Source of the DNA: a virus
Lineage: Duplodnaviria; Heunggongvirae; Uroviricota; Caudoviricetes
Virus record (IMG/VR): IMGVR_UViG_3300001373_000069
Reading direction: 5' to 3' (one strand)
Length of the DNA: 64,000 nt
Shown here: piece by piece, positions 1 through 64,000 of the stretch
How positions within the stretch are numbered: position 1 is the first letter of the stretch
Layout: each line of letters opens with the position of its first letter
Translations under genes and position numbers: made by a program
The notes under the pieces: model-generated
Databases searched by the model: none
What the model saw: the letters and a program-made list of their open reading frames with translations, nothing else
What the model was told of the DNA's origin: nothing

Positions 1-893
1 TTACCTAGAAATAGCTTACGTTGTGTAGTTGAATTCCAGCTTACCTTAAACTCATCCTGAGGTTGGATTAAAGCCTCACCTATAGCATTATCATCTGTTG
101 ATAGCATGGCTACCAATTTAGGGTCTGCTAATACGGCTTTATTTAATTCTACCAATAAGGCATCTCTATCTTCTTCTAGTGTTTTGGCTACCGACAGCCA
201 TTGTTTTGCATCAAATCGCATTGGAGTTACCTCCATTTCAGCGTACACTTTTACAACTTCACGTTCTACGGTATCGTAAATATACCATAATTCAAATCCC
301 TCAAGTAACCCTTTAAGAGTACTTGCAAGATCCCCGAGAAACATAACATCGATAGAGGCATAAATTATTTGCTTCTTAGTGAATGGTTCTCTGGTAAACG
401 TTTTCTGATCTGCTTTATCCATTGTTATCTTAAAGAATCTTTCAAGACAACCTGCTAAGCTATGATAACCGGCCGGTAATTCCAAACCAGTATTCAATAC
501 CTTACTCATTAAAAACGTATCGTGTACTGAGTTGAGTATAAAACCAAATTTATTTTGAACCACAAGAATATCAAACTTAGCGTTGTGGATATAGAATGTT
601 ATATCGGTACGACGTAGGACTGCTTCTAATACTCGTAACCAATCATCTGCCAAATCAACTATATCAAAGATCCATTGATCTTCTCCATCCATACTTCCAA
701 GCTGACATACTAACATTTCTCGATCCTGATGTTCATTAGGACCTTCATTGATAGTAGTCTCGGTATCCAACTGAGCTTCAGTTAGATGAGCGGCCCAATG
801 AACGAATTCATCTATGGAACCTTCTACTATATCATCAGTTGATAAATCTTTCCAATCATAGTTTTCACTACGACTCGTGATAAAGTAAATCAT
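1..893 (-). CDS. Family A DNA polymerase, N-terminal 3'-5' exonuclease domain (partial; gene continues past left edge of window)
   Basis: Minus-frame translation from ATG at 893..891 gives MIYFITS...; ExoI-like 'AQLDTETT', ExoII-like 'FYIHNAKFDILV', ExoIII-like 'YASIDVMFL' motifs. Frame remains open to coordinate 1, so it is absent from the ORF track. Confidence 0.7.
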   Translation of the reverse strand, partial: MIYFITSRSENYDWKDLSTDDIVEGSIDEFVHWAAHLTEAQLDTETTINEGPNEHQDREMLVCQLGSMDGEDQWIFDIVDLADDWLRVLEAVLRRTDITFYIHNAKFDILVVQNKFGFILNSVHDTFLMSKVLNTGLELPAGYHSLAGCLERFFKITMDKADQKTFTREPFTKKQIIYASIDVMFLGDLASTLKGLLEGFELWYIYDTVEREVVKVYAEMEVTPMRFDAKQWLSVAKTLEEDRDALLVELNKAVLADPKLVAMLSTDDNAIGEALIQPQDEFKVSWNSTTQRKLFLG

Positions 894-1320
894 CGGATAA
901 CTCTGTTTCTGTGTCTAAAAACATTGATTGGTTAAACTGGAAGTTAACCTTGTTAGATAGAGCTAATTTTGCTTCCTCTGAATTAGGAGAAAACTTAATT
1001 GTTTGAAATTTAGGTGGTTTGTTAGTAAGTTTGTAGCCAGCAGTAAGTGCCGCATTCAAAAATGCTTGTTTACTTTCGGTCATTTCCATTTCTTCAGGAA
1101 CTATCACTAAATCGTCAGGTACATGGTACATTCCAAATAATGGAAACTCATATTCTCCTGTCTCTTTGTTAAATAGAGCTGTTATCCCACGGAAGTTAGC
1201 TTTATGTTTTTTGTACAAACCCGACTTTAATAGAGTTATTTTACTTTTAGAAACAAATGGAAACACTGGGTATGTGTCGTCATTGAATCTAGTATTTAAT
1301 TGTTCGAATTCTTTATTCAT
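868..1320 (-). CDS. hypothetical protein (150 aa)
   Basis: ORF track; compact minus-strand gene array. Confidence 0.5.
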   Translation of the reverse strand: MNKEFEQLNTRFNDDTYPVFPFVSKSKITLLKSGLYKKHKANFRGITALFNKETGEYEFPLFGMYHVPDDLVIVPEEMEMTESKQAFLNAALTAGYKLTNKPPKFQTIKFSPNSEEAKLALSNKVNFQFNQSMFLDTETELSDDLLYHES

Positions 1321-1337
1321 ATTAAATGATATGTTAT

Positions 1338-1910
1338 TTATATCTTACCTTGTAATAACAAAGCCATTTTTGCATGAAAGGCCAATAGTTCATCGGCCTT
1401 TACATAATCCAGTTCCTCTCTAGGTAACTGAGACAAGCCATTACAGATAAGTTTACTTGAGGTCTCGTCGTAATCAAACGACGCTAAGATTAGATCTCCC
1501 TTCACAGGAAGGTTATTAAGATCTACGTTTTCTAGAAATATAGCACCAGTCAGAAAACAAGACTTTATAGTGTCAAATGGCACTGTAGGAGTATTATTTA
1601 GAATACCAACAATCTTCTCCAGCCCCTCAGGAGTGGTTACTCGTAGGGGAATCAATATTCTTGGGTATTCATCATCAATCACATTAGCTTCAGTTACAGA
1701 GTAACTAACTCTAACCATATACACACCAGGCTTTGTAACTAATTGGTAGTTACGTAGCAGTTTACTGTGGAAGATTGCACTGCTCATCTTTGTACTTTTT
1801 GGCCCATTCCTGGACAAACCATAACTGACCACATCCACCACCAATATCATCCTGACCAGCAGGGTTGAATACTCGAGTAGAATAACCGGCCGCAGCCATT
1901 TTGGGTGCAA
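1338..1910 (-). CDS. hypothetical protein; true start probably at an internal Met (~1787), because the 5' part overlaps the preceding radical-SAM gene in another frame
   Basis: ORF track; 150-nt overlap with 1762..2691. Confidence 0.4.
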   Translation of the reverse strand: MHPKWLRPVILLEYSTLLVRMILVVDVVSYGLSRNGPKSTKMSSAIFHSKLLRNYQLVTKPGVYMVRVSYSVTEANVIDDEYPRILIPLRVTTPEGLEKIVGILNNTPTVPFDTIKSCFLTGAIFLENVDLNNLPVKGDLILASFDYDETSSKLICNGLSQLPREELDYVKADELLAFHAKMALLLQGKI

Positions 1911-2691
1911 AATCTGTTACCAGAGTCAGCTTATCTTCGATAGCATTCTTCATTGATTGATCTTTCTCACAGATTACCGATAGAGTAACTTCCCAAATAC
2001 TGGGTTTGAAACACGCTAATAATCTGTTAACATCTAGATCGGTATTATTACCATCGTGCACACAGTAGTTAAAAAAAGGACGTCGTTTGGTAATGGAATT
2101 CCATAACTCTCCAACTCTACCTATTGTACACAAAGAATTAGTCCTGCTTGGTATTAGTTTATTACGCGCGATATCATAAGATTCATGGACAGAGAATTGT
2201 ATACCAATGGCTGGAATCAATTCTGATAATTTAATAAATCTACCAAAGATATTAGGACCAATACCGGTATTTATCTTTTCTGTTCCAAACGGTAATGTTG
2301 TACTTACCAGTAACTGAGCATTCTCGTAAAGAAGATTGAGATCCTGAATAGCATTTTCAAGTTCATCATAGTTTAGTAATGGTTCTCCCATTGACATGAA
2401 CATAATCTGAAACTTCTTTACACTACTTACATCTACACCAGTATAATCAACTGCATACTTAACTTGAGCAACAATCTCTTCGGCTGTTAGGTTACGAGTA
2501 AAGAATTTACCTGTACCACAGAATACACAACCAACCGGGCATCCACTCTGGGTGGAACAACAAATTACTGTGCGATCCTCGTATGTTGGATACTTGTACA
2601 AAACTGCTTCTGCAACAGCATCCTTTGATTCGAATACAAACTTAACTACATTCTCGTCACTACTTGGTATTGTTTTAATTGATTCAAACAT
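1762..2691 (-). CDS. RlmN/Cfr-family radical SAM RNA methyltransferase-like protein
   Basis: CxxxCxxC 'CSTQSGCPVGCVFCGTG' followed by 'NLTAEEIVAQV'; 'SMGEPLLN' and C-terminal 'DIGGGCGQL' match the RlmN/Cfr layout (CVSSQVGC..C.FC.TG / GMGEPL / DIDAACGQL). Confidence 0.7.
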   Translation of the reverse strand: MFESIKTIPSSDENVVKFVFESKDAVAEAVLYKYPTYEDRTVICCSTQSGCPVGCVFCGTGKFFTRNLTAEEIVAQVKYAVDYTGVDVSSVKKFQIMFMSMGEPLLNYDELENAIQDLNLLYENAQLLVSTTLPFGTEKINTGIGPNIFGRFIKLSELIPAIGIQFSVHESYDIARNKLIPSRTNSLCTIGRVGELWNSITKRRPFFNYCVHDGNNTDLDVNRLLACFKPSIWEVTLSVICEKDQSMKNAIEDKLTLVTDFAPKMAAAGYSTRVFNPAGQDDIGGGCGQLWFVQEWAKKYKDEQCNLPQ

Positions 2692-2701
2692 TTAATTTAT
2701 T

Positions 2702-3031
2702 TTACGATTCATTAACATTATCGTGTACTTCTACCTCTGTGGTATCAGCTTCATTAAAAAGAAATACTCCATTTTCGTCGAAATGACTTAAAACATATTC
2801 TCTTCGAGAGACGCTTAAACCACATGTTTTAGCCTGAATCTGTTCATACACGTCTCGTAAAGTATATTTACCATTCATGTATTGTAACACCTCTTCCTTC
2901 ATATTCATAATTTGAGTATGTTCTGGGTATGGGTTTGAACTCCATTCCTCTGGGTTCTTCGGATTCTGATAAGCTCCACCAACTTCTTCTGCATCAGATC
3001 CATCGGCAGTCTTACCTCTAAAAATAGGCAT
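2702..3031 (-). CDS. hypothetical protein (109 aa)
   Basis: ORF track; starts directly after the stop of helicase exon 2. Confidence 0.5.
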   Translation of the reverse strand: MPIFRGKTADGSDAEEVGGAYQNPKNPEEWSSNPYPEHTQIMNMKEEVLQYMNGKYTLRDVYEQIQAKTCGLSVSRREYVLSHFDENGVFLFNEADTTEVEVHDNVNES

Positions 3032-3033
3032 AG

Positions 3034-3180
3034 TTATCCATTTTTATTGTAAATAATAAGCTCTTTACGAGCGCGTGTCATAGCAACATATAGAGCTTGA
3101 AACCTTTGTTTCCACTCGATAGGCTTAACATCCATAATCTCACCTTCACAAACATACACGTTGTTTAAGGTCATTCCTTG
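3034..3180 (-). CDS. SF1 Dda/RecD-like helicase, 3' exon (motif V tail + motif VI)
   Basis: Minus frame from 3180: QGMTLNNVYVCEGEIMDVKPIEWKQRFQALYVAMTRARKELIIYNKNG*. Joined to exon 1 it gives ...YAYATSLYKA|QGMTLNNVYV (consensus TIHKAQGSTFDNVYV) and YVAMTRARKEL (motif VI). The base preceding the exon on the minus strand is G (omega-G). Confidence 0.7.
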   Translation of the reverse strand, partial: QGMTLNNVYVCEGEIMDVKPIEWKQRFQALYVAMTRARKELIIYNKNG

Positions 3181-4238
3181 CAGTTACCTTATACCTTTCA
3201 ATATAAGCCGGACTATCCCTTAATCTTTAAATTTCCAAAAATACCCAAATGCCTTAATAGTTTTACCATTACAGCATCTTATTATACCAGATTGTCTATT
3301 ACTAGGTAATCCAAGTTTAATAATTGCTAATGCAACAGTGTCGAAAGCCTCGACAAATCCATTTTCATCAGATTGAATCACTCCAGGATATTTAGACATA
3401 CCTTTATTAAAAGGTATTCTACCCTTAAGTCTACTCTTTTGTTCTTCTGTAAATAGTCTTCCACTACTAGCTTTAGATAATTTTAGTTTTGTATCTTTAC
3501 TATGCTTCTTACCTTTCATAGGATGTATAGCACCTGGTTTATTCAACCAGTGACCATTTAAACCAACAGACTCTCTCCAACTATCAATTTGATGCTCGGT
3601 ACGTTTTCTACCTAAAGCATTATTTGATAATTTTAACCTAACTATTGACTTATTGGATTCTGATAATCCTGAAAAGGTGTCACCGCCATCTCCTCCCATA
3701 GTCATATTAGTTAAAGAAAACCCCCACTGAATCAATTGACTGATCCAATATATTTCTAATTCATAAGCATCTTGTTTAGTTTCACAACTATCAAGTTCTT
3801 TTATTAGAGGTTCTAATCCTTTGCTTCTTAATGACTTAATCCAAGAGAGACGTTTATTCCATTTTCTAGTTTCTTTTTCAGCCTCATCCAAGTTCTTTAG
3901 ATGACCGTAAAGTCTTTTTGATAAAGACTTCTTAGTATACCCTACATATCTAACCTCATTAGATATAGGGTCTTCAAGTGTATAAATGTAATATGTTTCC
4001 ATAGTACTATTATAGTAAAAACTAGTTGCATAATCATAGATATAATAAAGATTCCCCCATTATAGTCTCTGAACCTTGAACTCTTTAAAGTTCCTTGGCT
4101 GCGGATTATCCAATTCAACATCTTGTTACCATACCATAATGATTAGTTATGCCGCGTATAGTTCGCACTATACGTTTGGTAATGTTGACTTAAGGAAGTC
4201 CCCGCAATTTAGAGGGTTTTATAAGGCCCATAGTATTA
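3181..4238 (-). other. Group I intron (approx. 1058 nt) interrupting the helicase gene, carrying a GIY-YIG HEG
   Basis: The 5' exon ends in U (..gct) followed by an in-frame stop. The intron's 3' terminal base is G. The intron contains a free-standing HEG ORF and GC-richer structured-looking flanks (4003..4235). Confidence 0.6.
3220..4002 (-). CDS. GIY-YIG homing endonuclease (intron-encoded)
   Basis: N-terminal 'YYIYTLEDPISNEVRYVGYTKKSLSKRLYGH' GIY-YIG motif. Confidence 0.85.
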   Translation of the reverse strand: METYYIYTLEDPISNEVRYVGYTKKSLSKRLYGHLKNLDEAEKETRKWNKRLSWIKSLRSKGLEPLIKELDSCETKQDAYELEIYWISQLIQWGFSLTNMTMGGDGGDTFSGLSESNKSIVRLKLSNNALGRKRTEHQIDSWRESVGLNGHWLNKPGAIHPMKGKKHSKDTKLKLSKASSGRLFTEEQKSRLKGRIPFNKGMSKYPGVIQSDENGFVEAFDTVALAIIKLGLPSNRQSGIIRCCNGKTIKAFGYFWKFKD

Positions 4239-5375
4239 AGCCTTGTACAGCGATGTAGCATAGGCATAATCAAACACAGCAAACGACTGTAAGAATTGAT
4301 TGTAGCGGCTCCATTGACCATATTCGGCGGCCTCCTTGTAACGTTGTCTACGAACTATCTCGTAAGCAGTCTGAGCTTCCTCTGTGTTCATCACGACTGG
4401 TATTCCGGTAGCTGTAGTTGGTACATTATCCAGGGCTAGATATGCACATGGTATACCAAAGGGACCTAACTGATAAGCTATCCCAGTAACTACCGAAATC
4501 TGACCATTATGGATTATAGGAGATCTGTTAACTGAAAATCCTCCTCGAGATATGATTATCTCATTTCTTTCGAATTGATGGGAGTTCTTTCCGTATATTC
4601 TCTCTCTTACCCCAGTATTTAAAAGCTCAATAGTCGAGTTCTTATAGGCTAGTATACGAGTATGATTCTTATCGTTACGATTACTAATTATATCATTAGC
4701 GGCCCGATCAACAGTACAATGAATATCATTCATAAATCTATAACCGGTATCACCTCTCATACAATCCTGTCTACCATACTCTTCTTCGAGAATATACTTA
4801 TTGAACGGTAGATCTTTATTGATGTTATCGATCTCTTGTCTAATCCTGACAGCTAATTCACCGATCGGTCCTTCGAATCGTTGCGAAGTAGTCAACTCAG
4901 CATCTATTCTATCAAATTCTTGTTTTACTGGAGGTAATTGAAATGGGTCGCCAACCACAATTAAGTGAATATCACGAATACTAACCTCGTGCAGAATTGC
5001 GTCAACCAGCGGATCATCTATCATTGATGCCTCATCTATCAAAAGAATCTCAGTACCATCAATTTTCATGTTACCGTTCTTATTTCTTTTAAATGAGATT
5101 TCTTCCGAGGAGTCGTCCATTTGCATGCCAAGTAGTTGTGCTATTGTAAAACTAGTTCCAATAGACTGCTTCAATACTTCTTTAGCAGAGTGTGCTATGG
5201 TTCCACCAACTACTTTCCTTTTCTCGTGCTGCAAAGCCTCTTTTAACATAAAAGTCTTACCACTACCAGGAGGCCCCGATAATACAAAGAACTCGTTTGC
5301 TTGAGCAGGTTTACTTAAGAAATCACGGATTCCTTCGGCAGCTACTTTCTGTTCCTGAGTTAATGTTGATATCAT
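4239..5375 (-). CDS. SF1 Dda/RecD-like DNA helicase, 5' exon
   Basis: Walker A 'GPPGSGKT', motif II 'LLIDEASMI', motif III 'VVGDPFQLPPV'; ORF stops abruptly inside motif V (..FDYAYATSLYKA*). Confidence 0.8.
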
Positions 5376-6445
5376 ACTAATACCATTTTACCTCCACTAT
5401 TAACACATAATTCATCAAGTTCTTTGTTTCTATTTGTGGAAACAGCAAACAAGCGAATATTAGACGGGAAATTAACTATACTCTCCAATCCATCTGTAAT
5501 AAAGATGACTGAATTACTATCATACTTCTTGATATGGTTGTACACGTTTTTCCACCCTTTAGCACTGAGTACCGGAGAAAATTTATAATTGACATACTCT
5601 TTTAGATCCTGTCTTGTATTTAACACAATCTCTTTAACTGGCATATTATTGAACTCCAATATGGTAACTTCAGTAACATCATCGATAAAAGAATCTAACA
5701 GGCTGAGTAGTACAGCTTTAACAATAGAAAAATACTTGGGATTAGTTGACGTAGACCAGGAAACATCCACCATAACCACAACACTGTTGTTCTGGTTCAT
5801 GATGACCTTAGATTCCCGTATGAAGGGTTTCTTCAAGGCTATGTCGGTCTTAAAGGAAGGTAAAGCAAACCTATACTTCCTAATCTTGTGAATGTCACTT
5901 AGTTTAGATAGTCTAGATACTTGAGATACTCTTGTGGGAAATAATTCACCGGCGACATGCTTCATACCATTGTAAAACTTAATGATATCAAGAAGTTCAT
6001 CGGTTAGAACCAGTTCGTTAGCAGGTATACTGGCATCGATCCCTAATAATTCAAGGTGTTCAGGGTTAATCGTAGATATATCATCTTTATAGTTCATCTG
6101 TCTAGATTCCATATCAATAAGAATGGGATTACCAGAAAGTCTACAATATTCTGCACTACGAAGGTTAACCTTAGGGGATATTAGTTTTAGTACGTTGATA
6201 GCAAACTCAATAGGATTATTGGTTTCTACAGAATCAGCATTAACCATATCCATAAGCTCAATAAGAGTTTCTGTGTACGGAGATGGTCTTCCCGTGGCAC
6301 CATAAGCATTCAACATCTTATAGATTCTTAGATAAGCCATGTCTGAAACAATACTAATCGGAATATATCCTTCATACCCCATTCTCTCTGCACTACGCAT
6401 AATATCATATGCAGTAACTATAAAGTTATGAGGAGCTTTCACCAT
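5372..6445 (-). CDS. von Willebrand factor A (vWA) domain protein, partner of MoxR-like ATPase
   Basis: MIDAS-like 'VVMVDVSWSTS'; overlaps and is co-oriented with the upstream AAA gene. Confidence 0.65.
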   Translation of the reverse strand: MVKAPHNFIVTAYDIMRSAERMGYEGYIPISIVSDMAYLRIYKMLNAYGATGRPSPYTETLIELMDMVNADSVETNNPIEFAINVLKLISPKVNLRSAEYCRLSGNPILIDMESRQMNYKDDISTINPEHLELLGIDASIPANELVLTDELLDIIKFYNGMKHVAGELFPTRVSQVSRLSKLSDIHKIRKYRFALPSFKTDIALKKPFIRESKVIMNQNNSVVVMVDVSWSTSTNPKYFSIVKAVLLSLLDSFIDDVTEVTILEFNNMPVKEIVLNTRQDLKEYVNYKFSPVLSAKGWKNVYNHIKKYDSNSVIFITDGLESIVNFPSNIRLFAVSTNRNKELDELCVNSGGKMVLV

Positions 6446-7547
6446 TGATTATAAAGAATAATTGAGACTCGACCTCACACCCAAGTTCACCTACAATTCT
6501 ATACCTTAGCGAATGTTCAAGTGTAGAACATCGGTTTATAAAGGTTAGTATCTCTGTAGTATTCTCTTGATGTTTAGAAGTAACCTCTGTTAGTTTGCTT
6601 ACAATGAAATTGATTTCAGCTAAGGCACTAGTAATAGCCCTAATGGTTGTAAGAGGTTTACTTTCCAAATTATCGGCCCATTTATTAGCTCGATCTAGTA
6701 CAGCTTTTATCCTGAATCTCTCTGTTACAAAAGAACAATACATTAAGACTTCAGTCATATCAGCAGTATCTAACCCATCAACATATTGAAGAACACGTAT
6801 ATCCTTATGAACATCAAGAAGATCAGAAGCATCCTTGATAACCCTTGGGGATACCAAATCAATAGTCCTGGCTGCAGTTTCTGCTAATACATCATAGAGA
6901 AGGCTCTGAGCATCTACTTGGTCTGGTTTAACCACCTTTAGGAAATCTAAATAAGCTTCATGAGAATAATGATCCCACATTACTTTAATTCTAATAGGGA
7001 ATCTTTCCTTATAAAAAGCAGCACTAGAATCATCAATACTGACATCTTCTGGGCTCTTGTTGGTGCATATAATAACAGAACTTATTAACGATTCGGTGAA
7101 CCTACCATTCTGTCTTAATCCGCCTTCGGTTAAGATATCCTTCAATGCAGCAGCAGTAGATGGTCTGGCATCCAGAAATTCTTCAAGAATCAATACTCCA
7201 GGACTACTAAATACACTACGATCAAACGCTGTTTCATATACAGAGGTTTCAGTCAATTTCTTGATGTTTGGTATACCAAGTAAAGCCTCGACTTCCATAT
7301 CTTCATAACCAACAATTGTTGGGGCTGGTATACTAACATAGTCAAGAAAAGCCTTTACAATTTGTGATTTACCAAATCCTCCTGGTCCATACAGTATAAC
7401 ATTCTTACCAGTTGTAGTACCGAGGTATAATGCCTCTATAACCTTGTTCATATTGTAGAAACGTTTACTAAGTGCTTCTTGAATAGATTGTAGTGAATGA
7501 GATAATATTGTCTCTCTTATCGATGTTACAACTTCTGTCCTGTTCAT
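6426..7547 (-). CDS. MoxR-like AAA+ ATPase
   Basis: Walker A 'LYGPGGFGKSQIV'; paired with downstream vWA gene. Confidence 0.65.
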   Translation of the reverse strand: MNRTEVVTSIRETILSHSLQSIQEALSKRFYNMNKVIEALYLGTTTGKNVILYGPGGFGKSQIVKAFLDYVSIPAPTIVGYEDMEVEALLGIPNIKKLTETSVYETAFDRSVFSSPGVLILEEFLDARPSTAAALKDILTEGGLRQNGRFTESLISSVIICTNKSPEDVSIDDSSAAFYKERFPIRIKVMWDHYSHEAYLDFLKVVKPDQVDAQSLLYDVLAETAARTIDLVSPRVIKDASDLLDVHKDIRVLQYVDGLDTADMTEVLMYCSFVTERFRIKAVLDRANKWADNLESKPLTTIRAITSALAEINFIVSKLTEVTSKHQENTTEILTFINRCSTLEHSLRYRIVGELGCEVESQLFFIINGESSS

Positions 7548-7548
7548 A

Positions 7549-8514
7549 TTAAAGACCTAAGAAATCAACATCAGAATCAGATGGTTGATCGTTTTCATCT
7601 GGTATCTCAAACTCTGTTAACTCTGGAATTTCAAATCCATCAGGGGCCTCATCTAACATACGCAATAATGTGTATTGCTGACGTATATATCCTTTCCACC
7701 CACCATCATTCTTTTCGATCACTTTACGTTTGGTTGCTCCTATTACAAACAATCTCTTTTGGCGCTCTTGCTGCTTAGCGGTCATACTTTCAAGTTCATC
7801 ATTATCGGCAGCAAAAGCCAACCATTCATCCTCAATTTCTTTTTGGATATCTGGTTCAACTATATTTTTATCAAAATGATTTTTATACATTCTGATTATC
7901 ATCCACTTAAGTTGTACAGAATTAGTACAAGTCTCAACTAGGTCAGCAGCTTTCTTTGGACCAATACCAGGTAATCCTTTGATATTATCAGTAGTATCAC
8001 CTTTCAGCATTTGTTCAGCAAAAAACTTATCAGCAGAGAACTTATCCATTACTGTGAACTTGTGTTTGTTCATATCAAAATGTATAGTACCCGCAATTTG
8101 TTTTAGATCTTTATCAGCCGTTATGATAACAATTTCATCAAATTCGTTTTCATATTTAGCTTTTGCAATAGCAACAGCATCATCAGCCTCAATACCAGCT
8201 ACTGACATAAAATTCCACCTGTCAGTCATTTCCTGGTGTATAGTCGGTCTCCACTTTGTAATAAAGTCAGGAGTTTCCGGTCGATTCTTCTTATACTCTG
8301 GATCCACAGCGTATCTAAAGTTTGGTATTCTTGTCTTGTCACTGGAACCATAAAATCCAACATAATGTGTTGCTTTGGCCTCGTGCAGTAATTCACTAAT
8401 AAATTGGTTTAGATTTATCTTAACCATATTAGCGACTTTCTTAGTTCGAAACTTATATGCAACAATGTAGATCATAGAATCAGCATCAATTATCGCTAAT
8501 CTCTTCATCTTCAA
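7549..8514 (-). CDS. Flap endonuclease / 5'-3' exonuclease (RNase H-like, FEN family)
   Basis: N-terminal 'LAIIDADSMIYIVAY' PIN-like start; H3TH 'GLPGIGPKKAADL'. Confidence 0.8.
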   Translation of the reverse strand: MKMKRLAIIDADSMIYIVAYKFRTKKVANMVKINLNQFISELLHEAKATHYVGFYGSSDKTRIPNFRYAVDPEYKKNRPETPDFITKWRPTIHQEMTDRWNFMSVAGIEADDAVAIAKAKYENEFDEIVIITADKDLKQIAGTIHFDMNKHKFTVMDKFSADKFFAEQMLKGDTTDNIKGLPGIGPKKAADLVETCTNSVQLKWMIIRMYKNHFDKNIVEPDIQKEIEDEWLAFAADNDELESMTAKQQERQKRLFVIGATKRKVIEKNDGGWKGYIRQQYTLLRMLDEAPDGFEIPELTEFEIPDENDQPSDSDVDFLGL

Positions 8515-8707
8515 TAATTAAATTTGAATTATCCTCACATAATACTATGGTAAGCGCCTGAATTTTGGTCTTACCTATAGATGTTTGTAGAATTATTTTA
8601 CCGTCTGGTGACATGGCACCAAAAACATCGGCACCATCGTAGGTTTCCTTACCATCGACAGTAATAGACTCGATTTTAATATTTACTTTCTTTAACTTAA
8701 CACTCAT
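8486..8707 (-). CDS. hypothetical protein (73 aa)
   Basis: ORF track. Confidence 0.4.
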   Translation of the reverse strand: MSVKLKKVNIKIESITVDGKETYDGADVFGAMSPDGKIILQTSIGKTKIQALTIVLCEDNSNLIIEDEEISDN

Positions 8708-8712
8708 AGCTA

Positions 8713-8742
8713 TAAATAAAAAAAGACTACAAACTGTAGTCC
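8713..8742 (-). terminator. Rho-independent terminator-like hairpin (GGACTACAGTTTGTAGTCC) followed by a U-run
   Basis: Inverted repeat 8725..8742 plus A-run 8715..8724 on the plus strand (U-run on the minus transcript). Confidence 0.45.
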
Positions 8743-8981
8743 TTACTAATATACATTGAAGCTTTGCGAAAAGCTTTGAAAGTCTTTTCTAGACCTAATG
8801 TTATTTTACGTGCCTCACGAGCAACCTTTTTATTACCTGTTTCTAGAAACTTAACTGAAAGAACAGTAAATTCGCCTGATAAGTTACTAATAATGTCTAC
8901 TAACTCAGTAGATGTTTTTGTTGATAGATCAACTTTTCCTTTGTTGATAGCATCGGATAATACCACTAATTCTCTTGTCAT
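8727..8981 (-). CDS. hypothetical protein (84 aa)
   Basis: ORF track. Confidence 0.45.
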   Translation of the reverse strand: MTRELVVLSDAINKGKVDLSTKTSTELVDIISNLSGEFTVLSVKFLETGNKKVAREARKITLGLEKTFKAFRKASMYISKDYSL

Positions 8982-9013
8982 TTCTTCTTGTTATTAATTT
9001 TATTTGTGTAAGT

Positions 9014-10333
9014 CTAGCGACCAAACCCCATCTTTTTAACAGGTTTTTCTTCGTTCATTTTAGGATCATAATCTATATTGTATAGATTAGCTAGAGTGGT
9101 GGGAACCGTTACTCGATCAGACTTACCTAGAGCCTCTAATAATGCATTGGCTCTTTTAACCTCAAGTGGATTAAATGTATATTCAAGTTTTAACCTACCC
9201 TTCCTAAATAAAGCATCATCAAGAGATTCTTGTTTATTAACAGTAGCTATAACCTTGGTCTTTAAAATCTTACCTAAGATACCATCTGATATATTAAGGA
9301 TATTAGTTACAGCACCACCATTAGAGTGATTTCTGGTAAGTAATGCTTCCTCAGCATCTTCAAGCACAAGTATAGAATCTACTAATTGACTAGCAGCAAA
9401 TGTTAAAAAGGATGGATCAGTTAGTACCGAAGCAAATGCAGAAGGGACAAAAACAATCTTCTTACCTAGTTCCTCAGAAATATTGGTTAGATGAATAAGT
9501 AGTGATGTTTTACCCGTTCCAGGCTCACCTTTCAGTAATACCAAACCACTATCATCATTACCTAAGAAATCTATCAATTTTTCATACACATCTGCAAAGT
9601 CTTCGTTGTAGTTATGCTCAATAATATCCTTACCATAAGAACCGTTGGTTAAATAGTGTTTATTAAGAAATAAACCATTTGACGTGGATCCTAGAGTAAA
9701 TACAGCATCTTTAGTCTTGATTTTGACTTCCGGGTATTTGTATTTATCGTAATGTTTAAAAAACTTTTCAATATAAGGGTCTTCAACTGGGGTATAGATG
9801 TGAGATCCAACAATAATTGAAAACTCAGAACTCTTTGTAAAAGCAGCAATCTTTAATGATTTAGATTTATTTAGTCCTTCTTTAACAAGATCTTTTTCAC
9901 TATCATCGATATCTACTTCTTCAAAATCATCCGCATCTTTTATAACTTGGTATACATCATACTCATCAGGAGATAAATAATCACCACCAATTTTGGATTG
10001 CATAGCCATTTTAACTCTATCTTGGTTGGTATCGCCAGTAGAAACCACCAAATTAATGACCCATTTTACGCTTGGAATCACTACAATAGTATTGTTTCTA
10101 ACACTATCAATACACTCAAATATTACATAATAGGGAGTTTCCTCTTCAAATGTAGCGTCTAGGGCTTTGAAAAAATCATCCTTCTTGATATAATCAGTTG
10201 ACCTATAGTCAACAGAGAAATTAGAGGGATTAAATAAATGAGAGTATAGCAATGAAGGACTTGGTGTCTCCCCTTCTTCGGTTAATACTGAAATGGGTAT
10301 CTTACCCACAGATAATTGTTGGTTTTTCCTCAT
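9014..10333 (-). CDS. AAA+ ATPase
   Basis: Walker A 'LLKGEPGTGKTSLL', Walker B 'ILVLEDAEE', 'LDDALFRKGRL' Arg-finger-like. Confidence 0.7.
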   Translation of the reverse strand: MRKNQQLSVGKIPISVLTEEGETPSPSLLYSHLFNPSNFSVDYRSTDYIKKDDFFKALDATFEEETPYYVIFECIDSVRNNTIVVIPSVKWVINLVVSTGDTNQDRVKMAMQSKIGGDYLSPDEYDVYQVIKDADDFEEVDIDDSEKDLVKEGLNKSKSLKIAAFTKSSEFSIIVGSHIYTPVEDPYIEKFFKHYDKYKYPEVKIKTKDAVFTLGSTSNGLFLNKHYLTNGSYGKDIIEHNYNEDFADVYEKLIDFLGNDDSGLVLLKGEPGTGKTSLLIHLTNISEELGKKIVFVPSAFASVLTDPSFLTFAASQLVDSILVLEDAEEALLTRNHSNGGAVTNILNISDGILGKILKTKVIATVNKQESLDDALFRKGRLKLEYTFNPLEVKRANALLEALGKSDRVTVPTTLANLYNIDYDPKMNEEKPVKKMGFGR

Positions 10334-10336
10334 AGA

Positions 10337-10372
10337 TAAAATAAAAAGGGCTAAGGATTTCTCCCTAGCCCC
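10337..10372 (-). terminator. Rho-independent terminator (GGGCTAGGGAGAAATCCTTAGCCC + U-run)
   Basis: Inverted repeat 10348..10371 with A-run 10337..10346 on the plus strand; lies downstream of minus gene 10384..11580. Confidence 0.55.
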
Positions 10373-10383
10373 TATTTGAAATA

Positions 10384-11580
10384 CTAAAGTCCTAATTCTT
10401 CAGCTTCAGTAGCAACTTGTTTAGCAAGTTTATTACTGTTAGCAACAGCTTCGGCTTTGTACGTAGCCCACTCAGCGTCTTTCATTGCTGCATATTTAGA
10501 TGAGTGATAGATTCCTTTGTTACGGCCTTCAACAGCGCCAAACACGAAATACTCACGAACACGGATTGCTCCATCGCTAGAATCACTAACATCACAAATT
10601 GCACCAATTTCAGCTGGGTCAACGAAACATTCTAATAATTGGCAATTAAGTCCTTTATAAGATGAAACATAACGCCATCCTCCTACGTGTAATCCTTTTA
10701 CACAATTGGTATAGTCATAGGTATTAACCTGAGACCATTTTTCCAATGTATGTTTCTTACCAACCTGGATAACGTGTCCAGCTACAGTACCAGATAAGAA
10801 TTCATCGCCACCGGTTCCCATTACAGGAGGTTGGAAGAATAATTCTTCAGAAAACTCTGGTAAGGTATCTTTACCTTTAGTGATAACTCCGGTCTGGAAA
10901 TTGATGGTATCATCTTCTTTACCATACAAAGGCATACGTTTTGGTTTATTGGTTTCAGCGTCGATAACCCAACCTTCGGTGATCAGTTGAGCATATTTCT
11001 TAGCCACAACAAGACCTTCCTGGGTGATAGCAACGTCATTGTAAGATGCACGTGCCTTTGCACTTTCGTAAGTGAATCCTTCTTCTTTCATTAAACGAGC
11101 AACTTCTTCGTCATCAATAATGATAGAAGTAATATAATCAGCAAATCTTCCTGCTTTATCGGCAGTAAAATTAGGATTACGCAAGAAACGAATCCATGCC
11201 TTCACGATTGGTGTTGGGTCAATTTCTTTCTCAACTGATTCGAGAATAACTGACACCAATTTAACAGGGACCGGGGTTTTAGAGACTTTCTCCACACCAT
11301 TTTCAACTACCTTCACGAAATAATAACCGGTAGTTGCATTTTTGATCAAATCAGGGCAAGCAGTTGTGATCACATCAACTTCTTTTGTTTCCAGAAGAGC
11401 AGTTGTGGCTTCAACCCAAGCTTCGTATGCGACAGTTTCTTCAATGGTTTCCAGCTCAGTTTGTTTAGCTTTCAAAGAAGTTACTAGTTCTGCACTGAAT
11501 GGTACATTGAACTTTTTACCATTTACTGACCCATTGATCAATTTACCATCTGAGTGGCTTACTACATTAAATGTTAACAT
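10384..11580 (-). CDS. hypothetical protein (398 aa)
   Basis: ORF track. Confidence 0.55.
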   Translation of the reverse strand: MLTFNVVSHSDGKLINGSVNGKKFNVPFSAELVTSLKAKQTELETIEETVAYEAWVEATTALLETKEVDVITTACPDLIKNATTGYYFVKVVENGVEKVSKTPVPVKLVSVILESVEKEIDPTPIVKAWIRFLRNPNFTADKAGRFADYITSIIIDDEEVARLMKEEGFTYESAKARASYNDVAITQEGLVVAKKYAQLITEGWVIDAETNKPKRMPLYGKEDDTINFQTGVITKGKDTLPEFSEELFFQPPVMGTGGDEFLSGTVAGHVIQVGKKHTLEKWSQVNTYDYTNCVKGLHVGGWRYVSSYKGLNCQLLECFVDPAEIGAICDVSDSSDGAIRVREYFVFGAVEGRNKGIYHSSKYAAMKDAEWATYKAEAVANSNKLAKQVATEAEELGL

Positions 11581-11635
11581 AATACTTAAATTTGGATTTT
11601 TTTGACATAGTCTATTTAAGTTATTATAGTTTAAT

Positions 11636-12493
11636 TTACAGATATTTGGACAATATTTGACGACTTTTTTCGTCTTTAAGTTTCTGAAGACCAGATAGTT
11701 TTAACTTTCTTACCTGCTCCGGAGTCATGTCCAACGACTCTCCAACTAGTTTAATCGACGACTTCAGATAATCACCTGAAAACCCAAAGAACGCGCGAAT
11801 TACTTTAACTTCATTTTCTGTTAGTCGAGTAAATACTCTAGCTAAATCAGTATTGAAATCAATTTGATCCATAGGTGAATCGGAACCCGACAACAATAAA
11901 GAATTCTCCATTGGATCATCTTCATCCTCTTCACTTCTAGTTGTCAATATTAACTTTGAGAACATTTTTGGGTTCAATACAAATTCATAGTCTACGTCTT
12001 CCACTTCTCCAATAATATCGGGTAATTCTTTACCGTGCAATTGATCATTATGAAGCTTTTCACGCATTTTCATCTGACTGTTCCGTATGTTCTTTGGTAC
12101 TTTAACAGGTCTATTAAACTGATCTAGGGCCTCTTTCATTTGCCTACTTATACTAACATTGCTATAAGTGACAAATTTGGTGGTAGTTTGAGTTGTATCA
12201 AACTGTTCTATTGCAGCTATTAAACCTATCATACCTTCACTAATAAGATCGGATAGAGGCAATCCTTGTTCTTGGTAATTTTTTGCGATTGAAACCACAT
12301 ATCTACCAAAAGACATTATAATTGCATCTCTAGCATCCATATTCCCATCTCTCCGATACTTGTCTACTAACTCTCTTATAGCAGAATCGTTTGGAAATCT
12401 TGTAGGAGTAAGTTTATCTATATCAGCTATATATAACTTATCTGTCGTATCACGAAGAACCGGAATTATTCTACTATTATAGGATTTCATCAT
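11636..12493 (-). CDS. Sigma-70 family RNA polymerase sigma factor-like protein
   Basis: Region 2-like 'LISEGMIGLIAAIEQFD' and region 4-like 'TPEQVRKLKLSGLQKLK'. Confidence 0.6.
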   Translation of the reverse strand: MMKSYNSRIIPVLRDTTDKLYIADIDKLTPTRFPNDSAIRELVDKYRRDGNMDARDAIIMSFGRYVVSIAKNYQEQGLPLSDLISEGMIGLIAAIEQFDTTQTTTKFVTYSNVSISRQMKEALDQFNRPVKVPKNIRNSQMKMREKLHNDQLHGKELPDIIGEVEDVDYEFVLNPKMFSKLILTTRSEEDEDDPMENSLLLSGSDSPMDQIDFNTDLARVFTRLTENEVKVIRAFFGFSGDYLKSSIKLVGESLDMTPEQVRKLKLSGLQKLKDEKSRQILSKYL

Positions 12494-14574
12494 ACTTTTA
12501 AATCAATATATTCCTTAATCTGAGCGCCTAAAATAAGCTCTTCTGTTTTATCGTAAAAATACTTCCTTGAATACAATTCGATTAAAGCAAGATAATCTTT
12601 AGTCTTACCAAAGAAATCTCTCCAGTAGTTGACTTCGTCAATAAGCAAAATATCAACAGAAGAAATATGATCTACCGTATCACATAGGTAGTCAGGCACA
12701 CTAGAATTGATAATTTTGAGGATATCGGTGGGGTCTTCCATTGATAATATACCTTCAGCACCTAATTGTAGTTGAATACAGTCTCCAAAGAAAACAGTAT
12801 CCATAGTACTTGTATTATAGGCATATGACCTATCAAACCACCCTTTAGTTATTTTAACTAGAGCTACATGTTCATCAGGAAAGATATTCTCTACTACTTC
12901 TGGTAATAGTATTGATTGTGCATTGTACTCGGCAAACAACTTATTAATAACCGACGCGGTTGCAGCAGCTTTAATATCATCTCCGAACACTAACTTACCG
13001 GAATTGGAATCATAAGACTTAACAACAAACTCATTAAGTGTTTTATACTTAGGTGAATTCATAAAATACTTCTCATTATCCTTAGCAATCAATACCATCT
13101 CAATGGGTTTAGCATTAGGGTTGAAGCAAGTGTAATTAGGAACACCGTTATCATCCAAACTATCCTTATCTCCTCTCCAATCATTATGACAAGATAGATA
13201 ACCATGCGGAAACTGATTTGCAATATTCTTCATATCAGACCTGTCATTAGATGTACCGTAGATAACTACTTTAGAAGGATCATAGAGGGATGGGATATTA
13301 CTTATATTGGTATCATAAGCACTGAACACATAGTTATTGTATGACTTATTGATCTTATGAACTACAATTTGAGCATTGGCTTTTCTAATAGCACCTCTAT
13401 CGATAATTGTATTAGAACTATCATCAGGGTCTCCTCCCGAATCAAGTTCACCTGCTAAATAAGCTTCCATAGTATCATCCGGAACTTTAACATCCGAATA
13501 CTTAAGAATCTTAGCAGAAGATAGAACTAGTTTCGCGAATAGATCAGCTTTATAGAACTCATCTTTAGGTTGAATCAACACAAAAGCGCCGACAGTATCA
13601 CTTAAGTACCTATCAACGTACATATCTGCTTTACCTTCGGAAAAATATACCGGAAGTGCAAATGCATCTACTCCAGCAATATTACCGCGCTCAATCTTAT
13701 GAGTATACCTATCGTATATAACACGACGGGCCATCAACTTATTTCCAATCATCTCAATAACTTTAGTAGAATACTCTACTTGTGTATTGAGGGGATATCT
13801 AACGTTAGTAATAGCACTGGCATCAATAATTGACGCTAATCTACCAATAACACTCGAGTTATTACCATTCTTCAACGCAGACATAGTTTGAGCGGCCTTA
13901 ACCATCCATTCCATGTAGTCTGTTTCACTAGACAAACTATCATTAACAAACTTTGCAGCTGTTAGCGATACCCGGTCATAAGCTTCCAGTACAGCTTTAC
14001 GAGTCTTTGGAGACCATACAAGAGCTTCTCTTGACGGAGTAACCTCAACATCGTTTACACTTAATATGAAGCCTACAGCGCCTCGTTTGGGTTCTATTTC
14101 AAGTTCATTAAAAGCAATGAAACCATAATTAATCAAGGCTTTACCTGTACCCAATAGAACGTGTGGCTTGTCATATACAGTGGATTCTGAGATAATAATA
14201 TCATCATCTCTGTATAATTCTTTAGCAGCGATATCTACATTGGTATAGGATAAAGCACCTTGAGCTTTAGTGTATACTTTGATATTAGGAAGGTACATTA
14301 ACTGAGACTGTATAGCCTCAAATAACAACTTCTTATTATGCTTTTTAATTTCAACCTGAACCTCTAACCCATTCTTTTCCGAGGTTTCTTCGTAATAAGC
14401 TATACAATCATCTGTTAACTGTAAATACTCATTTACTTTTCCACCACTTATTTTGGGAGTTACAGGGTCCACTTTGTCTAAATAGACGTCGAATTTGAAC
14501 TTTTTACCATTATATCTGTTGATTACCCTAAAAGAGTCAACATTCAATGATAGAGCTACTTTACTACCTAACAC
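12490..14574 (-). CDS. Large ORF (694 aa, GTG start as reported), candidate downstream exon of the split GHKL/Hsp90-like ATPase gene
   Basis: N-terminal '..VLGSKVALSLNVDSFRVINRYN' aligns loosely with Hsp90 'GFYSAFLVADKVTVITKHN'. The in-frame open frame extends only 3 codons upstream to a TAA that lies next to the repeated 14-mer. Confidence 0.5.
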   Translation of the reverse strand: MLGSKVALSLNVDSFRVINRYNGKKFKFDVYLDKVDPVTPKISGGKVNEYLQLTDDCIAYYEETSEKNGLEVQVEIKKHNKKLLFEAIQSQLMYLPNIKVYTKAQGALSYTNVDIAAKELYRDDDIIISESTVYDKPHVLLGTGKALINYGFIAFNELEIEPKRGAVGFILSVNDVEVTPSREALVWSPKTRKAVLEAYDRVSLTAAKFVNDSLSSETDYMEWMVKAAQTMSALKNGNNSSVIGRLASIIDASAITNVRYPLNTQVEYSTKVIEMIGNKLMARRVIYDRYTHKIERGNIAGVDAFALPVYFSEGKADMYVDRYLSDTVGAFVLIQPKDEFYKADLFAKLVLSSAKILKYSDVKVPDDTMEAYLAGELDSGGDPDDSSNTIIDRGAIRKANAQIVVHKINKSYNNYVFSAYDTNISNIPSLYDPSKVVIYGTSNDRSDMKNIANQFPHGYLSCHNDWRGDKDSLDDNGVPNYTCFNPNAKPIEMVLIAKDNEKYFMNSPKYKTLNEFVVKSYDSNSGKLVFGDDIKAAATASVINKLFAEYNAQSILLPEVVENIFPDEHVALVKITKGWFDRSYAYNTSTMDTVFFGDCIQLQLGAEGILSMEDPTDILKIINSSVPDYLCDTVDHISSVDILLIDEVNYWRDFFGKTKDYLALIELYSRKYFYDKTEELILGAQIKEYIDLKV

Positions 14575-14783
14575 TTTGTTATCTTAAAGGCTCTTTATCC
14601 TTTAATTCTCATACTTTACCATAGTATGATGTTCGGACTATGTCATCACCCTAAACCAGGGTGTCGCGCGCTCGTGTCGTTTTACTGTCCGTTCTGGACT
14701 CCATACGTTAGTCTCTGCTCCTTCAATGCATTCCTGCAAAGCTTGGATCACGATTACCCTTCAAGGGAGGGCTTTCCGTGAGT

Positions 14784-15428
14784 TCACGCGATTTTAATGG
14801 GGCTTAGGATTTCATCGACTAAAGCCTTTTTTCTTTTTAAGTACCATGATGAATCAGAGTATAATAGACCAACCAGTAATTCAACATCAGTTTTTCTACG
14901 CACTCTAAGTACATATATTTTCCCCTGTTGTCTAACTGTTGAATGAATACCATAACTGTTAAAAAAGTCTTGTAGTGGTATTATTTCAGGTTCAGTAATA
15001 CACAAAGTCATATTCCAATATGGTTTTCCATCTGTAATTTGCTTTGAATAACAACCATCGCCATCTATATAACCCCTGATATAATGAATAAATAATTCTT
15101 CAGGTAAATCTAATAATACCGATTTTACACCAATATTAACTAAATCAGTATAAAGCTCTTTATTATAAGACCTCAATACTACCTTGTTATTAAATCGTTC
15201 CTCATTATTCCACACATAACTATCCTCGCTATATGATATATTAAAGAATGGAAATTCACTTTCAAATCGTTTAATAATTTCCTCATCTTTAATACTTAGT
15301 TTTAACTTACTACAACTGCTATATGCAATTTTAGAGTAATGCAAACTACCATCAGCATGAAAGAAACCTAGAAAATATGCTTTAGCTTCTGTGTCAATAT
15401 TCTTAAATTCATCATTATAAGATACCAT
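14784..15428 (-). CDS. LAGLIDADG homing endonuclease
   Basis: 'YFLGFFHADGS' and 'YIRGYIDGDGC' LAGLIDADG motifs. Confidence 0.85.
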   Translation of the reverse strand: MVSYNDEFKNIDTEAKAYFLGFFHADGSLHYSKIAYSSCSKLKLSIKDEEIIKRFESEFPFFNISYSEDSYVWNNEERFNNKVVLRSYNKELYTDLVNIGVKSVLLDLPEELFIHYIRGYIDGDGCYSKQITDGKPYWNMTLCITEPEIIPLQDFFNSYGIHSTVRQQGKIYVLRVRRKTDVELLVGLLYSDSSWYLKRKKALVDEILSPIKIA

Positions 15429-15790
15429 AACTATTTATTTGGATTAATTGTAAAATCGTACCAAATATATTATAGTTAGAAAAATTGATTGTGTTTACCC
15501 CATTTCCCCAAAGCATCTTTATTCGCACGCTTTGTAGAATACATTTTATTATTTATATAGGCTCTTTATCCTATACTTTCTACAATTTATCTTGTTATAG
15601 TTGTAGAGTAGACTATATCTTTAACTTGCAAACCGCAAGCAGTGTCCCGCTTTCGTGGAGAACTTTATAGCTTTGGCTTTACCCAGTAAGCGTCATCTCT
15701 AGTCGTTCGGCATTTACAATTATTTCTAACTGATTTAGCACGGGATTGTCCTCTTCAGGAGTTTCCCCGTTTAACGGAATTTATACTCAA

Positions 15791-16429
15791 CTATTCTATT
15801 AAATTACCTTCTTTGTTGTATACTACCCAATGAAATCCTTTACATGTTGTACTGTTGATAGAAGATCTGATAATATGTGATGCATGATTTAGTCCAAGAT
15901 CTCTGAAAGCTTGATATGGATTGTCATATGTATGCACTAAATTCCATTTAGAATCATATTTCTCGCACTTTCCATACTTACCAGTTCCTCTTCTATTTGT
16001 ATTACCAAGTTGTGCAGTTTTAGAAGATTCACTAATCTTTTTCCATACTTCTTGAGTATGTAAATGAGACTGATCTCTTAATTTTGCTTTAGCAGACATT
16101 TTGGCTTTAGTGGATTTACCAAACCTAAACCCAGTAGTTCCCAGACCAGGATAATCAGCATTATAACCATTACTAACGGTATCTAACAAATTAACCCAAT
16201 AGTACTCCATTTGTAAACAATATTCTGGGGGATAAGTCTCGAGAATCTCAAATCTAAATGATTCCTCTCCGTACTTGTTCCAAGAACGTTGTAAATGATC
16301 ATTATAATGAGTATTTGATCGTAATTTACGTCTGTGATCTGACCATCTAGAACTAAAATATCGTTGAGCTGACCCTACGTACATTTTTCCATTAACAGTA
16401 TTTGTGATAGTATATACACCTGATTTCAT
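15791..16429 (-). CDS. GIY-YIG homing endonuclease
   Basis: 'SGVYTITNTVNGKMYVGSAQRYFSSRWSDHRR'. Confidence 0.85.
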   Translation of the reverse strand: MKSGVYTITNTVNGKMYVGSAQRYFSSRWSDHRRKLRSNTHYNDHLQRSWNKYGEESFRFEILETYPPEYCLQMEYYWVNLLDTVSNGYNADYPGLGTTGFRFGKSTKAKMSAKAKLRDQSHLHTQEVWKKISESSKTAQLGNTNRRGTGKYGKCEKYDSKWNLVHTYDNPYQAFRDLGLNHASHIIRSSINSTTCKGFHWVVYNKEGNLIE

Positions 16430-16475
16430 AATATAAGTATTTGTGTACCTATATTATAGTTAATTAATTTGAATT

Positions 16476-16901
16476 TTACATTTTATTGAGTTGAAAATAG
16501 CCTATAAGTCTCTGTTTACCAAGGCCTACACCATTATCAACAATCCTTAATATATCCTTCGATACACCCTCTTCATAATAAATATGAACTAATGGATCAG
16601 TTGATAGCCATGTTGGATCGAAATAACTAGGATCCCACCCCGACGAATGATAGATGCTATCTTGTTTAGTTACATCGAAGTGGTTCTCTACAGCCGAATC
16701 ACCGCGAATAATTGCGAGAGCAACATCCCGTTCCTTGATTGCATCATAGGCATTGGAAGTCAATTCTCTAATAGTTGATTGAATTGGGAATGCATAAAGA
16801 CCACGTTGAAGGATATCCAAGGCTAACGGCATGCTATCCTGATCGATATTCTTACGAATACCACCTTCTGTCTCTATGAACTTTTGTTCTATTACAGCCA
16901 T
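16476..16901 (-). CDS. GHKL (Hsp90/MORC-like) ATPase N-terminal fragment, candidate 5' exon
   Basis: 'RELTSNAYDA' (Hsp90 'RELISNASDA' N-box) and 'LRIVDNGVGLGKQRLIGYF' (G1 box 'IVDTGIGM..'); the ORF stops right where the G2 box would begin. Confidence 0.6.
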   Translation of the reverse strand: MAVIEQKFIETEGGIRKNIDQDSMPLALDILQRGLYAFPIQSTIRELTSNAYDAIKERDVALAIIRGDSAVENHFDVTKQDSIYHSSGWDPSYFDPTWLSTDPLVHIYYEEGVSKDILRIVDNGVGLGKQRLIGYFQLNKM

Positions 16902-16951
16902 ATCAATTTAAAAAATATTGATTAGATACTTTTTAATTTACAGCAATTTAA

Positions 16952-17371
16952 TTACTTATAGATTTGGTGAATCGCATCAACGATATCCTTTGCTGGTTTT
17001 AATCCGATACCCAAGAGCTCTTTAACGTTTTTTACAGCCATTAATTTCGTATCTTTTAGATCTCGTACCATATACACCAGTTCATCATTCTCCAAAGCAT
17101 CATTGATTACCTTGGCATACTCTTTGGTTACATCTCCACCTTCTTTAGTATCTGAGTTCGCTATAAGAGAAGCCATAAAGTCATCATTACACTGATTATG
17201 TGTTGGGTAAGTAGCAAACTCCGGATAGAATGAATGCACAGTATGTGGTTCTCCTTTGGGAATAATACTATTACAGTGAGAACAATATTTATTACTACGA
17301 GCCTTGGTACCAACACTCCGAGACTCGTAGTAATCATCTTTTAATAAATAGGCGTGTTTCTTTACCATCAC
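16952..17371 (-). CDS. hypothetical protein with C-terminal segment resembling ribosomal L7/L12 CTD
   Basis: 'MAVKNVKELLGIGLKPAKDIVDAI' vs L7/L12 'VKEALGLGLKEAKDLVE'; N-terminal Cys/His-rich. Confidence 0.4.
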   Translation of the reverse strand: MMVKKHAYLLKDDYYESRSVGTKARSNKYCSHCNSIIPKGEPHTVHSFYPEFATYPTHNQCNDDFMASLIANSDTKEGGDVTKEYAKVINDALENDELVYMVRDLKDTKLMAVKNVKELLGIGLKPAKDIVDAIHQIYK

Positions 17372-18789
17372 TCAACAGGCCATTCTTTGCCCATAGACAT
17401 AATAACCTTATTACTATTATATTGAAGAATATTAGTAAGGTTTTCTGGGTTAATACCAACAGCATCAAAAATAATACGAATAGCATCAACTACTTTATCT
17501 TTAGGATCATAACTAGAACGAAGAGTTAGTTCCTCTTGATGTTTATATGACTTAACTGTTGTGCTAAATAAATGGGGGGAAATAGTAACATCATTAAATG
17601 AATTAGCTAATGTTTTAGCTTCATCGATAATTTCACGTACAAAAGATGCCGGCATATCTGTAAGTATATCAACACATGATGAATAATCGGCTTTACTATC
17701 ATACATTTTACCCATAAAGCGTTCACAAAAAGGTAAAACATCTATAGCAGGTATTCCGCCTACATGAAGTAATTTAGAAATACGACCAGCACGAATCATA
17801 AACGAAGAAATACGATCGATATAATTGGTTGTCATAACATTGATCAATTTAAGATCTTTGTTGTACCCTGCATCGATTTTATTAAGGATATTTTGTTGCA
17901 TCTCTCCGCGAATTTCTCCATCGAAAGCTTGATCAATATCCTCTACAATTGTGATAACTTTCCACCCACGTTCAGATACTAATACTTCAGCAATGTCAAG
18001 AATCTTTTCGTAGTGTTTTGCATTTTCACAAAAGATAACAGTATACCCATTTTCAATTGCAATAGGACTTACATAGTTAAACATCATAGATGTCTTACCA
18101 GTCCCTCCTTTACCATGCAACAACAAAGAGTATTTATTATTAATACCAAGATTATCAGATTTACCAGTTAATCTGGATACAATAGGAATTAATCCTGTGC
18201 GAATTTCAGAGTAAATAAAAACATCCTGATTTTTAATCTTATTAACAGGGATTATAGAAACAGTTTGTTTTTCATTATCATCAACAATAATTTTCAATAC
18301 TTTATGTTGTAGATAAGATCTGGTTTTAGACATAGTTTTAACCATACCAACCAAAGCATCTGCTTCCTCTTTTCGGGTTTTAGGTGCATCAACCTCAAGA
18401 ATCATTTGAACATTAGCAAAGTCATAGTAACAACTTATATTAATGTTTGTCGCTAATTCTTCATCCTCGTCATCATAGATATTATTACGACGGCGATAAT
18501 CTTTTTTGCGCCGTTCATCATCAGTTAATGGCTTCTTTTTCAAAGTACCATCTATATTGAACTCACCAATACTTAAAGATCCAAGAGGCATTCTAATACT
18601 CTCATCTGTGTCTGGATCAACTATAGTTAAAAACTCAGGATCACTTTCCCCAGACATACCTTCAGTAGGTTCATACACAGATGGTCCAAACATTCCTGTT
18701 ACTGCTAAATGAATAGCATAATACAGTTCTTCTCTAAACCCTTTAATAGAATGATTATCTACCTCGCGGGGAACTTTTACTTTTGACAT
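17368..18789 (-). CDS. AAA+ ATPase
   Basis: Walker A 'LLLHGKGGTGKTSMM', Walker B 'ITIVEDIDQ', 'MIRAGRI'. Confidence 0.65.
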   Translation of the reverse strand: MSKVKVPREVDNHSIKGFREELYYAIHLAVTGMFGPSVYEPTEGMSGESDPEFLTIVDPDTDESIRMPLGSLSIGEFNIDGTLKKKPLTDDERRKKDYRRRNNIYDDEDEELATNINISCYYDFANVQMILEVDAPKTRKEEADALVGMVKTMSKTRSYLQHKVLKIIVDDNEKQTVSIIPVNKIKNQDVFIYSEIRTGLIPIVSRLTGKSDNLGINNKYSLLLHGKGGTGKTSMMFNYVSPIAIENGYTVIFCENAKHYEKILDIAEVLVSERGWKVITIVEDIDQAFDGEIRGEMQQNILNKIDAGYNKDLKLINVMTTNYIDRISSFMIRAGRISKLLHVGGIPAIDVLPFCERFMGKMYDSKADYSSCVDILTDMPASFVREIIDEAKTLANSFNDVTISPHLFSTTVKSYKHQEELTLRSSYDPKDKVVDAIRIIFDAVGINPENLTNILQYNSNKVIMSMGKEWPVE

Positions 18790-19019
18790 TTTTTTGCCTT
18801 TTTAATTAAATTATTAAATACTTCTAAGGTATCAGCTAAGCAATCAATTCTTATCTTGGCACCTGTTATCTCAATACGCTTTGCATTTCCAAGTCTATTA
18901 GCACCTTTTATAGCTAATTCAGCCTGCGATAAAGTAAAGACAACTCCTTTACAAGAAGCTGTTTCCGATAACTCATCGTACTCTACAGGAAACCCATTAA
19001 ATGTACCTATCACCATCAT
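18777..19019 (-). CDS. hypothetical protein (80 aa)
   Basis: ORF track. Confidence 0.4.
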   Translation of the reverse strand: MMVIGTFNGFPVEYDELSETASCKGVVFTLSQAELAIKGANRLGNAKRIEITGAKIRIDCLADTLEVFNNLIKKAKKCQK

Positions 19020-29302: not shown

Positions 29303-29971
29303 TTAGTCCGTTAGAGCACCAATGAACACATCTTCAATTGAACAATTATTCATTGCTGAATAGTCTTTACAGTCGACAATATCGAACTTAGCTCCTTCAG
29401 AAGTTAAGTCATCATCAAGCTTCTGCAGAAACCTGCTAGCGTCTGAATTCTGTCCAACCTGAACAAATGTGATACCGACTTCATCACGACCCTGGATACA
29501 TTCGGTAGTCTTCTTAATTACTTCGATAACACCAAATTTATCATCTGGTTCACCATCAGTCAATACAATGATAATCATTGGTTTAACTTTGATACTGAAA
29601 TCAATAGTAAATGGTCGTTTACCAATACCAAAGAAACCACTAGAAGCTTCTTTACGACGATTTAAGAATGGCTGTAAAGCTTTCTTCAATGCATCTGTAA
29701 GGTTAGTTGTACTGCCTGGCTCCTGTGTACGGAATATCTCATCGACTTTAGCAGAAGTAACATTAGTATAATGAGTAATGGCACTATCAAATAAGATTAC
29801 ATCGATACCATCAGAGTCATATGTTTCACACTTCTGAGCAATTACTTTAGCCCATTCTTTTTCTTGGTTCCATCTAGAAAGTCCTCCTGGACAGTCTGTG
29901 AAGTTAGTACTACCACTCTTATCAATTAAGATAACGTAGTCATACTTCGTAAAATCGATTTTACTTTCCAT
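29303..29971 (-). CDS. vWA domain protein (TerY-like)
   Basis: MIDAS 'ILIDKSGSTNF' near N-terminus. Confidence 0.65.
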   Translation of the reverse strand: MESKIDFTKYDYVILIDKSGSTNFTDCPGGLSRWNQEKEWAKVIAQKCETYDSDGIDVILFDSAITHYTNVTSAKVDEIFRTQEPGSTTNLTDALKKALQPFLNRRKEASSGFFGIGKRPFTIDFSIKVKPMIIIVLTDGEPDDKFGVIEVIKKTTECIQGRDEVGITFVQVGQNSDASRFLQKLDDDLTSEGAKFDIVDCKDYSAMNNCSIEDVFIGALTD

Positions 29972-30008
29972 AATAAAAAGAAAGGCTGTATAGTTACCTA
30001 CACAGCCT
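29971..30008 (-). terminator. Rho-independent terminator (AGGCTGTGTAGGTAACTATACAGCCT + U-run) after terD
   Basis: Inverted repeat 29984..30007 and plus-strand A-run 29971..29983. Confidence 0.55.
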
Positions 30009-30035
30009 TTATTTTACATGTTTGTTAGCCCGGTA

Positions 30036-30635
30036 CTAAATGTACAGAGCAGCAATTTCGTTGATGTTACCATTTTTACCTTCACCGATAGCCTGGAATT
30101 TCCATTCACCATCTTTCAGATACAATTTACCCATAACCATTCCGTTGAATGCGGAGTAGTCTTCAGATAGGTCGAATTTCATGATTTCAGCTTTGGTATC
30201 CCAATCATAAACACGCACGAATGCATTGTTTACCTGACCAAAGTTCTGATTTCCACGATCTTTTGCTTGGTAGATGTTAACACAGATAATGATCTGATCA
30301 ACACCGGCAGCCAATTTTGCAAAGTCAACCAAAATGGTTTCATCATCACCATCCCCTGCTCCAGTGAGGTTATCACCTGAATGAGCAATAGCTCCGGCAA
30401 GGATAGCTGGTTTACCGTCAGTTTTCGGAGATCCGAAGTAACAGATATGTCCAGGAGCATCAACCAGTTTACCACCGGTCAGTCCAAGAGCAAATCCATC
30501 AAGGTCATAGGCACTATCAGCACCACTATTAACATCCCAACCTAAACCAATTGCAGCTATTTTCAAGCCAGGGTTAGATTTTGTTAAATCAACACGTTCA
30601 CCTTTAGTAAGGTTCAAAGAAACATTCACTGTCAT
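30036..30635 (-). CDS. terD: TerD-family stress protein
   Basis: 'GERVDLTK..KIAAIGLGWDVNS..DLDGFALGLTGGKLV..HSGDNLTG' TerD domain hallmarks. Confidence 0.8.
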   Translation of the reverse strand: MTVNVSLNLTKGERVDLTKSNPGLKIAAIGLGWDVNSGADSAYDLDGFALGLTGGKLVDAPGHICYFGSPKTDGKPAILAGAIAHSGDNLTGAGDGDDETILVDFAKLAAGVDQIIICVNIYQAKDRGNQNFGQVNNAFVRVYDWDTKAEIMKFDLSEDYSAFNGMVMGKLYLKDGEWKFQAIGEGKNGNINEIAALYI

Positions 30636-30663
30636 AAGACTTTTGTTTTGTTATTTAATATAC

Positions 30664-30688
30664 TAATAAAAAAGACCACTCTATGGTC
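30664..30688 (-). terminator. Rho-independent terminator (GACCATAGAGTGGTC + UUUUUUAUU)
   Basis: Inverted repeat 30674..30688, A-run 30666..30673. Confidence 0.5.
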
Positions 30689-30691
30689 AAA

Positions 30692-31003
30692 TTAACTCAA
30701 GAACTTAGGCTCTTCTAAGAAGAACTCTTTGTACAGGATACTGGCTTGTTCCAATTCTTTTTTCGTAAGATCCCTTGCTAAGGCAGCTTCTCTTATCGGT
30801 TTCCATTCCTGTGAATCTTTTGATGCTACAATAGCTTTCTCAAGCTTTGTTTCACATTCAATAACTTTGGACTGTAGCGCAAAAAGATCAACTTCTGCTT
30901 TAGCCCTTAGATTAGCTTGTGCACGACTCTGTTTAATAGAATCCCAAGCAGCTTCTGTACGTTCCCATACAGTTTGTAGTAACGATTTCTTTTCTGTGCT
31001 CAT
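30692..31003 (-). CDS. hypothetical protein (103 aa)
   Basis: ORF track. Confidence 0.45.
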   Translation of the reverse strand: MSTEKKSLLQTVWERTEAAWDSIKQSRAQANLRAKAEVDLFALQSKVIECETKLEKAIVASKDSQEWKPIREAALARDLTKKELEQASILYKEFFLEEPKFLS

Positions 31004-31278
31004 AAAAATAGCATTAACATTTTCTTAGCTAACCCATATGTGGGCTCAACGTCAAATGGTGAAGGGATAAAAGCTTTTCGACCTTTATTGTGGTTATATG
31101 ATAATATAAATTCCTTACAGTATCTACGCCCAGTATTCATATCCTGAATCTCAACAGTAATTCTACCTTCATCGGGTTCCTTGATCTCTATAATAGGGTC
31201 TCTACCTATTCCATATGAATCAAAAGGATTATACCCCATCATACGCCGGCGCTCATAATCATCATAACTTAACGGCAT
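31000..31278 (-). CDS. hypothetical protein (92 aa)
   Basis: ORF track. Confidence 0.45.
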   Translation of the reverse strand: MPLSYDDYERRRMMGYNPFDSYGIGRDPIIEIKEPDEGRITVEIQDMNTGRRYCKEFILSYNHNKGRKAFIPSPFDVEPTYGLAKKMLMLFL

Positions 31279-31318
31279 AATACCAACTATTTACTTAATA
31301 CTAGGTTACCCCCTATAG

Positions 31319-31463
31319 ATGTACTAGAGGGACTTGAACCCCCGACCCCGCCCTCCCAGGCACGTATACTGTCAGTCTAGTCTCTTGTACTTCAAGACTT
31401 CAAACAACTTATCGTCGACGGTGGTGTTTTAACCACTACTCTAACCAACTGAGCTATAGTACA
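31319..31463 (-). ncRNA. tRNA-like element (145 nt): tRNA-Ile paralogue with ~65-nt insertion between anticodon arm and T-arm, and a non-canonical (6- or 8-nt) anticodon loop
   Basis: Perfect 7-bp acceptor TGTACTA/TAGTACA. D-arm is TAGCTCAGTTGGTTAGAGT. The 24-nt T-arm segment gagggacttgaacccccgaccccg is identical to tRNA-Ile at 36038..36061. Anticodon region is GTGGT-TAAAAC-ACCAC, followed by CGTCGACGATAAG..GGGAGGGC before the T stem. Confidence 0.55.
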
Positions 31464-31467
31464 TTTG

Positions 31468-31540
31468 ATGTGATGGTGGGATTCGAACCCACGGCATACC
31501 CCGGGTTAGGGAGCTGCTCTACCAACTGAGCTACATCACA
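31468..31540 (-). tRNA. tRNA (73 nt), anticodon loop CUAACCC: formal anticodon AAC (Val) with C37; assignment uncertain
   Basis: Acceptor TGTGATG/CATCACA, D-arm TAGCTCAGTTGGTAGAGC, T-arm GTGGGTTCGAATCCCAC. Confidence 0.65.
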
Positions 31541-31550
31541 AACATTATTT

Positions 31551-32429
31551 TTACTTCAAATTGATCATTGGAATACTGCTACCAGTAACCTGAGGTAGAT
31601 GACCATCCCATTGTAGAATTTTCTGATACTCAATAAGAGCAGGAGTAATAGCAGCAGCCTTCAACCTATTAGCTTTAGATTCAGCAGTAGCAGCAATGGT
31701 AAGAGCATCGGCTTCTCCCTGAGCAACAGCAACTTTCTTAGCAGCTTCGGCTTCGGTGGCTCTCAACTCATTCTCACGTTGTTGGGCAATTTGTGTAGCT
31801 TCGATCTTAGAATTAATAGCTTTCTTAACCGATTCCGGTACTTTGATACGACCGATCCAGTAGATTTCTTCAATAATAATTCCAAGAGGCTCACATTGTG
31901 CAATCACATTCTTTTTAATAGTAGACATTAACCCTGTTTTACCTGCTCCATAAATATCAGCTACATCCATAGTGGAAGACGCATTCACAAGAGCATTTCT
32001 AACCATATTCCGCAAATAGATATGAGTAACTTCATCTAATCCTTTCTGATATTTCTGAAAGATTACATCTGCTTTATCCGGTTGTATATGATATGTAATA
32101 CCAAGATCAGCATTTAACTCCAAACCCTGAATATCCTGAAAATTAAAGGACTCATCATTAGGACTACCTTCAGTTGAATCTGATGTCCATACATAGTTCT
32201 GTGTAAACGTTGGAAACGCATATAAAGTGGTATTAATACCAACAGTATAACGCCCTGGAGTCAACTCAACAGTATTAACACCTTTGTTCGAACCGAATTT
32301 GGTTACTTTGACGGCAACCGTACCCGGCTCAACGTCTTTAATTTTACATGACGAAAACATAATTGCCCCAAGTAGGACAAACAAGATAACATTTAATTTA
32401 CTTCTCATTTTAGTACAACTGTTTAACAA
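31551..32429 (-). CDS. SPFH/band-7 (prohibitin/HflK-like) domain lipoprotein
   Basis: Lipobox-like 'MFSSC'; SPFH core and C-terminal coiled region 'AQQRENELRATEAEAAKKVAVAQGEADA'. Confidence 0.65.
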   Translation of the reverse strand: MLNSCTKMRSKLNVILFVLLGAIMFSSCKIKDVEPGTVAVKVTKFGSNKGVNTVELTPGRYTVGINTTLYAFPTFTQNYVWTSDSTEGSPNDESFNFQDIQGLELNADLGITYHIQPDKADVIFQKYQKGLDEVTHIYLRNMVRNALVNASSTMDVADIYGAGKTGLMSTIKKNVIAQCEPLGIIIEEIYWIGRIKVPESVKKAINSKIEATQIAQQRENELRATEAEAAKKVAVAQGEADALTIAATAESKANRLKAAAITPALIEYQKILQWDGHLPQVTGSSIPMINLK

Positions 32430-32607
32430 GTTTGATAATATAACGAATCACAAGAAAAATGATGACTGGCATCACAAATAATGAACCAAGGCCCAGGAAG
32501 ACTACAGTATCTGAATTTGTGCTCATAACAGCAGGAAAAAAGATACCAACATAGAGAAACAAAATGACTATTAATAGACATATTGCTAAATACAATTTTA
32601 ACTTCAT
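32410..32607 (-). CDS. small membrane protein (65 aa)
   Basis: ORF track; two hydrophobic helices. Confidence 0.4.
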   Translation of the reverse strand: MKLKLYLAICLLIVILFLYVGIFFPAVMSTNSDTVVFLGLGSLFVMPVIIFLVIRYIIKLVKQLY

Positions 32608-32709
32608 TTTATATTTGTATTAAATGGTTTCAAGGGAGAAAGGTATCGAGACTCATTTCCGCGACGGTCTCTGTTGGATATCTCCGCTTTCGTATAATAC
32701 CTTTCTTTG

Positions 32710-32781
32710 TGGGGATGATGGGATTCGAACCCAAGCCTCCGAGCTTTTAGACCCGGTATTCAACCGCCGAACTGCGCCCCC
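32710..32781 (-). tRNA. tRNA-like gene (72 nt) with apparent 8-nt anticodon loop UCUAAAAG (contains CUA/UAA triplets); anticodon undetermined
   Basis: Acceptor GGGGGCG/CATCCCC (one mismatch), D-arm GTTC-GGCGGTT-GAAT, anticodon stem CCGGG/CTCGG, T-arm TGGGTTCGAATCCCA. Confidence 0.5.
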
Positions 32782-32786
32782 AACTA

Positions 32787-33380
32787 TTACTCTCCTTGGA
32801 GAATGTTAATTATATCCCAATACGGAACATCCTTTTCCTTACATGCTTGTATTATCTGCTCAGTAGAGTATATTGGTTTATGAGCTCTTACATATGTATC
32901 GCGTGACTCTTTATACCGGAAATACTTCCAGTTAGCAGTATTTCTACCCATTCTAAGACGTATCCATAATTCAAGACTAGTGGTTTCTTTTTCATTCCAC
33001 CCTTCTTTAGGCAATAAAGAATAAATAGGAACATTACAACCAAGAAGATGACAGTCTTCTAAGCGTATATTAATCTCATCGATAAGATGCTTTTCAGCTG
33101 CTTCACGCGAACTAAATACTTCTTTCTCCATACCATCTAAGTCGTATTTACTAACAATGAAATTAGATACTTTACACATAGTATTATATACCCAACAGGT
33201 CTCCCCTTCATGGATATCTACACCATCCACTGATCGTATAGCTACTCTAGAAGCAACTTTTTCCCAAAACTCAGGATATTTCTCTGGTTGTATAGTAAAC
33301 CATTCATTAGTTGTACTGACAATCACCTTACCAAGTTGAGGAGAGCCTGGATACTCTTTCTTTAATTTATAAGATTTCAT
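32787..33380 (-). CDS. hypothetical protein (197 aa)
   Basis: ORF track. Confidence 0.5.
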   Translation of the reverse strand: MKSYKLKKEYPGSPQLGKVIVSTTNEWFTIQPEKYPEFWEKVASRVAIRSVDGVDIHEGETCWVYNTMCKVSNFIVSKYDLDGMEKEVFSSREAAEKHLIDEINIRLEDCHLLGCNVPIYSLLPKEGWNEKETTSLELWIRLRMGRNTANWKYFRYKESRDTYVRAHKPIYSTEQIIQACKEKDVPYWDIINILQGE

Positions 33381-34456
33381 AAACGTCTGATTATTAATTA
33401 CTTAGTGGAGATGGCGGGAATCGCCTTAAAAAATAATTTCGCACAGTTCCATATTTATTATTATAATGCTATTATACATTATAAAACATAAAGATATGAA
33501 AACAATTAATTGTACATGTAACTACTGTAATAAATCTGATGAAGAACACATTAACACATAACCAAACAGTAGAATTTTTACAAGAAATAGCAAAATTAAT
33601 AAATACTTAACTTTCGTTAAGGGTTGGACTATATCATCACCCGTTCTGGGTGTCGGATGCTCTAGGCTCACCTTAGTGTCCTTAGTCTCTGAACCTTCCT
33701 CATTCTTCCATGAGGCTCGGCTGCTGATTGACATGTAAATTAAATAGCGTTCAGTATGTACTGCTTCACTTTAATGGGCTCTACATAGTCCCAACTATTT
33801 AATTTATTTAGCTTTCCAGCAATTCTTCCAATTATTTAACTGAGTATTCCTACTCAGTGGGTCCGATTCCTTTTAAACCCGCGTCCAAACATCCGGTAAT
33901 ATTAGTGCTACTTACGTGCGTAGCTGGAATGACGTCCAGCACCTAGGACCAACTGTTTACAGCTGGAGCTCCACCACCTTATTTTGAGAAAACAAGGAAA
34001 ACAACTTGCTGATTTTCTGTTTCTAGGATCACAGCTACCCAATCGCCATATTAAGCTGCAAGAGCCGTAGCGAAAGACATTACGCGAACGTTGTCCTCTA
34101 TAGTTCGATGGACTACCATCATCTTGCACGGACTAATACCCACTGACAATGCTGTCAAAACCAGTCATCCCCGATTATTATTTCATTCGATATAATCCAT
34201 AACAGAGCCACATAATAACTGAAAATTCAACATCTTTTGTTGTAATTAATTCAACGATAGTTATTAGTGTAATACAGAACATAGCAGGATGTTTTATGAA
34301 TACTTCTTTCATTCGATATCAATTTGAATAAACGACATTGTTAGAAAAGATACACCAGTACAAAATGCAATGACTTTGATTGGTTCAGTAGAGGGATATA
34401 GATCAGGGTGCATAATAGAGAATGCTATGAAAAGCATACCCACAACAATACCCCAT

Positions 34457-34864
34457 CTAACTTTTGTTTTCTTTCGCATTATCTTCGTAGTATTTAATAT
34501 AAAGTGCTTGTTGTCTAATTCCTTCAACAAACCCAGCCATTCTAGCTGCTTTAAAGGATCTCTTTCTGCCTTGGATCATACCATTGGCATCAGCGAGTAA
34601 AAGTACAGCAGCTTTTAATTGTTTAGCGTCTTCACACTGGTTAACAGTTTCATAACCACACATTGATTTGAATCCTTCCACAGCATTAAATCCGTATATA
34701 AGCTCTTCAGCATTACTTACCAAATCTCTACCCCAATTATTTAAAGTATCTTCTGGTTTGGGACTACCATAATCTCTAAGATACTCACCTACATGTTTAA
34801 CAAATGATAACAATGTCACATACCAATGGTGACTACCGATTGGTGAATTAGTACTACTTTCCAT
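34457..34864 (-). CDS. hypothetical protein (135 aa)
   Basis: ORF track. Confidence 0.45.
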   Translation of the reverse strand: MESSTNSPIGSHHWYVTLLSFVKHVGEYLRDYGSPKPEDTLNNWGRDLVSNAEELIYGFNAVEGFKSMCGYETVNQCEDAKQLKAAVLLLADANGMIQGRKRSFKAARMAGFVEGIRQQALYIKYYEDNAKENKS

Positions 34865-34965
34865 ATAATGAATAGTTTAGATTATTAGTAAACAGCCCAC
34901 TTAACACTCGGTATAGATGTATAGGGCTGTAGGCACTGGGATACTATCCCGGTGGGGGATACCGA

Positions 34966-35292
34966 TCATCTCTTTCGAAAGCGATCTTTACGTATAAAGT
35001 CAAAGTGTAGTGTATCACCCACCTTGTACTTAAAATCAATAAACCCGGGAAGATTAATACTATTAAGAGTAGTAATCATACTAGTATCCTGTAGACACTG
35101 AACAATAACAAACGATTCAGGAACAACAAAGTTGTTGACGGGCTTATAATGACCATCTGATACAACAATGCATTTAACATTGTAGTACTTAGGTATACGT
35201 AAGTCTTCTCTTATCTTTAGACCATAGAAAGCAGCTATAAACAAAGCCATAGCAACAAAACACATAGTCATCAGATCATCTAGTTGTCTCAT
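34966..35292 (-). CDS. hypothetical membrane protein (108 aa)
   Basis: N-terminal TM helix 'MTMCFVAMALFIAAFYGL'. Confidence 0.45.
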   Translation of the reverse strand: MRQLDDLMTMCFVAMALFIAAFYGLKIREDLRIPKYYNVKCIVVSDGHYKPVNNFVVPESFVIVQCLQDTSMITTLNSINLPGFIDFKYKVGDTLHFDFIRKDRFRKR

Positions 35293-35312
35293 GAATTTAA
35301 TTTAGAGTTAGA

Positions 35313-35386
35313 GGACACGGAGGGATTCGAACCCACGGTTGTACGGATTTGCAGTCCGTTCCCTTGAGCCGCTCGGGCACATGTCC
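35313..35386 (-). tRNA. tRNA-Cys (GCA)
   Basis: Acceptor GGACATG/CGTGTCC, anticodon stem ACGGA/TCCGT, loop CUGCAAA, T-loop TTCGAAT. Confidence 0.8.
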
Positions 35387-35469
35387 ATTTGTGGCTGGAA
35401 TCAGTTGTACACCCTGTCCAGCGAGACTGTCTATGTGCCTTTCGGCAGAGATTACGACAACACCATTTG

Positions 35470-35543
35470 TAGCGGGAACAGGACTCGAACCTGTGACCTC
35501 CGGGTTATGGGCCCGGCGAGCTGACCAACTGCTCCACCCCGCT
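35470..35543 (-). tRNA. tRNA-Met (CAT), initiator-like (three G-C pairs closing the anticodon stem; close to E. coli tRNA-fMet)
   Basis: AGCGGGGTGGAGCAGTTGGTCAGCTCGCCGGGCCCATAACCCGGAGGTCACAGGTTCGAGTCCTGTTCCCGCTA. Confidence 0.75.
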
Positions 35544-35713
35544 ATTTATCTTTCTGCAACATGATGACATGGTTTCTTATACTTGTACGAATCAAAGATC
35601 TCTTCTTTAAGCTTGTCTGCTTTAATGACATCACCCTTAGACTTTAACTCATTATAAGCTGTCCATCTTTCATCGTCGCTAATGTTTGGTTTCTTTTCTC
35701 TTTTCATTGTATT

Positions 35714-35789
35714 ATTACTAGTAGTGGCAAACGGATTTGAACCGCTGACCTCCGATCACCTCCTGACCGACGCTCTAACCGTTGAGCTA
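35714..35789 (-). tRNA. tRNA-like gene (76 nt) with non-canonical anticodon arm; loop region reads CAGGAGGUGAUC (11-nt perfect Shine-Dalgarno / complement of 16S 3' end GAUCACCUCCU)
   Basis: Acceptor TGTGGTG/TGCCACT (1:72 mismatch), canonical D-arm TAGCTCAACGGTTAGAGC, T-arm AGCGGTTCAAATCCGTT. Only 9-nt-loop (TCGGT/ATCGG) or U33-less 7-nt-loop pairings are possible. Confidence 0.5.
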
Positions 35790-36029
35790 CACCACAATAT
35801 GTCTTTACCTATACAGTTCTAAGCCTGTAATATTAAACCTCAAGGGAACACTGGAATTGACACCAGTTACGCAGATTCCTCCACGATGGACTACCTTAAG
35901 CCTTTTTGATCTAACAACCTCAACAAACAGCGTTCCCTTAGAAGAACTACAAGTTGCGTTTGTAAGTGCTCCGCCGTATGGGTGTCAATCCACCGATCTT
36001 CCTTGTTGCTTGTTTATGGTAGGTAAAAG

Positions 36030-36103
36030 TTGAGAGTGAGGGACTTGAACCCCCGACCCCGAAAGTATCAGTTTCGTGCTCTAACCAACTGAGCTAACTC
36101 TCA
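36030..36103 (-). tRNA. tRNA-Ile (GAT)
   Basis: Acceptor TGAGAGT/ACTCTCA, anticodon stem CGAAA/TTTCG, loop CUGAUAC. Confidence 0.85.
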
Positions 36104-36239
36104 ATACAAACAGGAGACACTTGTTTTTCTCACCTTAGAAGTTTGAATTGCTGTATGTCTCCTTAGTAACAGGGGTCTGTTAACGTGTCAAATTAAAAGT
36201 TTGATGTTTGTTTGCTTGCTGCAAGACCCCTTATTATTT

Positions 36240-36461
36240 TTACATAGCTGGATTTTCTACCCAGCCAGGTTTCAGCTTATCCATTTTGGTTAGCTGACCT
36301 GTGTAATCTTCGTATTTATCCCATTCCCCGGCACAGTGAAACACCACAAAACAATACCCACCCATTACATCAGGTGGCACTGTCTTAACTTTACCATTCT
36401 CGTACTTTTCGGGAGGACAATTAGGATAAGGTTCATAATGAACTAAATCTCCTTTTTTCAT
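36240..36461 (-). CDS. hypothetical protein (73 aa), paralogue of 39597..39857
   Basis: Shared 'GD(L/K)VHY.PY..C...E..NG.VK' and C-terminal 'W(V/E)' motifs. Confidence 0.5.
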   Translation of the reverse strand: MKKGDLVHYEPYPNCPPEKYENGKVKTVPPDVMGGYCFVVFHCAGEWDKYEDYTGQLTKMDKLKPGWVENPAM

Positions 36462-37171
36462 TATCTAAAAGTATTGTTGGGGAACATTTTTGGTAAATCG
36501 CTGTAAGCCATTAGTATGGCACCCTCTGGTAAATCAGTATTACCCTTACCATCATACTCAATTCCTGCTTGAAGTATATGTGGAACACCATCTTTCATAA
36601 AGAAACCATCGATATATGCATAGTAAACCTTGCCTTTAATGTAATGACTACCAAATAGTACATTATCATCCGCATCATAAATCTTCTTAAGAAATTGTTC
36701 CGGAAGTTCTTTGAATGGATAAGGACCAGATACCGAATATCTACCCTTATGAAACTCTTTGAGGGCATTGAATTCCTTATCAGCAAATTGCTCTGGAGTT
36801 AAATATGACAGACCCTCGATACCAATTTGTACATAGCAACGATTCCACTCTTGGTCAGTGTGGGTAGATGCTATTAAACAAATAGTTGTGTCAGGGTACG
36901 ATGGATGTTGTTTTATCTCTATGATCTCATACTTATACTCTTTATAAATAGGAGTCTTACTTTTTAACTTCTTAGGTTCACGTTTGTTAACAGTACCCTT
37001 AAGAGTTAAGTTGGGTTCATATTCATATTTCCAATGAAAATCAATATCACAATAATCAGGTAATTTAGTTTCCCAATTAAACACAGACTTATGTTCTCCA
37101 TTCTCCCATGTCCACATAGTAGAATAGATCTTATTCCAATTTACTACAAATACCTTATCTCCTACTTGCAT
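36461..37171 (-). CDS. hypothetical protein (236 aa)
   Basis: ORF track. Confidence 0.5.
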   Translation of the reverse strand: MQVGDKVFVVNWNKIYSTMWTWENGEHKSVFNWETKLPDYCDIDFHWKYEYEPNLTLKGTVNKREPKKLKSKTPIYKEYKYEIIEIKQHPSYPDTTICLIASTHTDQEWNRCYVQIGIEGLSYLTPEQFADKEFNALKEFHKGRYSVSGPYPFKELPEQFLKKIYDADDNVLFGSHYIKGKVYYAYIDGFFMKDGVPHILQAGIEYDGKGNTDLPEGAILMAYSDLPKMFPNNTFR

Positions 37172-37409
37172 ACAATTCCTCCCATTTAAGACTAGCTATA
37201 AGCCAGAAGTTTAATTTCTCAGGAGATGAATCCCATTTAAACCCATTAGCAAGTAATTCACTAGCATGGGTAATATCCATTTCATTACGTATAAGACAGT
37301 TTGCTTCAAACTTATCAAACAAGTCGTTTTCACGTAAGAATAGTTCAAACATTGCTAAGTCAGCCTTATTAACAAACTTAAGCATTCTAGCTCTATACTC
37401 TTCAAACAT
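37155..37409 (-). CDS. hypothetical protein (84 aa)
   Basis: ORF track. Confidence 0.45.
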   Translation of the reverse strand: MFEEYRARMLKFVNKADLAMFELFLRENDLFDKFEANCLIRNEMDITHASELLANGFKWDSSPEKLNFWLIASLKWEELYASRR

Positions 37410-37430
37410 ATGATTTAATTTATTAATTAG

Positions 37431-37502
37431 TAAGCAGGGAAGGATTCGAACCTTCGCTATTCATTCCACAGCCATGCGTGTCTACCACTGCACCACCTGC
37501 TC
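37431..37502 (-). tRNA. tRNA-like gene or pseudogene (72 nt): good acceptor, D- and T-arms but no base-paired anticodon stem
   Basis: Acceptor GAGCAGG/CCTGCTT, T-arm GAAGGTTCGAATCCTTC. Positions 27-43 (CATGGCTGTGGAATGAA) have no complementary 5-mers. Confidence 0.4.
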
Positions 37503-37593
37503 ATGTACCCCACCGAGTCAGTATCCTTCTAAGGGTGGGGTCTCTTGTGTAATTGCGTATTCAGATGTATTTATCTTAAGGCTATCATTTCTT

Positions 37594-37686
37594 AGGTAGT
37601 TGCTCTATCACTGAGCTACACGGCCATTTGTGTATTATATTTAGAGGCCGTGACGGGACTCAAACCCGCGACCGACTACTTAAAAA
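37594..37686 (-). ncRNA. Permuted or split tRNA-Lys(UUU)-like locus: 3' half (loop UUUUUAA, anticodon 3' stem, T-arm, acceptor 3' strand) lies upstream of a 20-nt spacer and the 5' half (acceptor 5' strand, D-arm, anticodon 5' stem)
   Basis: Minus strand 5'->3': ..TTTTTAA-GTAGT-CGGTC-GCGGGTTTGAGTCCCGT-CACGGCC-[TCTAAATATAATACACAAAT]-GGCCGTG-TA-GCTCAGTGATAGAGC-A-ACTAC-C.. Acceptor halves are perfectly complementary (GGCCGTG/CACGGCC) and anticodon stem halves ACTAC/GTAGT are perfectly complementary, but they are in the reverse gene order. Confidence 0.5.
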
Positions 37687-37840
37687 CATACTTATGTATA
37701 TTTTTGTAGTTAGACACCTGACGCTTTATTACCGATAAAGGTCAAGCTAAGTCTTTTGGATCAACACTAAGTCTAATTTGCTGCTGTGGAGCGTCAATTA
37801 AGGCTAAGGTTAAGACTAAAGCTCGAACCAATAATATCGT

Positions 37841-38647
37841 TTAACCTTTTAGGATGAACCCAAAGATTTTATCTGCAGTTAACGTTGATTTAACCACTTC
37901 ACACTCGTTGCACTCTTTCAAGGCTTGAGTTACAGCAATGATCAAATCCGAACGGCGTTTCATTGCAGCTGCACGCTGGCGGTGAGACCATTGACCAGAA
38001 AACTTCTGAATAGTATAATCACCAATTTCGCGAACAACAGTTTTGAAAGCTGTTTTTGGTTGATATCCGGCGGGTAAAGTTTTCCCAACTAAGTTAGGAT
38101 CTTCTAGGATATATTCATTCTTATCAGTTGTGCGTGATATACCTGCAACCATTGGAGTTTCCCATACCTTTCGATCGGCGTACTCATCAAAGGCAGTTTC
38201 AGCCCATACTTCAGAATCAGAACGAACTGGGATTACAGAAAGCATTGCTTCCATATCACCCATATCTTTGGATTCCAATAATGATTTCAACCGTAACAAT
38301 TCCAATGAAGTGAATTCGCCCCAAGAATCGCCACCGACAACCAATTCAGCTTTCGCTAAACCCATTGCGTTAGTCTTTTCTTGTGAGAACAATGCCTCAA
38401 TAAACTGTCCCGACTCTTTAATGAAGTAGTCGACCTTCTCATCAACAGTAGTAATTACTTTCACAAAACTACGTTTGCTTGGCTCATCAGCAGTACCTTC
38501 CTTTGCAGTATAGGTATTCTTTTCACCAAGGAATGCACCTTGTGATTTGTTGTAAAACACTGTATGGTCAGTGACCATATGTTTGAATTTTGCCCTTAAT
38601 GCATCTGTTAGGGCTAACAGTACGTTTAGTTTAGTACCGATTTTCAT
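37841..38647 (-). CDS. hypothetical protein (268 aa)
   Basis: ORF track. Confidence 0.5.
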   Translation of the reverse strand: MKIGTKLNVLLALTDALRAKFKHMVTDHTVFYNKSQGAFLGEKNTYTAKEGTADEPSKRSFVKVITTVDEKVDYFIKESGQFIEALFSQEKTNAMGLAKAELVVGGDSWGEFTSLELLRLKSLLESKDMGDMEAMLSVIPVRSDSEVWAETAFDEYADRKVWETPMVAGISRTTDKNEYILEDPNLVGKTLPAGYQPKTAFKTVVREIGDYTIQKFSGQWSHRQRAAAMKRRSDLIIAVTQALKECNECEVVKSTLTADKIFGFILKG

Positions 38648-38665
38648 GTTTATGAAATTTTAATG

Positions 38666-38884
38666 TTAAGACTCTTTTTCTTCGAAAGTAGAACATTCCT
38701 TGGCCATCCATATAGGATCAAAATTGAATGGATAAAAGAACCATCCATGAGATATACCATGTGAATTACCAATCATATTCAAATCCGGTTTTACACAACT
38801 AATATGACAATCACCCGGAATAGATCGTCTATGTTTGCATTTAATACAGTTAGCACGAGCTTTTACCGCAATATCTTTATCCAT
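38666..38884 (-). CDS. Cys-rich hypothetical protein (72 aa)
   Basis: 'CIKCKHRRSIPGDCHISC'. Confidence 0.4.
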   Translation of the reverse strand: MDKDIAVKARANCIKCKHRRSIPGDCHISCVKPDLNMIGNSHGISHGWFFYPFNFDPIWMAKECSTFEEKES

Positions 38885-38993
38885 TACTAAATTTTATTAA
38901 TACAACCATCACATCCAAGTGATTTAGCTCGACTACACTCATCAGAATCTATTCGCTCCTTTACAATTTCCACAAGGATATTTCTAGGCAAAC

Positions 38994-39302
38994 TCATAAA
39001 TCAAAGTTTTGTGCTGCTTCTATAGCTAATGAATCGTTGATATCTTTTGTTTCCCAGATGAATAATGTATCCATACGAGTAATGGTTGAATCAGCTACAA
39101 GCATCAATGCCTGGGATCGATAAACACTAGCACCCATGATATAAGCATCATTGATTAACTGTTGTGTCTTTTTAGTAGTTTCAACTTCTTTTGCTTTTGC
39201 ATCGGTAACTGCTTGTTCTGTAGTGATATACAATAGAAATACAGCAACCATAGTTGCAACGATACCTAATACCGTAAAAAATCTACCCATACTATTTACC
39301 AA
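38994..39302 (-). CDS. hypothetical membrane-anchored protein (102 aa)
   Basis: N-terminal TM helix. Confidence 0.45.
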   Translation of the reverse strand: MVNSMGRFFTVLGIVATMVAVFLLYITTEQAVTDAKAKEVETTKKTQQLINDAYIMGASVYRSQALMLVADSTITRMDTLFIWETKDINDSLAIEAAQNFDL

Positions 39303-39579
39303 TTAAGTCTTTAGCTTGTTTATATAACCCTGGGTTAACCTTATTAAGGTTATGAAGGTAATACAAGTCAACACCATTAATAATAATCAAAGGTTCCCCT
39401 AACACAGAATTTCTGTAGTCAATCATACCCATCAAATAGTAATTGTCCAATACTTGTTGTACAATAATTTTATGGGCCTTCATTGTTTTAGGGATATCAT
39501 CAACATCGTATGGTAAATACTCCAATGACGAACAGCCAGTTAATAATGCCAATAAGAAAACAATAGCAATGTGTTTCAT
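39292..39579 (-). CDS. putative lipoprotein (95 aa)
   Basis: Signal/lipobox 'FLLALLTGCSS'. Confidence 0.45.
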   Translation of the reverse strand: MKHIAIVFLLALLTGCSSLEYLPYDVDDIPKTMKAHKIIVQQVLDNYYLMGMIDYRNSVLGEPLIIINGVDLYYLHNLNKVNPGLYKQAKDLIGK

Positions 39580-39596
39580 TCTGTTTAATTTAAGTA

Positions 39597-39857
39597 TTAC
39601 AATTCATCTTCTTCACTCTCTTCTGGTTCCGGAAAATGTTGTTCAACCCAGTCGAGTTCGAGCATATTATCCGGCACCAATTCGCCCTTATACTTCATAA
39701 AGTTATCAGGTTCATTTTCACATCCAAATGACACATTAGTATGATCATCATACCCATTAAAGGCACTCTTTACCACACCATTACGACATTCTTCATTGGT
39801 ACATCCATCGTAGGGTACATAATGTACTTTATCCCCTCGCTTGAACTTATCGCTCAT
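39597..39857 (-). CDS. hypothetical protein (86 aa), paralogue of 36240..36461
   Basis: See paralogue. Confidence 0.5.
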   Translation of the reverse strand: MSDKFKRGDKVHYVPYDGCTNEECRNGVVKSAFNGYDDHTNVSFGCENEPDNFMKYKGELVPDNMLELDWVEQHFPEPEESEEDEL

Positions 39858-40039
39858 AGAATACGTAATATATGATGGCTAAAAAACCCTACTATTAGTA
39901 ATAATAATAGCAGTGTTCTTAACCAGAAATATAATACAAATCCAGGGTAATAGGATCTTTTTCTAGCCATAGCTACATCGATCGTATGATTGATGCCCAT
40001 AGCAATTAAGACAACAAATATTAATATCCAAAAAATCAT
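39854..40039 (-). CDS. small membrane protein (61 aa)
   Basis: ORF track. Confidence 0.35.
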   Translation of the reverse strand: MIFWILIFVVLIAMGINHTIDVAMARKRSYYPGFVLYFWLRTLLLLLLIVGFFSHHILRIL

Positions 40040-40139
40040 GTTAATAGAATTAAAATGTTAATAACTGGCAAGTGGATTTAATACCACTATTACCCCCTAG
40101 AAATAAGAGGCGTCCTTAAGCTTAGACTATACCAGTAAG

Positions 40140-40214
40140 TGGACCCAGTGAGTCTCGAACTCACGCATCTCCGAGTTATGAGCCCGGTGCCTTTACCAGC
40201 TTGGCTACAGGTCC
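40140..40214 (-). tRNA. tRNA-Met (CAT), elongator-type (or tRNA-Ile2 if lysidinylated)
   Basis: Acceptor GGACCTG/TGGGTCC, anticodon stem CCGGG/CTCGG, loop CUCAUAA, T-arm GTGAGTTCGAGACTCAC. Confidence 0.75.
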
Positions 40215-40220
40215 CAGGAA

Positions 40221-40580
40221 TTACTCCTTAATTTCGTCGACTAAGGACATCATATCCATAAGGCCTTTCATACCAGCCTTTTCATCACCATCTATACCAG
40301 CTAACAAATTGGATTTGATACCAATCAGTTTACTTATAGTAGCAGATGGGTCTGATGAATGTTTAGCTACCTCAGCTAATTTAACTGCCTCAGTAATAAG
40401 AGGCGCAATGGTTTTTCCTTCTTCGCTGACTAATAAGTTTGCAATAGTTGCAATAACGAATATTGGCGAGCAATCCATACTAAGCGTTGTAGAGCATTTA
40501 CCTGATTCTTTATCAATAATCTTAGCTCCAATTTTAAACTTCATTTTACCGTTCTTTTCCGACATATTATTTTCCTCCAT
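40221..40580 (-). CDS. hypothetical protein (119 aa)
   Basis: ORF track. Confidence 0.45.
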   Translation of the reverse strand: MEENNMSEKNGKMKFKIGAKIIDKESGKCSTTLSMDCSPIFVIATIANLLVSEEGKTIAPLITEAVKLAEVAKHSSDPSATISKLIGIKSNLLAGIDGDEKAGMKGLMDMMSLVDEIKE

Positions 40581-40992
40581 TTAAGATGTTTTTCATTTCG
40601 TCAATAAGAGCCTGATCTTTAGGCTCGATAAGTTCCTTTTCAGAAACTGGTTGCTGCGTGAGTTTTTCGCTATCAAAACTATCAGCATCAGAATAACCAG
40701 GAATAACTTTAACTCTTTCTATCAGCTCTTTATCTGTAATACCCAACTCAGCAGCTTTCTCTTTTACAAACAAAGCAGCTCCCGCAGCAGTAGTAAGCAG
40801 TTCATACAGTAGTTCATGACTCAGCATCGTATCTATTATATTCCGAAGAATATAGTTACGATCAGCATTAGCACTGACTACGACTCCCGAACCTCCGTCT
40901 TCTTCCTCAATTATAAATTTGAAGTAACGTTTATTGTTGCTCATATTAATAGTTTTTAAAATAAATGATTTCAGGTATGTAATCAAACACAA
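40567..40992 (-). CDS. hypothetical protein (141 aa)
   Basis: ORF track. Confidence 0.45.
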   Translation of the reverse strand: MCLITYLKSFILKTINMSNNKRYFKFIIEEEDGGSGVVVSANADRNYILRNIIDTMLSHELLYELLTTAAGAALFVKEKAAELGITDKELIERVKVIPGYSDADSFDSEKLTQQPVSEKELIEPKDQALIDEMKNILNGGK

Positions 40993-41272
40993 ATTTAGTT
41001 ACCGGACAAAGCCAAATATCCATATCTATGTTTAGTTCATTGAAACTATAGGTTCCACTCTCACCATCGGTGTTTGTTAACGTTAACTTCATACTACCTT
41101 CAAATTCCTCAGTGCTTAACACTAAGTTAACAATTCCATAACCTTCATCAAAAATATTGAGTAGGTCATCGGCTCCACAAACCATTTCAAGGTCTGCTCT
41201 GCTTTCGGGCCATTCGGGTAACACGATGTACCAACGTCCATCAGTATCCTTTGTGAATGTATACTTCTTCAT
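40946..41272 (-). CDS. hypothetical protein (108 aa)
   Basis: ORF track. Confidence 0.45.
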   Translation of the reverse strand: MKKYTFTKDTDGRWYIVLPEWPESRADLEMVCGADDLLNIFDEGYGIVNLVLSTEEFEGSMKLTLTNTDGESGTYSFNELNIDMDIWLCPVTKFVFDYIPEIIYFKNY

Positions 41273-41280
41273 AATATGGG

Positions 41281-41363
41281 TACCCTCAGTCGGACTCGAA
41301 CCGACACACCATTACGGCACCAGATCCTAAGTCTAGCGCGTCTACCAATTCCGCCATGAGGGC
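41281..41363 (-). tRNA. tRNA-Leu (TAG), type II
   Basis: Acceptor GCCCTCA/TGAGGGT, anticodon stem CTAGA/TCTGG, loop CUUAGGA, long variable arm, T-arm GTCGGTTCGAGTCCGAC. Confidence 0.8.
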
Positions 41364-41370
41364 ATATTAT

Positions 41371-41985
41371 TTAATCAGTTGTACCATCAGTTTCTAAAGA
41401 GGCAGTAGCCTCTTTATATGCTTCAATAGTTCTTTCCAGGAAACCAATATAATTTGAAGGTTCACCATTACAGGTATTCAATCTCAATTCGCCATTGGGT
41501 TGCATAGATACAGCTCTTGTCATCAAGTGTGTCAAACGATTACCTGTAATCTTTAAACTCTCAGGGATAACCGAATATAACTCTTTAGCGGCTACAGCAG
41601 CAGGTATTACGAATTGTTCTCCATCAGCAGTTACCACTTCAATGTCTTTTATAACACTAATAGCAGTAGTAAACTTCATATGAGGATGAGCAGATAATGC
41701 TTCAACCACTTCATCACTAACAACAGAAGATGTAGCTAATGCTTTAATACAGGTTAAGAAGGCTTCTAATTCTTCAAGAGAATTGATCTTCATATCACCT
41801 ACACCAGAAAACCGGATAACACATTTCACATACTTAACGATAGTGATATGGTCAATGGGGAATCCGAACGATTCGGCTTCTTTAGCAGACATATAGGAGA
41901 TTTCTTTATCCCCATTGAATGCTTTTCTGTCATAGCTAATATTAACTCGACAGCCAAATTTATCACTAGATACTTGTTTGTGCAC
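41371..41985 (-). CDS. hypothetical protein (204 aa)
   Basis: ORF track. Confidence 0.5.
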   Translation of the reverse strand: MHKQVSSDKFGCRVNISYDRKAFNGDKEISYMSAKEAESFGFPIDHITIVKYVKCVIRFSGVGDMKINSLEELEAFLTCIKALATSSVVSDEVVEALSAHPHMKFTTAISVIKDIEVVTADGEQFVIPAAVAAKELYSVIPESLKITGNRLTHLMTRAVSMQPNGELRLNTCNGEPSNYIGFLERTIEAYKEATASLETDGTTD

Positions 41986-42598
41986 CTACAGGTTCCTCCA
42001 TGAATGAAATTACTTCGTTGAAATGGGCCATCATTCTATTGTAGTTGTGGTAATGACAACCAACTTTGATGTCAGAACCATACGTTTGCAAGCTGTAACC
42101 ACAGATACTATTTAGGTTAATAACCACGCTTTTATACTTACTTGGAAGTTTATCAGCAAAGTAGTAAGCCTCATTTTTGTCTAAATTGATTACTTCACCG
42201 CCTTCAAGAGTAATCTTAAAAGGTTTGCATGTCACTGATTTGGTAACACGAATTTGTTCATGAAGATCAGTGATATCATCTTCAGTAATAGTTATACCAT
42301 TGTAGAATTTCTCGATAATAGTTTTGATGCATTTAACACCATCTATCGATAGATTCTTTAATGCATAACCACTACCAACATCGATAGCACATACCAAACT
42401 CTCTGTTTCGGTAATGCCGTCTACACGCAGACCAAGGTTTTTAGCAGCAAGGATTTGTTTCTCTGATATGGGTTTACCATTAGGAGCAAACTTATTAATC
42501 TTTGTGATTATCCTTGAGGACCAGCCCAAATTAGATTCTTTAATAACTTTTAAAGTCATTGTTTTTAATTTACGGTTAAAACTAGTGAACTCAATCAC
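41966..42598 (-). CDS. hypothetical protein (210 aa)
   Basis: ORF track. Confidence 0.5.
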   Translation of the reverse strand: MIEFTSFNRKLKTMTLKVIKESNLGWSSRIITKINKFAPNGKPISEKQILAAKNLGLRVDGITETESLVCAIDVGSGYALKNLSIDGVKCIKTIIEKFYNGITITEDDITDLHEQIRVTKSVTCKPFKITLEGGEVINLDKNEAYYFADKLPSKYKSVVINLNSICGYSLQTYGSDIKVGCHYHNYNRMMAHFNEVISFMEEPVGAQTSI

Positions 42599-42604
42599 AA
42601 TTTG

Positions 42605-42676
42605 TAGAGCCTACGAGATTCGAACTCGTGTTACCGGACTGAAAACCCAGTGTCCTGACCCCTAGACGAAGGCTCC
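42605..42676 (-). tRNA. tRNA-Glu (TTC)
   Basis: GGAGCCTTCGTCTAGGGGTCAGGACACTGGGTTTTCAGTCCGGTAACACGAGTTCGAATCTCGTAGGCTCTA; close to E. coli tRNA-Glu. Confidence 0.85.
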
Positions 42677-42934
42677 ATTTTTATTCACCAGTATCGTTTA
42701 CTGATGTAGGAAGGTCTTATAATTTCATTGTATTGGTAAAAACAGGGGCCCATCCTTTGTTTAATCAGCGGATGAAGCAGATGGTTTTAAGCACGTTGCT
42801 GTTGAGCCCCTTAGATATTGTCAATAAAGCATTTTACTGCTTTGAATAATAACCAACCAATAAAGCAGCACATTACTGCTGCACATACACTAGCTAAAAG
42901 TGTGTTCATATATGTTAGTATTAATATTTACGTG

Positions 42935-43021
42935 CGGAGACGGAGAGATTCGAACTCCCGGACCCTGTTACGGGCCTCCGGTTTAGCATACCGGTGGTTT
43001 AAGCCACTCACCCACATCTCC
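42935..43021 (-). tRNA. tRNA-Ser (GCT), type II
   Basis: Acceptor GGAGATG/CGTCTCC, anticodon stem CCGGT/ACCGG, loop AUGCUAA, long variable arm. Confidence 0.8.
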
Positions 43022-43026
43022 ATTAG

Positions 43027-43098
43027 AGGGCCCGGCTGGATTTGAACCAGCGACATCCACTTTAACAGAGTGGCGCTCTACCGCTGAGCTACAAGCCC
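43027..43098 (-). tRNA. tRNA-Asn (GTT)
   Basis: Acceptor GGGCTTG/CGGGCCC, anticodon stem CCACT/AGTGG, loop CUGUUAA. Confidence 0.85.
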
Positions 43099-43107
43099 CT
43101 ACAACTA

Positions 43108-43338
43108 TTATTTGTTGCATGGACGGATCTTAGTTACCTGTGCAGGCTTAAGACCGTCGAACTTTATGGTATATTCATACATACCTGGATTATTATCCAA
43201 TATTTCTTTGGTTAAATCTTCCTGTTTAAAACAGATACCCCAGATCAATGATTCGTTCAGGTGTTTCGCGATATCCGCGTCATGAACAGTAGAGTAAACC
43301 TTCTCCTCAATCAATTTAACTTCTGCAGCTTTAGCCAT
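43108..43338 (-). CDS. hypothetical protein (76 aa)
   Basis: ORF track. Confidence 0.45.
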   Translation of the reverse strand: MAKAAEVKLIEEKVYSTVHDADIAKHLNESLIWGICFKQEDLTKEILDNNPGMYEYTIKFDGLKPAQVTKIRPCNK

Positions 43339-43340
43339 TA

Positions 43341-43871
43341 TTATTTTATTTGTTTGATGAAACTCTTTATTACTTTTTGCTGTGGAACAGTAAACTCTTC
43401 AACCGGAATTATTCCTAGCTTATCGGATATACCACTAAGAACTATTGGTTTAGCACCTTTAGCTTTAATTAATGCTCTATTCAAAGAATCATTAGCCTTT
43501 CTAAGATCAGATATTCGTCTATCTTCGGCTTTATCTTCAACCCTAAATTTCTGGGAAACAATGATAAGCCAATGGTCAATGAATTTCTTCAACTCACCTA
43601 GTTTAACGAATGTAAATATCTTGCCGAATACAGCTACAGTGTAAATAACACTTGAATTACCACTAACAAGGATATACAAATCCTCAGGTCTTTGTATGGG
43701 AGGTAAATGATCACTAACTCTAATAAGCCTATGACCAAACCCAAAGTAAGATGACCCACTTGGATTGTATTTTACATCTCTGGTCTTAGACTCAAGATAC
43801 TTAGTTAATTTACTCATTTGCGATATGTTAAAGGGAAGGGCGCCATCCTGTATGGATTTAACCCAACCCAA
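43341..43871 (-). CDS. hypothetical protein (176 aa)
   Basis: ORF track. Confidence 0.5.
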   Translation of the reverse strand: MGWVKSIQDGALPFNISQMSKLTKYLESKTRDVKYNPSGSSYFGFGHRLIRVSDHLPPIQRPEDLYILVSGNSSVIYTVAVFGKIFTFVKLGELKKFIDHWLIIVSQKFRVEDKAEDRRISDLRKANDSLNRALIKAKGAKPIVLSGISDKLGIIPVEEFTVPQQKVIKSFIKQIK

Positions 43872-44039
43872 TAATTACAGGGTGCTGGTTTTGGAAAATG
43901 AAGCTTTCTTTTTTTGGAGATTGCTGTACACACCCTTAATATTATAAAAAAGAGGGATACACTATTTAACTAGCTTACCCTCATACAATCAGTTATCACA
44001 ACTATCACACCATTTAAGTTACTTTTAAGTTACCAGTTG

Positions 44040-44231
44040 CTATTCACTGAATAGTTCGTTAAGATCAACATTAAGACCAATTTTAAGATCATCATCTGTC
44101 AACCAATCAAGATCATCTTCATCACCTCGAAAGTCTTTAAGAGCTTTTTCAAATCTTTCATCTTCACGCTCCTTCTGTATCATCTTCTTAAAAGTTGTAT
44201 CAGACATGGAGTTTGTGTTTGAAATTCTCAT
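44040..44231 (-). CDS. hypothetical acidic protein (63 aa)
   Basis: ORF track. Confidence 0.35.
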   Translation of the reverse strand: MRISNTNSMSDTTFKKMIQKEREDERFEKALKDFRGDEDDLDWLTDDDLKIGLNVDLNELFSE

Positions 44232-44457
44232 ATAAAAGGATAAGAACTACTATGATTACTAGGTATAAACTAAATGTAGTATCTGACATACCGTTAGAAA
44301 TCTCTTTGTATGATATCCATAGAAATCCCATAAATAAAAAGAATGCACTGATTGACACATCACATAGATAACCAATAGTTCTATAGCGAATACCCTCGAA
44401 TAGGTCATAAAATAAACAAAAGGATATAAATCCTAATAAAACAATAATAACTCCCAT
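44200..44457 (-). CDS. small membrane protein (85 aa)
   Basis: Two TM helices. Confidence 0.4.
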   Translation of the reverse strand: MGVIIVLLGFISFCLFYDLFEGIRYRTIGYLCDVSISAFFLFMGFLWISYKEISNGMSDTTFSLYLVIIVVLILLYENFKHKLHV

Positions 44458-44477
44458 ACTCGTAGGGTTTAAATTAG

Positions 44478-45020
44478 TTAAATAGAATCTTTAAGCTTAT
44501 CGATAATATACTCCTCAACAGACTTTTCGATACTTACCATACCACTTTCCTCAATAGTATAACCAGGAATATAAATTCGAGATGCTATTATTACAGGAAA
44601 TGTGTTAACGTCAAGTTCCATTTTATGACCCCATAAAGAGCCGCCAAGACATAAACAATCAGGTTTGAATCCGTCAGCTTGTACAGCCTTTAGCACTCTT
44701 TGTATGGTACTGAATGATCTAGTAAAATCGTCAACAATAATATTAAGACTGTCTTTAATTGGTTGTGGATGTTCATCAATGTGATGATTATCTTCCTTAG
44801 GTTTCTTAACATAGATTATCTTGGTATTGCACCGTAATTTAGAGCAAATAATTGCTGCTATTATAGATCCAGAAGAACCAGTAACCCAGAATGTCATATC
44901 TCTAGCTGGGTAGCATTCTACCAAAGCTTTAGCCATCTTATCTATCTCGATTACGTTTTTTACTATATGTTCACCTACAGGGTAATCAATATCAACATCA
45001 ATTTGTATAAACTGTGTCAT
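44478..45020 (-). CDS. hypothetical protein (180 aa)
   Basis: ORF track. Confidence 0.5.
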   Translation of the reverse strand: MTQFIQIDVDIDYPVGEHIVKNVIEIDKMAKALVECYPARDMTFWVTGSSGSIIAAIICSKLRCNTKIIYVKKPKEDNHHIDEHPQPIKDSLNIIVDDFTRSFSTIQRVLKAVQADGFKPDCLCLGGSLWGHKMELDVNTFPVIIASRIYIPGYTIEESGMVSIEKSVEEYIIDKLKDSI

Positions 45021-45039
45021 TTAATTTACGTGTTAGTTA

Positions 45040-45327
45040 CTACTCAAATTCAAGCCATTGAGAATTGATGTATTCCCAATTATCATCAGGATTAAGAGTC
45101 CAATCTACCATACAACTACACAGACAATTACGTCCTACTAGTGTAATCTCATAGTTAAACATCTCTTCCGAACTATCCAAACTGTTATAACTCTTATTCA
45201 CTGCATTGATATAACGAGTCTTAAGTCTATTCTTTTGTAAGAATCTCTCAAAATCGTTAATATCTTTGGTTACTAGATTATGTGAACTCTCCAATTTCTC
45301 AAGGAATTCTTTGATAGTTATTTTCAT
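45040..45327 (-). CDS. hypothetical protein (95 aa)
   Basis: ORF track. Confidence 0.45.
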   Translation of the reverse strand: MKITIKEFLEKLESSHNLVTKDINDFERFLQKNRLKTRYINAVNKSYNSLDSSEEMFNYEITLVGRNCLCSCMVDWTLNPDDNWEYINSQWLEFE

Positions 45328-45563
45328 AATCCTAAGTAATCAGGTATTAAACCAGCATTTGCTAGTCGTTCATATTCCGAATTAATAATCCTTAGCGCAA
45401 ATGAGCTGGGTTCTCTGTTAAAAGCAGTTCTTGATGTACATTTCATCCAAATAAATTTAGGATTAGCAACATCGAGAATAGCTTGACAAGCAGATTTACT
45501 AAGATTACTTATATCCACTAATGTTGGGTGGATCTTTTCTGCGATTGGGTTTCCTTTTTTCAT
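45324..45563 (-). CDS. hypothetical protein (79 aa)
   Basis: ORF track. Confidence 0.45.
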   Translation of the reverse strand: MKKGNPIAEKIHPTLVDISNLSKSACQAILDVANPKFIWMKCTSRTAFNREPSSFALRIINSEYERLANAGLIPDYLGL

Positions 45564-46237
45564 AATGTGTTAGTTTTAAATTATTTTTAGCACCCTCTTG
45601 TCTAGTTAAATGGTAGGCGACACGAATATCGCGATCATTGTATAGAGTAGGGTCACTGGTTGACAGTATGGGCGAGACTGTCTGCTATTTAACCATTGCT
45701 GAGAACTTTTCGTGTTGTGTGTTTTAGAACCTAAGGAACCGCACACATACCATCCTTTCTCAAGGGAACAACACGCATAGGGTTACCTAGTAACTGTGTG
45801 GGATTGCAGAGTGTAAGATTCCACACTATCCATCTGCATTTTAAGTTACGTACCTTGTTAGGCCTATGATCTTCGTAGTCCGCGCCGTCAGCCTCCTGGC
45901 TGCCTCACATATACCGGTTCACTTCTAGCCGTTGTCATATACACTTATTCTTCGTAGCTGGCCTACGTGTCGCTATCATAGATACCAAGTCTATAAGAGC
46001 TATTCTTCATGTACTGACCAATTAACATACAGATCTATATACTAGCTACGCCCTGGTCGATACTCAGGCTTATCAAGGATCACTTGACTGTACTATTAGT
46101 ATGTTATGTTTTAATAGAGCCGAGAGAAGGATTCACACCTTCGCGGTGGGTCATCGGACATATGCACAAGTCCTCATGTACTCTTGATGGGCATTTCTCA
46201 CTACATCATTCCTATTACGTAGCATCTCGGCATTGTT

Positions 46238-46546
46238 TTATTCAATAATACATACTGGAATAGTATTCACATATATACCAATAAGCTCGCATGGTTTATA
46301 TTGATTACCATTTTCTTCCACCATTATTAACCATTCGTAACCACGACTTGTGCTATAATCTTTAATAATCTCTTTAATGGTTTGTATACCAAATGGAGTA
46401 ACAATCTTCTGCCCTTCTTCGTATAAATACCTTTTAGAAGTATCTATAAGATCCTCGTAGGATTCCAACGGTCGGTTAGGATTCTTAGCTATTATAAACC
46501 TATCCTCCATTTTACTTAAGAAATAATCTTTATGTAATGTAGTCAT
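46238..46546 (-). CDS. hypothetical protein (102 aa)
   Basis: ORF track. Confidence 0.45.
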   Translation of the reverse strand: MTTLHKDYFLSKMEDRFIIAKNPNRPLESYEDLIDTSKRYLYEEGQKIVTPFGIQTIKEIIKDYSTSRGYEWLIMVEENGNQYKPCELIGIYVNTIPVCIIE

Positions 46547-46765
46547 AAGTAATGTTTAATAGTTAATAATAAAATGTACTCACGGCATAGGCACCCGGGT
46601 CCGCAATTGCTTGCGCGACTATTTACCGCCCGGGTCTACCCTTAACCGCTTTACTCGATAAACGAGATTCTAGTAGGGTCTCTCACCCTTTAACACTGCC
46701 TTATCGGTAGTGATCACATCGTCTTCTGACCTAGGCCCCGGATGTGGAGCTGTTCATAAACTAGC

Positions 46766-47134
46766 TTAAGTAGTATTTTTCAGTTCAGCTTCAATTTCTC
46801 GTATCTTAGCTAAACTAGCTTTCAATCCTAATCCAGGATGATATTCAGTCCAAGTCTTTACAGCCCTAAGCTTATGTCCCTCTCCAAGCATGATAATTAT
46901 CATCTCTTTGAGTTTCTCATCATCACCCGGCGTCGGTAGTGGAGTAATATCATGTTCTCCACAAATAGCAGAATACTTCCTACGATAAAACTCTTCAGTC
47001 TCTGGAGCCATTGCACCTGCTACGAATGCATCATATACCTTACACTCCTGTGATTGGTAATACGTTGTATCATAGTCATTTCGCGGACCCTTAAGTCCGG
47101 CATGCTCGTAAGCAGCTTGTTCAATCTTATTCAT
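46766..47134 (-). CDS. hypothetical protein (122 aa)
   Basis: ORF track. Confidence 0.45.
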   Translation of the reverse strand: MNKIEQAAYEHAGLKGPRNDYDTTYYQSQECKVYDAFVAGAMAPETEEFYRRKYSAICGEHDITPLPTPGDDEKLKEMIIIMLGEGHKLRAVKTWTEYHPGLGLKASLAKIREIEAELKNTT

Positions 47135-47494
47135 TTATATCACTTCATCTTTATAATGCTCTAAAGCAAACTCGATTGAATCACCAGATGTTTTACCACT
47201 CTCAGCGGCTTCTTTGAACTTAGTCCAAAATTGTTTTAACGCTGGATAATTATTTTTATGTTGGTAATTCAGTTTAGGATATTTACTCCCTCTATTTACA
47301 CAACCAAGTAATTCTCCTTCAAAATACAAATTAGGACATTCTTTACACCACACAGAATTGCTATTTGTATTACCACTAGCTATACAAAGAGGGCATGCAA
47401 ATATACCAAAATCTTCTATTATCTTATCGGATGTATCAGAATACTTCTCTATTAAGTCATCAACGGCTTTTAATGTCTTCTTCGTTACTTTCAT
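47135..47494 (-). CDS. Cys-rich hypothetical protein (119 aa)
   Basis: ORF track. Confidence 0.45.
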   Translation of the reverse strand: MKVTKKTLKAVDDLIEKYSDTSDKIIEDFGIFACPLCIASGNTNSNSVWCKECPNLYFEGELLGCVNRGSKYPKLNYQHKNNYPALKQFWTKFKEAAESGKTSGDSIEFALEHYKDEVI

Positions 47495-47497
47495 ACT

Positions 47498-48328
47498 TTA
47501 GTTATTAATCATGTTAACTACTTCAGGATCAGATGCTTCATCACCCCATGCTGATATGATTAAATAGAATACTTTACGTTGAAATATTACAGGCATCATT
47601 ACAATTGGATCAAGCGGAGCTGGTCTCTCAGTAATCTCATTACCTTCTACCTGTGCACTAGCTCTAAAGTCTTTTCTTGGAGCAGCAATGATAAATCCCA
47701 GAGTACCCCAACCATAGTACGATAAAAATCTATTATCAGAGTCTCTGTAATCACCACTCTCTTTTTTACTCATAAAAACTTTAGCACTAGAAAACTCGCT
47801 ACGGGCTGAGTATACTCTATCGTTTTCATCAATCTTAGCATTCTCAATCTCAGCTAGATTCTTATCCGGTACTTCACCTTCATATAGGTAAATCTCACCA
47901 TGCTTCAACCCATACTTATCACAGATTCTATTAATAGAATCCATAGTAATGAATCGATACAATGGATACTTATTAGTAAAGTATTCAATAGCATCAACTA
48001 GTAGTTGTTTAGCTTTATTCTCGGCTTCCAAACCATCAAGTCTCTTCTGTTCCTTATTTGAATCAGCTACTGTTTTAGCATTAGTAAACCCTAGCGCTTC
48101 TAGTCTTTTACCTTTCTCATAGGTAGTAGGGTTTTTAATTTCTACTTCTCTGAATATGCGTGCGTTTTCTAGTAACCTATCAACCTCAGAAAAGAAAGTC
48201 TCATGAATCTCAGCCACTGTGGGTATAGACTCTTTCTCGGGTAATTCCATCACATCTATAGCTACATCCACATCGAGATCAGCACCCTTAGTGAATATCA
48301 CCGGTTTCTTTCTAGACCATATTCCCAT
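47498..48328 (-). CDS. hypothetical protein (276 aa)
   Basis: ORF track. Confidence 0.5.
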   Translation of the reverse strand: MGIWSRKKPVIFTKGADLDVDVAIDVMELPEKESIPTVAEIHETFFSEVDRLLENARIFREVEIKNPTTYEKGKRLEALGFTNAKTVADSNKEQKRLDGLEAENKAKQLLVDAIEYFTNKYPLYRFITMDSINRICDKYGLKHGEIYLYEGEVPDKNLAEIENAKIDENDRVYSARSEFSSAKVFMSKKESGDYRDSDNRFLSYYGWGTLGFIIAAPRKDFRASAQVEGNEITERPAPLDPIVMMPVIFQRKVFYLIISAWGDEASDPEVVNMINN

Positions 48329-48430
48329 AGTTTATTTATTTTAAAGATTCAGGTTCACTTATCACAACAGATCCACAATTAGGACATCTAATGCCCTCAT
48401 AGATAGTACCACAAGTAATACATCTTTTCT

Positions 48431-48667
48431 TCATTTGATACTGTCTGCTTTCATTACTGTAAGATGAGACTTAATCATAGCAATGGCAAGCTTGTTTTCT
48501 TCCTTGGAATGAATCACTGTATCAATACAAAGTGATGTTGAAGTACCCAAGCCCACCATTACAAAATCGTTTGGGTCCAAGCCTACCATCTTAATAGTAG
48601 ACTCGATAATTTCTTTATGGGTTCTTACCTCACCTATACCAGAAATTAGTATTAAATATTGTTTCAT
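48431..48667 (-). CDS. hypothetical protein (78 aa)
   Basis: ORF track. Confidence 0.4.
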   Translation of the reverse strand: MKQYLILISGIGEVRTHKEIIESTIKMVGLDPNDFVMVGLGTSTSLCIDTVIHSKEENKLAIAMIKSHLTVMKADSIK

Positions 48668-48669
48668 TC

Positions 48670-48942
48670 TTAACGTGTTAGATTGTTAATACAGTTCTTT
48701 GTTTTCTTACCACATCCACAAGGACATGGAGTATTCCTCTGCACCTTAGTACTCACTCTAGGTAAACATTTAGGGTGCATACCTACCATTACTGGGTGAT
48801 TATACAGTCTGTATGGTATAGGTTCATTGAAATCAATTATTCTTGGAGTCATATAATATGGTTTAAATAAATTACATACCCTAATAGTTATTCTCTTGTG
48901 TCTATGACTTACCATGGATATATTGCTACGTAAGCATATCAT
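48670..48942 (-). CDS. hypothetical protein with C-terminal SEC-C-like zinc motif (90 aa)
   Basis: 'CPCGCGKKTKNC' at C-terminus. Confidence 0.45.
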   Translation of the reverse strand: MICLRSNISMVSHRHKRITIRVCNLFKPYYMTPRIIDFNEPIPYRLYNHPVMVGMHPKCLPRVSTKVQRNTPCPCGCGKKTKNCINNLTR

Positions 48943-50238
48943 AGGCGCACTTCAACAAGTAACTATTAGGTCGACACGAAAAAAGCAAATCCCAAAAGGA
49001 CCAACTAACCAACGCAACTCACTCATCATACCAATACTAACCTTAAGGTGATTGATACAGACAGCAAGTAAATGTTTTACACCCTCACCCATAACCATAC
49101 TTAGTGCTCTGAGCATCCCTAAGGACTCTAAACTAAGTGATCCATACTCACAATGGTATGATTAATTATGGTATTACTCCCGGTTCTTTAACCCTAAGGC
49201 CCGATTTGTAATAATCATTTACATGAGTTCAGGTGATCTGTGCTGGTACTAGGAGACGACTCCCCATACAGACAGCAATCAAATATCGTAGACTCTCGTA
49301 GCGAGAGAATAATGTGTGTAGTCATTGGCACTCACTAGTACGTCGACCCAACAGCATCAGAGAATCACTCCTCTAACACCGTGTGGATCAACTACTAACA
49401 CATCGCATCGGATGCATTAATACTATAACATTTAAAAGTATGAGCCCAAATAAAAAAGCCAACCACCCAATTGCGCGAGGGTAGCTGGCTCAAAAACAAT
49501 TAATCAATTAACCAAAAATCACACTATGAAGACTCCAACTCTTGACAAAGCTGTACCGTTTGATTCACTCCGGACCGGTTGTCCGTGTCATGGTTAGTTT
49601 TATATTATCCTTACCAATGATGTCGTCACACACCATTACTCCTGCTCAAGAGTATTCAAAGAATAATACGCCGTGGTATACGCTACCGATCTAATCCCAC
49701 TAACTCTATTAATAGAGAAGGAGATATGTCGTGTGCTTGTATTTCGGTCATGTCAATGGTATTCCTGCCCATTAAGCATATGTTACAACGTTGGAATGTC
49801 TTATTAGGACTCGTTGTTGGTTATGGCATGTCGTAGTCTACCATACTACCACACGTTTACCTGATTTTATAGTCTGCACTAACTTGTTCTTATCCAAGCG
49901 ATTAGGATTCCATAATGATAGTATTGATCGCATTTACTAACTATCATAAGAACACAGTAGCCCCACAGGTTTGTCACGGTTTATGATCCGTAAAGTTGAG
50001 GTTCCGCCACCTCCGTCCTACCATTAAGTTATATCTAACGGTAGCAAACTTATCTCGACGTTTTATTTGTGTATCCGAGAATGCTTGAACTGGGTCATCT
50101 AGTTAGGATACCCGTTGTTCAGTAATCTTTATATGATAGCAATAGCCTCATTACAATGATTAGTAATTAATAAAATTAGAACTCAAGAAAGGGGACTACA
50201 CGAATGCAATCCCCTATCAAAGTCTTTGTGCCCGGATC

Positions 50239-50883
50239 TTATTGATTCCAAGCAATGGCGAACACCGGAGTGCTGCTGAAATACTTACGATCAGCTTCAA
50301 CTGCCCATGATTTGGTAGCGAAGTCAGGTTTCACACCAGAAGCATGTAACCTAGTACGAGCTGCATTCCAATCCACGTTACTCTCGCGAGTTTCAGCAAG
50401 ATAGTCATCAAACTTCTTGTAGCAAGAAGGAAGAAGAGCTGGTCTGGCTTGGTCGTTGGCATCTGATTGAGCTAATTTGGCAACACATTTGAATTTCACA
50501 GCGGTGATGTCCAACTCTTTGCCTTCATCAAGACCTTCAAGGGCCTGTTTGAAGAACATCAAATCTGGGTTTGTACGAGCTGCAGCAAGGGTCATTTCAG
50601 CACCAAGTACTGAAGCATCTTTACCTTCTGATAATACGCGCATGGTTGGAATACCCTGCCCAGATACCTGGAATTTACGACGAGACGCTCCTTCGAATTG
50701 ATACGATGGATTCTCTGGGCTAACATTTGCCCGTGGGTTTGATGACTCAGTTTTGAAATCAACAATGCTGATCTCATCACCAATTTCTACACTACCCAAT
50801 GCCTGCATTCCAGCAGATGATTTTGCTAATGATTCTTTTAAAGCTACTAGCAATATAGCTTTTTGTTCTTTGTTCAAACTCAT
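50239..50883 (-). CDS. hypothetical protein (214 aa), GC-enriched (~48%) relative to the genome
   Basis: ORF track; strong compositional contrast with flanks. Confidence 0.5.
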   Translation of the reverse strand: MSLNKEQKAILLVALKESLAKSSAGMQALGSVEIGDEISIVDFKTESSNPRANVSPENPSYQFEGASRRKFQVSGQGIPTMRVLSEGKDASVLGAEMTLAAARTNPDLMFFKQALEGLDEGKELDITAVKFKCVAKLAQSDANDQARPALLPSCYKKFDDYLAETRESNVDWNAARTRLHASGVKPDFATKSWAVEADRKYFSSTPVFAIAWNQ

Positions 50884-51093
50884 GACGAATTTATTTAAGT
50901 GTTAATAATTAGAACGCGACGTGCACCATAAGTTTTACATACTAGCGGTTACTAGCAAAACCCATACGTTGGAGACTGGGTAAGAAGAAGCAGGAGTCTG
51001 GATAGATGTCGTGTTTATGGATGTCGTTATTGGATGTCGTGGGGTTAAAAAAGAATAGCCCTCCTAAGAGAGCCATCCTTATATTATTTAATC

Positions 51094-51423
51094 CTATTGG
51101 TTTAGTTGTTTAAGATAATCAGTGTGATGGAGTCTAGTGAATGGTTTGCTAGTATCCACAGCTAGATTATGTATTACATGACCTTCCGCCGACTTCTCCC
51201 AGTAATACCTCTTCATCTTCGTACTTAATAAAGCCGTTCCGTATACCCTGAACCACTGAATAGTTTCTGTATCATCTGATTCGAGAGTTGCTGTTCTAGC
51301 TAGCACATCATACGTGATTAAGAGGCCACGCTTTCCAATAACAAATCCTAAGGAAATCATGATCATTACGATTACCTGTGCAGCTCCGTCAGCTGTTCTT
51401 GATTGTACTGTGATAATTTTCAT
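51094..51423 (-). CDS. hypothetical protein (109 aa)
   Basis: ORF track. Confidence 0.4.
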   Translation of the reverse strand: MKIITVQSRTADGAAQVIVMIMISLGFVIGKRGLLITYDVLARTATLESDDTETIQWFRVYGTALLSTKMKRYYWEKSAEGHVIHNLAVDTSKPFTRLHHTDYLKQLNQ

Positions 51424-51586
51424 TGTGTTTAATTTACTTGATTAATAACTAATAACTAAGAAAAGATTTTAACTTTTCCCAAGTGATTTAAGAACTATAT
51501 AAACAGATCGGGCGATAGCTTTGGAATGCCATACTTAACCAGGTGCACTTATCCTGGCCCTCACTGTTCATTAGATCATTAAATCA

Positions 51587-52261
51587 CTAGTCGAGTTCTA
51601 CAACCTCAGCGACGCGCAGTTTGATAGTACCGAGACGGTAAATATCCTCTGCTTGCTTGTTAAGCTTTCCATCGGTGCATAGATCATCGCGGAATAAAGT
51701 AGAGTAGTTAGCTCGTACTAAATTCGTCGCTTCAATCTTCAGGTCGCTGTACTCCCGAGAGAGCCAAGCTTCCAGCATCTCACCTCTTAAGAGCTTACGC
51801 ACCTTAAGTTCGGAAATGGCCTGCTTCGAATAGAATGCATTACCAAGTTGGTCGACTGATGGTTCAAATCCCTCAACTGTGAAGCGTGTTGCAAACTTGC
51901 CCTTACGACGAAGTTCAATCAACGACACATTCAACGGACAATCAACGCCATTCTCAGCACTAACAACAGTTGCATTCTTGAGGAATGAGCCCAAAAACCA
52001 AGTGTTGCTTCTATGCTTGCCCTGATACTTAACCTGTGGTATTTCCTTTGCAGGATCTACTTTAGATTTGAGTACTGGAACATCAACGAGTTCGAAGGAC
52101 TTGCCTACTAATGCGTTGCAGAATAACTCTGAAGCCTCGATTGAGGAAAGGAAATCGACTGTTACCACTGCTTTAAGCAAGTTGATAACTGAATCTTTTG
52201 TGCTCATAGTATGAGTTTTAAAGATTGGAAAAAGAAGCGAAAACCACGTACAGTCGCGCAC
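51587..52261 (-). CDS. hypothetical protein (224 aa), GC-enriched
   Basis: ORF track. Confidence 0.5.
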   Translation of the reverse strand: MRDCTWFSLLFPIFKTHTMSTKDSVINLLKAVVTVDFLSSIEASELFCNALVGKSFELVDVPVLKSKVDPAKEIPQVKYQGKHRSNTWFLGSFLKNATVVSAENGVDCPLNVSLIELRRKGKFATRFTVEGFEPSVDQLGNAFYSKQAISELKVRKLLRGEMLEAWLSREYSDLKIEATNLVRANYSTLFRDDLCTDGKLNKQAEDIYRLGTIKLRVAEVVELD

Positions 52262-52357
52262 TGCCGATCGCTCGCTAATGGTTGGGCTGGTGTCTAGTTA
52301 GATGTCGTATTCGTTAAAAAATAATCCCCTATTACTAGAGGATTACTTCACGAGAGA

Positions 52358-52609
52358 TTAGGAAGGCATGCGGTGGTTCCACCATTTAGATACGAAGTAA
52401 GCGCCGGTAACAAAGCGTTTCTTACTTATTGTCTTTGGGCCTGTTATTGTACATACAGTGGCTTCTTCTTTGTAACACACACCATCATCGTTAACAAACA
52501 CAATGGTAATAGTCCACAACATACCATGATGAGGCGCATTGAATACCTCATTCACTATCCTCATCACTGGGTTGTTCATGTACGTCATGTTAATTTGGTA
52601 TTGTTTCAT
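52358..52609 (-). CDS. hypothetical protein (83 aa)
   Basis: ORF track. Confidence 0.35.
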   Translation of the reverse strand: MKQYQINMTYMNNPVMRIVNEVFNAPHHGMLWTITIVFVNDDGVCYKEEATVCTITGPKTISKKRFVTGAYFVSKWWNHRMPS

Positions 52610-52827
52610 GATTCTAATTTGTTAGAGTGTTTAATAATTTCAATATACTGTTTACTACCGTTATTATGTTTTAATCGAAGGATATTCCTGCCTTTATTAT
52701 TGAATGGTAAAACATCAGCAACATCCTCTGTCTTAATAATATTTACTAGAAAATTATATGCCTCATCAGCATCAAACCGACCTTCTACTGGAGAGCTGGG
52801 TAACTTTATAATTGTGTAATATGTCAT
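52606..52827 (-). CDS. hypothetical protein (73 aa)
   Basis: ORF track. Confidence 0.35.
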   Translation of the reverse strand: MTYYTIIKLPSSPVEGRFDADEAYNFLVNIIKTEDVADVLPFNNKGRNILRLKHNNGSKQYIEIIKHSNKLES

Positions 52828-52999
52828 TTGAGTATACGATTGACCTATACATCGCGAGGTTGTTAAGATTAATAATTAAGAACGAATTCAATGTGACTCA
52901 TCTGTGCTGCATATTCAACTCTGATATCATTGCTAAACATCATATCAACAAAATAGTTAATAATCAGTATGTATTGTGCGTCGTTTATCTTCTTCATGG

Positions 53000-53221
53000 C
53001 TAGTTATTAGGATATTTGATTGATCTAACAACTTTGATAATAAACACAATAGCCGCTACATAGAAGATAAAGATACCAAGGCTTAAGGTGCCTAGGAATT
53101 CAATGTCCTTAGGGTTGACACTGATAGCATATTTCCTTATACACATGAAGAGTGCTATAAATAATAAACTCACAACGATGATCAGTAGGTCTCTGCCTTG
53201 ATCTGCATTAAATCTTTTCAT
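53000..53221 (-). CDS. small membrane protein (73 aa)
   Basis: Two TM helices. Confidence 0.4.
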   Translation of the reverse strand: MKRFNADQGRDLLIIVVSLLFIALFMCIRKYAISVNPKDIEFLGTLSLGIFIFYVAAIVFIIKVVRSIKYPNN

Positions 53222-53677
53222 AGTATGTAAAATTAAACCTACGAAGTTTATTCCTCGTCAGGTAAGTTAATGCTGGTGTAGTGGAAATATCGCTTTTGTT
53301 TGATGGGGTACCCCGGTGACCAAACTAGAATTTCATTTCCCCTGGGAAACCTGACGGGGCTCAAAGTATATGACCTATACACTATCATGTACACAAAGTA
53401 ATTTTATATAGAATACAATAGTACCATACTAAGCTAGGTGTACCCGGATAGTAGAATGAATATCCATACCCAACTACAAATAGACCGGGGGTAGTTTATA
53501 TGAGGTACCTATATTTACAGATACTACAACATGCATACCACGAGTATTTTAACTATAATAAGAATATACAAAACTTCTAGAACGTAGGAGTAGTAAGGGA
53601 ACTGAAACTTTTGGTCGATTACACATGTTATATGTTAAGCGAGTTCGACCATTTTTTAAAGTTTATAGTAAAGACGC
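53222..53677. promoter_or_regulatory. Divergent intergenic region between the minus-strand block and the plus-strand block; likely carries promoters for both
   Basis: 456-nt ORF-free AT-rich spacer with the flanking genes diverging from it; no specific promoter motif could be verified. Confidence 0.3.
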
Positions 53678-54478
53678 ATGATTGAGATAGTTGTTAGAGA
53701 GAAGAAGACTAAGATAGTACCACAGATTGTTGACCCAGTTAGTGTACTGGATATGCTTGGATCTATTAAATGGTCTAATGCCAATGACTGCCCTAATGGG
53801 TATGATTGGAATGAAGAGGGTTGGGTTATTACTGATGAATACCATATGAGAATAACATTTAATATGTTACCATTCATGCTTCCTTTATTAGGAGAGTATC
53901 AATTAATATTCCAGAATGCACTAGCCTTAAGGTGTTTGAATGCTAAACAGGTAGATGTAATTGCTATATTGATAAAGTTTAGGTTTAGAAATTCATATGC
54001 ATATAATGTTAGTGATGATATTCTACATAAGGCGGTGGAAGATGCCTATGCGTTAGAAGATATCACTTCAATACTACCTACATTAAGTGATAAGATATTT
54101 GCTTATAGAGATGTGTGGATTAGTAAGGATTGTACTAATGATGTTAGAAGAAAAGCCGGTAGAATCATTAGAGGTAGATACCTGGATGAGATGAGATCAT
54201 TCATGACTATCGATACTAAGTATAAGACTAAGGAAGTAGCTGAGTTTACTGAAGAGTCTATATATGCTGTTAAGAGTTACTGGGAGGATACCGGGTTGAC
54301 TAAGAAGTTAAGAACGGTGCATTCAATATTAGAGGCTATAGAATTGTTGGTACAGGAAGGTGTTGTTATTACCCAGGCTGCGATAGCAGAAGTTGCTGGA
54401 ATTTCTATACCCACGGCTAGTAAGATAATTGATAGGACCTATATAAAGAAACTAAATATATCTGTGAATGAGGGGTAA
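53678..54478 (+). CDS. hypothetical protein with C-terminal HTH-like segment (266 aa)
   Basis: 'ITQAAIAEVAGISIPTASKIIDR' helix-turn-helix-like. Confidence 0.5.
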   Translation: MIEIVVREKKTKIVPQIVDPVSVLDMLGSIKWSNANDCPNGYDWNEEGWVITDEYHMRITFNMLPFMLPLLGEYQLIFQNALALRCLNAKQVDVIAILIKFRFRNSYAYNVSDDILHKAVEDAYALEDITSILPTLSDKIFAYRDVWISKDCTNDVRRKAGRIIRGRYLDEMRSFMTIDTKYKTKEVAEFTEESIYAVKSYWEDTGLTKKLRTVHSILEAIELLVQEGVVITQAAIAEVAGISIPTASKIIDRTYIKKLNISVNEG

Positions 54479-54971
54479 ATACTATGTGTATGCTCTGTTC
54501 GAAGAGACTAAGGATAATATCAAGTACATAGGGTATACTGCTAAGACTCCTATCATTAGGTTTGGTCAGCATATATCTGATTGTGCTAGGAGTAAGACTG
54601 CTAAAGAGAAGTGGTTATATGGATTGGTTAATGCTGGGAAGCATGTGGGTGTGATTACACTAGGAGTTTATGCTAGTATGGATGCAGCACTTGCGGCGGA
54701 GGAGGCCTTTATCGATAAATATGGGCAAGTACATATGCTTACTAATTCTACTAAGGGTGGAGAAGCTGGAGTACATGGAAGGAGTAAGAATAGTAGAAGT
54801 ACTCATGCTAAGACAGTTAGAGAGGCTATTGGAGTTTTGTTTAAGATGGGAATTACGATTCCTACTGATGAACAGATAGCAATGGTTTCTGGTATAAGTA
54901 GTTCTATCGTTAATAAGTATAATAAGAAGTATGAGAGAAAAGCTAGAAGTAAACGGAAGATTACTGGATAA
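54468..54971 (+). CDS. GIY-YIG homing endonuclease (free-standing)
   Basis: 'KYYVYALFEETKDNIKYIGYTAKTPIIRFGQH'. Confidence 0.8.
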   Translation: MRGKYYVYALFEETKDNIKYIGYTAKTPIIRFGQHISDCARSKTAKEKWLYGLVNAGKHVGVITLGVYASMDAALAAEEAFIDKYGQVHMLTNSTKGGEAGVHGRSKNSRSTHAKTVREAIGVLFKMGITIPTDEQIAMVSGISSSIVNKYNKKYERKARSKRKITG

Positions 54972-55803
54972 CATTTCTATGGATAAGAAGGTAGGGTTTA
55001 TCGAAGATACCCATACCTATATTATGTTGGATGATGAGAATTTTGAGTTCAATAGTGTGACTACTTTAATAAAGGAGTTCGAGTATGAGGAATTTATACA
55101 GGAGGATGTTGCTAGGAGAGTTACTAAAGATAAGAAGTCACAGTACTACGGACGTGATTATAAAGAAGTAATGGAGGAATGGGTTGAGGCCAGTAGGATG
55201 GGTACTAGACTTCATGAATATGGAGAGAAGTTACTTAATGGTGAGACCGTTGATGAGAAGGATATACCTAATAGTCCTAAGGCTAAGTGGGTTCCTACAT
55301 TGATTCAAGAAATTAAGAACAAAGGATACGAATTAGCTAGGACTGAGTTACTTGTGTATTCAGAAGAACTTAGATTAGCTGGTCAGAGTGATATAATATT
55401 GAAGAGGAAGAGACCGGGTACTGATGAGTATGATTATATGATATACGATTTTAAGTTCCTAAAGGATCCTCTTAAGAAAAAAAGTTACTATAATCCGATA
55501 AGTCGTAGATATAAAAATATGTCCGGACCATTCAGGTATTTGCAGGATTGTAATTGGATGCATTATTCAATACAGTTAGCTATATACCAGACACTTACAG
55601 GGGACCCTTCTAGGATAATAGAGAAGGTACTTGTGGTTGTTAATGAGAGTGGGTATGAGTTTCATCCTTGTTATCCTATGAGAGTTTTCTGGGATGAGAA
55701 CTTGGAATTGCAGGCAGTGTATGAAACTTGGGATGGAATGTACTATGATAGTAGAATGGATTGTAAGTATAAACAGAAGCCTACTGATATAGTGGGGTAT
55801 TAA
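54931..55803 (+). CDS. PD-(D/E)xK family exonuclease (YqaJ/lambda-exo-like)
   Basis: 'GQSDIILKRKR..DYMIYDFKF' D..(D/E)xK arrangement. Confidence 0.55.
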   Translation: MREKLEVNGRLLDNISMDKKVGFIEDTHTYIMLDDENFEFNSVTTLIKEFEYEEFIQEDVARRVTKDKKSQYYGRDYKEVMEEWVEASRMGTRLHEYGEKLLNGETVDEKDIPNSPKAKWVPTLIQEIKNKGYELARTELLVYSEELRLAGQSDIILKRKRPGTDEYDYMIYDFKFLKDPLKKKSYYNPISRRYKNMSGPFRYLQDCNWMHYSIQLAIYQTLTGDPSRIIEKVLVVVNESGYEFHPCYPMRVFWDENLELQAVYETWDGMYYDSRMDCKYKQKPTDIVGY

Positions 55804-55843
55804 AAATCAACATAATAATGTTTAAATATAAACTCTAATAATT

Positions 55844-57223
55844 ATGGATAACAACCAATTAGGTATACGCCCACTGGGTGATATAAAGTATAAAAGAGAA
55901 TCTTGGGATTTACCTGGTAGGGCATCTGATGCTGTAGATACTGGAGCCGAATACCTATATAATAACTACATACCAAAGACTGCTCGCGATTTCATCAGTG
56001 CTATTACTGGTAGGGTTGGTCAATATGCTAAGGCAGTTGATAAATTTGCAGATAACCCATTCAATGTACTAACTCCAGAAGAAGAAGCTAGGCACTCTGC
56101 TATAAGACACCAACCGCTTATCACTGGTATTGCTCCTATACCAGGAAGATATGTTGGTGGAGTAAAATATGGTAAGTATGCTACTCAGTATGCAGCTAGA
56201 GAAGGTAAACAATTTGCTGCTAAAGAGGGACAACAGTTTATTAAATCTCAAGCACAAAATATAGTACGGAATCCGGGTAAACCTGGAACCGGTACACCGC
56301 ATGCACCATTCTCATTTACAACTCAAGCAACAGCACAGCCTAGTGCAGCGCATGCATTTACTGAACTAAGTAAAGCTGAGGCTGGATCATTTATGGGCGG
56401 TCTTAAACCGGGCTCTGTTGAACCAGTTATACCATGGACTACTAAGGTACACGTTGCAGGTATTGATGCTAAAAATGCTATCAAGGGAATCCCTAGTAAA
56501 ATAGCAAGTGGAACCAAGAGCGCAGTATCTTCAGGTGTTAAAGCAATTACTCCAAGAGGATCTACCGCTAAGAAGATAGGTTATGGAGTTGCGGGGATTG
56601 GGGTTGCCGGAACGCTTGCCGACTTTATTGGATCTCATTCAGAGAAACCAAAGAGGTCAGAGTATGTTACAAGGGTAGCAAACCCAGGCAAGACTAATGG
56701 TCCCACTAAAGTCAGTGATACTAAAGTAGTTACACCAGGTGGAACCAAGAGTGGTGATATAACTCCACCTAAACAGAATCCACCAGTTACTCCTAAGGTA
56801 GATCAAAAAGCAAAAGCTAGTTCTCCTATAGTACCTAAATCGCTACAGCCAGCTGCTTCGACAAAAAGTGATACTGGTACTGCTAACCATACTACTGCTA
56901 TGAACAGTACAAGATCTGAGCAACCAGTCTCTAGAATACAACCACTGTCTGGTATAATACGTACACCAAGAGAAGATGTTCGTTTAGTTAGATCTTATCC
57001 AACAGATTTCGATACTCAAGCACTTCACCAAATACAACCTATACCTGCTAAACTAGCAGCACCAAGGGAAGAGATTCAGTTAGCTACATCTCATCCAAGA
57101 GTACTATCACAGCAAGTTACAGAGAATACTCCAAGAGCTTTTGATAATCAGCCTCTCTCTAGGTTACGACCTATACCTGCTAGAGCTATAGCATCAAAAA
57201 AAGATATTCAATTAGCTAAATAG
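55844..57223 (+). CDS. Low-complexity Pro/Thr/Ala-rich protein with C-terminal ~37-aa tandem repeats (possible virion/internal protein)
   Basis: Three repeats of Q[PI]..R..P..E[DE][VI][RQ]L[VA].S[YH]P in the last ~100 aa. Confidence 0.5.
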   Translation: MDNNQLGIRPLGDIKYKRESWDLPGRASDAVDTGAEYLYNNYIPKTARDFISAITGRVGQYAKAVDKFADNPFNVLTPEEEARHSAIRHQPLITGIAPIPGRYVGGVKYGKYATQYAAREGKQFAAKEGQQFIKSQAQNIVRNPGKPGTGTPHAPFSFTTQATAQPSAAHAFTELSKAEAGSFMGGLKPGSVEPVIPWTTKVHVAGIDAKNAIKGIPSKIASGTKSAVSSGVKAITPRGSTAKKIGYGVAGIGVAGTLADFIGSHSEKPKRSEYVTRVANPGKTNGPTKVSDTKVVTPGGTKSGDITPPKQNPPVTPKVDQKAKASSPIVPKSLQPAASTKSDTGTANHTTAMNSTRSEQPVSRIQPLSGIIRTPREDVRLVRSYPTDFDTQALHQIQPIPAKLAAPREEIQLATSHPRVLSQQVTENTPRAFDNQPLSRLRPIPARAIASKKDIQLAK

Positions 57224-58303
57224 TTGACAATGACTAAGTTACTAGCTGGAAGAAGGAGTGGTATCGTAAGGATGTTTCCAGAAACGGATAAGTCCACGAT
57301 GCTACCCAACACTACTCCCAAAGTTAATCGAGGGAGAGCAGAGGTTGGAAAGAAAGTCAATACAATGACTGAACGAAATAAGGTAGCCTCCCCGACATCA
57401 AACCCGGGGAGTGATACTTCACCACGAAATAAGAACCCGAGATGGCCTGCTAAGAGGAAGTTTCAACAAGGAGGTTTACTAAGAACGAAACCAATCATAC
57501 CAGAACAGGATCCAGAGTTTATGTTCAAGAGTAAGTATAATACAGAACTAACGCCTGAAGAGAAACCTAATTTTGATGCCTGGGTTAAAGCAGAATCTGC
57601 TAAACAAGGTAGAGATATTATGATGGATCAGGGAGCTTATGATGTGCAGGGATTCTGGAAATCAGGTGATTATGCTAAGAGAGATTCAGATGGACATGGT
57701 ACAGATACTTGGAAGAAACCTAATCACCCAACATTCAGTAATGAATCTAAGTACCATGGTGCAGATGGATTCTACGCCGGAGAATGGGGAAAGGATGGAA
57801 GTTATTTTCCATCTAGACAGACTAGGGAATTGTATAGTCCTGATTACTACAAAAGATTGTTTGGTGCAGAACCTAACCGGCCGGAACATTTAAACCTATC
57901 CAAGTCAACTAATTTCACACCTAGTATATATCAAGAAGGTGGTAAGTTAATTCCCCGGAAAGAATTATCACCGGCCCAACTTGACTCTACTGTTCAAGCA
58001 TGGAGGAAATCTCCTGAATGGTATAACCAGGCATCAGGTAGAGCAGAGATAACTGACTCACCTATCGATATGGTATTATTAGGTGGGGCTGCCATCTATG
58101 CTGGTAAAGCTTCTGGATTCTTATCGAGATACATAACAAAGAAAGCTGATCAAGAGTTAGGTAAAGTACTGGCTGGTCAAGCTACTAAACTGGGATGGAG
58201 TGAAACAGAACCAATACTAGGTTCATTAGCAAAAACTGCAGAGCGTGGTATACCAGGAACTTATTGGGTTAAACAAGGTGTGGATCTTTTAAATAATAAA
58301 TAA
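57224..58303 (+). CDS. hypothetical protein (359 aa)
   Basis: ORF track. Confidence 0.5.
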   Translation: MTMTKLLAGRRSGIVRMFPETDKSTMLPNTTPKVNRGRAEVGKKVNTMTERNKVASPTSNPGSDTSPRNKNPRWPAKRKFQQGGLLRTKPIIPEQDPEFMFKSKYNTELTPEEKPNFDAWVKAESAKQGRDIMMDQGAYDVQGFWKSGDYAKRDSDGHGTDTWKKPNHPTFSNESKYHGADGFYAGEWGKDGSYFPSRQTRELYSPDYYKRLFGAEPNRPEHLNLSKSTNFTPSIYQEGGKLIPRKELSPAQLDSTVQAWRKSPEWYNQASGRAEITDSPIDMVLLGGAAIYAGKASGFLSRYITKKADQELGKVLAGQATKLGWSETEPILGSLAKTAERGIPGTYWVKQGVDLLNNK

Positions 58304-58521
58304 TGTCAACAATACATATCAAACCAGAGAACAAAGGAAAGTTCACAGCAACTAAAAAGGCTACAGGTAAGAGCACAGAGGAACTTACTCATAGTAAGAA
58401 CCCAGTAACTAAGAAGCGCGCGATCTTTGCACAGAATGCTGCGAAGTGGAAACATAAAGAAGGTGGAATACTAGGATTAAAAATAGGTGGTATTCTTAAG
58501 TCAACGAAGACTGCTAAGTAA
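58303..58521 (+). CDS. hypothetical basic protein (72 aa)
   Basis: ORF track. Confidence 0.4.
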   Translation: MSTIHIKPENKGKFTATKKATGKSTEELTHSKNPVTKKRAIFAQNAAKWKHKEGGILGLKIGGILKSTKTAK

Positions 58522-58563
58522 TTAAACTATATGATGTATATTAAATAGCAAATGTAATAGATA

Positions 58564-58803
58564 ATGGAAGAAAAAGTATTTTTCACACCGGGGGACTTGG
58601 TAACACTTAAACAAGATTTACCATGCAAACCAATTATGATGGTCAAGTCAATTGATAAGACTTCGTTTAGAGACGACAAGAGTTCATTTAAAGATAGCAA
58701 ACCAGTGCTATTCGGAATCACATGTATTTGGTTTACAACTACATTTGAGGCCCAGGAGAAACGGTTCAATACCAAGGACTTAGTGCATTATGAGTCGAAG
58801 TAA
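58564..58803 (+). CDS. hypothetical protein (79 aa)
   Basis: ORF track. Confidence 0.4.
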   Translation: MEEKVFFTPGDLVTLKQDLPCKPIMMVKSIDKTSFRDDKSSFKDSKPVLFGITCIWFTTTFEAQEKRFNTKDLVHYESK

Positions 58804-58996
58804 TTTCGAAGATAATCAAGAGAGTTTAGTAGAGGGGATCTTGCAAATTTTAGGCCGGTCCCCTCTACCACCTCCAACTAAATCTGGTGAGCCATGTAGA
58901 CACGAGTCGGATGGATTCGTATACGATGATGCAACTATGTATGTATTGTTAACCTGCTCTAAATGTGGCGAACAATATGAACAACCAACAATATAA
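58790..58996 (+). CDS. hypothetical protein (68 aa)
   Basis: ORF track. Confidence 0.35.
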   Translation: MSRSNFEDNQESLVEGILQILGRSPLPPPTKSGEPCRHESDGFVYDDATMYVLLTCSKCGEQYEQPTI

Positions 58997-59612
58997 TATG
59001 GCAATACGATTTAAGTTTAGAAAGGAACGCATAATAACAGATGAAATATTCTTTATGTTCAAACCCTTCCGTGATCTATGGAACTGGGATACAGCAGAAG
59101 ATAAAGAAAAAGCACATAAGTTATTCTACTTCATATTTCTCTTATGTGATTTAACAGAAGAGAACCAACTGCGCGATGTGCCTTCGGCTAAGAAAGAAGA
59201 GGAAGCTAAGTTCCATGCCTTTGGAAATAAATCCAGGGTATTCACCAAAGCAGAATTAAAAGTACTAGAGCCGGCCATTGCTTGCTTTATTAAGTACAAC
59301 ACAATACCAGAAGAAAGAATATTGGAAGCCTTTGATATTAAAGCAGATGAGTTAAGGAATGTACTTGAAGAAACTAAACCGGAAACGGTAGAGAACTTTA
59401 AGAATGGTGTAACAACCTTTGTTTCAAACTCAGCAATCATAACCAAGGGCCTGAAGAAACTAGACGCTGTAAAGAAATCAAAGATCAATGTAATAGCAGC
59501 AGTGCGTAGAGAAGCTATGACACAGCGAGTTAGGGGTGGTACTACGTTATCACCGTTAAGTAGGGGTAATATAGCATTACCTTCATTGGCAGATAGGGAG
59601 GATGGATTATGA
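58965..59612 (+). CDS. hypothetical protein (215 aa), paralogue of the next gene
   Basis: Shared 'L(F/L)Y(F/V)(I/F)FL.CD.......(L/I)RDVP' and C-terminal 'RGG..LSPL..G(N/D)I' motifs. Confidence 0.5.
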   Translation: MANNMNNQQYNMAIRFKFRKERIITDEIFFMFKPFRDLWNWDTAEDKEKAHKLFYFIFLLCDLTEENQLRDVPSAKKEEEAKFHAFGNKSRVFTKAELKVLEPAIACFIKYNTIPEERILEAFDIKADELRNVLEETKPETVENFKNGVTTFVSNSAIITKGLKKLDAVKKSKINVIAAVRREAMTQRVRGGTTLSPLSRGNIALPSLADREDGL

Positions 59613-60262
59613 AATTCATGTTAGATAAATCCAGAACAATAGTGGATAAGAATTCACTAACCAGCGAGATATTCAACAAGATTATAAATAAGGACCTGGA
59701 AATAGGAAATCAGATATTATTGTATGTATTCTTAGTATGCGATATATCCTATGATAATCCTATACGCGATGTACCTTATGTAGATAAACAAAGAGAAGCA
59801 GCCATGGTTGCATTTAATGATGAGGACTATTCCATTTATAATACTCTAGGTAAGGAATGGCATGAGCTAACGATTGAGGCAATCAAATGTTATGACAAGG
59901 AAATTGTACAAGATGAGGATAAAGATGTCTATGCTTATGATAAAAAGATGGATCAGTTTCGCGAGATGTTAATGGAAACTACTCCTCGCATCGAAAAGAA
60001 CTTCGGTCCGGATACTATATCGTATAGTACTAACATAGATATCATTAACAATGTATTAGAAGATATCGTAACACTAATCCAGACCAAAGCTTCTATGGTA
60101 TCAATGATTGTCCAGGGTACTGTACCAAAACATTTACGCGGCGGGCTATCCCCACTAACCAAAGGCGACATCAACACTAAACCAAATAAACATGATTCTA
60201 AAGAAACCGGTAACACCACCAACAAACAAAGTACCAAACTGTCCAACATGCGACCAAAGTAA
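59609..60262 (+). CDS. hypothetical protein (217 aa), paralogue of the previous gene
   Basis: See paralogue. Confidence 0.5.
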   Translation: MKFMLDKSRTIVDKNSLTSEIFNKIINKDLEIGNQILLYVFLVCDISYDNPIRDVPYVDKQREAAMVAFNDEDYSIYNTLGKEWHELTIEAIKCYDKEIVQDEDKDVYAYDKKMDQFREMLMETTPRIEKNFGPDTISYSTNIDIINNVLEDIVTLIQTKASMVSMIVQGTVPKHLRGGLSPLTKGDINTKPNKHDSKETGNTTNKQSTKLSNMRPK

Positions 60263-60365
60263 GAATGGATGGAGTACTCGCAGGAGAGGGATCCTAGTTA
60301 AGTCTAATAAGTTAGAAAAGACACCTACTCAGAAGAAGTAAAGTGTTGTAATTCAATATGTTGAT

Positions 60366-62576
60366 ATGAAAGAAAATGTAGATAATATCTCACAAATATG
60401 GACCCCTGACCGAGAACTATGTGCGCAGGCCGATGCTTGGAGACAAGAGAAAGAGTGGTTGCGTAAGAAGACAGGTTACAGTGGTCTAAAGCCATCAGAG
60501 CTGGGGATTGACGCTTATATGTACGGTAGTAAACTGCCCGAGAAGTTTTTCGAGGGCAGAATGCCGCCACCAGTACCATTAGATTCGTTAGAGAATATAG
60601 AGTGGTATGAGGAACAACTAAAGCGCGCAGTGTACGGTTTTGAATGGAAAGGGTATAGGGTAACCGGCGATCATTATTGGTTATTGAACTTCACTCCGTT
60701 CCTTGTAGCAAAGAAGAACAAGAGAGGTAAAATCACCAATGAATTTGATGTGCAGTTCCCCTATTTCTCTTATATGCATGATTACATATTTAAGTTGATG
60801 GAAGAAGCCCATTACAATAACCAGGCGTTCACATGGATGTCAGGTCGTGGTAGTGGTAAAACTTACTCGATCTTATCTGTAATAGCAAAGACTTATCATC
60901 TTAAACCTAAGAGTCACGGTATTGTATCGGCATCCAATGCAACACATGCGGAAGAGGCCTTTAACAAACTAAGACTTATGCTTGACTCCATAGCTGAGGT
61001 ACATCCAACATTAGCATTAGCTAGGTTACAGGATACCAAAGGTATGATAGAGTCTGGACAAGAGGTAGTTAGAGATGGTGTTAAATATAAAGAAGGACCA
61101 CGTTCGCGTGTACAACGTATTGTATATGGTGACAATCCCGGGGTAACCAGGGGATCTCGTCCGGATATTCAGTTGCTTGAGGAAATCGGTGACTGGAGTA
61201 GCGGCGTAGGTGATTTAAAATCTTGTATCGGTGCATCTATCGGATCATGGCGCGTAGGATCAATCCAGAAGTGTCGTGTGTTTATGATTGGTACCGGTGG
61301 ATCAGTTAAGTCGGATCAAGCGAAGGATGTGTTTACTAAACCTAAGTCGTATCACATCCTACCGTTAACAGACTTCGGTAAAGAACATGGTTTCTTTTTA
61401 CCGGCTCATTATTTGTTAGGGGGTCAAGGATGGGAAGAAACTGGTGTGAATAATGTTGAAGCATCGAAAGCATATCTGGATGAAGAGCGCGAGCGTACTC
61501 GCGATGATATGGAAATCCATTCAAAAGTAACTCAGGAGTACCCTTACACTATTGAAGAGGTATTTCGTAAGATGGGTACTAACAACTTCAACCAGAGGAA
61601 GATAGCCGAGCAGTGGGGAAGAATCAATTTCGAACCTGATATTAAGAAACCAGAACGCGGGTATCTGGAATGGATCAAGACTCCTAATGGAACTATTAAA
61701 GGAGTTAAGTGGTCTCCAAACACAGAGGGTGATATAGAGATAATCGAACACCCGTATAGAGGGCCAAATGGTGATATGACTTATAAGGGTCTTTATGTTG
61801 CAGGACTAGATGGGATTGATCAAGGACAACTTGATTCAACTTCTACAAAGAATAGATCTTCTCTGGCTATGTTGGTTAAGAAGAGAATTGTTGACGGCCA
61901 ATACTTTAAACAAACATCTAACTTATATGTAGCCAAGTACATAGGCAGGAGTCTCGACGTTCGTTGGGATTATGAGAATGCTCTAAAACTAGCTATGTAT
62001 TATGATGCAGAGGTAAATATCGAGTACACAAAGATTGGTATAGTTGGTTACTTTAGAGATTGTAAGCAATATCACAGATTAATGAAACGTCCTATGATAG
62101 CTACAGCTTCGGCCGGAGATGGTACAGATGTTTTATTTGGTGTTAAGAGAACAAATCTAATAGGTACCACAGCTACTCCTGCAGTTATAGATCACCAGGA
62201 CGGAAAAGTAAAGGAGTACATCGAGGATTATTACCAGAACATATTGTTCATAGATCTACTTGAGCAGTTAAGAGATTACCAGAGAGAGGATAGAACTAAG
62301 TTTGACTTGGTGATCGCCATGGGTCTATGTGAATTAGCAGATGAAGACATGCTTGGCGAACCATCTAAAGAAGCTGGTAATGAAACTGCTGGGTTTAATA
62401 TGTTTGGTTGGCATGTAGACGAGTACGGCTATAGACACTTTGGAGAACTTCCAAGTGGTACAGGTTCTATATTTACTGAAACTTCCGGTATAGGTTCTAG
62501 TCCTGTACGTTGGGTAGATGCTTCAGGTAAACCTAGATTTGATGACGACTACAATATATTAAATAAAGACGAGTAA
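60366..62576 (+). CDS. terL: Terminase large subunit
   Basis: 736 aa; Walker A 'WMSGRGSGKTYS' ~165 aa from the N-terminus, size and position typical of TerL ATPase-nuclease. Confidence 0.7.
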   Translation: MKENVDNISQIWTPDRELCAQADAWRQEKEWLRKKTGYSGLKPSELGIDAYMYGSKLPEKFFEGRMPPPVPLDSLENIEWYEEQLKRAVYGFEWKGYRVTGDHYWLLNFTPFLVAKKNKRGKITNEFDVQFPYFSYMHDYIFKLMEEAHYNNQAFTWMSGRGSGKTYSILSVIAKTYHLKPKSHGIVSASNATHAEEAFNKLRLMLDSIAEVHPTLALARLQDTKGMIESGQEVVRDGVKYKEGPRSRVQRIVYGDNPGVTRGSRPDIQLLEEIGDWSSGVGDLKSCIGASIGSWRVGSIQKCRVFMIGTGGSVKSDQAKDVFTKPKSYHILPLTDFGKEHGFFLPAHYLLGGQGWEETGVNNVEASKAYLDEERERTRDDMEIHSKVTQEYPYTIEEVFRKMGTNNFNQRKIAEQWGRINFEPDIKKPERGYLEWIKTPNGTIKGVKWSPNTEGDIEIIEHPYRGPNGDMTYKGLYVAGLDGIDQGQLDSTSTKNRSSLAMLVKKRIVDGQYFKQTSNLYVAKYIGRSLDVRWDYENALKLAMYYDAEVNIEYTKIGIVGYFRDCKQYHRLMKRPMIATASAGDGTDVLFGVKRTNLIGTTATPAVIDHQDGKVKEYIEDYYQNILFIDLLEQLRDYQREDRTKFDLVIAMGLCELADEDMLGEPSKEAGNETAGFNMFGWHVDEYGYRHFGELPSGTGSIFTETSGIGSSPVRWVDASGKPRFDDDYNILNKDE

Positions 62577-62616
62577 TACTCAGAAAAATTTCCTATAATA
62601 GTCTTGTTAGACCAAT

Positions 62617-62697
62617 GGAGAGGATGGTAAGTGGGTGAAATCATGGGTCTGTAAAACCCTCGCTTCGGCTATGGCGGTTCAAATCCGTCCCGCTCCA
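62617..62697 (+). tRNA. tRNA-Tyr (GTA), type II
   Basis: Acceptor GGAGAGG/CCGCTCC (one mismatch), anticodon loop CUGUAAA, long variable arm CGCTTCGGCTAT, T-arm GGCGGTTCAAATCCGTC. Confidence 0.65.
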
Positions 62698-62980
62698 CAT
62701 GATATAATGGGTAAGTATTTGAATAATGACACGCACGGCAGCCGAAATGTATAAGCGCTCAATGATTAGGCAATGCGAGTAAGAAATCCGGATACCTCAC
62801 TGTGCGTAGGTAAGATCTAAAGCCGGTACTGATACTTATCCATTATACATAGTTGGATGAATAAAGATATAAATAATGAACCTGTACTTACTTTGTGTAC
62901 AGATTGTGCACTTCTAGAAGTATGTTATGATATCTGCGTATACTTATCTTAAATAGGACGTTGGCTCAGTTGGTTAAAAT

Positions 62981-63496
62981 ATGGAAGAAAAGAGATGCTT
63001 ACATTGCAATAATGTACTTACAATAAAAGAAGGTATTCCACCATACGAACTTAAACGTAAGAAGTTTTGTTCTAGGAGTTGTGCGGCTTCTTTTAATAAT
63101 AAAAGAAGGGAAATGCCGAAGGTAATACACTTGTGTATAAACTGTGGTGAGAAGGTAAGTAGAAGTTCAGACTTATGTGTTGACTGTTATAGAGATTCAG
63201 TATCCACAGCAAATAAAAGTTTAGGATTCTATACCAAAGACAAAACATATCTATCTTCTAAGTGTCAGCAGATTAGATATCACTCTAGAAAAGTAATGGC
63301 TGACTCTGGTATTGAACGAGTGTGTAGTTACTGCAAAGACCATACCTATGATTCTATATTACAAGTACATCATATTAAAAGTATACTACAATTTGATCAT
63401 GATACATTAGTAGAAGAAATAAATGACACTAGTAACTTAGTTTGGTTATGCCCAAATCATCATGCTATGTTAGAACAAGGATTAATATCATTATAA
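62981..63496 (+). CDS. HNH homing endonuclease
   Basis: Zn-ribbon CxxC pairs plus 'HHIKSILQFDHDTLVEEINDTSNLVWLCPNHHAMLEQG' HNH motif. Confidence 0.8.
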   Translation: MEEKRCLHCNNVLTIKEGIPPYELKRKKFCSRSCAASFNNKRREMPKVIHLCINCGEKVSRSSDLCVDCYRDSVSTANKSLGFYTKDKTYLSSKCQQIRYHSRKVMADSGIERVCSYCKDHTYDSILQVHHIKSILQFDHDTLVEEINDTSNLVWLCPNHHAMLEQGLISL

Positions 63497-63499
63497 TAA

Positions 63500-63573
63500 G
63501 GGGCCGCATGTACCAAGGCTGGCGATGAACTTTTGCAAAGTTTGTGAGGTGAGTTCGATTCTCATCAGCTCCA
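63500..63573 (+). tRNA. tRNA-Ala (TGC)-like gene, possibly a pseudogene (D-stem does not pair)
   Basis: Acceptor GGGGCCG/CAGCTCC with G3:U70, anticodon stem GAACT/AGTTT, loop UUUGCAA, T-arm GTGAGTTCGATTCTCAT; D-arm region TGTACCAAGGCTGGCGAT lacks complementarity. Confidence 0.45.
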
Positions 63574-63575
63574 CT

Positions 63576-63649
63576 GTGTTGTTAGCTTAGTTGGGCAAAG
63601 CACCTGATTGTGGTTCAGGAGATCATCGGGTCGTAGCCGATACAACACC
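63576..63649 (+). tRNA. tRNA-His (GTG)
   Basis: Acceptor GTGTTGT/ACAACAC, D-arm GCTTAGTTGGGCAAAGC, anticodon stem CCTGA/TCAGG, loop UUGUGGU, T-stem ATCGG/CCGAT. Confidence 0.7.
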
Positions 63650-63654
63650 CACCC

Positions 63655-63727
63655 GGAGGGGTAGCTCAGTTGGTAGAGCACCAGATTGAAGATCTGGGTG
63701 TCGATGGTTCGAATCCACCTCTCTCCA
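63655..63727 (+). tRNA. tRNA-Phe (GAA)
   Basis: Acceptor GGAGGGG/TCTCTCC, D-arm GCTCAGTTGGTAGAGC, anticodon stem CCAGA/TCTGG, loop UUGAAGA. Confidence 0.8.
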
Positions 63728-64000
63728 CAAATTTTAAACCGATCATCATGGTTACATTAGTTGACGAAGAAGTACATGAGGAAGTAGATTACATCGTGTA
63801 TGCTCCCACAGAAGGAGAAGAAGATTTTAATTAGTAATAGATATGGAAATTCATGGTTACTCATCAATCAGGTTAACACCAGAAGATTTGATGAATGAAA
63901 ATATTAATGTTGTTCTATTGGCTATCGATGAGGATAGTAAGAATTACCCATTGGATAAGCACTTTGTTAACCAGTTAGAACAACAGGGTATAGCATTTGT

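Follow-up and report, generated by a model that had tools for sequence, protein, structure and literature searches.

Anticodon loops of phage tRNA-shaped RNAs and a probable docking contact with a hairpin of a Y-RNA module

A large T4-like phage of Bacteroidota, of which a 64-kb stretch of DNA (hereafter the window) was analysed, carries several tRNA-like genes with unusual anticodon arms, raising the question of whether the RNAs they encode read codons at all. A sequence-only reading had placed three of these genes, had judged at least five of about 17 to be atypical and had suggested non-decoding or recoding roles for them. With ARAGORN and Rfam RF00005, genuine tRNA-shaped genes were found at or near all three places, each on the minus strand, with acceptor, D, anticodon and T arms and an RF00005 score above the gathering score (Table 1). 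The loop of a canonical decoder (7 nt, U33 and a purine at position 37) is absent from all of them, tRNA-like A having GCUGUGG (C33), tRNA-like D AGGAGGU (G33) and tRNA-like B an 8-nt loop, UCUAAAAG. The count of at least five atypical genes holds and is an undercount if anything, further odd ones having been found. A tRNA-Met with C33, a tRNA-Val(AAC) with C37 and a tRNA-like gene with an insertion of about 70 nt are also atypical, and among 207 unique ARAGORN tRNAs from relatives, 46 deviate from a loop length of 7 nt, lack U33 or carry a pyrimidine at position 37. In orthologues from distant relatives, the cloverleaf of A, B and D is kept by compensatory changes and the flanks are unalignable.

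Table 1. Features of the window, with positions counted from its first nucleotide.
Feature	Position	Strand	Basis and remarks
Ro60 (TROVE + vWA) homologue	23297..24901	-	Pfam DUF2828 + DUF7788
Structured element, about 70 nt, immediately 3' of tRNA-like B	32635..32704	-	contains ACGAAAGCGGAG; conserved in L118 and L116
tRNA-like B	32710..32781	-	ARAGORN; Rfam RF00005, 34.8 bits
tRNA-like D	35721..35796	-	ARAGORN; Rfam RF00005, 44.3 bits
tRNA-like A	37431..37502	-	ARAGORN; Rfam RF00005, 40.7 bits
Putative docking segment GCUGUGGA (anticodon loop of A + 1 nt)	37465..37472	-	perfect 8-nt complement of 37783-37790
H3 hairpin	37507..37541	-	covarying stem, conserved loop GAAGGAUAYUGA; 4-6 nt upstream of tRNA-like A
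YrlA-like Y RNA	37548..37732	-	RF02553 match, fold
H1, long imperfect hairpin	37750..37830 (borders approximate)	-	sequence comparison, minimum-free-energy folds
H1 apex UCCACAGC, predicted partner of the A loop	37783..37790	-	sequence comparison, folds
DUF7873 protein gene	37841..38647	-	Pfam PF25283, E=1.3e-36

tRNA-like A is the last element of a conserved module in which a DUF7873 gene, the hairpin H1, a YrlA-like Y RNA and a second hairpin (H3) precede it in this order. By synteny, the DUF7873 gene (640 homologues) is always ahead of the RNA module, and H1, itself conserved in relatives, begins about 12 nt past its stop codon; the AlphaFold2 model of the DUF7873 protein gave no PDB match. 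The element previously described as a permuted tRNA is, according to Rfam RF02553 and its fold, probably a YrlA-like Y RNA instead, with a closing stem (37732-37713 with 37567-37548) that encloses a tRNA-like domain (3' half 37679-37646, loop, 5' half 37625-37596). The RF02553 match (45.9 bits, E=3.6e-9, 37572-37696) is under the gathering score of 69, and the YrlA-like architecture is visible in the sequence and kept by relatives. The AlphaFold2 model of the Ro60 homologue (pLDDT 86.8) matched Ro60 structures over its full length in Foldseek, namely the Ro autoantigen 1yvr (E=8e-9, TM 0.56), phage phiLo 9kop and Deinococcus Rsr 2nvo, and the protein is expected to partner the Y RNA. Ro60 together with Y RNAs has been described before in phages (PMC12135203). 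Besides Ro60 and the Y RNA, the RNA quality-control genes of the phage include a probable tmRNA.

Like described YrlA/Ro60 (Rsr) systems, the module has a putative tRNA-like domain, made up of a T arm, a D arm and a loop-capped acceptor-like stem of 7 bp, within a stem that bears a CGAA-like motif; the same genome encodes a Ro60 homologue, and a second small RNA adjoins the Y RNA, comparable to mycobacterial YrlB (PMC4201824). [quoted passage not shown] In contrast to these systems, a complete and separate cloverleaf gene follows the Y RNA here, the loop of this cloverleaf covaries with an extra 5' hairpin, H1, unreported for described YrlA RNAs, and the module is tied to the DUF7873 gene, with Ro60 not adjacent but 13 kb off and the Rfam score under threshold.

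tRNA-like A itself has a 3-bp D stem, a discriminator A and no encoded CCA. It had been said to have no pairable anticodon stem, which proved overstated: the mismatches are real, but the window copy has three Watson-Crick pairs between two G.A mismatches (G.A/C-G/A-U/U-A/G.A), and its orthologues have four, with compensatory changes, plus a conserved G.A. In an alignment of 11 family A orthologues, 88.5% of cells were paired and double changes were present in 14 of 20 pairs; none of 500 shuffles reached the observed values, and slid controls were 44-54% paired. Insertions, the longest of 50 nt, are tolerated by the family in the anticodon region or the variable region. The middle triplet of its loop varies among orthologues (UGU, UAU, CAC, CAA and others) and follows the H1 apex.

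The apex in question lies 290 nt upstream of the A loop, and across relatives loop and apex covary through at least 14 distinct sequence pairs. These include GCUAUGG-CCAUAGC (L005, L008 and L036), GCCACGG-CCGUGGC (L038), GCUUGUG-CACAAGC (L011), GUCAGAG-CUCUGAC (L037), CCUGCGG-CCGCAGG (L041), CCCAAGA-UCUUGGG (L075), GCCAAGG-CCUUGGC (L081) and AUAUAGG-CCUAUAU (L032); complementary pairs are also present in L085, L106, L034, L067, L066, L060 and L012. In all of these the segment on the tRNA side overlaps the anticodon loop. The position of the partner was checked by eye in the ten close relatives and in 38 unsupervised folds, and it was within or close to the H1 apex in the former and in 13 of the latter. 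With the apex picked unsupervised, a match of at least 7 nt was obtained for 21% of matched pairs versus 0.36% of mismatched ones; in AT-rich hairpins the mismatched-pair background is high, 12% reaching 7 nt. A complement of at least 7 nt is present at 16 of 36 independent loci, a count that none of 5000 permutations reached, and a binomial estimate comes to 5e-26. Since the loop and the H1 apex covary, the loop of A would be an RNA-RNA docking site and not an anticodon, and the comparative evidence supports H1 as the hairpin on which it docks.

This contact seems to be restricted to a clade, because 21 genome-bin loci, most of them from a distant clade of gut and rumen, have a corresponding tRNA with a loop of the canonical CU-NNN-AA type, and a clear complement of at least 7 nt is present in only about 4 of the 21. 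Two or three of these complements are at +96 to +115, not at the apex (+44 to +87).

Pairing of this kind has counterparts in the T-box leader, where the anticodon pairs with a 3-nt codon in an internal specifier loop, and in HIV-1, where an A-rich loop pairs with the anticodon loop of tRNA-Lys3. As in these cases, Watson-Crick pairing would let a structured hairpin recognise the anticodon loop of an RNA with the shape of a tRNA, and the two sides change together; the difference is that here the whole 7-8-nt loop and an apical loop would be engaged, and that the "tRNA" is a dedicated phage RNA of the same module. A T-box riboswitch was considered and rejected: Rfam scans returned no T-box family match, the T-box sequence and antiterminator are absent, and the module is 3' of the DUF7873 gene rather than in the leader of an aminoacyl-tRNA synthetase or amino-acid gene.

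For tRNA-like B, the proposed 8-nt loop on a 5-bp stem (CCGGG/CUCGG) is a valid parse, although ARAGORN chooses a 6-bp stem closed by U.G with a 6-nt loop. The 8-nt loop is the conserved reading because the loop of the L008 orthologue (14905-14980), UCUAAACC, cannot close to 6 nt. Both genes share an identical 14-nt block, ATACCGGGTCTAAA, and no part of B is better conserved than its anticodon arm. This orthologue is the one clear case, a third B-like gene, in L119, having an unrelated 9-nt loop. In the structured element that follows B, RNAalifold predicted 21 pairs, 2 of them compensatory. When compared with L008, the B and D families each display 4-5 compensatory pairs between unalignable flanks.

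tRNA-like D exists as well, 7 nt away from the range first given for it (35714-35789). Its anticodon stem has 6 bp (U.G, C-G, G-C, G.U, U-A, C-G) and its first and last acceptor positions are U1.U72. The 11-nt Shine-Dalgarno sequence that had been noticed in its anticodon region, AGGAGGUGAUC, is indeed part of the RNA, the plus strand reading GATCACCTCCT at 35754-35764, but only AGGAGGU is loop, and GAUC(G) forms the 3' side of the anticodon stem. The window contains one exact copy of the 11-mer, as against about 0.03 occurrences by chance according to our own arithmetic, or 0.76 with one mismatch. D has one clear orthologue (L008, 14414-14488; reciprocal best nhmmer hits), with five compensatory pairs and a well-conserved anticodon arm. 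Its loop is CAGAAGGG; the Shine-Dalgarno-type loop is therefore not kept there, nor is it present in any other of 212 tRNA-likes. The idea of an interplay with the anti-Shine-Dalgarno sequence depends on this one locus, and phage genes and Bacteroidota hosts barely use Shine-Dalgarno sites. No pairing partner for the B or D loop was found within 3 kb on either side, in the whole window or in L008, and shuffled loops gave duplexes as good as the best ones of these loops. That B and D may follow the same address logic is suggested only by how strongly their anticodon arms are conserved.

Taken together, a non-decoding role is strongly favoured for A, whose loop covaries with the hairpin apex of its own Y-RNA module, and is plausible for B and D. 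On balance, the comparative data make it reasonably probable that all three are selectively maintained tRNA-shaped non-coding RNAs which do not read codons, the loop of A being a pairing address.

Deviant loops could also belong to decoder tRNAs remodelled against host anticodon nucleases, or to uncleavable nuclease decoys, and this we consider unlikely. Phage tRNAs with anticodon-loop mutations have been proposed to escape VapC, PrrC and colicins (PMC10264068), the loops turn over fast between related phages as an arms race predicts, the phage possesses the RNA quality-control genes named above, and its tRNA-Met and tRNA-Val(AAC) are mild variants that could still decode. The nuclease-evading tRNAs are, like those described here, phage-encoded with deviant anticodon loops; however, they have point changes in functional 7-nt loops and keep the anticodon (PMC10264068), whereas the present loops differ in length, at U33 and even in the "anticodon", those of the three loci lacking U33 and/or having 8-9 nt. 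Moreover, the middle triplet in family A tracks the H1 apex and not any codon, and no host nuclease or cleavage motif could be linked to the three loops.

More doubtful is the view that the three are only RNase P/tRNase Z processing handles which, in the manner of mascRNA or of tRNA punctuation, release adjacent RNAs or mRNAs and whose loop sequence is of no importance. Their positions would suit such a function, A being just past the Y RNA/H3 hairpin and B directly 5' of a conserved structured RNA, and so would the insertions tolerated by family A and the ordinary tRNA-Asn(GUU) that occupies the slot of B in the closest relative. The mascRNA of MALAT1 is likewise a tRNA-like element that directly adjoins a longer structured non-coding RNA on its 3' side, with the difference that the Rfam mascRNA match here is insignificant (E=2.8). 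A pure processing signal would not need a loop that covaries with H1, as that of A does, nor does it fit the conservation of the anticodon arms of B and D between saturated flanks. A processing role can nevertheless be compatible with docking.

That B is a +1 frameshift or nonsense suppressor, and that the odd tRNAs recode late genes, is very improbable. The 8-nt loop is conserved in two phages, and expanded loops on a normal cloverleaf, as in frameshift suppressors and yeast mitochondrial tRNA-Thr1 (PMC3113583), are able to decode. The proposed recoding is nonetheless at odds with the window, where under the standard code ORFs of at least 100 aa cover 76%, gene density is normal, large genes are intact, no single stop-codon reassignment brings a clear gain and no recoding sites were found. 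Nor does the loop retain U33 and a purine at position 37, B having C at the U33 position under a 4-base anticodon reading and position 37 differing between the two phages (A or C); loop length varies in the family (8-9 nt, with the unrelated loop of L119), and the closest relative has tRNA-Asn instead. Decaying tRNA pseudogenes, to which the low covariance-model scores (35-44 bits) and the mismatches in the anticodon stem of A (window copy) and the acceptor and T stems of B might point, are scarcely credible in view of compensatory substitutions in all helices amid unalignable non-coding DNA and of loop sequences conserved between orthologues.

Returning to docking, the module would be transcribed as a single unit, and RNase P cleavage at the 5' end of tRNA-like A would also define where the Y RNA/H3 piece ends on its 3' side. 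The freed tRNA-shaped RNA would then dock on H1, in cis or in trans, yielding a Ro60-Y RNA particle with two tRNA-shaped modules. The tRNA body (acceptor, D and T arms), which all three RNAs keep, would let RNase P, tRNase Z and the CCA-adding enzyme act on them and would make them mimics toward tRNA-binding proteins; the anticodon loop would provide the address for RNA-RNA pairing or other sequence-specific recognition. As a tentative extension, held with low confidence, the tRNA fold could be a programmable docking adaptor, directing A to H1 of the Ro60/Y RNA particle, D through AGGAGGU possibly to the 3' tail of 16S rRNA (anti-Shine-Dalgarno) and B to a host or phage RNA, such tethers enabling the particle to control the ribosome or host factors that bind tRNA.

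Y RNAs that mimic tRNA were already known, and so, separately, were odd phage tRNAs. What would be new is a dedicated tRNA-shaped RNA that reads a hairpin of a Y-RNA module with its whole anticodon loop, a concrete and testable contact whose loop/apex pair appears to have been rewritten at least 14 times in evolution. Among the tRNA calls with an "undetermined anticodon" in phage genomes, one class would be explained by such RNAs, and caution is advised against reading these genes as suppressors or codon-usage helpers. The contact may also help to find out what Ro60-Y RNA particles of phages do in Bacteroidota, in which such particles have apparently gone unstudied.

All three atypical tRNA-like genes of the sequence-only reading, designated here A, B and D, were recovered on the minus strand by ARAGORN and Rfam. 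Close phage relatives were found neither in INPHARED nor in IMG/VR by single-protein searches; comparison was made with about 140 loci retrieved with an alignment of homologues of DUF7873, the protein encoded beside A, from IMG/VR, metagenomes, assemblies and genome bins. Family A lies downstream of DUF7873 in most loci, usually about 300 nt off, and in an alignment of 11 orthologues double-sided changes were observed at 7 of 7 acceptor, 3 of 5 T-stem and 3 of 5 anticodon-stem pairs; the anticodon stem is topped by a conserved G.A "pair". Pairing in A amounted to 88.5%, compared with 44-54% when partners were slid, and none of 500 shuffles matched the observed values. B and D have one clear orthologue each, both in L008, a 175-kb phage with 67% DUF7873 identity, and D and its counterpart are reciprocal best hits; IMG/VR pattern scans for further orthologues returned the L008 contig only. 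Relative to L008, four compensatory pairs in B and five in D were read from the sequences, the DNA around both genes is unalignable, and conservation is strongest in the anticodon arm of each, with the block ATACCGGGTCTAAA common to B and its orthologue and the stretch CGGUCAG.AGG to D and its own. The cloverleaves of A, B and D are thus under selection and the genes are real, the compensatory changes, the pairing level in A and the unalignable flanks of B and D making pseudogenes very unlikely.

The interval between the DUF7873 stop codon and A is conserved in relatives and consists of four parts, namely H1 (a long hairpin), a YrlA-like Y RNA, H3 (a second hairpin) and A itself, with the DUF7873 gene always immediately upstream. 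The second part had been described as a permuted tRNA, its 3' half before its 5' half; the tRNA-like domain stands, and the element is now read as a probable YrlA-type Y RNA by an Rfam match below the gathering score. A permuted group I intron and a two-piece tmRNA, both considered for this element, were abandoned once Rfam matched YrlA. Its architecture comprises a T arm, a D arm and a 7-bp acceptor-like stem with a capping loop (about 17 to more than 200 nt among relatives), together with an outer stem carrying a CGAA-like motif. Y RNAs that mimic tRNA are known, those with a 7-bp acceptor stem being cleaved by RNase P and given a CCA end (PMC4201824), and Ro60-Y RNA pairs have been documented in phage (PMC12135203). 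Foldseek matched the full length of the Ro60 homologue of the window to the Ro autoantigen 1yvr (E=8e-9), the TROVE protein of phage phiLo 9kop and Deinococcus Rsr 2nvo. This phage is shown to have both a Ro60 fold and a module resembling a Y RNA. DUF7873 gave no match in the PDB, either by sequence or, using a confident AlphaFold2 model with Foldseek, by fold. H3 is separated from A by 4-6 nt, and in distant relatives a U run comes after it; in relatives with a long variable arm in A, the H3 loop is complementary to UCAAUAUCCUU within A (11 nt in L047).

A had been read as lacking any pairable anticodon stem; it holds three Watson-Crick pairs, and what survives of that description is the two flanking G.A mismatches around them, the loop being GCUGUGG. 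In the window, the A loop GCUGUGGA (37472-37465) is complementary to the H1 apex UCCACAGC (37790-37783), and at least 14 other distinct loop-apex pairs were found among relatives, including GCUAUGG-CCAUAGC, GCCACGG-CCGUGGC, GCUUGUG-CACAAGC, GUCAGAG-CUCUGAC, CCUGCGG-CCGCAGG, CCCAAGA-UCUUGGG, GCCAAGG-CCUUGGC, AUAUAGG-CCUAUAU, CUCCGCA-UGCGGAG and GGCUGGG-CCCAGCC. With a blind choice of apex (the best hairpin's loop in the minimum-free-energy fold), a match of at least 7 nt was obtained in 21% of matched versus 0.36% of mismatched pairs. Such matches occurred in 16 of the 36 loci with distinct anticodon arms (12% for mismatched pairs), a number reached by none of 5000 permutations, and a simple binomial estimate gave 5e-26. 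These results show covariation between the A loop and the H1 apex. The complement stops short of the stems and is therefore not the remnant of an inverted duplication. The A loop is a predicted docking site, a role that would account for its departure from the canonical form and for the weakness of the stem in the window copy.

For validation, 21 further loci were taken from genome bins, mostly of a distant gut and rumen clade. The counterpart tRNA in them reaches 64-72 bits, and its loop is of the canonical CU-NNN-AA form, the triplet being variable; a clear docking complement was seen in only about 4 of the 21, two or three of these lying at +96 to +115, off the apex position. The predicted contact consequently characterises the clade around the window and is not universal. 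In L130-L152, from gut and rumen Bacteroidales bins, one conserved high-scoring tRNA scaffold lies about 310-370 nt past the DUF7873 gene, and its anticodons, all canonical, differ among closely related elements (GCA, UGU, GAU, AGU, AAU, CCA). A general tRNA covariance model (R1) gave 336 tRNA-like matches in the first 100 loci, and 46 of 207 unique ARAGORN tRNAs of the relatives have a loop other than 7 nt, without U33 or with a pyrimidine at 37, so that non-canonical anticodon loops are a trait of the phage lineage rather than of the window alone.

Besides pseudogenes, the rival explanations weighed were nuclease-resistant decoders or decoys, pure processing handles and recoding tRNAs. The anticodon arm of B has a 5-bp stem, CCGGG/CUCGG, with the loop UCUAAAAG; closure by U.G would instead give a stem of 6 bp and a loop of 6 nt. 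Within a few nt 3' of B begins a conserved, structured element of about 70 nt, which matches no Rfam family. Its outer stem is GAAAGGUA/UACCUUUC, and it contains the motif ACGAAAGCGGAG, reminiscent of the CGAA motif of Y RNAs. The slot of B is taken by an ordinary tRNA-Asn(GUU) in L118, the closest relative, and by a degenerate tRNA-like in L116; the B-like gene of L119 has an unrelated 9-nt loop. A tRNA-shaped handle beside a small RNA fits the adjoining conserved element and the varying slot contents, although it leaves the identical 14-nt block unexplained. The frameshift suppressor proposed from the 8-nt loop has the slot occupants of L118 and L116 and the L119 loop counting against it. 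Exact complements of the B and D loops within 3 kb on either side were at chance level and inside ORFs, and an RNAduplex partner scan for both loops over the whole window and L008 did no better than shuffled loops.

D lies seven nucleotides from where it had been placed; its loop AGGAGGU, on a 6-bp stem, is indeed a perfect Shine-Dalgarno sequence. The reported 11-mer is present as well, although its completing GAUC belongs to the stem, as the paired 3' strand, and not to the loop. By our own arithmetic about 0.03 exact copies are expected in the window, where only that of D was found; with one mismatch allowed, the sequence search gives an expectation of 0.76. The 3' end of Bacteroidota 16S rRNA is GGAACACCUCCUUUCU, which would reduce the match of D to 8 nt, and Shine-Dalgarno pairing is little used in this phylum. 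As a recurrent feature, the Shine-Dalgarno loop was rejected: D is the sole case among 212 unique tRNA-likes (match of 8 nt; next best, 5 nt), AGGAGG is not enriched across the window, and upstream of 76 ORFs AGGAGG is absent and GGAG almost absent, TAAA being the enriched motif (45 of 76 versus a 13% background). The orthologue has the loop CAGAAGGG, which by inspection could pair with the 16S rRNA tail only at a shifted register and with G.U pairs, and exact matches elsewhere to the 17-mer of the arm were ordinary ribosome-binding sites in unrelated contigs. The orthologue loop, the unenriched AGGAGG and phage genes without Shine-Dalgarno sites count against pairing of the D loop with the anti-Shine-Dalgarno, which we regard as unlikely. 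Between tRNA-Ile and D, 232 non-coding nt (35797-36028, minus strand) fold better than shuffles (z = -2.5), with no Rfam match and no conservation in L008. L008 has an extra tRNA-like (~14100-14190) upstream of the D orthologue; missed by the tools, it shares the T arm of D, and its anticodon region is greatly enlarged.

Most of the 15 ARAGORN tRNAs lie in a 12-kb minus-strand RNA island (31.3-43.1 kb), and Rfam added a tRNA-like with an insertion, four group I introns and a Hatchet ribozyme to the window. One intron interrupts the T loop of a probable tmRNA gene, whose 5' end is GGGGAUGAC with G3:U70 and whose tag frame ends ...ATALAA-UAA; removal of ~33424-33875 (Rfam intron core 33605-33884) restores the T arm GCGGG-UU|CGAUU-CCCGC. 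ARAGORN made no call here, even with the intron removed, and the Rfam tmRNA match is weak. Two of the three further introns split a gene region at 14.6-16.5 kb. The C33 of tRNA-Met is kept in L008 (12971-13045, loop CCCAUAU), and tRNA-"Val" has syntenic orthologues past a Band_7 gene (L005 16351-16423, L008 18618-18699, L118 3831-3904) whose loops UUCAUC, GUAAAU and CGUGGAG are odd and unrelated. The window (37% G+C, normal coding density under the standard genetic code) carries rIIA/rIIB, a Dda-type helicase and the large terminase; 33 of the 36 genome bins with marker-protein relatives are labelled Bacteroidota (exceptions include Bacillota and Pacearchaeota), and the host phylum is therefore Bacteroidota.

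Coordinates of RNA elements and associated protein genes
Feature	Position	Strand	Remarks
Group I introns	4022-4248, 14608-14867, 15580-15842	-	
Ro60 homologue (TROVE + vWA)	23297-24901	-	DUF2828 + DUF7788; AlphaFold model pLDDT 86.8
tRNA-like, ~70-nt variable-region insertion	31319-31463	-	loop UUAAAACA; Rfam 37.6 bits; missed by ARAGORN
tRNA-"Val"(AAC)	31467-31540	-	A34 + C37, loop CUAACCC
Element of ~70 nt	32635-32704	-	equivalents L118 2666-2735, L116 2634-2705
B	32710-32781	-	
Probable tmRNA with intron	33405-34173	-	sequence-level assignment
tRNA-Met(CAU)	35469-35543	-	C33 for near-universal U33, loop CCCAUAA
D	35721-35796	-	
A	37431-37502	-	
H3	37507-37541	-	covarying stem, nearly invariant loop GAAGGAUAYUGA; equivalents in >30 loci
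YrlA-like Y RNA	37548-37732	-	RF02553, 45.9 bits, E=3.6e-9
H1	~37830-37750	-	
DUF7873 protein	37841-38647	-	640 homologues, mostly ~55-68% identity
Hatchet ribozyme	49859-49997	-	full-length Rfam match, 77 bits

The kinds of component are already known (phage tRNA-like genes, YrlA-type Y RNA and Ro60); the literature searched described no dedicated cloverleaf RNA in which the entire anticodon loop and a Y-RNA module hairpin covary, and the nearest analogies are the specifier-anticodon pairing of T-boxes and the HIV-1 A-rich loop with the anticodon loop of tRNA-Lys3. The module around A would be co-transcribed, RNase P and tRNase Z would process the borders of A and those of the Y RNA's capped acceptor stem, A would dock on H1, and the RNA module would assemble with Ro60. 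More speculatively, such a particle might show tRNA-shaped modules and thereby capture or distract tRNA-binding host factors or, alternatively, the loops of B and D might act likewise on other RNAs.

Follow-up and report, generated by a model that had tools for sequence, protein, structure and literature searches.

Layout of the locus

The DNA that we analysed (hereafter the window) is a stretch of 64,000 nucleotides from a virus (IMGVR_UViG_3300001373_000069). On its minus strand, at 37594-37686, lies an element made of tRNA-like parts in permuted order, with a gene for a DUF7873 protein upstream and a hairpin followed by a tRNA-like gene downstream. Read directly along the minus strand from 37679 to 37596, the parts appear as inner stem 5' strand, variable loop, T arm, acceptor 3' strand, spacer, acceptor 5' strand, D arm and inner stem 3' strand. 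A sequence-only reading of this DNA had taken the element for a tRNA-Lys(UUU)-like gene present as permuted halves; the perfect complementarity on which it drew is seen on direct reading, both for the acceptor strands (CACGGCC/GGCCGUG) and for the inner-stem strands (GUAGU/ACUAC). The features of the locus are, from high to low coordinates:

37841-38647, minus strand: DUF7873 gene (Pfam PF25283, E 1.2e-36); its stop codon lies ~170 nt upstream of the T arm
37722-37840, minus strand: leader that runs from the DUF7873 stop codon to helix P1, with hexamer repeats (ARYYUU-like) and perhaps a long imperfect hairpin
37715-37721, minus strand: helix P1, 5' strand UCAGGUG (RNAalifold, compensatory changes)
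37682-37705, minus strand: 5' hairpin AAAAAUAUAC-AUAA-GUAUGUUUUU, between P1 and the inner stem (minimum-free-energy fold)
37675-37679, minus strand: inner stem 5' strand GUAGU, at the site of the 3' strand of a tRNA anticodon stem; 5 of 5 pairs with compensatory changes in 63 sequences, helix recovered by RNAalifold
37670-37674, minus strand: variable loop CGGUC with final base C48; the 15:48 pair covaries
37653-37669, minus strand: T arm GCGGG-UUUGAGU-CCCGU, U56 replacing C56; 4 of 5 pairs with compensatory changes
37646-37652, minus strand: acceptor stem 3' strand CACGGCC; 7 of 7 pairs with compensatory changes
37626-37645, minus strand: acceptor loop, or spacer, UCUAAAUAUAAUACACAAAU, 20 nt, beginning U73-C-U-A and ending ..AAAU; its length varies in relatives
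37619-37625, minus strand: acceptor stem 5' strand GGCCGUG (compensatory changes, RNAalifold)
37601-37618, minus strand: U8 A9, D arm GCUC-AGUGAUA-GAGC, A26; D-stem pairs with compensatory changes, D loop G18 A19 matching U56
37596-37600, minus strand: inner stem 3' strand ACUAC (compensatory changes, RNAalifold)
37571-37585, minus strand: conserved motif AUAGCCUUAAGAUAA in the 3' strand of the long stem; family consensus A-N-A-G-C-N-U-Y-A-G-C-N-U-R-A
37561-37567, minus strand: helix P1, 3' strand CAUCUGA, then conserved AA (RNAalifold, compensatory changes)
37507-37541, minus strand: downstream hairpin ACCCCACCC / CGGUGGGGU with a conserved purine-rich loop ..GAAGGAUACUGA..; 8 of 11 pairs with compensatory changes (RNAalifold), loop invariant in the clade
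37430-37502, minus strand: companion tRNA-like gene at constant spacing from the element; its loop in the window is a non-canonical GCUGUGG
23297-24883, minus strand: Ro60-like protein (TROVE/HEAT ring and vWA) of the DUF2828/DUF7788 family (Pfam), candidate protein partner of the RNA

ARAGORN reports 15 tRNAs elsewhere in the 64-kb window and no tRNA or tmRNA at 37594-37686, and neither ARAGORN nor the Rfam tRNA model finds a contiguous cloverleaf overlapping these positions. With a covariance model built from relatives of the element (R1), the element scores 76.3 bits and the runner-up in the window 34.4 bits; this runner-up (42990-43061) is the junction of adjacent ordinary tRNA-Asn and tRNA-Ser genes. 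The two scores thus indicate a single copy in the window, well apart from the false positives that tRNA junctions produce.

Conservation and structure of the RNA

The DUF7873 protein shares 43% identity with a Prevotella Lak megaphage protein, and no known fold matching it was found. We gathered related loci around its homologues with an alignment as query, a single DUF7873 protein as query having given none; most of the loci from the genome collection are on contigs binned with Bacteroidota. Of the 107 DUF7873 loci with enough downstream sequence, 88 gave the element in a strict scan and nine more with R1, which brings the count to ~97 of 107. The T arm starts 136-223 nt past the DUF7873 stop codon in all but four of the 88 strict-scan loci (84/88). 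Because regular-expression scanning is noisy in AT-rich DNA (120 matches in shuffles of 1.4 Mb), we counted only GC-rich matches at the syntenic position and cross-checked them with RNAalifold and the covariance model. Conservation extends over all 430 nt of the intergenic region in the five closest loci.

DUF7873 is present in the Lak phages proper, where the element was not detected, and the region downstream of the DUF7873 homologue of Lak-A1 also has no match to the Rfam model of YrlA. Among the INPHARED phages, a search for near-identical DNA gave no match, and a distant search gave a tRNA-Met fragment only. DNA patterns of the T and D arms drew mostly ordinary tRNAs or adjacent tRNA pairs in viral contigs, and a pattern of the upstream leader was found in only two viral and two metagenome loci.

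Sixty-three distinct cores make up a gapless alignment (A4), in which 20 of the 21 pairs show compensatory (both-side) changes, in 442 cells. The covariation score of A4 is 0.90, compared with 0.21 for shuffles (0/500 reach 0.90) and ~0.1 for slid controls. Its rows were chosen for perfect acceptor and inner stems, and the percentage of paired positions is therefore partly circular, but this circularity does not affect the variety of pair types seen at a fixed syntenic site. When 25 contiguous sequences were placed in an unconstrained MAFFT alignment, RNAalifold again predicted the four helices of the core, and 19 of their 20 pairs have compensatory changes. Tertiary contacts of the tRNA fold are also maintained among the 63 sequences. 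The Levitt pair 15:48 covaries (GC 35, AU 22, UA 2, CG 1, other 3), and the 19:56 pair is G-C in 54 and A-U in 9, with zero exceptions: in all 63, a T loop with U56, the form seen in the window clade, is matched by G18 A19 in the D loop, and one with C56 by G18 G19. Pair 3:70 is CG in 38, GC in 15, UA in 9 and AU in one sequence, and never G:U. The permuted arrangement is far beyond chance, and the order in which the T arm and 3' acceptor strand precede the 5' acceptor strand and D arm, already pointed out in the sequence-only reading, is real, conserved and under selection.

Outside this core, two features are conserved family-wide: the CAG/CUG-AA of P1 and the motif AGCNUYAGCNU. P1 can be seen by eye in all clades, mostly as CAG.../...CUG and then AA. 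A hairpin of differing sequence, made of an A-run and a U-run, is the equivalent of the 5' hairpin in L004, L006, L078 and L082. The sequence-only reading had noted a partly matching 'GCGTCAGG..ACTAC' and a hairpin (37705-37682) ahead of the 3' half, and both are present in the window; the ACTAC copy, which it took for a degenerate partner, is not conserved in relatives, and the flanks to which it ascribed degenerate partners form conserved non-tRNA structure, not degenerate tRNA halves. The motif at 37571-37585 can be read as GCN-UYA-NNN-stop ('ALR*' in the window) and equally as two AGCNU repeats, and the pattern of its variation in the aligned sequences argues against coding.

Further upstream, the ~120-nt leader is almost invariant in relatives whose flanking protein is merely 60-86% identical (alignment A1), and its outer stem is weakly supported by RNAalifold. 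On the downstream side, a tRNA lies 80-95 nt past the inner stem in most loci with an ARAGORN call, and its anticodon differs even among close relatives. Two ideas on this downstream region were discarded. A tag ORF running through the linker and the downstream hairpin (GCA AUU ... UGA in the window) has a frame that is not conserved in L003 or L004. Pairing of an AUAGCY motif with the loop of the companion tRNA suits the window clade, but the L181-L193 clade has the same motif with different anticodons.

The acceptor loop and its likely processing

The spacer between the acceptor strands ranges from 17 to >300 nt among relatives and measures 20, 26, 64, 145 and 203 nt in the five closest loci. 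Its flanks are far more uniform. Among the 63 cores, C74 is present in 63/63, position 75 is U or A (W75) in 57/63, A76 is found in 57/63 and an A at -2 in 59/63; the spacer of the window begins U73-C-U-A and the end pattern is A-Y-A-U. Ordinary tRNA genes of the same loci (n=236) have C74 in 229 and W75 in 217 cases, and the window's own 15 tRNAs are alike. These tRNA-like leader and trailer signals, together with a 7-bp acceptor stem and a free spacer length, suggest that the acceptor loop is handled like a pre-tRNA junction.

In Mycobacterium smegmatis, YrlA is a substrate of RNase P by virtue of its 7-bp stem and receives CCA (PMC4201824). By analogy, RNase P and the tRNA 3'-end machinery would probably remove the spacer: the predicted RNase P cut is at G37625, and 3' trimming and CCA completion would take place at U37645. 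The expected product is a two-piece RNA whose parts would stay joined through base pairing in the acceptor stem, the inner stem and P1.

A Ro60-fold protein, YrlA RNAs and competing explanations

The protein encoded at 23297-24883 was modelled with AlphaFold (pLDDT 82), and the top Foldseek matches of the model, over its full length, are Ro60 (2i91, 1yvr, 1yvp), a phage Ro60 (9kop) and the D. radiodurans Rsr (2nvo), with E values of 2e-8 to 1e-6 and TM ~0.5; 9kop, the Ro60 of a Thermus phage, is the second-best structural match. A sequence search against PDB sequences found no match for this protein, the fold search being the sole source of the link to Ro60, and it matches phrog_850 'RNA-binding protein'. 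In the window, 12.7 kb separate the gene from the RNA; both are on the minus strand, and the gene's neighbours are Ter-type stress genes and NAD-salvage genes. In 27 of the ~107 loci, a full-length homologue is found directly upstream of DUF7873 (within the 2.5 kb upstream that was fetched), in a cluster composed of Ro-like gene, DUF7873, RNA, hairpin and tRNA. The invariant neighbour of the RNA is DUF7873, not the Ro-like gene. Mycobacteriophages carry the DUF2828-type family under the annotation 'Ro-like RNA binding protein', and in mycobacteriophage BigCheese R1 finds an RNA with T arm, closed acceptor and D arm ~140 nt past that gene. The Rfam YrlA model found nothing beside the Ro-like genes of BigCheese and of the Felix-like phage nataliec.

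YrlA RNAs are bacterial and phage partners of Ro60/Rsr whose hallmark is the order T arm, acceptor-like stem-loop, D arm (PMC4201824). Binding by Ro60/Rsr in vivo and modification by TruB/DusA are further traits expected of the class. When we scanned 37300-37900 with all Rfam families at a permissive threshold, YrlA (RF02553) was the sole non-tRNA match of note (37572-37696, minus strand; 45.9 bits, E 4.4e-9); it covers the full model and does not reach the gathering cut-off of 69. Three relatives also match YrlA, with 35 (L007), 42 (L140) and 39 bits (L092), and the model has no match in most clades of relatives. The Ro-binding motif of YrlA, GNCGAAN0-1G, is absent from 37721-37680, and a CGAA between P1 and the inner stem occurs in some relatives only. 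Chen et al. (2014) cautioned that two adjacent tRNAs can imitate the YrlA pattern, and used the covariation of 15:48 for YrlA (PMC4201824); because of this mimicry, comparative evidence of the kind given above is needed.

The element has the domain order of YrlA from M. smegmatis and of the mycobacteriophage versions, carried on a stem made of the 5' and 3' parts of the RNA. It also places the variable loop ahead of the T arm, has a covarying 15:48 Levitt pair, shares the 7-bp acceptor stem of the M. smegmatis RNA, and in 27 related loci is linked to a gene for a protein of the Ro60 fold. It differs from YrlA by its sub-cut-off score and the missing GNCGAAN0-1G motif, and adds the P1 closing helix, the 5' hairpin and the conserved AGCNUYAGCNU motif. 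Its acceptor loop carries the leader and trailer signals of tRNA genes and accepts inserts of up to 300 nt; its candidate partner is a DUF2828-type Ro-like protein, not Pfam TROVE; and it has an invariant DUF7873 neighbour, a hairpin and a variable-anticodon tRNA downstream, and huge Bacteroidota phages as carriers. Phage Ro60 homologues with Y-like RNAs, and a complex of Ro60, Yrl and host PNPase, have been described (PMC4201824; PMC12135203; PMC7824862). The Ro60 of Thermus phage phiLo with its Yrl1 and Yrl2 likewise combines a phage-encoded Ro60-fold protein with Y-like RNAs, and a hijack of host PNPase has been proposed for it (PMC12135203; PDB 9KOP). The phiLo Yrl RNAs differ in having a stem-bulge-stem form and a CGAA motif, with no tRNA-like domain mentioned, and in lying directly upstream of the Ro60 gene (PMC12135203).

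With moderate confidence, we regard the element as the central part of a YrlA-type (Y RNA-like) non-coding RNA that is conserved among these phages, with the Ro60-like protein as its candidate partner. That it is a new, divergent variant of the YrlA-type Y RNAs is the best-supported reading; since the Rfam score stays below the cut-off and the GNCGAA motif is missing, we describe it as an RNA that works like YrlA and not as a proven member. The secondary structure, the covariation of the tertiary pairs, the synteny with DUF7873 and the recurrent linkage to a Ro60-fold gene are matters of observation. In the proposed mechanism, the T arm, closed acceptor stem and D arm would fold into a tRNA-like L shape, a tRNA mimic, seated on a long irregular stem (inner stem, internal loops and P1) that the 5' and 3' parts of the RNA would form. 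We infer that the RNA is bound by the phage Ro60-like protein, possibly also by DUF7873; on the model of the Rsr/Y RNA/PNPase and phiLo Ro60-Yrl complexes, it may steer RNA degradation or RNA quality control during infection.

tRNA-mimicking Y RNAs are known in bacteria and a few phages. The present family is large, with ~100 independent huge-phage contigs, mostly binned with Bacteroidota, and rich in covariation, and the current Rfam YrlA model misses it at threshold. It brings several new features: an acceptor loop with the look of a pre-tRNA junction and room for large inserts; DUF7873, with no match to a known fold, as a second, invariant protein neighbour; DUF2828 as a Ro60-fold family that sequence searches had left unlinked to Ro60; and a fixed downstream tRNA whose anticodon differs among close relatives. 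With its size, its covariation and these new features, the family is a ready-made set of natural variants with which to study how a Ro/Y RNA particle benefits phages.

The main rival to this YrlA-type reading is a tRNA mimic that acts independently of Ro, with DUF7873 or alone, either as a decoy or sponge for tRNA-directed host enzymes (anticodon nucleases, modification enzymes) or as an RNase P-dependent module that processes and stabilises the tRNA transcript to which it belongs. The missing Ro-binding motif of YrlA and the fact that the invariant neighbour is DUF7873, not the Ro-like gene, would suit such a mimic, as would the position of the element within a tRNA gene array whose leader and trailer signals it has in common; a hairpin and tRNA are always next to it, and the shifting anticodon among close relatives would fit a tRNA arms race. 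We consider this unlikely, given that the cluster of Ro-like gene, DUF7873 and RNA recurs in 27 loci, that an unrelated mycobacteriophage has the same type of RNA beside the same protein family, without DUF7873 in the stretch examined, and that the long conserved stem, P1 and the single-stranded motif exceed the needs of an RNase P substrate or a simple decoy. We give still less credence to a minimal two-piece permuted tmRNA-like RNA, in which the spacer would be excised, CCA added and the RNA possibly charged, and a mini frame GCN-UUA-GCN-stop ('Ala-Leu-Ala') in the 3' piece would rescue ribosomes or disturb host trans-translation. Such an RNA would be a phage analogue of permuted tmRNA, free of alanine identity, that rescues or sabotages stalled ribosomes, and it might cooperate with the adjacent tRNA of hypervariable anticodon. 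The gene order is that of permuted tmRNA genes, with a helix replacing the anticodon stem (PMC11915505), and the two-piece tmRNAs of Alpha- and Betaproteobacteria, cyanobacteria and mitochondria share with the element a permuted tRNA-like domain, a short conserved single-stranded segment next to that helix and, as a further likeness, an intervening segment that tRNA processing enzymes excise in those tmRNAs and may excise here. Rfam gives weak matches (beta_tmRNA 15.1 bits, cut-off 84; tmRNA_permuted 11.1, cut-off 47; tmRNA 23 in L098); the motif follows an A-rich stretch; of 55 sequences, 31 read ALA*, ASA*, ALV* and the like and 11 read A*; GCN is free at its third position, UAA and UGA alternate as stop, and tmRNA forms are known that have a tRNA-like domain only or a 2-aa tag. 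The element departs from tmRNA, however, in its complete, canonical D arm, the absence of pseudoknots and a 3:70 pair that is never G:U, so that alanine identity is absent. Neither the tmRNA models nor ARAGORN recognise it, and its 'tag frame' is inconsistent and at most 1-6 codons long. The motif varies at second codon positions (UUA/UCA/UAA; AUA/AAA/ACA), its last 'codon' is unconserved (A, V, T, R, N, F, S, D), 5 of the 55 sequences have no in-frame stop, and two AGCNU repeats account for it equally well.

Less probable again is a genuine circularly permuted tRNA-Lys(UUU), whose transcript ends would be joined into an anticodon loop and whose spacer would be removed to yield a decoding tRNA. 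The element resembles circularly permuted tRNA genes (known from Cyanidioschyzon merolae, some green algae and Thermofilum) in that its 3' half comes before its 5' half and its acceptor ends are joined by an intervening sequence, which enzymes of tRNA end processing may be able to remove; its acceptor and inner-stem strands are perfectly complementary, and the flanks of the intervening sequence resemble a tRNA leader and trailer. The sequence-only reading had further proposed that joining the ends gives a CUUUUAA loop; the U run and the AA are there, but five U precede the AA and one of them must drop. Across the 63 sequences, the bases beside the inner stem are not conserved, with no U33, no UUU and no purine 37, which leaves the tRNA-Lys(UUU) identity without a basis. 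Instead of forming an anticodon loop in a bulge-helix-bulge context, these bases are paired in a longer stem, with the covarying P1 as its closing helix, in conflict with a maturation like that of circularly permuted tRNA genes; the flanks are a long conserved stem in a phage with a bacterial host, and the conserved strand of 25-40 nt after the inner stem would also need removal. Bacteria are not known to have the splicing endonuclease that acts on bulge-helix-bulge motifs and matures the permuted tRNAs of Cyanidioschyzon and archaea, which further disfavours this explanation. The window ORFs that were scanned include neither RtcB nor an RNA ligase, and our literature search turned up no permuted tRNA gene in a bacteriophage. 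The reading as a permuted tRNA-Lys gene is thus not supported. As for a functionless assembly artefact or decayed remnant of two tandem tRNA genes (the 3' half of a first and the 5' half of a second), adjacent-tRNA junctions do weakly mimic the pattern (42990-43061 at 34 bits; L002), and the caution of Chen et al. concerns exactly such false positives (PMC4201824). Comparison of the locus in related phages, which the sequence-only reading had proposed as a check, refutes it and leaves it virtually no probability: ~97 independent contigs, drawn from many samples, have this arrangement at one syntenic position, compensatory changes occur in four helices and two tertiary pairs, and the flanking sequence is conserved non-tRNA structure with no degenerate tRNA halves. 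This conservation and covariation exclude a deletion remnant of tandem tRNA-Lys genes and favour the YrlA-type RNA, and annotators should bear in mind that 'permuted tRNA halves' in phage tRNA arrays may be Y-like RNAs.

The permuted tRNA mimic in the window and other phages

The YrlA-type (Y RNA-like) element of the window, a permuted tRNA mimic, carries in two distant relatives (loci L003 and L078) an insert of ~100 nt inside the acceptor loop. This insert is conserved between the two, with the pattern ..AAGGGAAAGUAU..GAAGACUAGUUAAUU..UAUGAUACCA..GGGU..CCC.., and an Rfam scan of the L003 copy gave no family match for it. The inserted segment may be structured or mobile.

L003 ~5072-5216: acceptor-loop spacer with the common insert
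L078 ~6768-6924: acceptor-loop spacer with the common insert
Window 37706-37710 with 37675-37679, minus strand: alternative pairing of an upstream ACUAC/CUAC with GUAGU, the 5' strand of the inner stem
L200 (Mycobacterium phage BigCheese) 3021-3089: unannotated YrlA-type RNA, 34.7 bits with R1, the covariance model of the element built from relatives

Only in the window and L003 is the upstream ACUAC/CUAC able to pair with the inner-stem GUAGU. This pairing makes the 5' hairpin longer, in competition with the tRNA-like fold, and the minimum-free-energy structure contains it. It may represent an alternative conformation or be coincidental. The BigCheese RNA is composed of a T arm, an acceptor stem closed by a 5-nt loop, and a D arm, and is located ~140 nt past the gene of a 'Ro-like RNA binding protein'. 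It has no match to the Rfam YrlA family at E<=0.01.

Companion tRNA and encoded tRNA 3' ends

A companion tRNA follows the element, in related loci as well, at a distance of ~80-95 nt.

Window 37430-37502, minus strand: companion tRNA

Among the loci compared (L113-L139, L152-L162, L171-L199, L181-L193), the body of this tRNA is kept while its anticodon changes between close relatives. One clade possesses the anticodons TGT, AGT, GCA, AAT, and TGCA on identical anticodon stems, a second has GAT, GCA, TGT, and CCA, and another has TTC, TTT, GTT, and CTT; CTA suppressors are also found. The companion tRNA of the window's own clade has a non-canonical loop, GCU(G/A)UGG, with C33 and G37.

The tRNA genes of the window and 236 tRNAs of related loci encode N73-C74-(A/U)75-A76 instead of CCA, with C74 present in 97% of them and C75 almost never, implying that the 3' ends of these phage tRNAs are matured, or their CCA repaired, in an unusual way. 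Two tRNA-like genes of the window are odd (32709-32781 and 31319-31463, both minus strand): ARAGORN assigns one of them a 2-nt 'anticodon' (aa), and the Rfam tRNA match of the other is spread across 145 nt, so that a long insert is present.

Ribozyme, introns, and other gene clusters

Window 49859-49997, minus strand: Hatchet self-cleaving ribozyme, Rfam 77.2 bits (threshold 51)
Window 4022-4248, 14608-14867, 15580-15842, and 33605-33884, all minus strand: group I introns, each above the Rfam threshold
Window 21045-22447, minus strand: nicotinamide phosphoribosyltransferase, split into two ORFs
Window 26895-32429, minus strand: Ter-type stress cluster (TerC, ComF-like PRTase, HAD, vWA, TerD, Band 7/SPFH)
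L086 5275-6813, minus strand: Cas9-like ORF, Pfam Cas9_a and a weak HNH_4 match

Two of the four group I introns are adjoined by endonuclease ORFs (LAGLIDADG, 14784-15428; GIY-YIG, 15791-16429). The split nicotinamide phosphoribosyltransferase (N-terminal domain 21719-22447, C-terminal part 21045-21674) forms an NAD salvage cluster with the neighboring NMN-adenylyltransferase-like (19945-21048) and NUDIX (18997-19527) ORFs. The distance between the Ter-type stress cluster and the Ro60-like gene, which encodes the candidate protein partner of the element, is a few kb. A Cas9-like ORF of 1075 aa, which runs past the end of the locus, is found ~1.5 kb from the element in one contig of a related phage (L086).

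Follow-up and report, generated by a model that had tools for sequence, protein, structure and literature searches.

Background

Large structured RNAs of unknown function, represented by GOLLD, ROOL and OLE, are rare, and two of these three classes occur in phages by tRNA genes. In single large RNAs, peripheral insertions typically vary around a fixed core. GOLLD is found in phages near tRNA islands, with the studied example lying downstream of a tRNA; its 3′ region is universally conserved and its 5′ region less so, and phage tRNAs are sometimes contained in its variable linker (PMC12286853). ROOL, also large and described as ornate, occurs in phages and prophages, often beside tRNAs (PMC5737381), and contains a disordered variable linker (PMC12286853). 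Both GOLLD and ROOL form RNA-only cages (PMC12286853).

In this work we analyze two non-coding segments that flank a 102-aa gene in a virus genome fragment. Comparison with related loci indicates that these segments probably constitute one conserved non-coding RNA locus (46773-45583, minus strand), which is split by the 102-aa gene and encodes a large modular structured RNA. We describe the conservation, layout and structure of this locus, outline the alternatives to this reading and compare the locus with GOLLD and ROOL.

Methods

The window analyzed here is a virus stretch (Caudoviricetes) of 64,000 nt, and all coordinates refer to it; other loci and contigs used for comparison are named L001-L016. 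Three relatives of the 122-aa protein encoded next to the locus were identified in a protein collection, and the contigs encoding them are syntenic with the window. The syntenic relatives are L009 (ENA, 92 kb), L011 (Logan, 12 kb) and the short contigs L010 and L012. L014, an IMG/VR contig of 175 kb, was found with a pattern derived from the best-conserved block, and the IMG/VR contigs L015 and L016, which are identical across the element, were found with a pattern derived from the 3′ hairpin. The comparison thus comprises four distinct lineages in total, with L009 and L011 near-identical to each other; few lineages and a near-identical pair make the covariation statistics weak by R-scape standards. 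The column-shuffle test with RNAalifold was applied to the 674-nt segment in an alignment of the window, L009 and L011.

Results

Extent and coding content of the locus

The segments at 45564-46237 (674 nt) and 46547-46765 (219 nt) are bounded by a 79-aa ORF (45324-45563), the 102-aa gene (46238-46546) and the 122-aa gene (46766-47134), and the genes around the locus lie on the minus strand. Neither segment contains an ORF of at least 60 aa, and the only two ORFs touching them are a 46-aa GTG ORF (45606-45746, minus strand) and a 54-aa TTG ORF (46084-46248, plus strand). Their GC content (0.429 in the 674-nt segment and 0.466 in the 219-nt segment) lies above that of the window (0.372). The first-pass annotation of this DNA was therefore correct in delimiting two ORF-free segments, in finding no ORF of at least 60 aa within them and in describing them as GC-shifted (0.43 and 0.47 versus 0.37). 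All six frames carry between 5 and 19 stop codons; TAA, TAG and TGA each appear in almost every frame, and at least two of the three kinds are present in each frame without exception. Reassignment of a single stop codon hence cannot open either segment. Coding under an alternative genetic code, which the same annotation had named as an outcome that would contradict a structured RNA, is rejected on these grounds, given that no frame has fewer than two kinds of stop and nearly all have three.

Other long gaps are present in the window, and are mostly occupied by tRNAs and group I introns. Promoter and terminator scans returned nothing beyond chance, neither the 3′ tail nor the 5′ motif of the locus recurs within the window as a repeated promoter-like motif, and no iterons or repeats were found at the locus.

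Searches against RNA families and sequence collections

Rfam 15 identifies 21 RNAs in the window, comprising 16 tRNAs, four group I introns and one Hatchet ribozyme (49859-49997). The tRNAs of the window number 15-18, and the nearest lies ~2.5 kb from the locus. At the gathering score, no match was obtained inside the target locus in the whole window or in the relatives. With a permissive threshold (E ≤ 10), only chance snoRNA-type matches were returned in 45300-47000, and the window, L009 and L016 versions of the element matched no known family. The cmscan comparison with Rfam envisaged by the first-pass annotation consequently yields no credible family in the target, and the resemblance that it drew to the gap at 48943-50238 stands in kind only, since that gap contains the Hatchet ribozyme and bears no sequence relation to the locus. 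Paralogs of the locus were sought inside the window, the Hatchet gap included, and none were found.

The GOLLD model (RF01998) gave no match at the gathering score in the window and its relatives, or at E ≤ 10 in the window, L009 and L016, and the ROOL model (RF03087) likewise gave none at E ≤ 10 in the window version or in those of L009 and L016. The catalytic core of group I introns (P3-P9 and the G-binding site) was not recognized by the corresponding model (RF00028) in 45300-47000 at E ≤ 10; the Intron_gpII and group-II-D1D4 models matched neither the window nor L009. None of the Rfam ribozyme models (Hatchet, hammerhead, twister, twister-sister, pistol and HDV-like) matched the target at E ≤ 10, the AdoCbl-II model (RF01689) did not match the window version, and ARAGORN with default settings called no tRNA in 45300-47000.

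Among ten neighboring proteins, searches of Pfam and PHROG gave no credible match, with just two weak, sub-threshold ones, and the window's own proteins have no exact entry on record. A blastn search of INPHARED phages revealed no similar DNA. No relatives were recovered from IMG/VR through the 276-aa and 122-aa neighbors, and scans of IMG/VR with other DNA patterns from the locus gave no match. Pattern scans of genome contigs were also negative, and the sole match in metagenomes (L013, a high-GC bacterial contig) is attributable to chance.

Conservation and genomic context

Between the window and L009/L011, the non-coding blocks share 78-89% nucleotide identity, compared with 70-76% for the adjacent genes. 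In L014 the element termed B1 retains 82% nucleotide identity to its counterpart in the window, with three flanking proteins at 37-43% amino acid identity, and the core motifs are common to both. L015 and L016 have the 5′ motif and the 3′ core in common with the window and no detectable protein homolog within 10 kb, so that these two parts co-occur in a phage without any common neighboring proteins. Four motifs, CCUUGAGAAAG, UCUCAGCAA, GUGACCCUA and GGGUGCUAA, do not vary among the five sequences; each occurs once per genome fragment, and their order is always collinear. The span of the locus ranges from ~400 nt in L016 through ~730 nt in L014 and ~1.0 kb in L009 to 1.19 kb in the window, where it includes the ORF.

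Gene order around the locus is scrambled between lineages. Upstream of the RNA lie the 122-aa gene in the window, its 131-aa homolog in L009/L011, a homolog of a 119-aa gene in L014 and a tRNA-Leu-like element in L016, amounting to three different genes (two of them homologous) or one tRNA-like element. The L016 copy begins 3 nt after this tRNA-like element, and in L014 a tRNA is located ~450 nt downstream of the locus. The downstream genes are four unrelated ones, encoding proteins of 79, 59 and 119 aa and an RNA ligase preceded by a 3-codon ORF. The relatives of the 122-aa protein are complete, free-standing proteins of 131 aa, and no protein fusing the 122-aa and 79-aa products was present among the matches. 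The locus is independent of the identity of its flanking genes.

Layout of the locus

The locus is laid out as a 5′ motif, a variable 5′ and middle domain, a linker that holds the ORF and B1, and a conserved 3′ core made up of the elements X, J, Y and Z. Its features are as follows:

46750..46773, minus strand: 5′ motif CUACUUAAGCUAGUUUAUGAACAG, overlapping the stop codon of the upstream 122-aa gene
46547..46765, minus strand: segment A, 219 nt, lineage-variable 5′ domain of the RNA locus
46582..46649, minus strand: long irregular hairpin capped by a GNRA tetraloop and including an ACCCGGG/CCCGGGU repeat
46238..46546, minus strand: 102-aa gene, inserted into the locus within its variable linker
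46119..46231, minus strand: B1, a cloverleaf-like, tRNA-derived RNA of 113 nt, in the linker
45776..46118, minus strand: variable middle region of mosaic sub-modules with lineage-dependent sharing
45583..45775, minus strand: 3′ core of ~190 nt (helix X, linker J, hairpin Y, hairpin Z and tail)
45711..45775, minus strand: core helix X (CGUGUUGU/ACAACACG), enclosing the CCUUGAGAAAGG hairpin and a lineage-variable hairpin
45696..45710, minus strand: linker J (AAAAGUUCUCAGCAA), with an invariant UCUCAGCAA part and one collinear copy per genome
45657..45695, minus strand: core hairpin Y, with its closing helix in the same place in four lineages
45583..45656, minus strand: core hairpin Z (GUG-ACCCU...AGGGU-GCUAAAAAU), ending 19 nt before the next start codon

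Evidence for a conserved fold and its strand

Single-sequence folding energies do not differ significantly from those of shuffled sequences, with z-scores of +1.6 and +0.4 for the 674-nt segment and of -1.3 and -1.5 for the 219-nt segment; neither strand of either segment is significant. The support for structure therefore rests on comparison with relatives. In the column-shuffle test, the consensus energy of the 674-nt segment was -113, as opposed to -78 ± 5.5 for shuffled alignments, with 16 compensatory pairs (8.7 ± 3.2 in shuffles) and 14 broken pairs (28 ± 4.9 in shuffles). An equal-length coding control gave z = -2.0, with 12 compensatory pairs versus 15 and 48 broken pairs versus 40; the lack of signal in this control indicates that the test is not simply biased. 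Segment A, taken as a whole, performed no better (z = -2.7) than its coding control (-2.8). Pieces delimited by the conserved anchors and folded singly adopt the same X, Y and Z architecture in the four lineages.

The curated helices contain ~32 G.U cells, each of which would read as an A.C mismatch on the plus strand. The retention of G.U where the other strand would give A.C points to the minus strand as the probable RNA strand, as is the case for the surrounding genes and tRNAs.

These comparisons bear on several claims of the first-pass annotation. Its proposal of structured RNA, as opposed to ordinary spacer, is borne out by conservation above that of the neighboring genes and by compensatory changes in helices. 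The alignment with related phages that it had named as a check shows the blocks to be conserved and the helices to be maintained across lineages, and its fallback of poorly conserved DNA fails, in that the blocks exceed adjacent coding DNA in conservation. The dense inverted repeats that it described are confirmed to the extent that the quoted ACCCGGG...CCCGGGU repeat is present (46582-46649), but the single-sequence folding energy is within chance.

5′ motif, segment A and middle region

The 5′ motif CUACUUAAGCUAGUUUAUGAACAG is unique in the window and is found once each in L014, L015 and L016, preceded by the 122-aa gene, the homolog of the 119-aa gene or the tRNA-like element. L009 and L011 keep AUGAACAG alone, with the rest of the motif largely absent. 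Within segment A, the 3′-most ~90 nt are conserved and the 5′ half is poorly so. The tetraloop of the segment A hairpin is GCAA in the window and GUAA in L009/L011, and 96% of its cells pair, compared to 34-45% when the partners are slid, with many G.U pairs. Changes on both sides affect four of its pairs, and in two of the hairpin's positions three Watson-Crick pairs are found: U-A, C-G or G-C at 48/78, and A-U, C-G or G-C at 6/93. The closing pair of the ACCCGGG/CCCGGGU repeat covaries, being G-C, U-A and C-G in three lineages. A gap upstream in L001/L002 was considered as a homolog of segment A and rejected, as it corresponds to a tRNA-Tyr.

The segment A hairpin and the middle blocks are missing in L016. 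In the middle region, 46041-46084 is common to the window and L014 only, and 45915-45936 and 45776-45868 are common to the window and L009/L011. Compensatory changes can be read in the alignments of this region, from GCAGA/UCUGC to GCGGA/UCCGC, from GUAAC/GUUAC to GCAAC/GUUGU and from GCCU/AGGU to GCCC/GGGU.

The 102-aa gene

L009 and L010 lack the 102-aa gene, and the counterparts of window positions 46564 and 46247 lie ~30 nt apart in them. The absence of the gene and the abutting of the two segments in L009 identify the gene as an insertion. The first-pass annotation had treated the segments as two separate elements flanking this gene; they are better described as one unit that the gene splits. 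In L011 the gene is present here in a version of 188 aa, and no gene occupies this position in L014 and L016. Elsewhere, members of the 102-aa family are free-standing homologs located between tRNA genes, in tRNA arrays. The 102-aa protein is a beta-barrel with an SH3/Tudor/KOW-like fold, assigned with weak scores, and neither Pfam nor PHROG recognizes a domain in it. The fold of an endonuclease, a maturase or an RT was not detected, and its identification as a homing endonuclease was discarded given the lack of a domain and the weakly scored SH3/Tudor/KOW-like fold. A translated ORF of 309 nt within one functional RNA would be unusual, which constitutes a counterpoint to a single RNA.

B1 as a tRNA derivative

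B1 shows 82-86% nucleotide identity across four lineages, and 99% of its cells pair, with 2 compensatory and 4 G.U changes. Its parts are an acceptor stem and a further arm of 7 bp each, an extended arm (CAUC/GAUG and GGAC/GUCC) and a T arm (GAAGG-UGUGAAU-CCUUC, 46126-46142). In four of four copies, the 7-bp acceptor stem is contiguous with a 5-bp T stem bearing a 7-nt loop of the form U(G/U)UGAAU, and all four present a four-way junction with two further arms. The T arms of B1 and of the tRNA-Thr in the window are near-identical, the main difference being a single loop base. With a covariance model derived from B1, genuine tRNAs are matched both in the window and at five other loci (E 2e-6 to 4e-4), and ARAGORN, under relaxed settings only (-ps75 or -ps80), detects the acceptor stem and T arm in the four copies, with inconsistent anticodons.

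As judged from these sequence features, B1 is a tRNA derivative, its nearest known kin being tRNA (RF00005) and the tRNA-like domain of tmRNA. It shares with tRNA the 7-bp acceptor on a 5-bp T stem, the 7-nt loop and the cloverleaf junction, but is not called by default ARAGORN or by the tRNA model of Rfam and differs in several respects. A longer conserved arm, containing an invariant bulge of 12 nt, takes the place of the anticodon arm, and the "D" arm has 7 bp; B1 thus lacks both an anticodon stem of 5 bp with its 7-nt loop and a D stem of 3-4 bp, and it has neither an encoded CCA nor a consistent anticodon. B1 matches the tRNA model neither at the 29-bit cut-off nor at E ≤ 10 in 45300-47000. 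Two other identities were examined and dismissed: the core positions do not fit, by eye, those of a hammerhead (CYGAUGA...GAA), and the inconsistent ARAGORN anticodons speak against an intron-bearing tRNA. Comparable tRNA-like RNAs are encoded in the tRNA region of phage T4, in the form of the stable RNAs C and D. In L014, B1 occupies a separate site 1.3 kb away, between the homolog of the 122-aa gene and a NADAR-domain gene, and B1 is thus an independent module.

The conserved 3′ core

In the 3′ core, 90% of cells pair, in comparison with 39-51% when the partners are slid, and ten pairs are changed on both sides, a number that 0 of 500 shuffles reach. Helix X comprises 8 bp that are 100% paired in the 5 sequences and is recovered by folding each sequence alone; three of its positions are changed on both sides or to G.U (C-G/U-A, G-C/A-U/G.U and U-A/C-G). 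In the enclosed CCUUGAGAAAGG hairpin (45754-45765), the first 11 nt, CCUUGAGAAAG, are invariant and the last base varies. The UUCUCAG of linker J is complementary to the UUGAGAA of this GAGA hairpin, and both are invariant, which places their pairing beyond the reach of covariation; a pseudoknot or switch formed by the two strands is plausible on the basis of complementarity.

The second element inside X varies by lineage. In L009/L011 it is a subdomain resembling AdoCbl-II, which scores 23.4 bits (E 0.012) where the gathering score is 36.5 and which contains two 7-nt loops of T-loop-like form; unrelated hairpins take its place in the window, L014 and L016. The likeness to the AdoCbl-II aptamer (RF01689) lies in a pair of hairpins in X that aligns over the whole 81-position model, but the B12-box side is poorly matched and the score is sub-gathering. 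Being restricted to one lineage, this part is not what defines the RNA of the locus.

The closing helices of hairpin Y are made of unrelated sequences (UGGUU/AACCA, AGAAUAACUA/UAGUUAUUCU, GGUG/CACC and GUAGUUAA/UUAACUAC). The closing helix of Z and its flanks are conserved in 5 sequences, with two positions of the 3′ tail in L014 as the exceptions, and the tail following Z reads GCUAAAAAU. The inner helices of Z covary, from UCUA/UAGA to UCUG/CAGA and from GCGAUA/UGUCGC to GCGGUU/AACCGC, and different long stems are found in Z in L014 and L016.

Discussion

The analysis presented here favors a single large modular RNA, encoded by one locus. Such an RNA would be co-transcribed with the surrounding minus-strand genes, and processing of the tRNA type, either at B1 or at tRNA-like elements next to the locus, may then trim the transcript. 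The product is predicted to be an abundant, stable RNA that acts in trans and adopts a compact tertiary fold through its GNRA loops, T-loop-like hairpins and, possibly, a pseudoknot between the hairpin and J. By analogy with GOLLD and ROOL, its partner might be a tRNA- or translation-related molecule or the RNA's own copies, and not the adjacent gene.

The main rival to a single large RNA is a cluster of independent small structured RNAs (the segment A hairpin, B1, the ~200-nt core and others), arranged like a tRNA array and individually processed. We consider such a cluster possible, if rather unlikely. The displacement of B1 to a site 1.3 kb from the remainder in L014, the absence of the segment A hairpin and middle blocks from L016 and the loss of most of the 5′ motif in L009/L011 are fitted equally well by several RNAs. 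Sub-modules are mosaic among lineages, an ORF can sit between modules, and the 102-aa family otherwise resides between tRNA genes. Set against this, the 5′ motif and 3′ core remain together in a phage that has no neighboring proteins in common with the window, the order of the modules is always collinear, a fixed core with variable peripheral insertions is typical of a single large RNA, and the 5′ part, linker and 3′ part behave in the same manner in GOLLD.

Far less room is left for readings that tie the locus to its neighbors or deny it a function as RNA. The differing flanks in every lineage argue against both an intron and a gene-specific leader. A cis-acting leader, riboswitch-like or exerting translational control on the gene immediately downstream, would account for the short distance from the Z hairpin to an ATG (11-17 nt; 19 in the window, 22 in L009/L011 and 16 in L014 from the end of the conserved tail), for the placement of the ATG 20-26 nt from GGGUGCUAA in the window, L009/L011 and L014, for the possible alternative pairings of hairpin loop UUGAGAA and linker UUCUCAG, and for the AdoCbl-II-like subdomain of L009/L011 (23.4 bits, E 0.012). 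However, the tight packing of the genome puts any element near the next ATG, the downstream genes encode four unrelated proteins, and the AdoCbl-like part scores below gathering and is absent from the window, L014 and L016. The locus spans 0.4-1 kb, and known leaders are far smaller, all of which makes a leader very unlikely. The suggestion of the first-pass annotation that the segments are intron-like has to be abandoned. A self-splicing or mobile intron whose own protein is encoded by the 102-aa gene is highly improbable, even though an ORF is embedded in structured RNA with conserved ends and GNRA loops and four genuine group I introns lie elsewhere in the window. Group I introns (RF00028) are indeed structured RNAs with GNRA loops and a possible peripheral ORF, but the locus differs from them in the lack of a catalytic-core match, of an interrupted host gene and of conserved flanks. 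Neither group I nor group II models match three versions of the element at E ≤ 10, the flanking ORFs are complete and the homologs of the 122-aa protein are free-standing at 131 aa, one of the lineage-dependent flanks is a tRNA-like element, and the ORF is missing from three lineages, has free-standing homologs in tRNA arrays and shows no fold of an endonuclease, a maturase or an RT. Least probable of all is non-functional DNA, be it decayed genes or tRNA debris, or a DNA site such as an origin, a packaging site or a recombination hotspot. The non-significant folding z-scores, the scrambled gene order around the locus and the resemblance of B1 to a degenerated tRNA would agree with it, but conservation above that of adjacent coding DNA, long invariant stretches across phages without nearby protein similarity, tolerance of G.U but not of A.C, which indicates RNA instead of duplex DNA, and the lack of iterons or repeats all contradict it.

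The single large RNA that we favor has its closest described counterparts in GOLLD and ROOL. Like GOLLD (RF01998), it is a multi-domain phage RNA of 0.4-1 kb found near tRNA islands (in the window, L014 and L016), possibly directly after a tRNA, whose 3′ domain is conserved, whose 5′ domain diverges and whose linker is able to hold tRNA or tRNA-like genes. It departs from GOLLD in the lack of a model match at E ≤ 10 and in the presence of a protein gene in the linker; the embedded element is a tRNA derivative and not a functional-looking tRNA. With ROOL (RF03087) it has in common a large phage RNA, the proximity to tRNAs and a variable linker, but the 5′ and 3′ parts of ROOL are intertwined and co-evolve, whereas the 5′ part of the locus is exchangeable and the ROOL model gives no match. 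The locus thus follows GOLLD in every point of its layout without being a member of GOLLD or ROOL.

A bolder extension, which we regard as doubtful, is that the locus represents a third, uncatalogued class of giant "ornate" phage RNA, analogous to GOLLD and ROOL. A higher-order fold or assembly would be driven by the conserved 3′ core, the linker would carry as cargo a tRNA mimic and, in some lineages, a protein gene, and the RNA or the mimic would act on the host tRNA or translation machinery. Roles of this kind might include that of a decoy for tRNA-targeting defense nucleases or of a scaffold that binds the tRNA elbow. Genes for an RNA ligase, a NADAR-domain protein and a Ro-like protein lie in the vicinity and would fit an action on this machinery.

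Conclusions

For annotation purposes, the 102-aa gene is to be regarded as a passenger, and both "gaps" belong under one non-coding RNA locus. Its natural variants, compact at ~400 nt in L016 and large at ~1 kb in L009, would lend themselves to structural work. B1, which remains 82-86% identical between phages whose flanking proteins share ~40% identity, is a separate candidate for a tRNA mimic involved in phage-host conflict. If the locus does constitute an unrelated family with the layout of GOLLD, this would suggest that the layout is a recurring solution and not the quirk of one family.

Structured RNAs and other ORF-free gaps

The other long ORF-free gap of the window (48943-50238), which has no sequence similarity to the non-coding RNA locus studied here, houses a Hatchet self-cleaving ribozyme that is kept in the syntenic contigs L009 (ENA) and L011 (Logan). 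Structured RNAs and a further gap were located as follows:

Window 49859-49997 (minus strand), L009 4160-4299 and L011 710-849: Hatchet self-cleaving ribozyme (77-84 bits)
L009 11107-11192, also in L011: AdoCbl-II-like subdomain
Window 53004-53677: further ORF-free gap of 674 nt
Window 4022-4248, 14608-14867, 15580-15842 and 33605-33884 (all minus strand): group I introns (Rfam)

The AdoCbl-II-like subdomain, which contains two T-loop-like hairpins, is missing in the window's version of the RNA. In L009 its alignment spans the full AdoCbl-II riboswitch model at 23.4 bits (E 0.012), below the model's gathering score of 36.5. The 674-nt gap lies at a switch point of gene orientation and, within 53250-53559, contains stretches that share 82-84% identity with L009, exceeding the level of coding sequence. 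All four group I introns, found within a single 64-kb window, reach or exceed Rfam's gathering score.

Neighboring genes

Two predicted protein-coding features of the window are:

Window 23297-24883 (minus strand): Ro60/TROVE-like protein (DUF2828 and DUF7788)
Window 45324-45563 (minus strand): 79-aa ORF downstream of the RNA

Mycobacteriophage relatives of the Ro60/TROVE-like protein, retrieved with tblastn, are annotated as Ro-like RNA-binding proteins. In L015 and L016, IMG/VR contigs identical across the RNA element, an RNA ligase gene (PF09414 and PHA02142 OB fold) lies directly downstream of the RNA, and in the IMG/VR contig L014 the gene next after B1, the tRNA-derived cloverleaf-like module of the RNA, encodes a NADAR-domain protein (6227-6679). 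Together, the ligase and NADAR genes hint at an RNA-repair or anti-defence neighborhood. The 79-aa ORF is itself absent from the protein collection, where no homologs of it were found. Unrelated small genes occupy its position in the syntenic relatives, so it is uncertain whether the ORF is a true gene.

tRNAs and tRNA-like elements

Unusual tRNAs and other RNA elements were detected in the window and in several other contigs, including L007 and L008, large phages carrying the 102-aa gene family:

Window 32709-32781 (minus strand): tRNA with an undetermined two-base 'anticodon' (ARAGORN)
Window 31319-31463 (minus strand): 145-nt match to the Rfam tRNA model
L007 1738-1835 and L008 1200-1304: RAGATH-34 RNAs
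L007 5338-5410 and L008 5355-5427: suppressor tRNAs
L016 3621-3745 and 3322-3428 (same in L015; minus strand): two tRNA-like elements

The 145-nt match is possibly a tRNA carrying an insertion. In both L007 and L008, which also carry RAGATH-34 RNAs, the 102-aa homolog is directly followed by the suppressor tRNA (anticodon CUA). Neither L016 element is called by ARAGORN or Rfam. One has the acceptor, D and T arms of a tRNA-Leu type, but its anticodon and variable arms are replaced by approximately 75 nt; only 3 nt separate its end from the 5′ motif of the RNA. The other is matched by the B1 covariance model at 22.7 bits. Derivatives of tRNA with expanded middles may be common across this phage group.

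Follow-up and report, generated by a model that had tools for sequence, protein, structure and literature searches.

Positions 48943-50238 of the window, by which we mean the whole 64,000-nt stretch of phage DNA analysed here, very probably constitute, in a divergent crAss-like phage, a minus-strand locus for noncoding RNA that is organised around a Hatchet self-cleaving ribozyme. Read 5' to 3' on the minus strand, its modules follow each other in the order T1, a leader or block U with the hairpin P0, Hatchet, D1, T2, D2 and a lineage-specific tail (Table 1). For annotation purposes, an assembly artefact and a missed gene can both be discounted as the cause of the gap.

Table 1. Features of the Hatchet locus and of its upstream gene, in the order in which they are read on the minus strand.
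Feature	Position	Strand	Basis or remarks
214-aa gene	50239-50883	minus	ORF; homolog directly 5' of the ribozyme in every relative
T1, terminator-like hairpin	50182-50215	minus	conserved hairpin; AGGGGAUU..AGUCCCCU, then UUUCUU
Conserved unstructured block	50123-50140	minus	GCUAUCAUAUAAAGAUUA; 6 lineages including L177; unique in the window
Block U, upstream RNA (~120 nt)	49998-50120	minus	four hairpins; 85% mean identity
Hatchet ribozyme (RF02678)	49859-49997	minus	Rfam covariance model, 77.2 bits vs gathering score of 51
D1, structured RNA (~370 nt)	49490-49858	minus	covariation; folding z = -2.8
T2, terminator-like hairpin	49450-49489	minus	12-13 bp stem; loop UCGCGCAA, then UUUUUUAU
D2, second conserved noncoding segment	49255-49444	minus	69% mean identity
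Lineage-specific tail (~310 nt)	48943-49254	minus	second copy of a 32-nt element, 49086-49055

The match to the Hatchet model spans all of its positions (1-133 of 133) and a Hatchet scoring 59.1-81.1 bits was found at the same position in 10 of 10 related lineages, where it directly follows the 214-aa gene homolog. Hatchets cleave at the 5' base of P1 with a C at -1, and in about 90% of them a hairpin P0 is located a few nt upstream (Li et al., 2015, PMC4604424). Similarly, cleavage in the window is predicted between C49995 and U49994, where the context ..GAGGUGGCGGAACCUC-AAC before and UUUACGG after the cut places a C at -1 and P0 3 nt upstream, and a P0 hairpin is present in every lineage. 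P1 (49994-49974) is formed by UUACGG and CCGUGA and its 6 bp agree with the 3 or 6 bp expected for the class; when alignment A5 was inspected by eye, this helix covaried to UUAUGG/CCAUGA in L002 and to UUGUGG/CCAUGA in L011 and L005. The helices P2, P3 and P4 were recovered by RNAalifold, with compensatory changes in 16 of 30 pairs across the 10 lineages. Highly conserved nucleotides of the class are placed in the P1-P2 linker and in the P2-P3 internal loop (PMC4604424). In the window the core motifs are found at 49969-49960, 49879-49872 and 49869-49860, and CAA, UGUGGGGC, GUGCAGAC and UAAAAUCAGG agree with the model consensus and are invariant in the 10 lineages. By its score, its helices P1-P4, its conserved core nucleotides and its C at -1 with P0, the window ribozyme is a new member of the known Hatchet class.

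The original prediction had drawn attention to the region as a stretch without ORFs, and this description was confirmed. No ORF of more than 54 aa is present, and when an ORF-free run is defined as the absence of stop-free frames of at least 80 codons, the longest run of the window amounts to 1290 nt (48952-50241), about twice the next longest one of 671 nt. A rise in GC content to roughly 45% was not borne out: it is 40.3% vs 37.2% window-wide, which is unremarkable as 12% of equal-sized segments are at or above this value, and the peak over 200 nt within the region is 45.5%. The many short hairpins that had been noticed were there in substance, with folding z values of -2.0 to -2.8 compared to -0.8 for a coding control; the hairpin chosen as an example, TCTCGTAGCGAGAGA (49294-49308), is located in a part that is unconserved in relatives. 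A foreign insert, also suggested, was rejected in view of an ordinary composition and the presence of the locus at the same site in 10 lineages, only the distal 310 nt being lineage-specific. The phage is rich in tRNAs, the nearest of which lies 6.8 kb from the locus. The cumulative GC-skew minimum of the window and a strand switch are found at 52-53.6 kb, about 3 kb away.

Related loci of 10 lineages were recovered from metagenomes, to which the single metagenome scan added only two short loci; the sequence of L177 comprises 1114 nt. Searches of GenBank phages with the region or the 214-aa protein (megablast, blastn, tblastn), of IMG/VR with the two flanking proteins and their alignment, and of GTDB genomes with two probes gave no matches. 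The 14-mer ATGCGATGTGTTAG had 42 matches in IMG/VR, which were taken as chance because none of them resembled the region beyond the Hatchet core. Genome-wide motifs were not recognised in TTGCTGTCTGTAT, GAGTGCCAAT or GCTATCATATAAAGATTA, and TATAAAGATTA was weakly enriched (11 vs 6.0 ± 2.2). The surroundings of the ribozyme are as conserved as a gene, showing 63-76% identity vs 65-76% for the 214-aa gene. However, substitutions in the region are distributed evenly over the codon phases (885/846/881; p = 0.59) and only 31 of 171 indels are multiples of three, the other 140 not being so, whereas the gene displays clearly phased substitutions (431/370/1113) and all of its indels (6/6) are multiples of three. 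Purifying selection acts on the flanks of the ribozyme. Comparison across homologs, which the original prediction had named as one of its tests, revealed covarying structure in the Hatchet, D1, T1, T2, D2 and block U, and covariation supports the folds of D1, T1, T2, the D2 hairpin and the first block-U hairpin.

The 214-aa protein itself has 10 homologs with 63-100% identity and the flanking gene is complete in all of them. It had no match in Pfam, PHROG or, by profile search, PDB, and the confidence of its AlphaFold model, with a pLDDT of 57, is too low for use in a fold search. Nor does this family generally accompany Hatchets, as judged from the IMG/VR Hatchet loci. Also, a search of ten neighbouring proteins against PHROGs and Pfam gave no matches near the locus.

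Downstream of the ribozyme, D1 contains a three-way junction (about 49666-49600) with hairpins at 49653-49638 and 49636-49617, further hairpins at 49584-49572 and 49553-49536, and, at 49535-49522, GAGUCUUCAUAGUG, a conserved motif that is single-stranded. In an alignment of 5 sequences, 22 of 74 pairs were compensatory, compared to 9.9 ± 2.2 in shuffled and 5-8 in slid controls. A 155-nt model of the D1 core (R1) detected L177, which had been left out of model building, with 30.8 bits and E values of 4e-4 to 2e-5. In the 6-sequence alignment of this core, 24 of 31 pairs were compensatory and 93.5% of the cells paired, values that have to be read in the light of the fact that alignment A8 was fitted to the R1 model and so favours the structure, and that the covariation is based on 5-6 related sequences. 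The R1 model did not detect L011 and L005, although both share T2 and a few motifs, and D1 is thus not uniformly conserved; copies elsewhere were not found with R1, and D1 had no match in Rfam.

The hairpin T2 occurs in 6 lineages (WIN, which is the window lineage, L006, L013, L008, L011 and L005) with a covarying stem and a conserved loop. Compensatory changes affect 6 of the 12 pairs of this stem (helix 11), which has a predicted stability of -19.6 kcal/mol and precedes a T-run. T1, with a 10-bp stem and 6 of 13 pairs compensatory across 6 lineages, is homologous to the P0 hairpin of L014, where it sits 4 nt from the cleavage site. To judge by their GC-rich hairpin, U-tract and conserved position, both T1 and T2 are candidate intrinsic terminators; a simple terminator consensus scan reported neither of them, probably due to its limits on loop size and tail. 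For GAGUCUUC and the T2 loop no intramolecular complement was found.

Beyond T2, D2 comprises the invariant GCGAUGUGU (49408-49395), a G.U-rich hairpin of about 19 bp (49392-49342), GAGUGCCAAU (49333-49324), a 32-nt element (49297-49266) and GAGUCGUC (49262-49255). Its motifs are common even to L005, and the hairpin shows compensatory changes and contains 8 G.U pairs, the latter indicating that it works as an RNA made from the minus strand. The 32-nt element forms a direct repeat with its copy 211 nt away in the tail, and an exact 13-mer from it is found at these two sites only. Folding of 48943-49445 gave a z of -2.0. No homolog of the tail was found, and it is similar neither to the relatives nor to their downstream genes; it is not a decayed copy of those genes. 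Probably it represents a leader between genes, or what remains of a recombination event, in front of a 90-aa ORF. The RNA is retained across lineages in which different genes come after the locus, and synteny breaks here.

Upstream of the ribozyme, block U folds into hairpins at 50120-50087, 50079-50054 and 50045-50017 and into P0 (50013-49998), with a folding z of -2.3 and covariation in the first hairpin. It is better conserved than the coding gene, its last ~80 nt being almost invariant and, even in L177, invariant; it had no match in Rfam. Block U is absent in L002, L014, L011 and L005, and in the latter three of these lineages the stop codon is followed by a strong hairpin and the cleavage site, with nothing else between. 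The unstructured block further upstream may be a promoter, reading by eye as TTGTAA-17 nt-TATAAA; a sigma-70 scan of the window did not report it. The region is a string of modules divided by two terminator-like hairpins. Of the large structured RNA that had been foreseen, the conserved structured noncoding RNA in a tRNA-rich phage stands, and the description as one giant ncRNA is too simple.

From this arrangement the following processing scheme can be proposed. Transcription would arrive from the 214-aa gene and, in the window lineage, perhaps also start at the promoter-like block (about 50140-50123), and the ribozyme would most likely cut itself at the predicted site. The 5' product, an mRNA in compact lineages and a ~120-nt leader RNA in the window, would carry the P0 hairpin and a 2',3'-cyclic phosphate at its 3' end, whose formation would need no terminator. 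The 3' product would carry a 5'-OH on the folded ribozyme and extend through the 370-nt D1 to T2, giving a discrete RNA of ~0.55 kb. The ribozyme would then act as processing punctuation between a conserved upstream gene and a structured RNA, with variable downstream genes beyond, and D2 and the tail most likely provide these variable genes with a promoter or leader zone and mark their recombination boundary.

Other Hatchet loci show comparable settings. A stop codon on the same strand precedes the ribozyme start by a median of 57 nt in 107 IMG/VR Hatchet loci, and other crAss-like contigs carry several Hatchets on a single strand, intermixed with RAGATH RNAs, tRNAs and a permuted tmRNA. A second clade (26 IMG/VR loci, alignment A12) has a conserved, covarying, ORF-free RNA of ~340 nt after its Hatchet. 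As in the window, the Hatchet is of the same subtype, the RNA follows it directly and is in turn followed by variable genes, and both RNAs end with a hairpin and then AGUCYUCA. In contrast, the clade-2 RNA has no alignable similarity to the window RNA and no match to R1, and it runs into genes without a terminator, which fits a role as a 5' leader better than that of a free-standing RNA.

It is accordingly conceivable, though on balance we consider it somewhat improbable, that Hatchet and structured RNA together form a long processed 5' leader or insulator instead of an ncRNA that stands by itself. It would provide the variable downstream genes with a defined, folded 5'-OH end and uncouple them from transcription further upstream, much as ribozyme insulators do in engineered constructs. 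Besides the clade-2 RNA leading straight into ORFs, this agrees with D2 motifs ending 20-45 nt before the ATG of the next gene in L008 and L005, and with the retention of the RNA in front of genes that vary. However, in the window clade the strong and conserved T2 stands between D1 and anything downstream, and in the window itself T2 is followed by 500 nt without a gene.

A role of part of the region as DNA, considered above all for 49444-48943, appears unlikely, whether as an origin, as a site of packaging or a terminus, or as a hotspot of recombination. The contigs of 7 of 12 relatives end at the equivalents of 49229-49410, and the 32-nt direct repeat, the break in synteny and the nearby skew minimum and strand switch would suit such an element; strain variation in the downstream genes explains the contig ends equally well, the ribozyme and both terminators share one orientation, and the D2 hairpin needs its G.U pairs, which neither form on the other strand nor stabilise DNA.

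The punctuation model does not explain why block U is nearly invariant, which suggests that this block does more than help to form an RNA end. A regulated ribozyme, in which the ~80-nt invariant block is a sensor (an aptamer or a protein- or RNA-binding element) that switches Hatchet cleavage, as in glmS or in tandem riboswitch-ribozyme arrangements, would account for block U having stayed constant while D1 drifted through compensatory changes, and block U both abuts and includes P0. Still, we regard this as quite improbable, since four lineages without block U keep the ribozyme, catalysis does not require P0 in the Hatchets assayed so far (PMC4604424), no riboswitch family matched and no alternative pairing was found between block U and the ribozyme core.

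Even less probable is that the structured RNA serves the 214-aa protein as a guide or scaffold, as RAGATH-18 does for IS607 TnpB. Gene and RNA locus are strictly linked in 10 of 10 lineages and there is a precedent in that one ribozyme-associated RAGATH RNA is a TnpB guide RNA (PMC11061315), but the protein has half the size of TnpB and no nuclease or other recognisable domain, transposon ends are missing and R1 found no copies elsewhere.

A protein gene hidden by stop-codon reassignment can practically be discarded: crAss-like phages often recode TAG or TGA (PMC7886860) and the TAG-interrupted frame reported earlier exists, with 121 codons at 49621-49983 on the plus strand if TAG is read through, but this frame lies antisense to the ribozyme and is noncoding, codon phase is lacking and indels are mostly out of frame, recoding of any single stop opens short frames only (128 codons at most), and no suppressor tRNA was found. 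Equally negligible is the chance that GOLLD or ROOL, as originally proposed, another catalogued giant ncRNA or a group I or II intron is present, the similar size, the tRNA-rich phage context and four group I introns detected elsewhere in the window notwithstanding, because a scan of 48600-50500 with the covariance models of all 4227 Rfam 15 families at E<=10 gave no match to GOLLD, ROOL, HEARO, OLE, raiA or introns and, besides the Hatchet, one chance match to U1.

A more far-reaching reading is that phage RNAs of a larger class, so far in no catalogue, have the Hatchet as their catalytic 5' head: cleavage would free a ribozyme-capped structured RNA of 0.35-0.55 kb with a function of its own during infection, and in the window lineage the invariant ~80-nt upstream domain would also sense a signal and gate the cut. 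We rate this combined reading as an outside chance. Hatchets have been known since 2015 and no biological role is established for them in the literature searched. If true, this reading would provide a first such role and possibly the first natural allosteric Hatchet. The setting recurs as a conserved gene, a stabilising hairpin, the ribozyme with a folded RNA up to a terminator, and an edge of variable genes; the same logic is seen in a second, unrelated clade, and in other crAss-like phages Hatchets serve as punctuation within arrays of RAGATH RNAs, tRNAs and tmRNA. The idea that Hatchets are RNA-end-forming punctuation that frees structured phage RNAs thereby becomes testable, and U, D1, D2 and the clade-2 RNA provide three or four candidate new RNA motifs.

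Compared to catalogued giant RNAs, the locus resembles GOLLD and ROOL as a structured noncoding RNA of several hundred nt in a phage with many tRNAs. It differs from them in that there is no homology and in that it is modular, carries a ribozyme and is distant from the nearest tRNA. Like RAGATH RNAs, U, D1 and D2 are conserved structured RNAs that adjoin a self-cleaving ribozyme on the same strand in phage DNA, which is the operational definition of RAGATH. This class is defined by association and is not a homologous family; the region had no match to a RAGATH covariance model at E<=10, and D1 is longer (~370 nt) and bounded by a ribozyme and a terminator. No Rfam family matched U, D1 or D2, the partner RNAs of the ribozyme. 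In the same Rfam scan, RAGATH-6, -7, -7-assoc, -9 and -14 were found in other Hatchet-bearing contigs, RAGATH-6, -7, -9 and -14 adjoining Hatchets in crAss-like ones.

In HDV-like ribozymes at the 5' ends of retrotransposon RNAs and in glmS, the cut lies at the ribozyme's 5' edge. The upstream RNA is thereby released, the downstream product retains the catalytic fold as a cap with a 5'-OH, and the ribozyme defines the ends and fates of the RNAs. The position of the cleavage site at the 5' edge is shared by the Hatchet, whereas its fold is unrelated and the window locus contains neither a retroelement ORF nor a known ligand.

Among Hatchets themselves, 210 were described in 2015, all of them metagenomic and none from a completely sequenced organism (PMC4604424), and most copies known to date belong to Crassvirales (2026 preprint). 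The window ribozyme corresponds to them in the full-length model match, the 6-bp P1, P2-P4, the core, C at -1, P0 and its uncultivated source. In contrast to known Hatchets, it is present here as one copy in a very divergent crAss-like phage and sits within conserved RNA modules specific to its clade, and while P0 of the class shows no sequence conservation (PMC4604424), a block of ~80 nt that includes P0 is invariant here.

The noncoding stretch between the genes for a 214-aa and a 90-aa protein carries, on the minus strand, a Hatchet self-cleaving ribozyme of canonical architecture and conserved position. Its P1 helix comprises 6 bp, the cores CAA, UGUGGGGC, GUGCAGAC, and UAAAAUCAGG are invariant, and 16 of 30 pairs show compensatory changes across ten lineages. 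Hatchet cleavage occurs 3' of a C at the 5' base of P1, and a P0 hairpin precedes this site by a few nucleotides in about 90% of members (Li et al., 2015; PMC4604424). When this rule is applied to the sequence found in the window (..ACCUC-AAC↓UUUACGG), C49995/U49994 emerges as the predicted cleavage position. Apart from the 100% match to itself, nine homologs of the 214-aa protein were obtained (63-80% identity), and their contigs, together with L177 (an IMG/VR locus on a 175-kb contig recovered with a DNA probe), make up ten distinct lineages. In 10/10 lineages, a Hatchet scoring 59-81 bits lies directly 3' of the homolog of the 214-aa gene, which makes the locus an ancestral feature of the clade rather than the foreign insert that the original prediction had considered.

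Features of the locus, of the surrounding phage sequence and of other Hatchet-bearing IMG/VR loci (L numbers)
Feature	Position	Strand	Remarks
214-aa ORF	50239-50883	minus	upstream border of gap
T1	50215-50182	minus	hairpin, then UUUCUU; conserved, compensatory changes
Promoter-like block	50140-50123	minus	GCUAUCAUAUAAAGAUUA; unstructured, conserved, single occurrence in window
U	50120-49998	minus	four hairpins, final one P0 (50013-49998); mean identity 85%
Hatchet	49997-49859	minus	Rfam 15, 77.2 bits (gathering score 51), full model
D1	49858-49490	minus	structured RNA; RNAalifold and covariance model
T2	49489-49450	minus	12-13 bp hairpin, conserved loop UCGCGCAA, then UUUUUUAU; stem covaries
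D2	49444-49255	minus	invariant short motifs; hairpin of ~19 bp with eight G.U pairs
Tail	49254-48943	minus	second copy of 32-nt element from D2 end
90-aa ORF	48670-48942	minus	downstream border of gap
Group I introns (four)	4022-4248; 14608-14867; 15580-15842; 33605-33884	minus	above Rfam gathering score
Same-strand ncRNA arrays, crAss-like contigs	L102 110-6952; L108 5391-10342; L056 102-5456; L112 2801-6727; L132 65-4614; L025 4278-8477
Clade-2 RNA examples (A12)	L017 3112-3451; L081; L101; L103; L027 7688-8027		directly 3' of Hatchet
AGUCYUCA sites	window 49535-49522; L011/L005 equivalents; clade-2 A12 columns 340-348

The absence of ORFs that had been noticed in this region was confirmed. 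Between the stop codon of the 214-aa gene and the start of the 90-aa ORF no ORF is longer than 54 aa, and a run of 1290 nt (48952-50241) without any stop-free frame of at least 80 codons is the longest in the window, about twice the length of the runner-up of 671 nt (45570-46240). This second gap is flanked by minus-strand genes and lies outside the part covered by the contigs of the relatives, and no Rfam match at E<=1 was found in it. The supposed GC enrichment is weak, as the gap has 40.3% vs 37.2% for the window, a value reached or exceeded by 12% of same-size windows, with a top 200-nt value of 45.5%. In pairwise alignments among five lineages, nucleotide identities amount to 65-76% for the 214-aa gene and 63-76% for the noncoding stretch. 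Substitutions per codon phase number 431/370/1113 in the gene vs 885/846/881 (p=0.59) in the stretch, and indels are multiples of three in 6/6 and 31/171 cases, respectively. Reassignment of any one stop codon yields frames of no more than 128 codons, and the ~20 tRNA genes detected by ARAGORN and Rfam include no suppressor. On all these grounds the idea of stop-codon recoding was rejected, and the sequence comparisons show that the stretch is noncoding and under purifying selection. The entire window was scanned with Rfam 15 and a permissive rescan of 48600-50500 (E<=10) gave, beyond the Hatchet, just one chance U1 match; GOLLD and ROOL, the large RNAs originally proposed, had zero matches there, and HEARO, OLE, introns, riboswitches, and RAGATH RNAs had none either. 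ARAGORN detected no tRNA in the locus, and neither the locus nor its neighbours have a counterpart among GenBank phages, PHROGs or Pfam. The 90-aa ORF has no homolog in related contigs; by eye, its C-terminal CPCGCGKKTKNC resembles a SEC-C-type metal-binding motif.

The noncoding flanks of the Hatchet are under selection and covariation supports the folds in T1, the first U hairpin, D1, T2, and the D2 hairpin, the homolog set behind these conclusions being small. Upstream of the ribozyme, the unstructured block fits TTGTAA-17 nt-TATAAA by eye and might act as a promoter, and the last ~80 nt of block U are unchanged even in L177. In the related lineages L014, L011, and L005, one strong hairpin of 11-15 bp is all that lies between stop codon and cleavage site, and that of L014 is homologous to T1; this layout points to a compact arrangement of gene, P0, and Hatchet. 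Between this old hairpin and the ribozyme, the window's group has ~190 nt, consisting of the promoter-like block and U with a new P0, and L013, L008, and L002 have another block of ~60 nt at that place.

Downstream of the ribozyme, RNAalifold analysis of D1 in five lineages revealed 22 of 74 pairs changed on both sides, compared to 9.9 ± 2.2 in shuffled controls (22 reached in 0/500) and 5-8 with slid partners. R1, a covariance model of the 155-nt D1 core (49674-49520; a three-way junction and two hairpins), recovers L177, which was outside the seed, at 30.8 bits (E of 4e-4 to 2e-5, depending on the amount of sequence searched). The six-sequence alignment of this core shows compensatory changes in 24 of 31 pairs (shuffles 8.2 ± 2.1, slides 4-8), with 93.5% of cells paired; these covariation values come from few, related sequences and from an alignment that had been fitted to the covariance model. 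D1 has a folding z-score of -2.8 vs -0.8 for a coding control. T2, a putative terminator, is present in six lineages, divergent L011 and L005 among them. Its loop (49479-49472) is conserved while the stem covaries, and such loops might dimerise with each other through the self-complementary CGCG/GCGC that they hold; in the rest of the RNA, no site complementary to the loop was detected. The eight G.U pairs of the D2 hairpin argue for a structure acting as RNA from the minus strand. For the tail, no homolog was found anywhere. Genes beyond D2 are not alike in the window, L008, and L005, and 7 of 12 relatives' contigs (4 of 9 lineages) end within ~180 nt in D2, at equivalents of 49229-49410, a clustering that points to strain-level variation, to a repeat or to the genome ending just beyond. 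Differing genes and clustered contig ends thus mark the locus as a border of conserved and variable modules.

The 736-aa ORF (60366-62576) encodes a large terminase that is 24-28% identical to those of crAss-like phages of Bacteroidota. This similarity, the four group I introns, and the ~20 tRNA genes (ARAGORN 15, Rfam 16 matches) characterise the window as a very divergent crAss-like phage, a deep-branching relative of Crassvirales. The intron number fits the high density reported in some crAss-like groups. Two tRNA calls are odd, an Rfam match over 145 nt (31319-31463; possible insert or intron) and an ARAGORN 'tRNA-???' whose anticodon was called with 2 nt (32709-32781). The window also encodes a DUF2828/DUF7788 protein (23297-24883), a MoxR-type AAA ATPase (6426-7547), and a vWA protein (5372-6445).

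In IMG/VR, at least 120 loci have a Hatchet-like core and none of them matches the window's flanks or R1. In 107 of these loci, the ribozyme starts a median of 57 nt past a same-strand stop codon. One crAss-like lineage possesses 2-4 Hatchets within same-strand arrays ordered as RAGATH-14, -6, -7, -7-assoc, Hatchets, tRNA, RAGATH-9, and permuted tmRNA. On another Hatchet-bearing contig, a standard tmRNA gene lies beside tRNAs (L019 8424-8820). Clade 2, formed by 26 loci with the window's Hatchet subtype, has its own conserved post-Hatchet RNA of ~340 nt, which is ORF-free, shows 15 compensatory pairs (alignment A12) and ends in a hairpin and CAAGUCCUCA, leading into variable genes. The five loci scanned gave no Rfam match for this RNA, a candidate for a separate, uncatalogued motif. 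The two unrelated post-Hatchet RNAs (window and clade 2) share the motif AGUCYUCA, located after a hairpin close to their 3' ends; judged by eye, pairing of 5'-GAGUCU-3' with 5'-AGACUU-3' of the Hatchet core is conceivable.

We propose that the ribozyme would cut its own transcript co-transcriptionally, leaving an upstream product that terminates in P0 and bears a 2',3'-cyclic phosphate, and a downstream product of ~0.55 kb that begins with the ribozyme fold, carries a 5'-OH there, and extends to T2. Given these two products, the ribozyme may serve as punctuation, setting RNA ends and uncoupling the upstream gene from the structured RNA and the variable genes beyond. In the main alternative, the RNA headed by the ribozyme would serve the genes downstream as a processed 5' leader or insulator; clade 2 favours this view, and T2 argues against it in the window's clade. 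Lower weight is given to a ribozyme regulated through U as the sensor, to a DNA-level role of the distal part or to an RNA partner of the 214-aa protein.

RAGATH RNAs are a class defined by association, their function being mostly unknown, and one of them, RAGATH-18, serves IS607 TnpB as guide RNA (PMC11061315). Published surveys of crAss-like genomes report introns, blocks of tRNAs, and recoding, with no mention of ribozymes or ncRNAs. The Hatchet described here adds one member to an established class, and Hatchets were already known from crAss-like phages. With respect to Rfam 15 and the literature searched, novelty lies in U, D1, and D2 as structured RNAs that are specific to the clade and coupled to the ribozyme, in the fusion of an invariant domain to P0, and in the recurrence, in two unrelated clades, of a conserved structured RNA with a Hatchet at its head.
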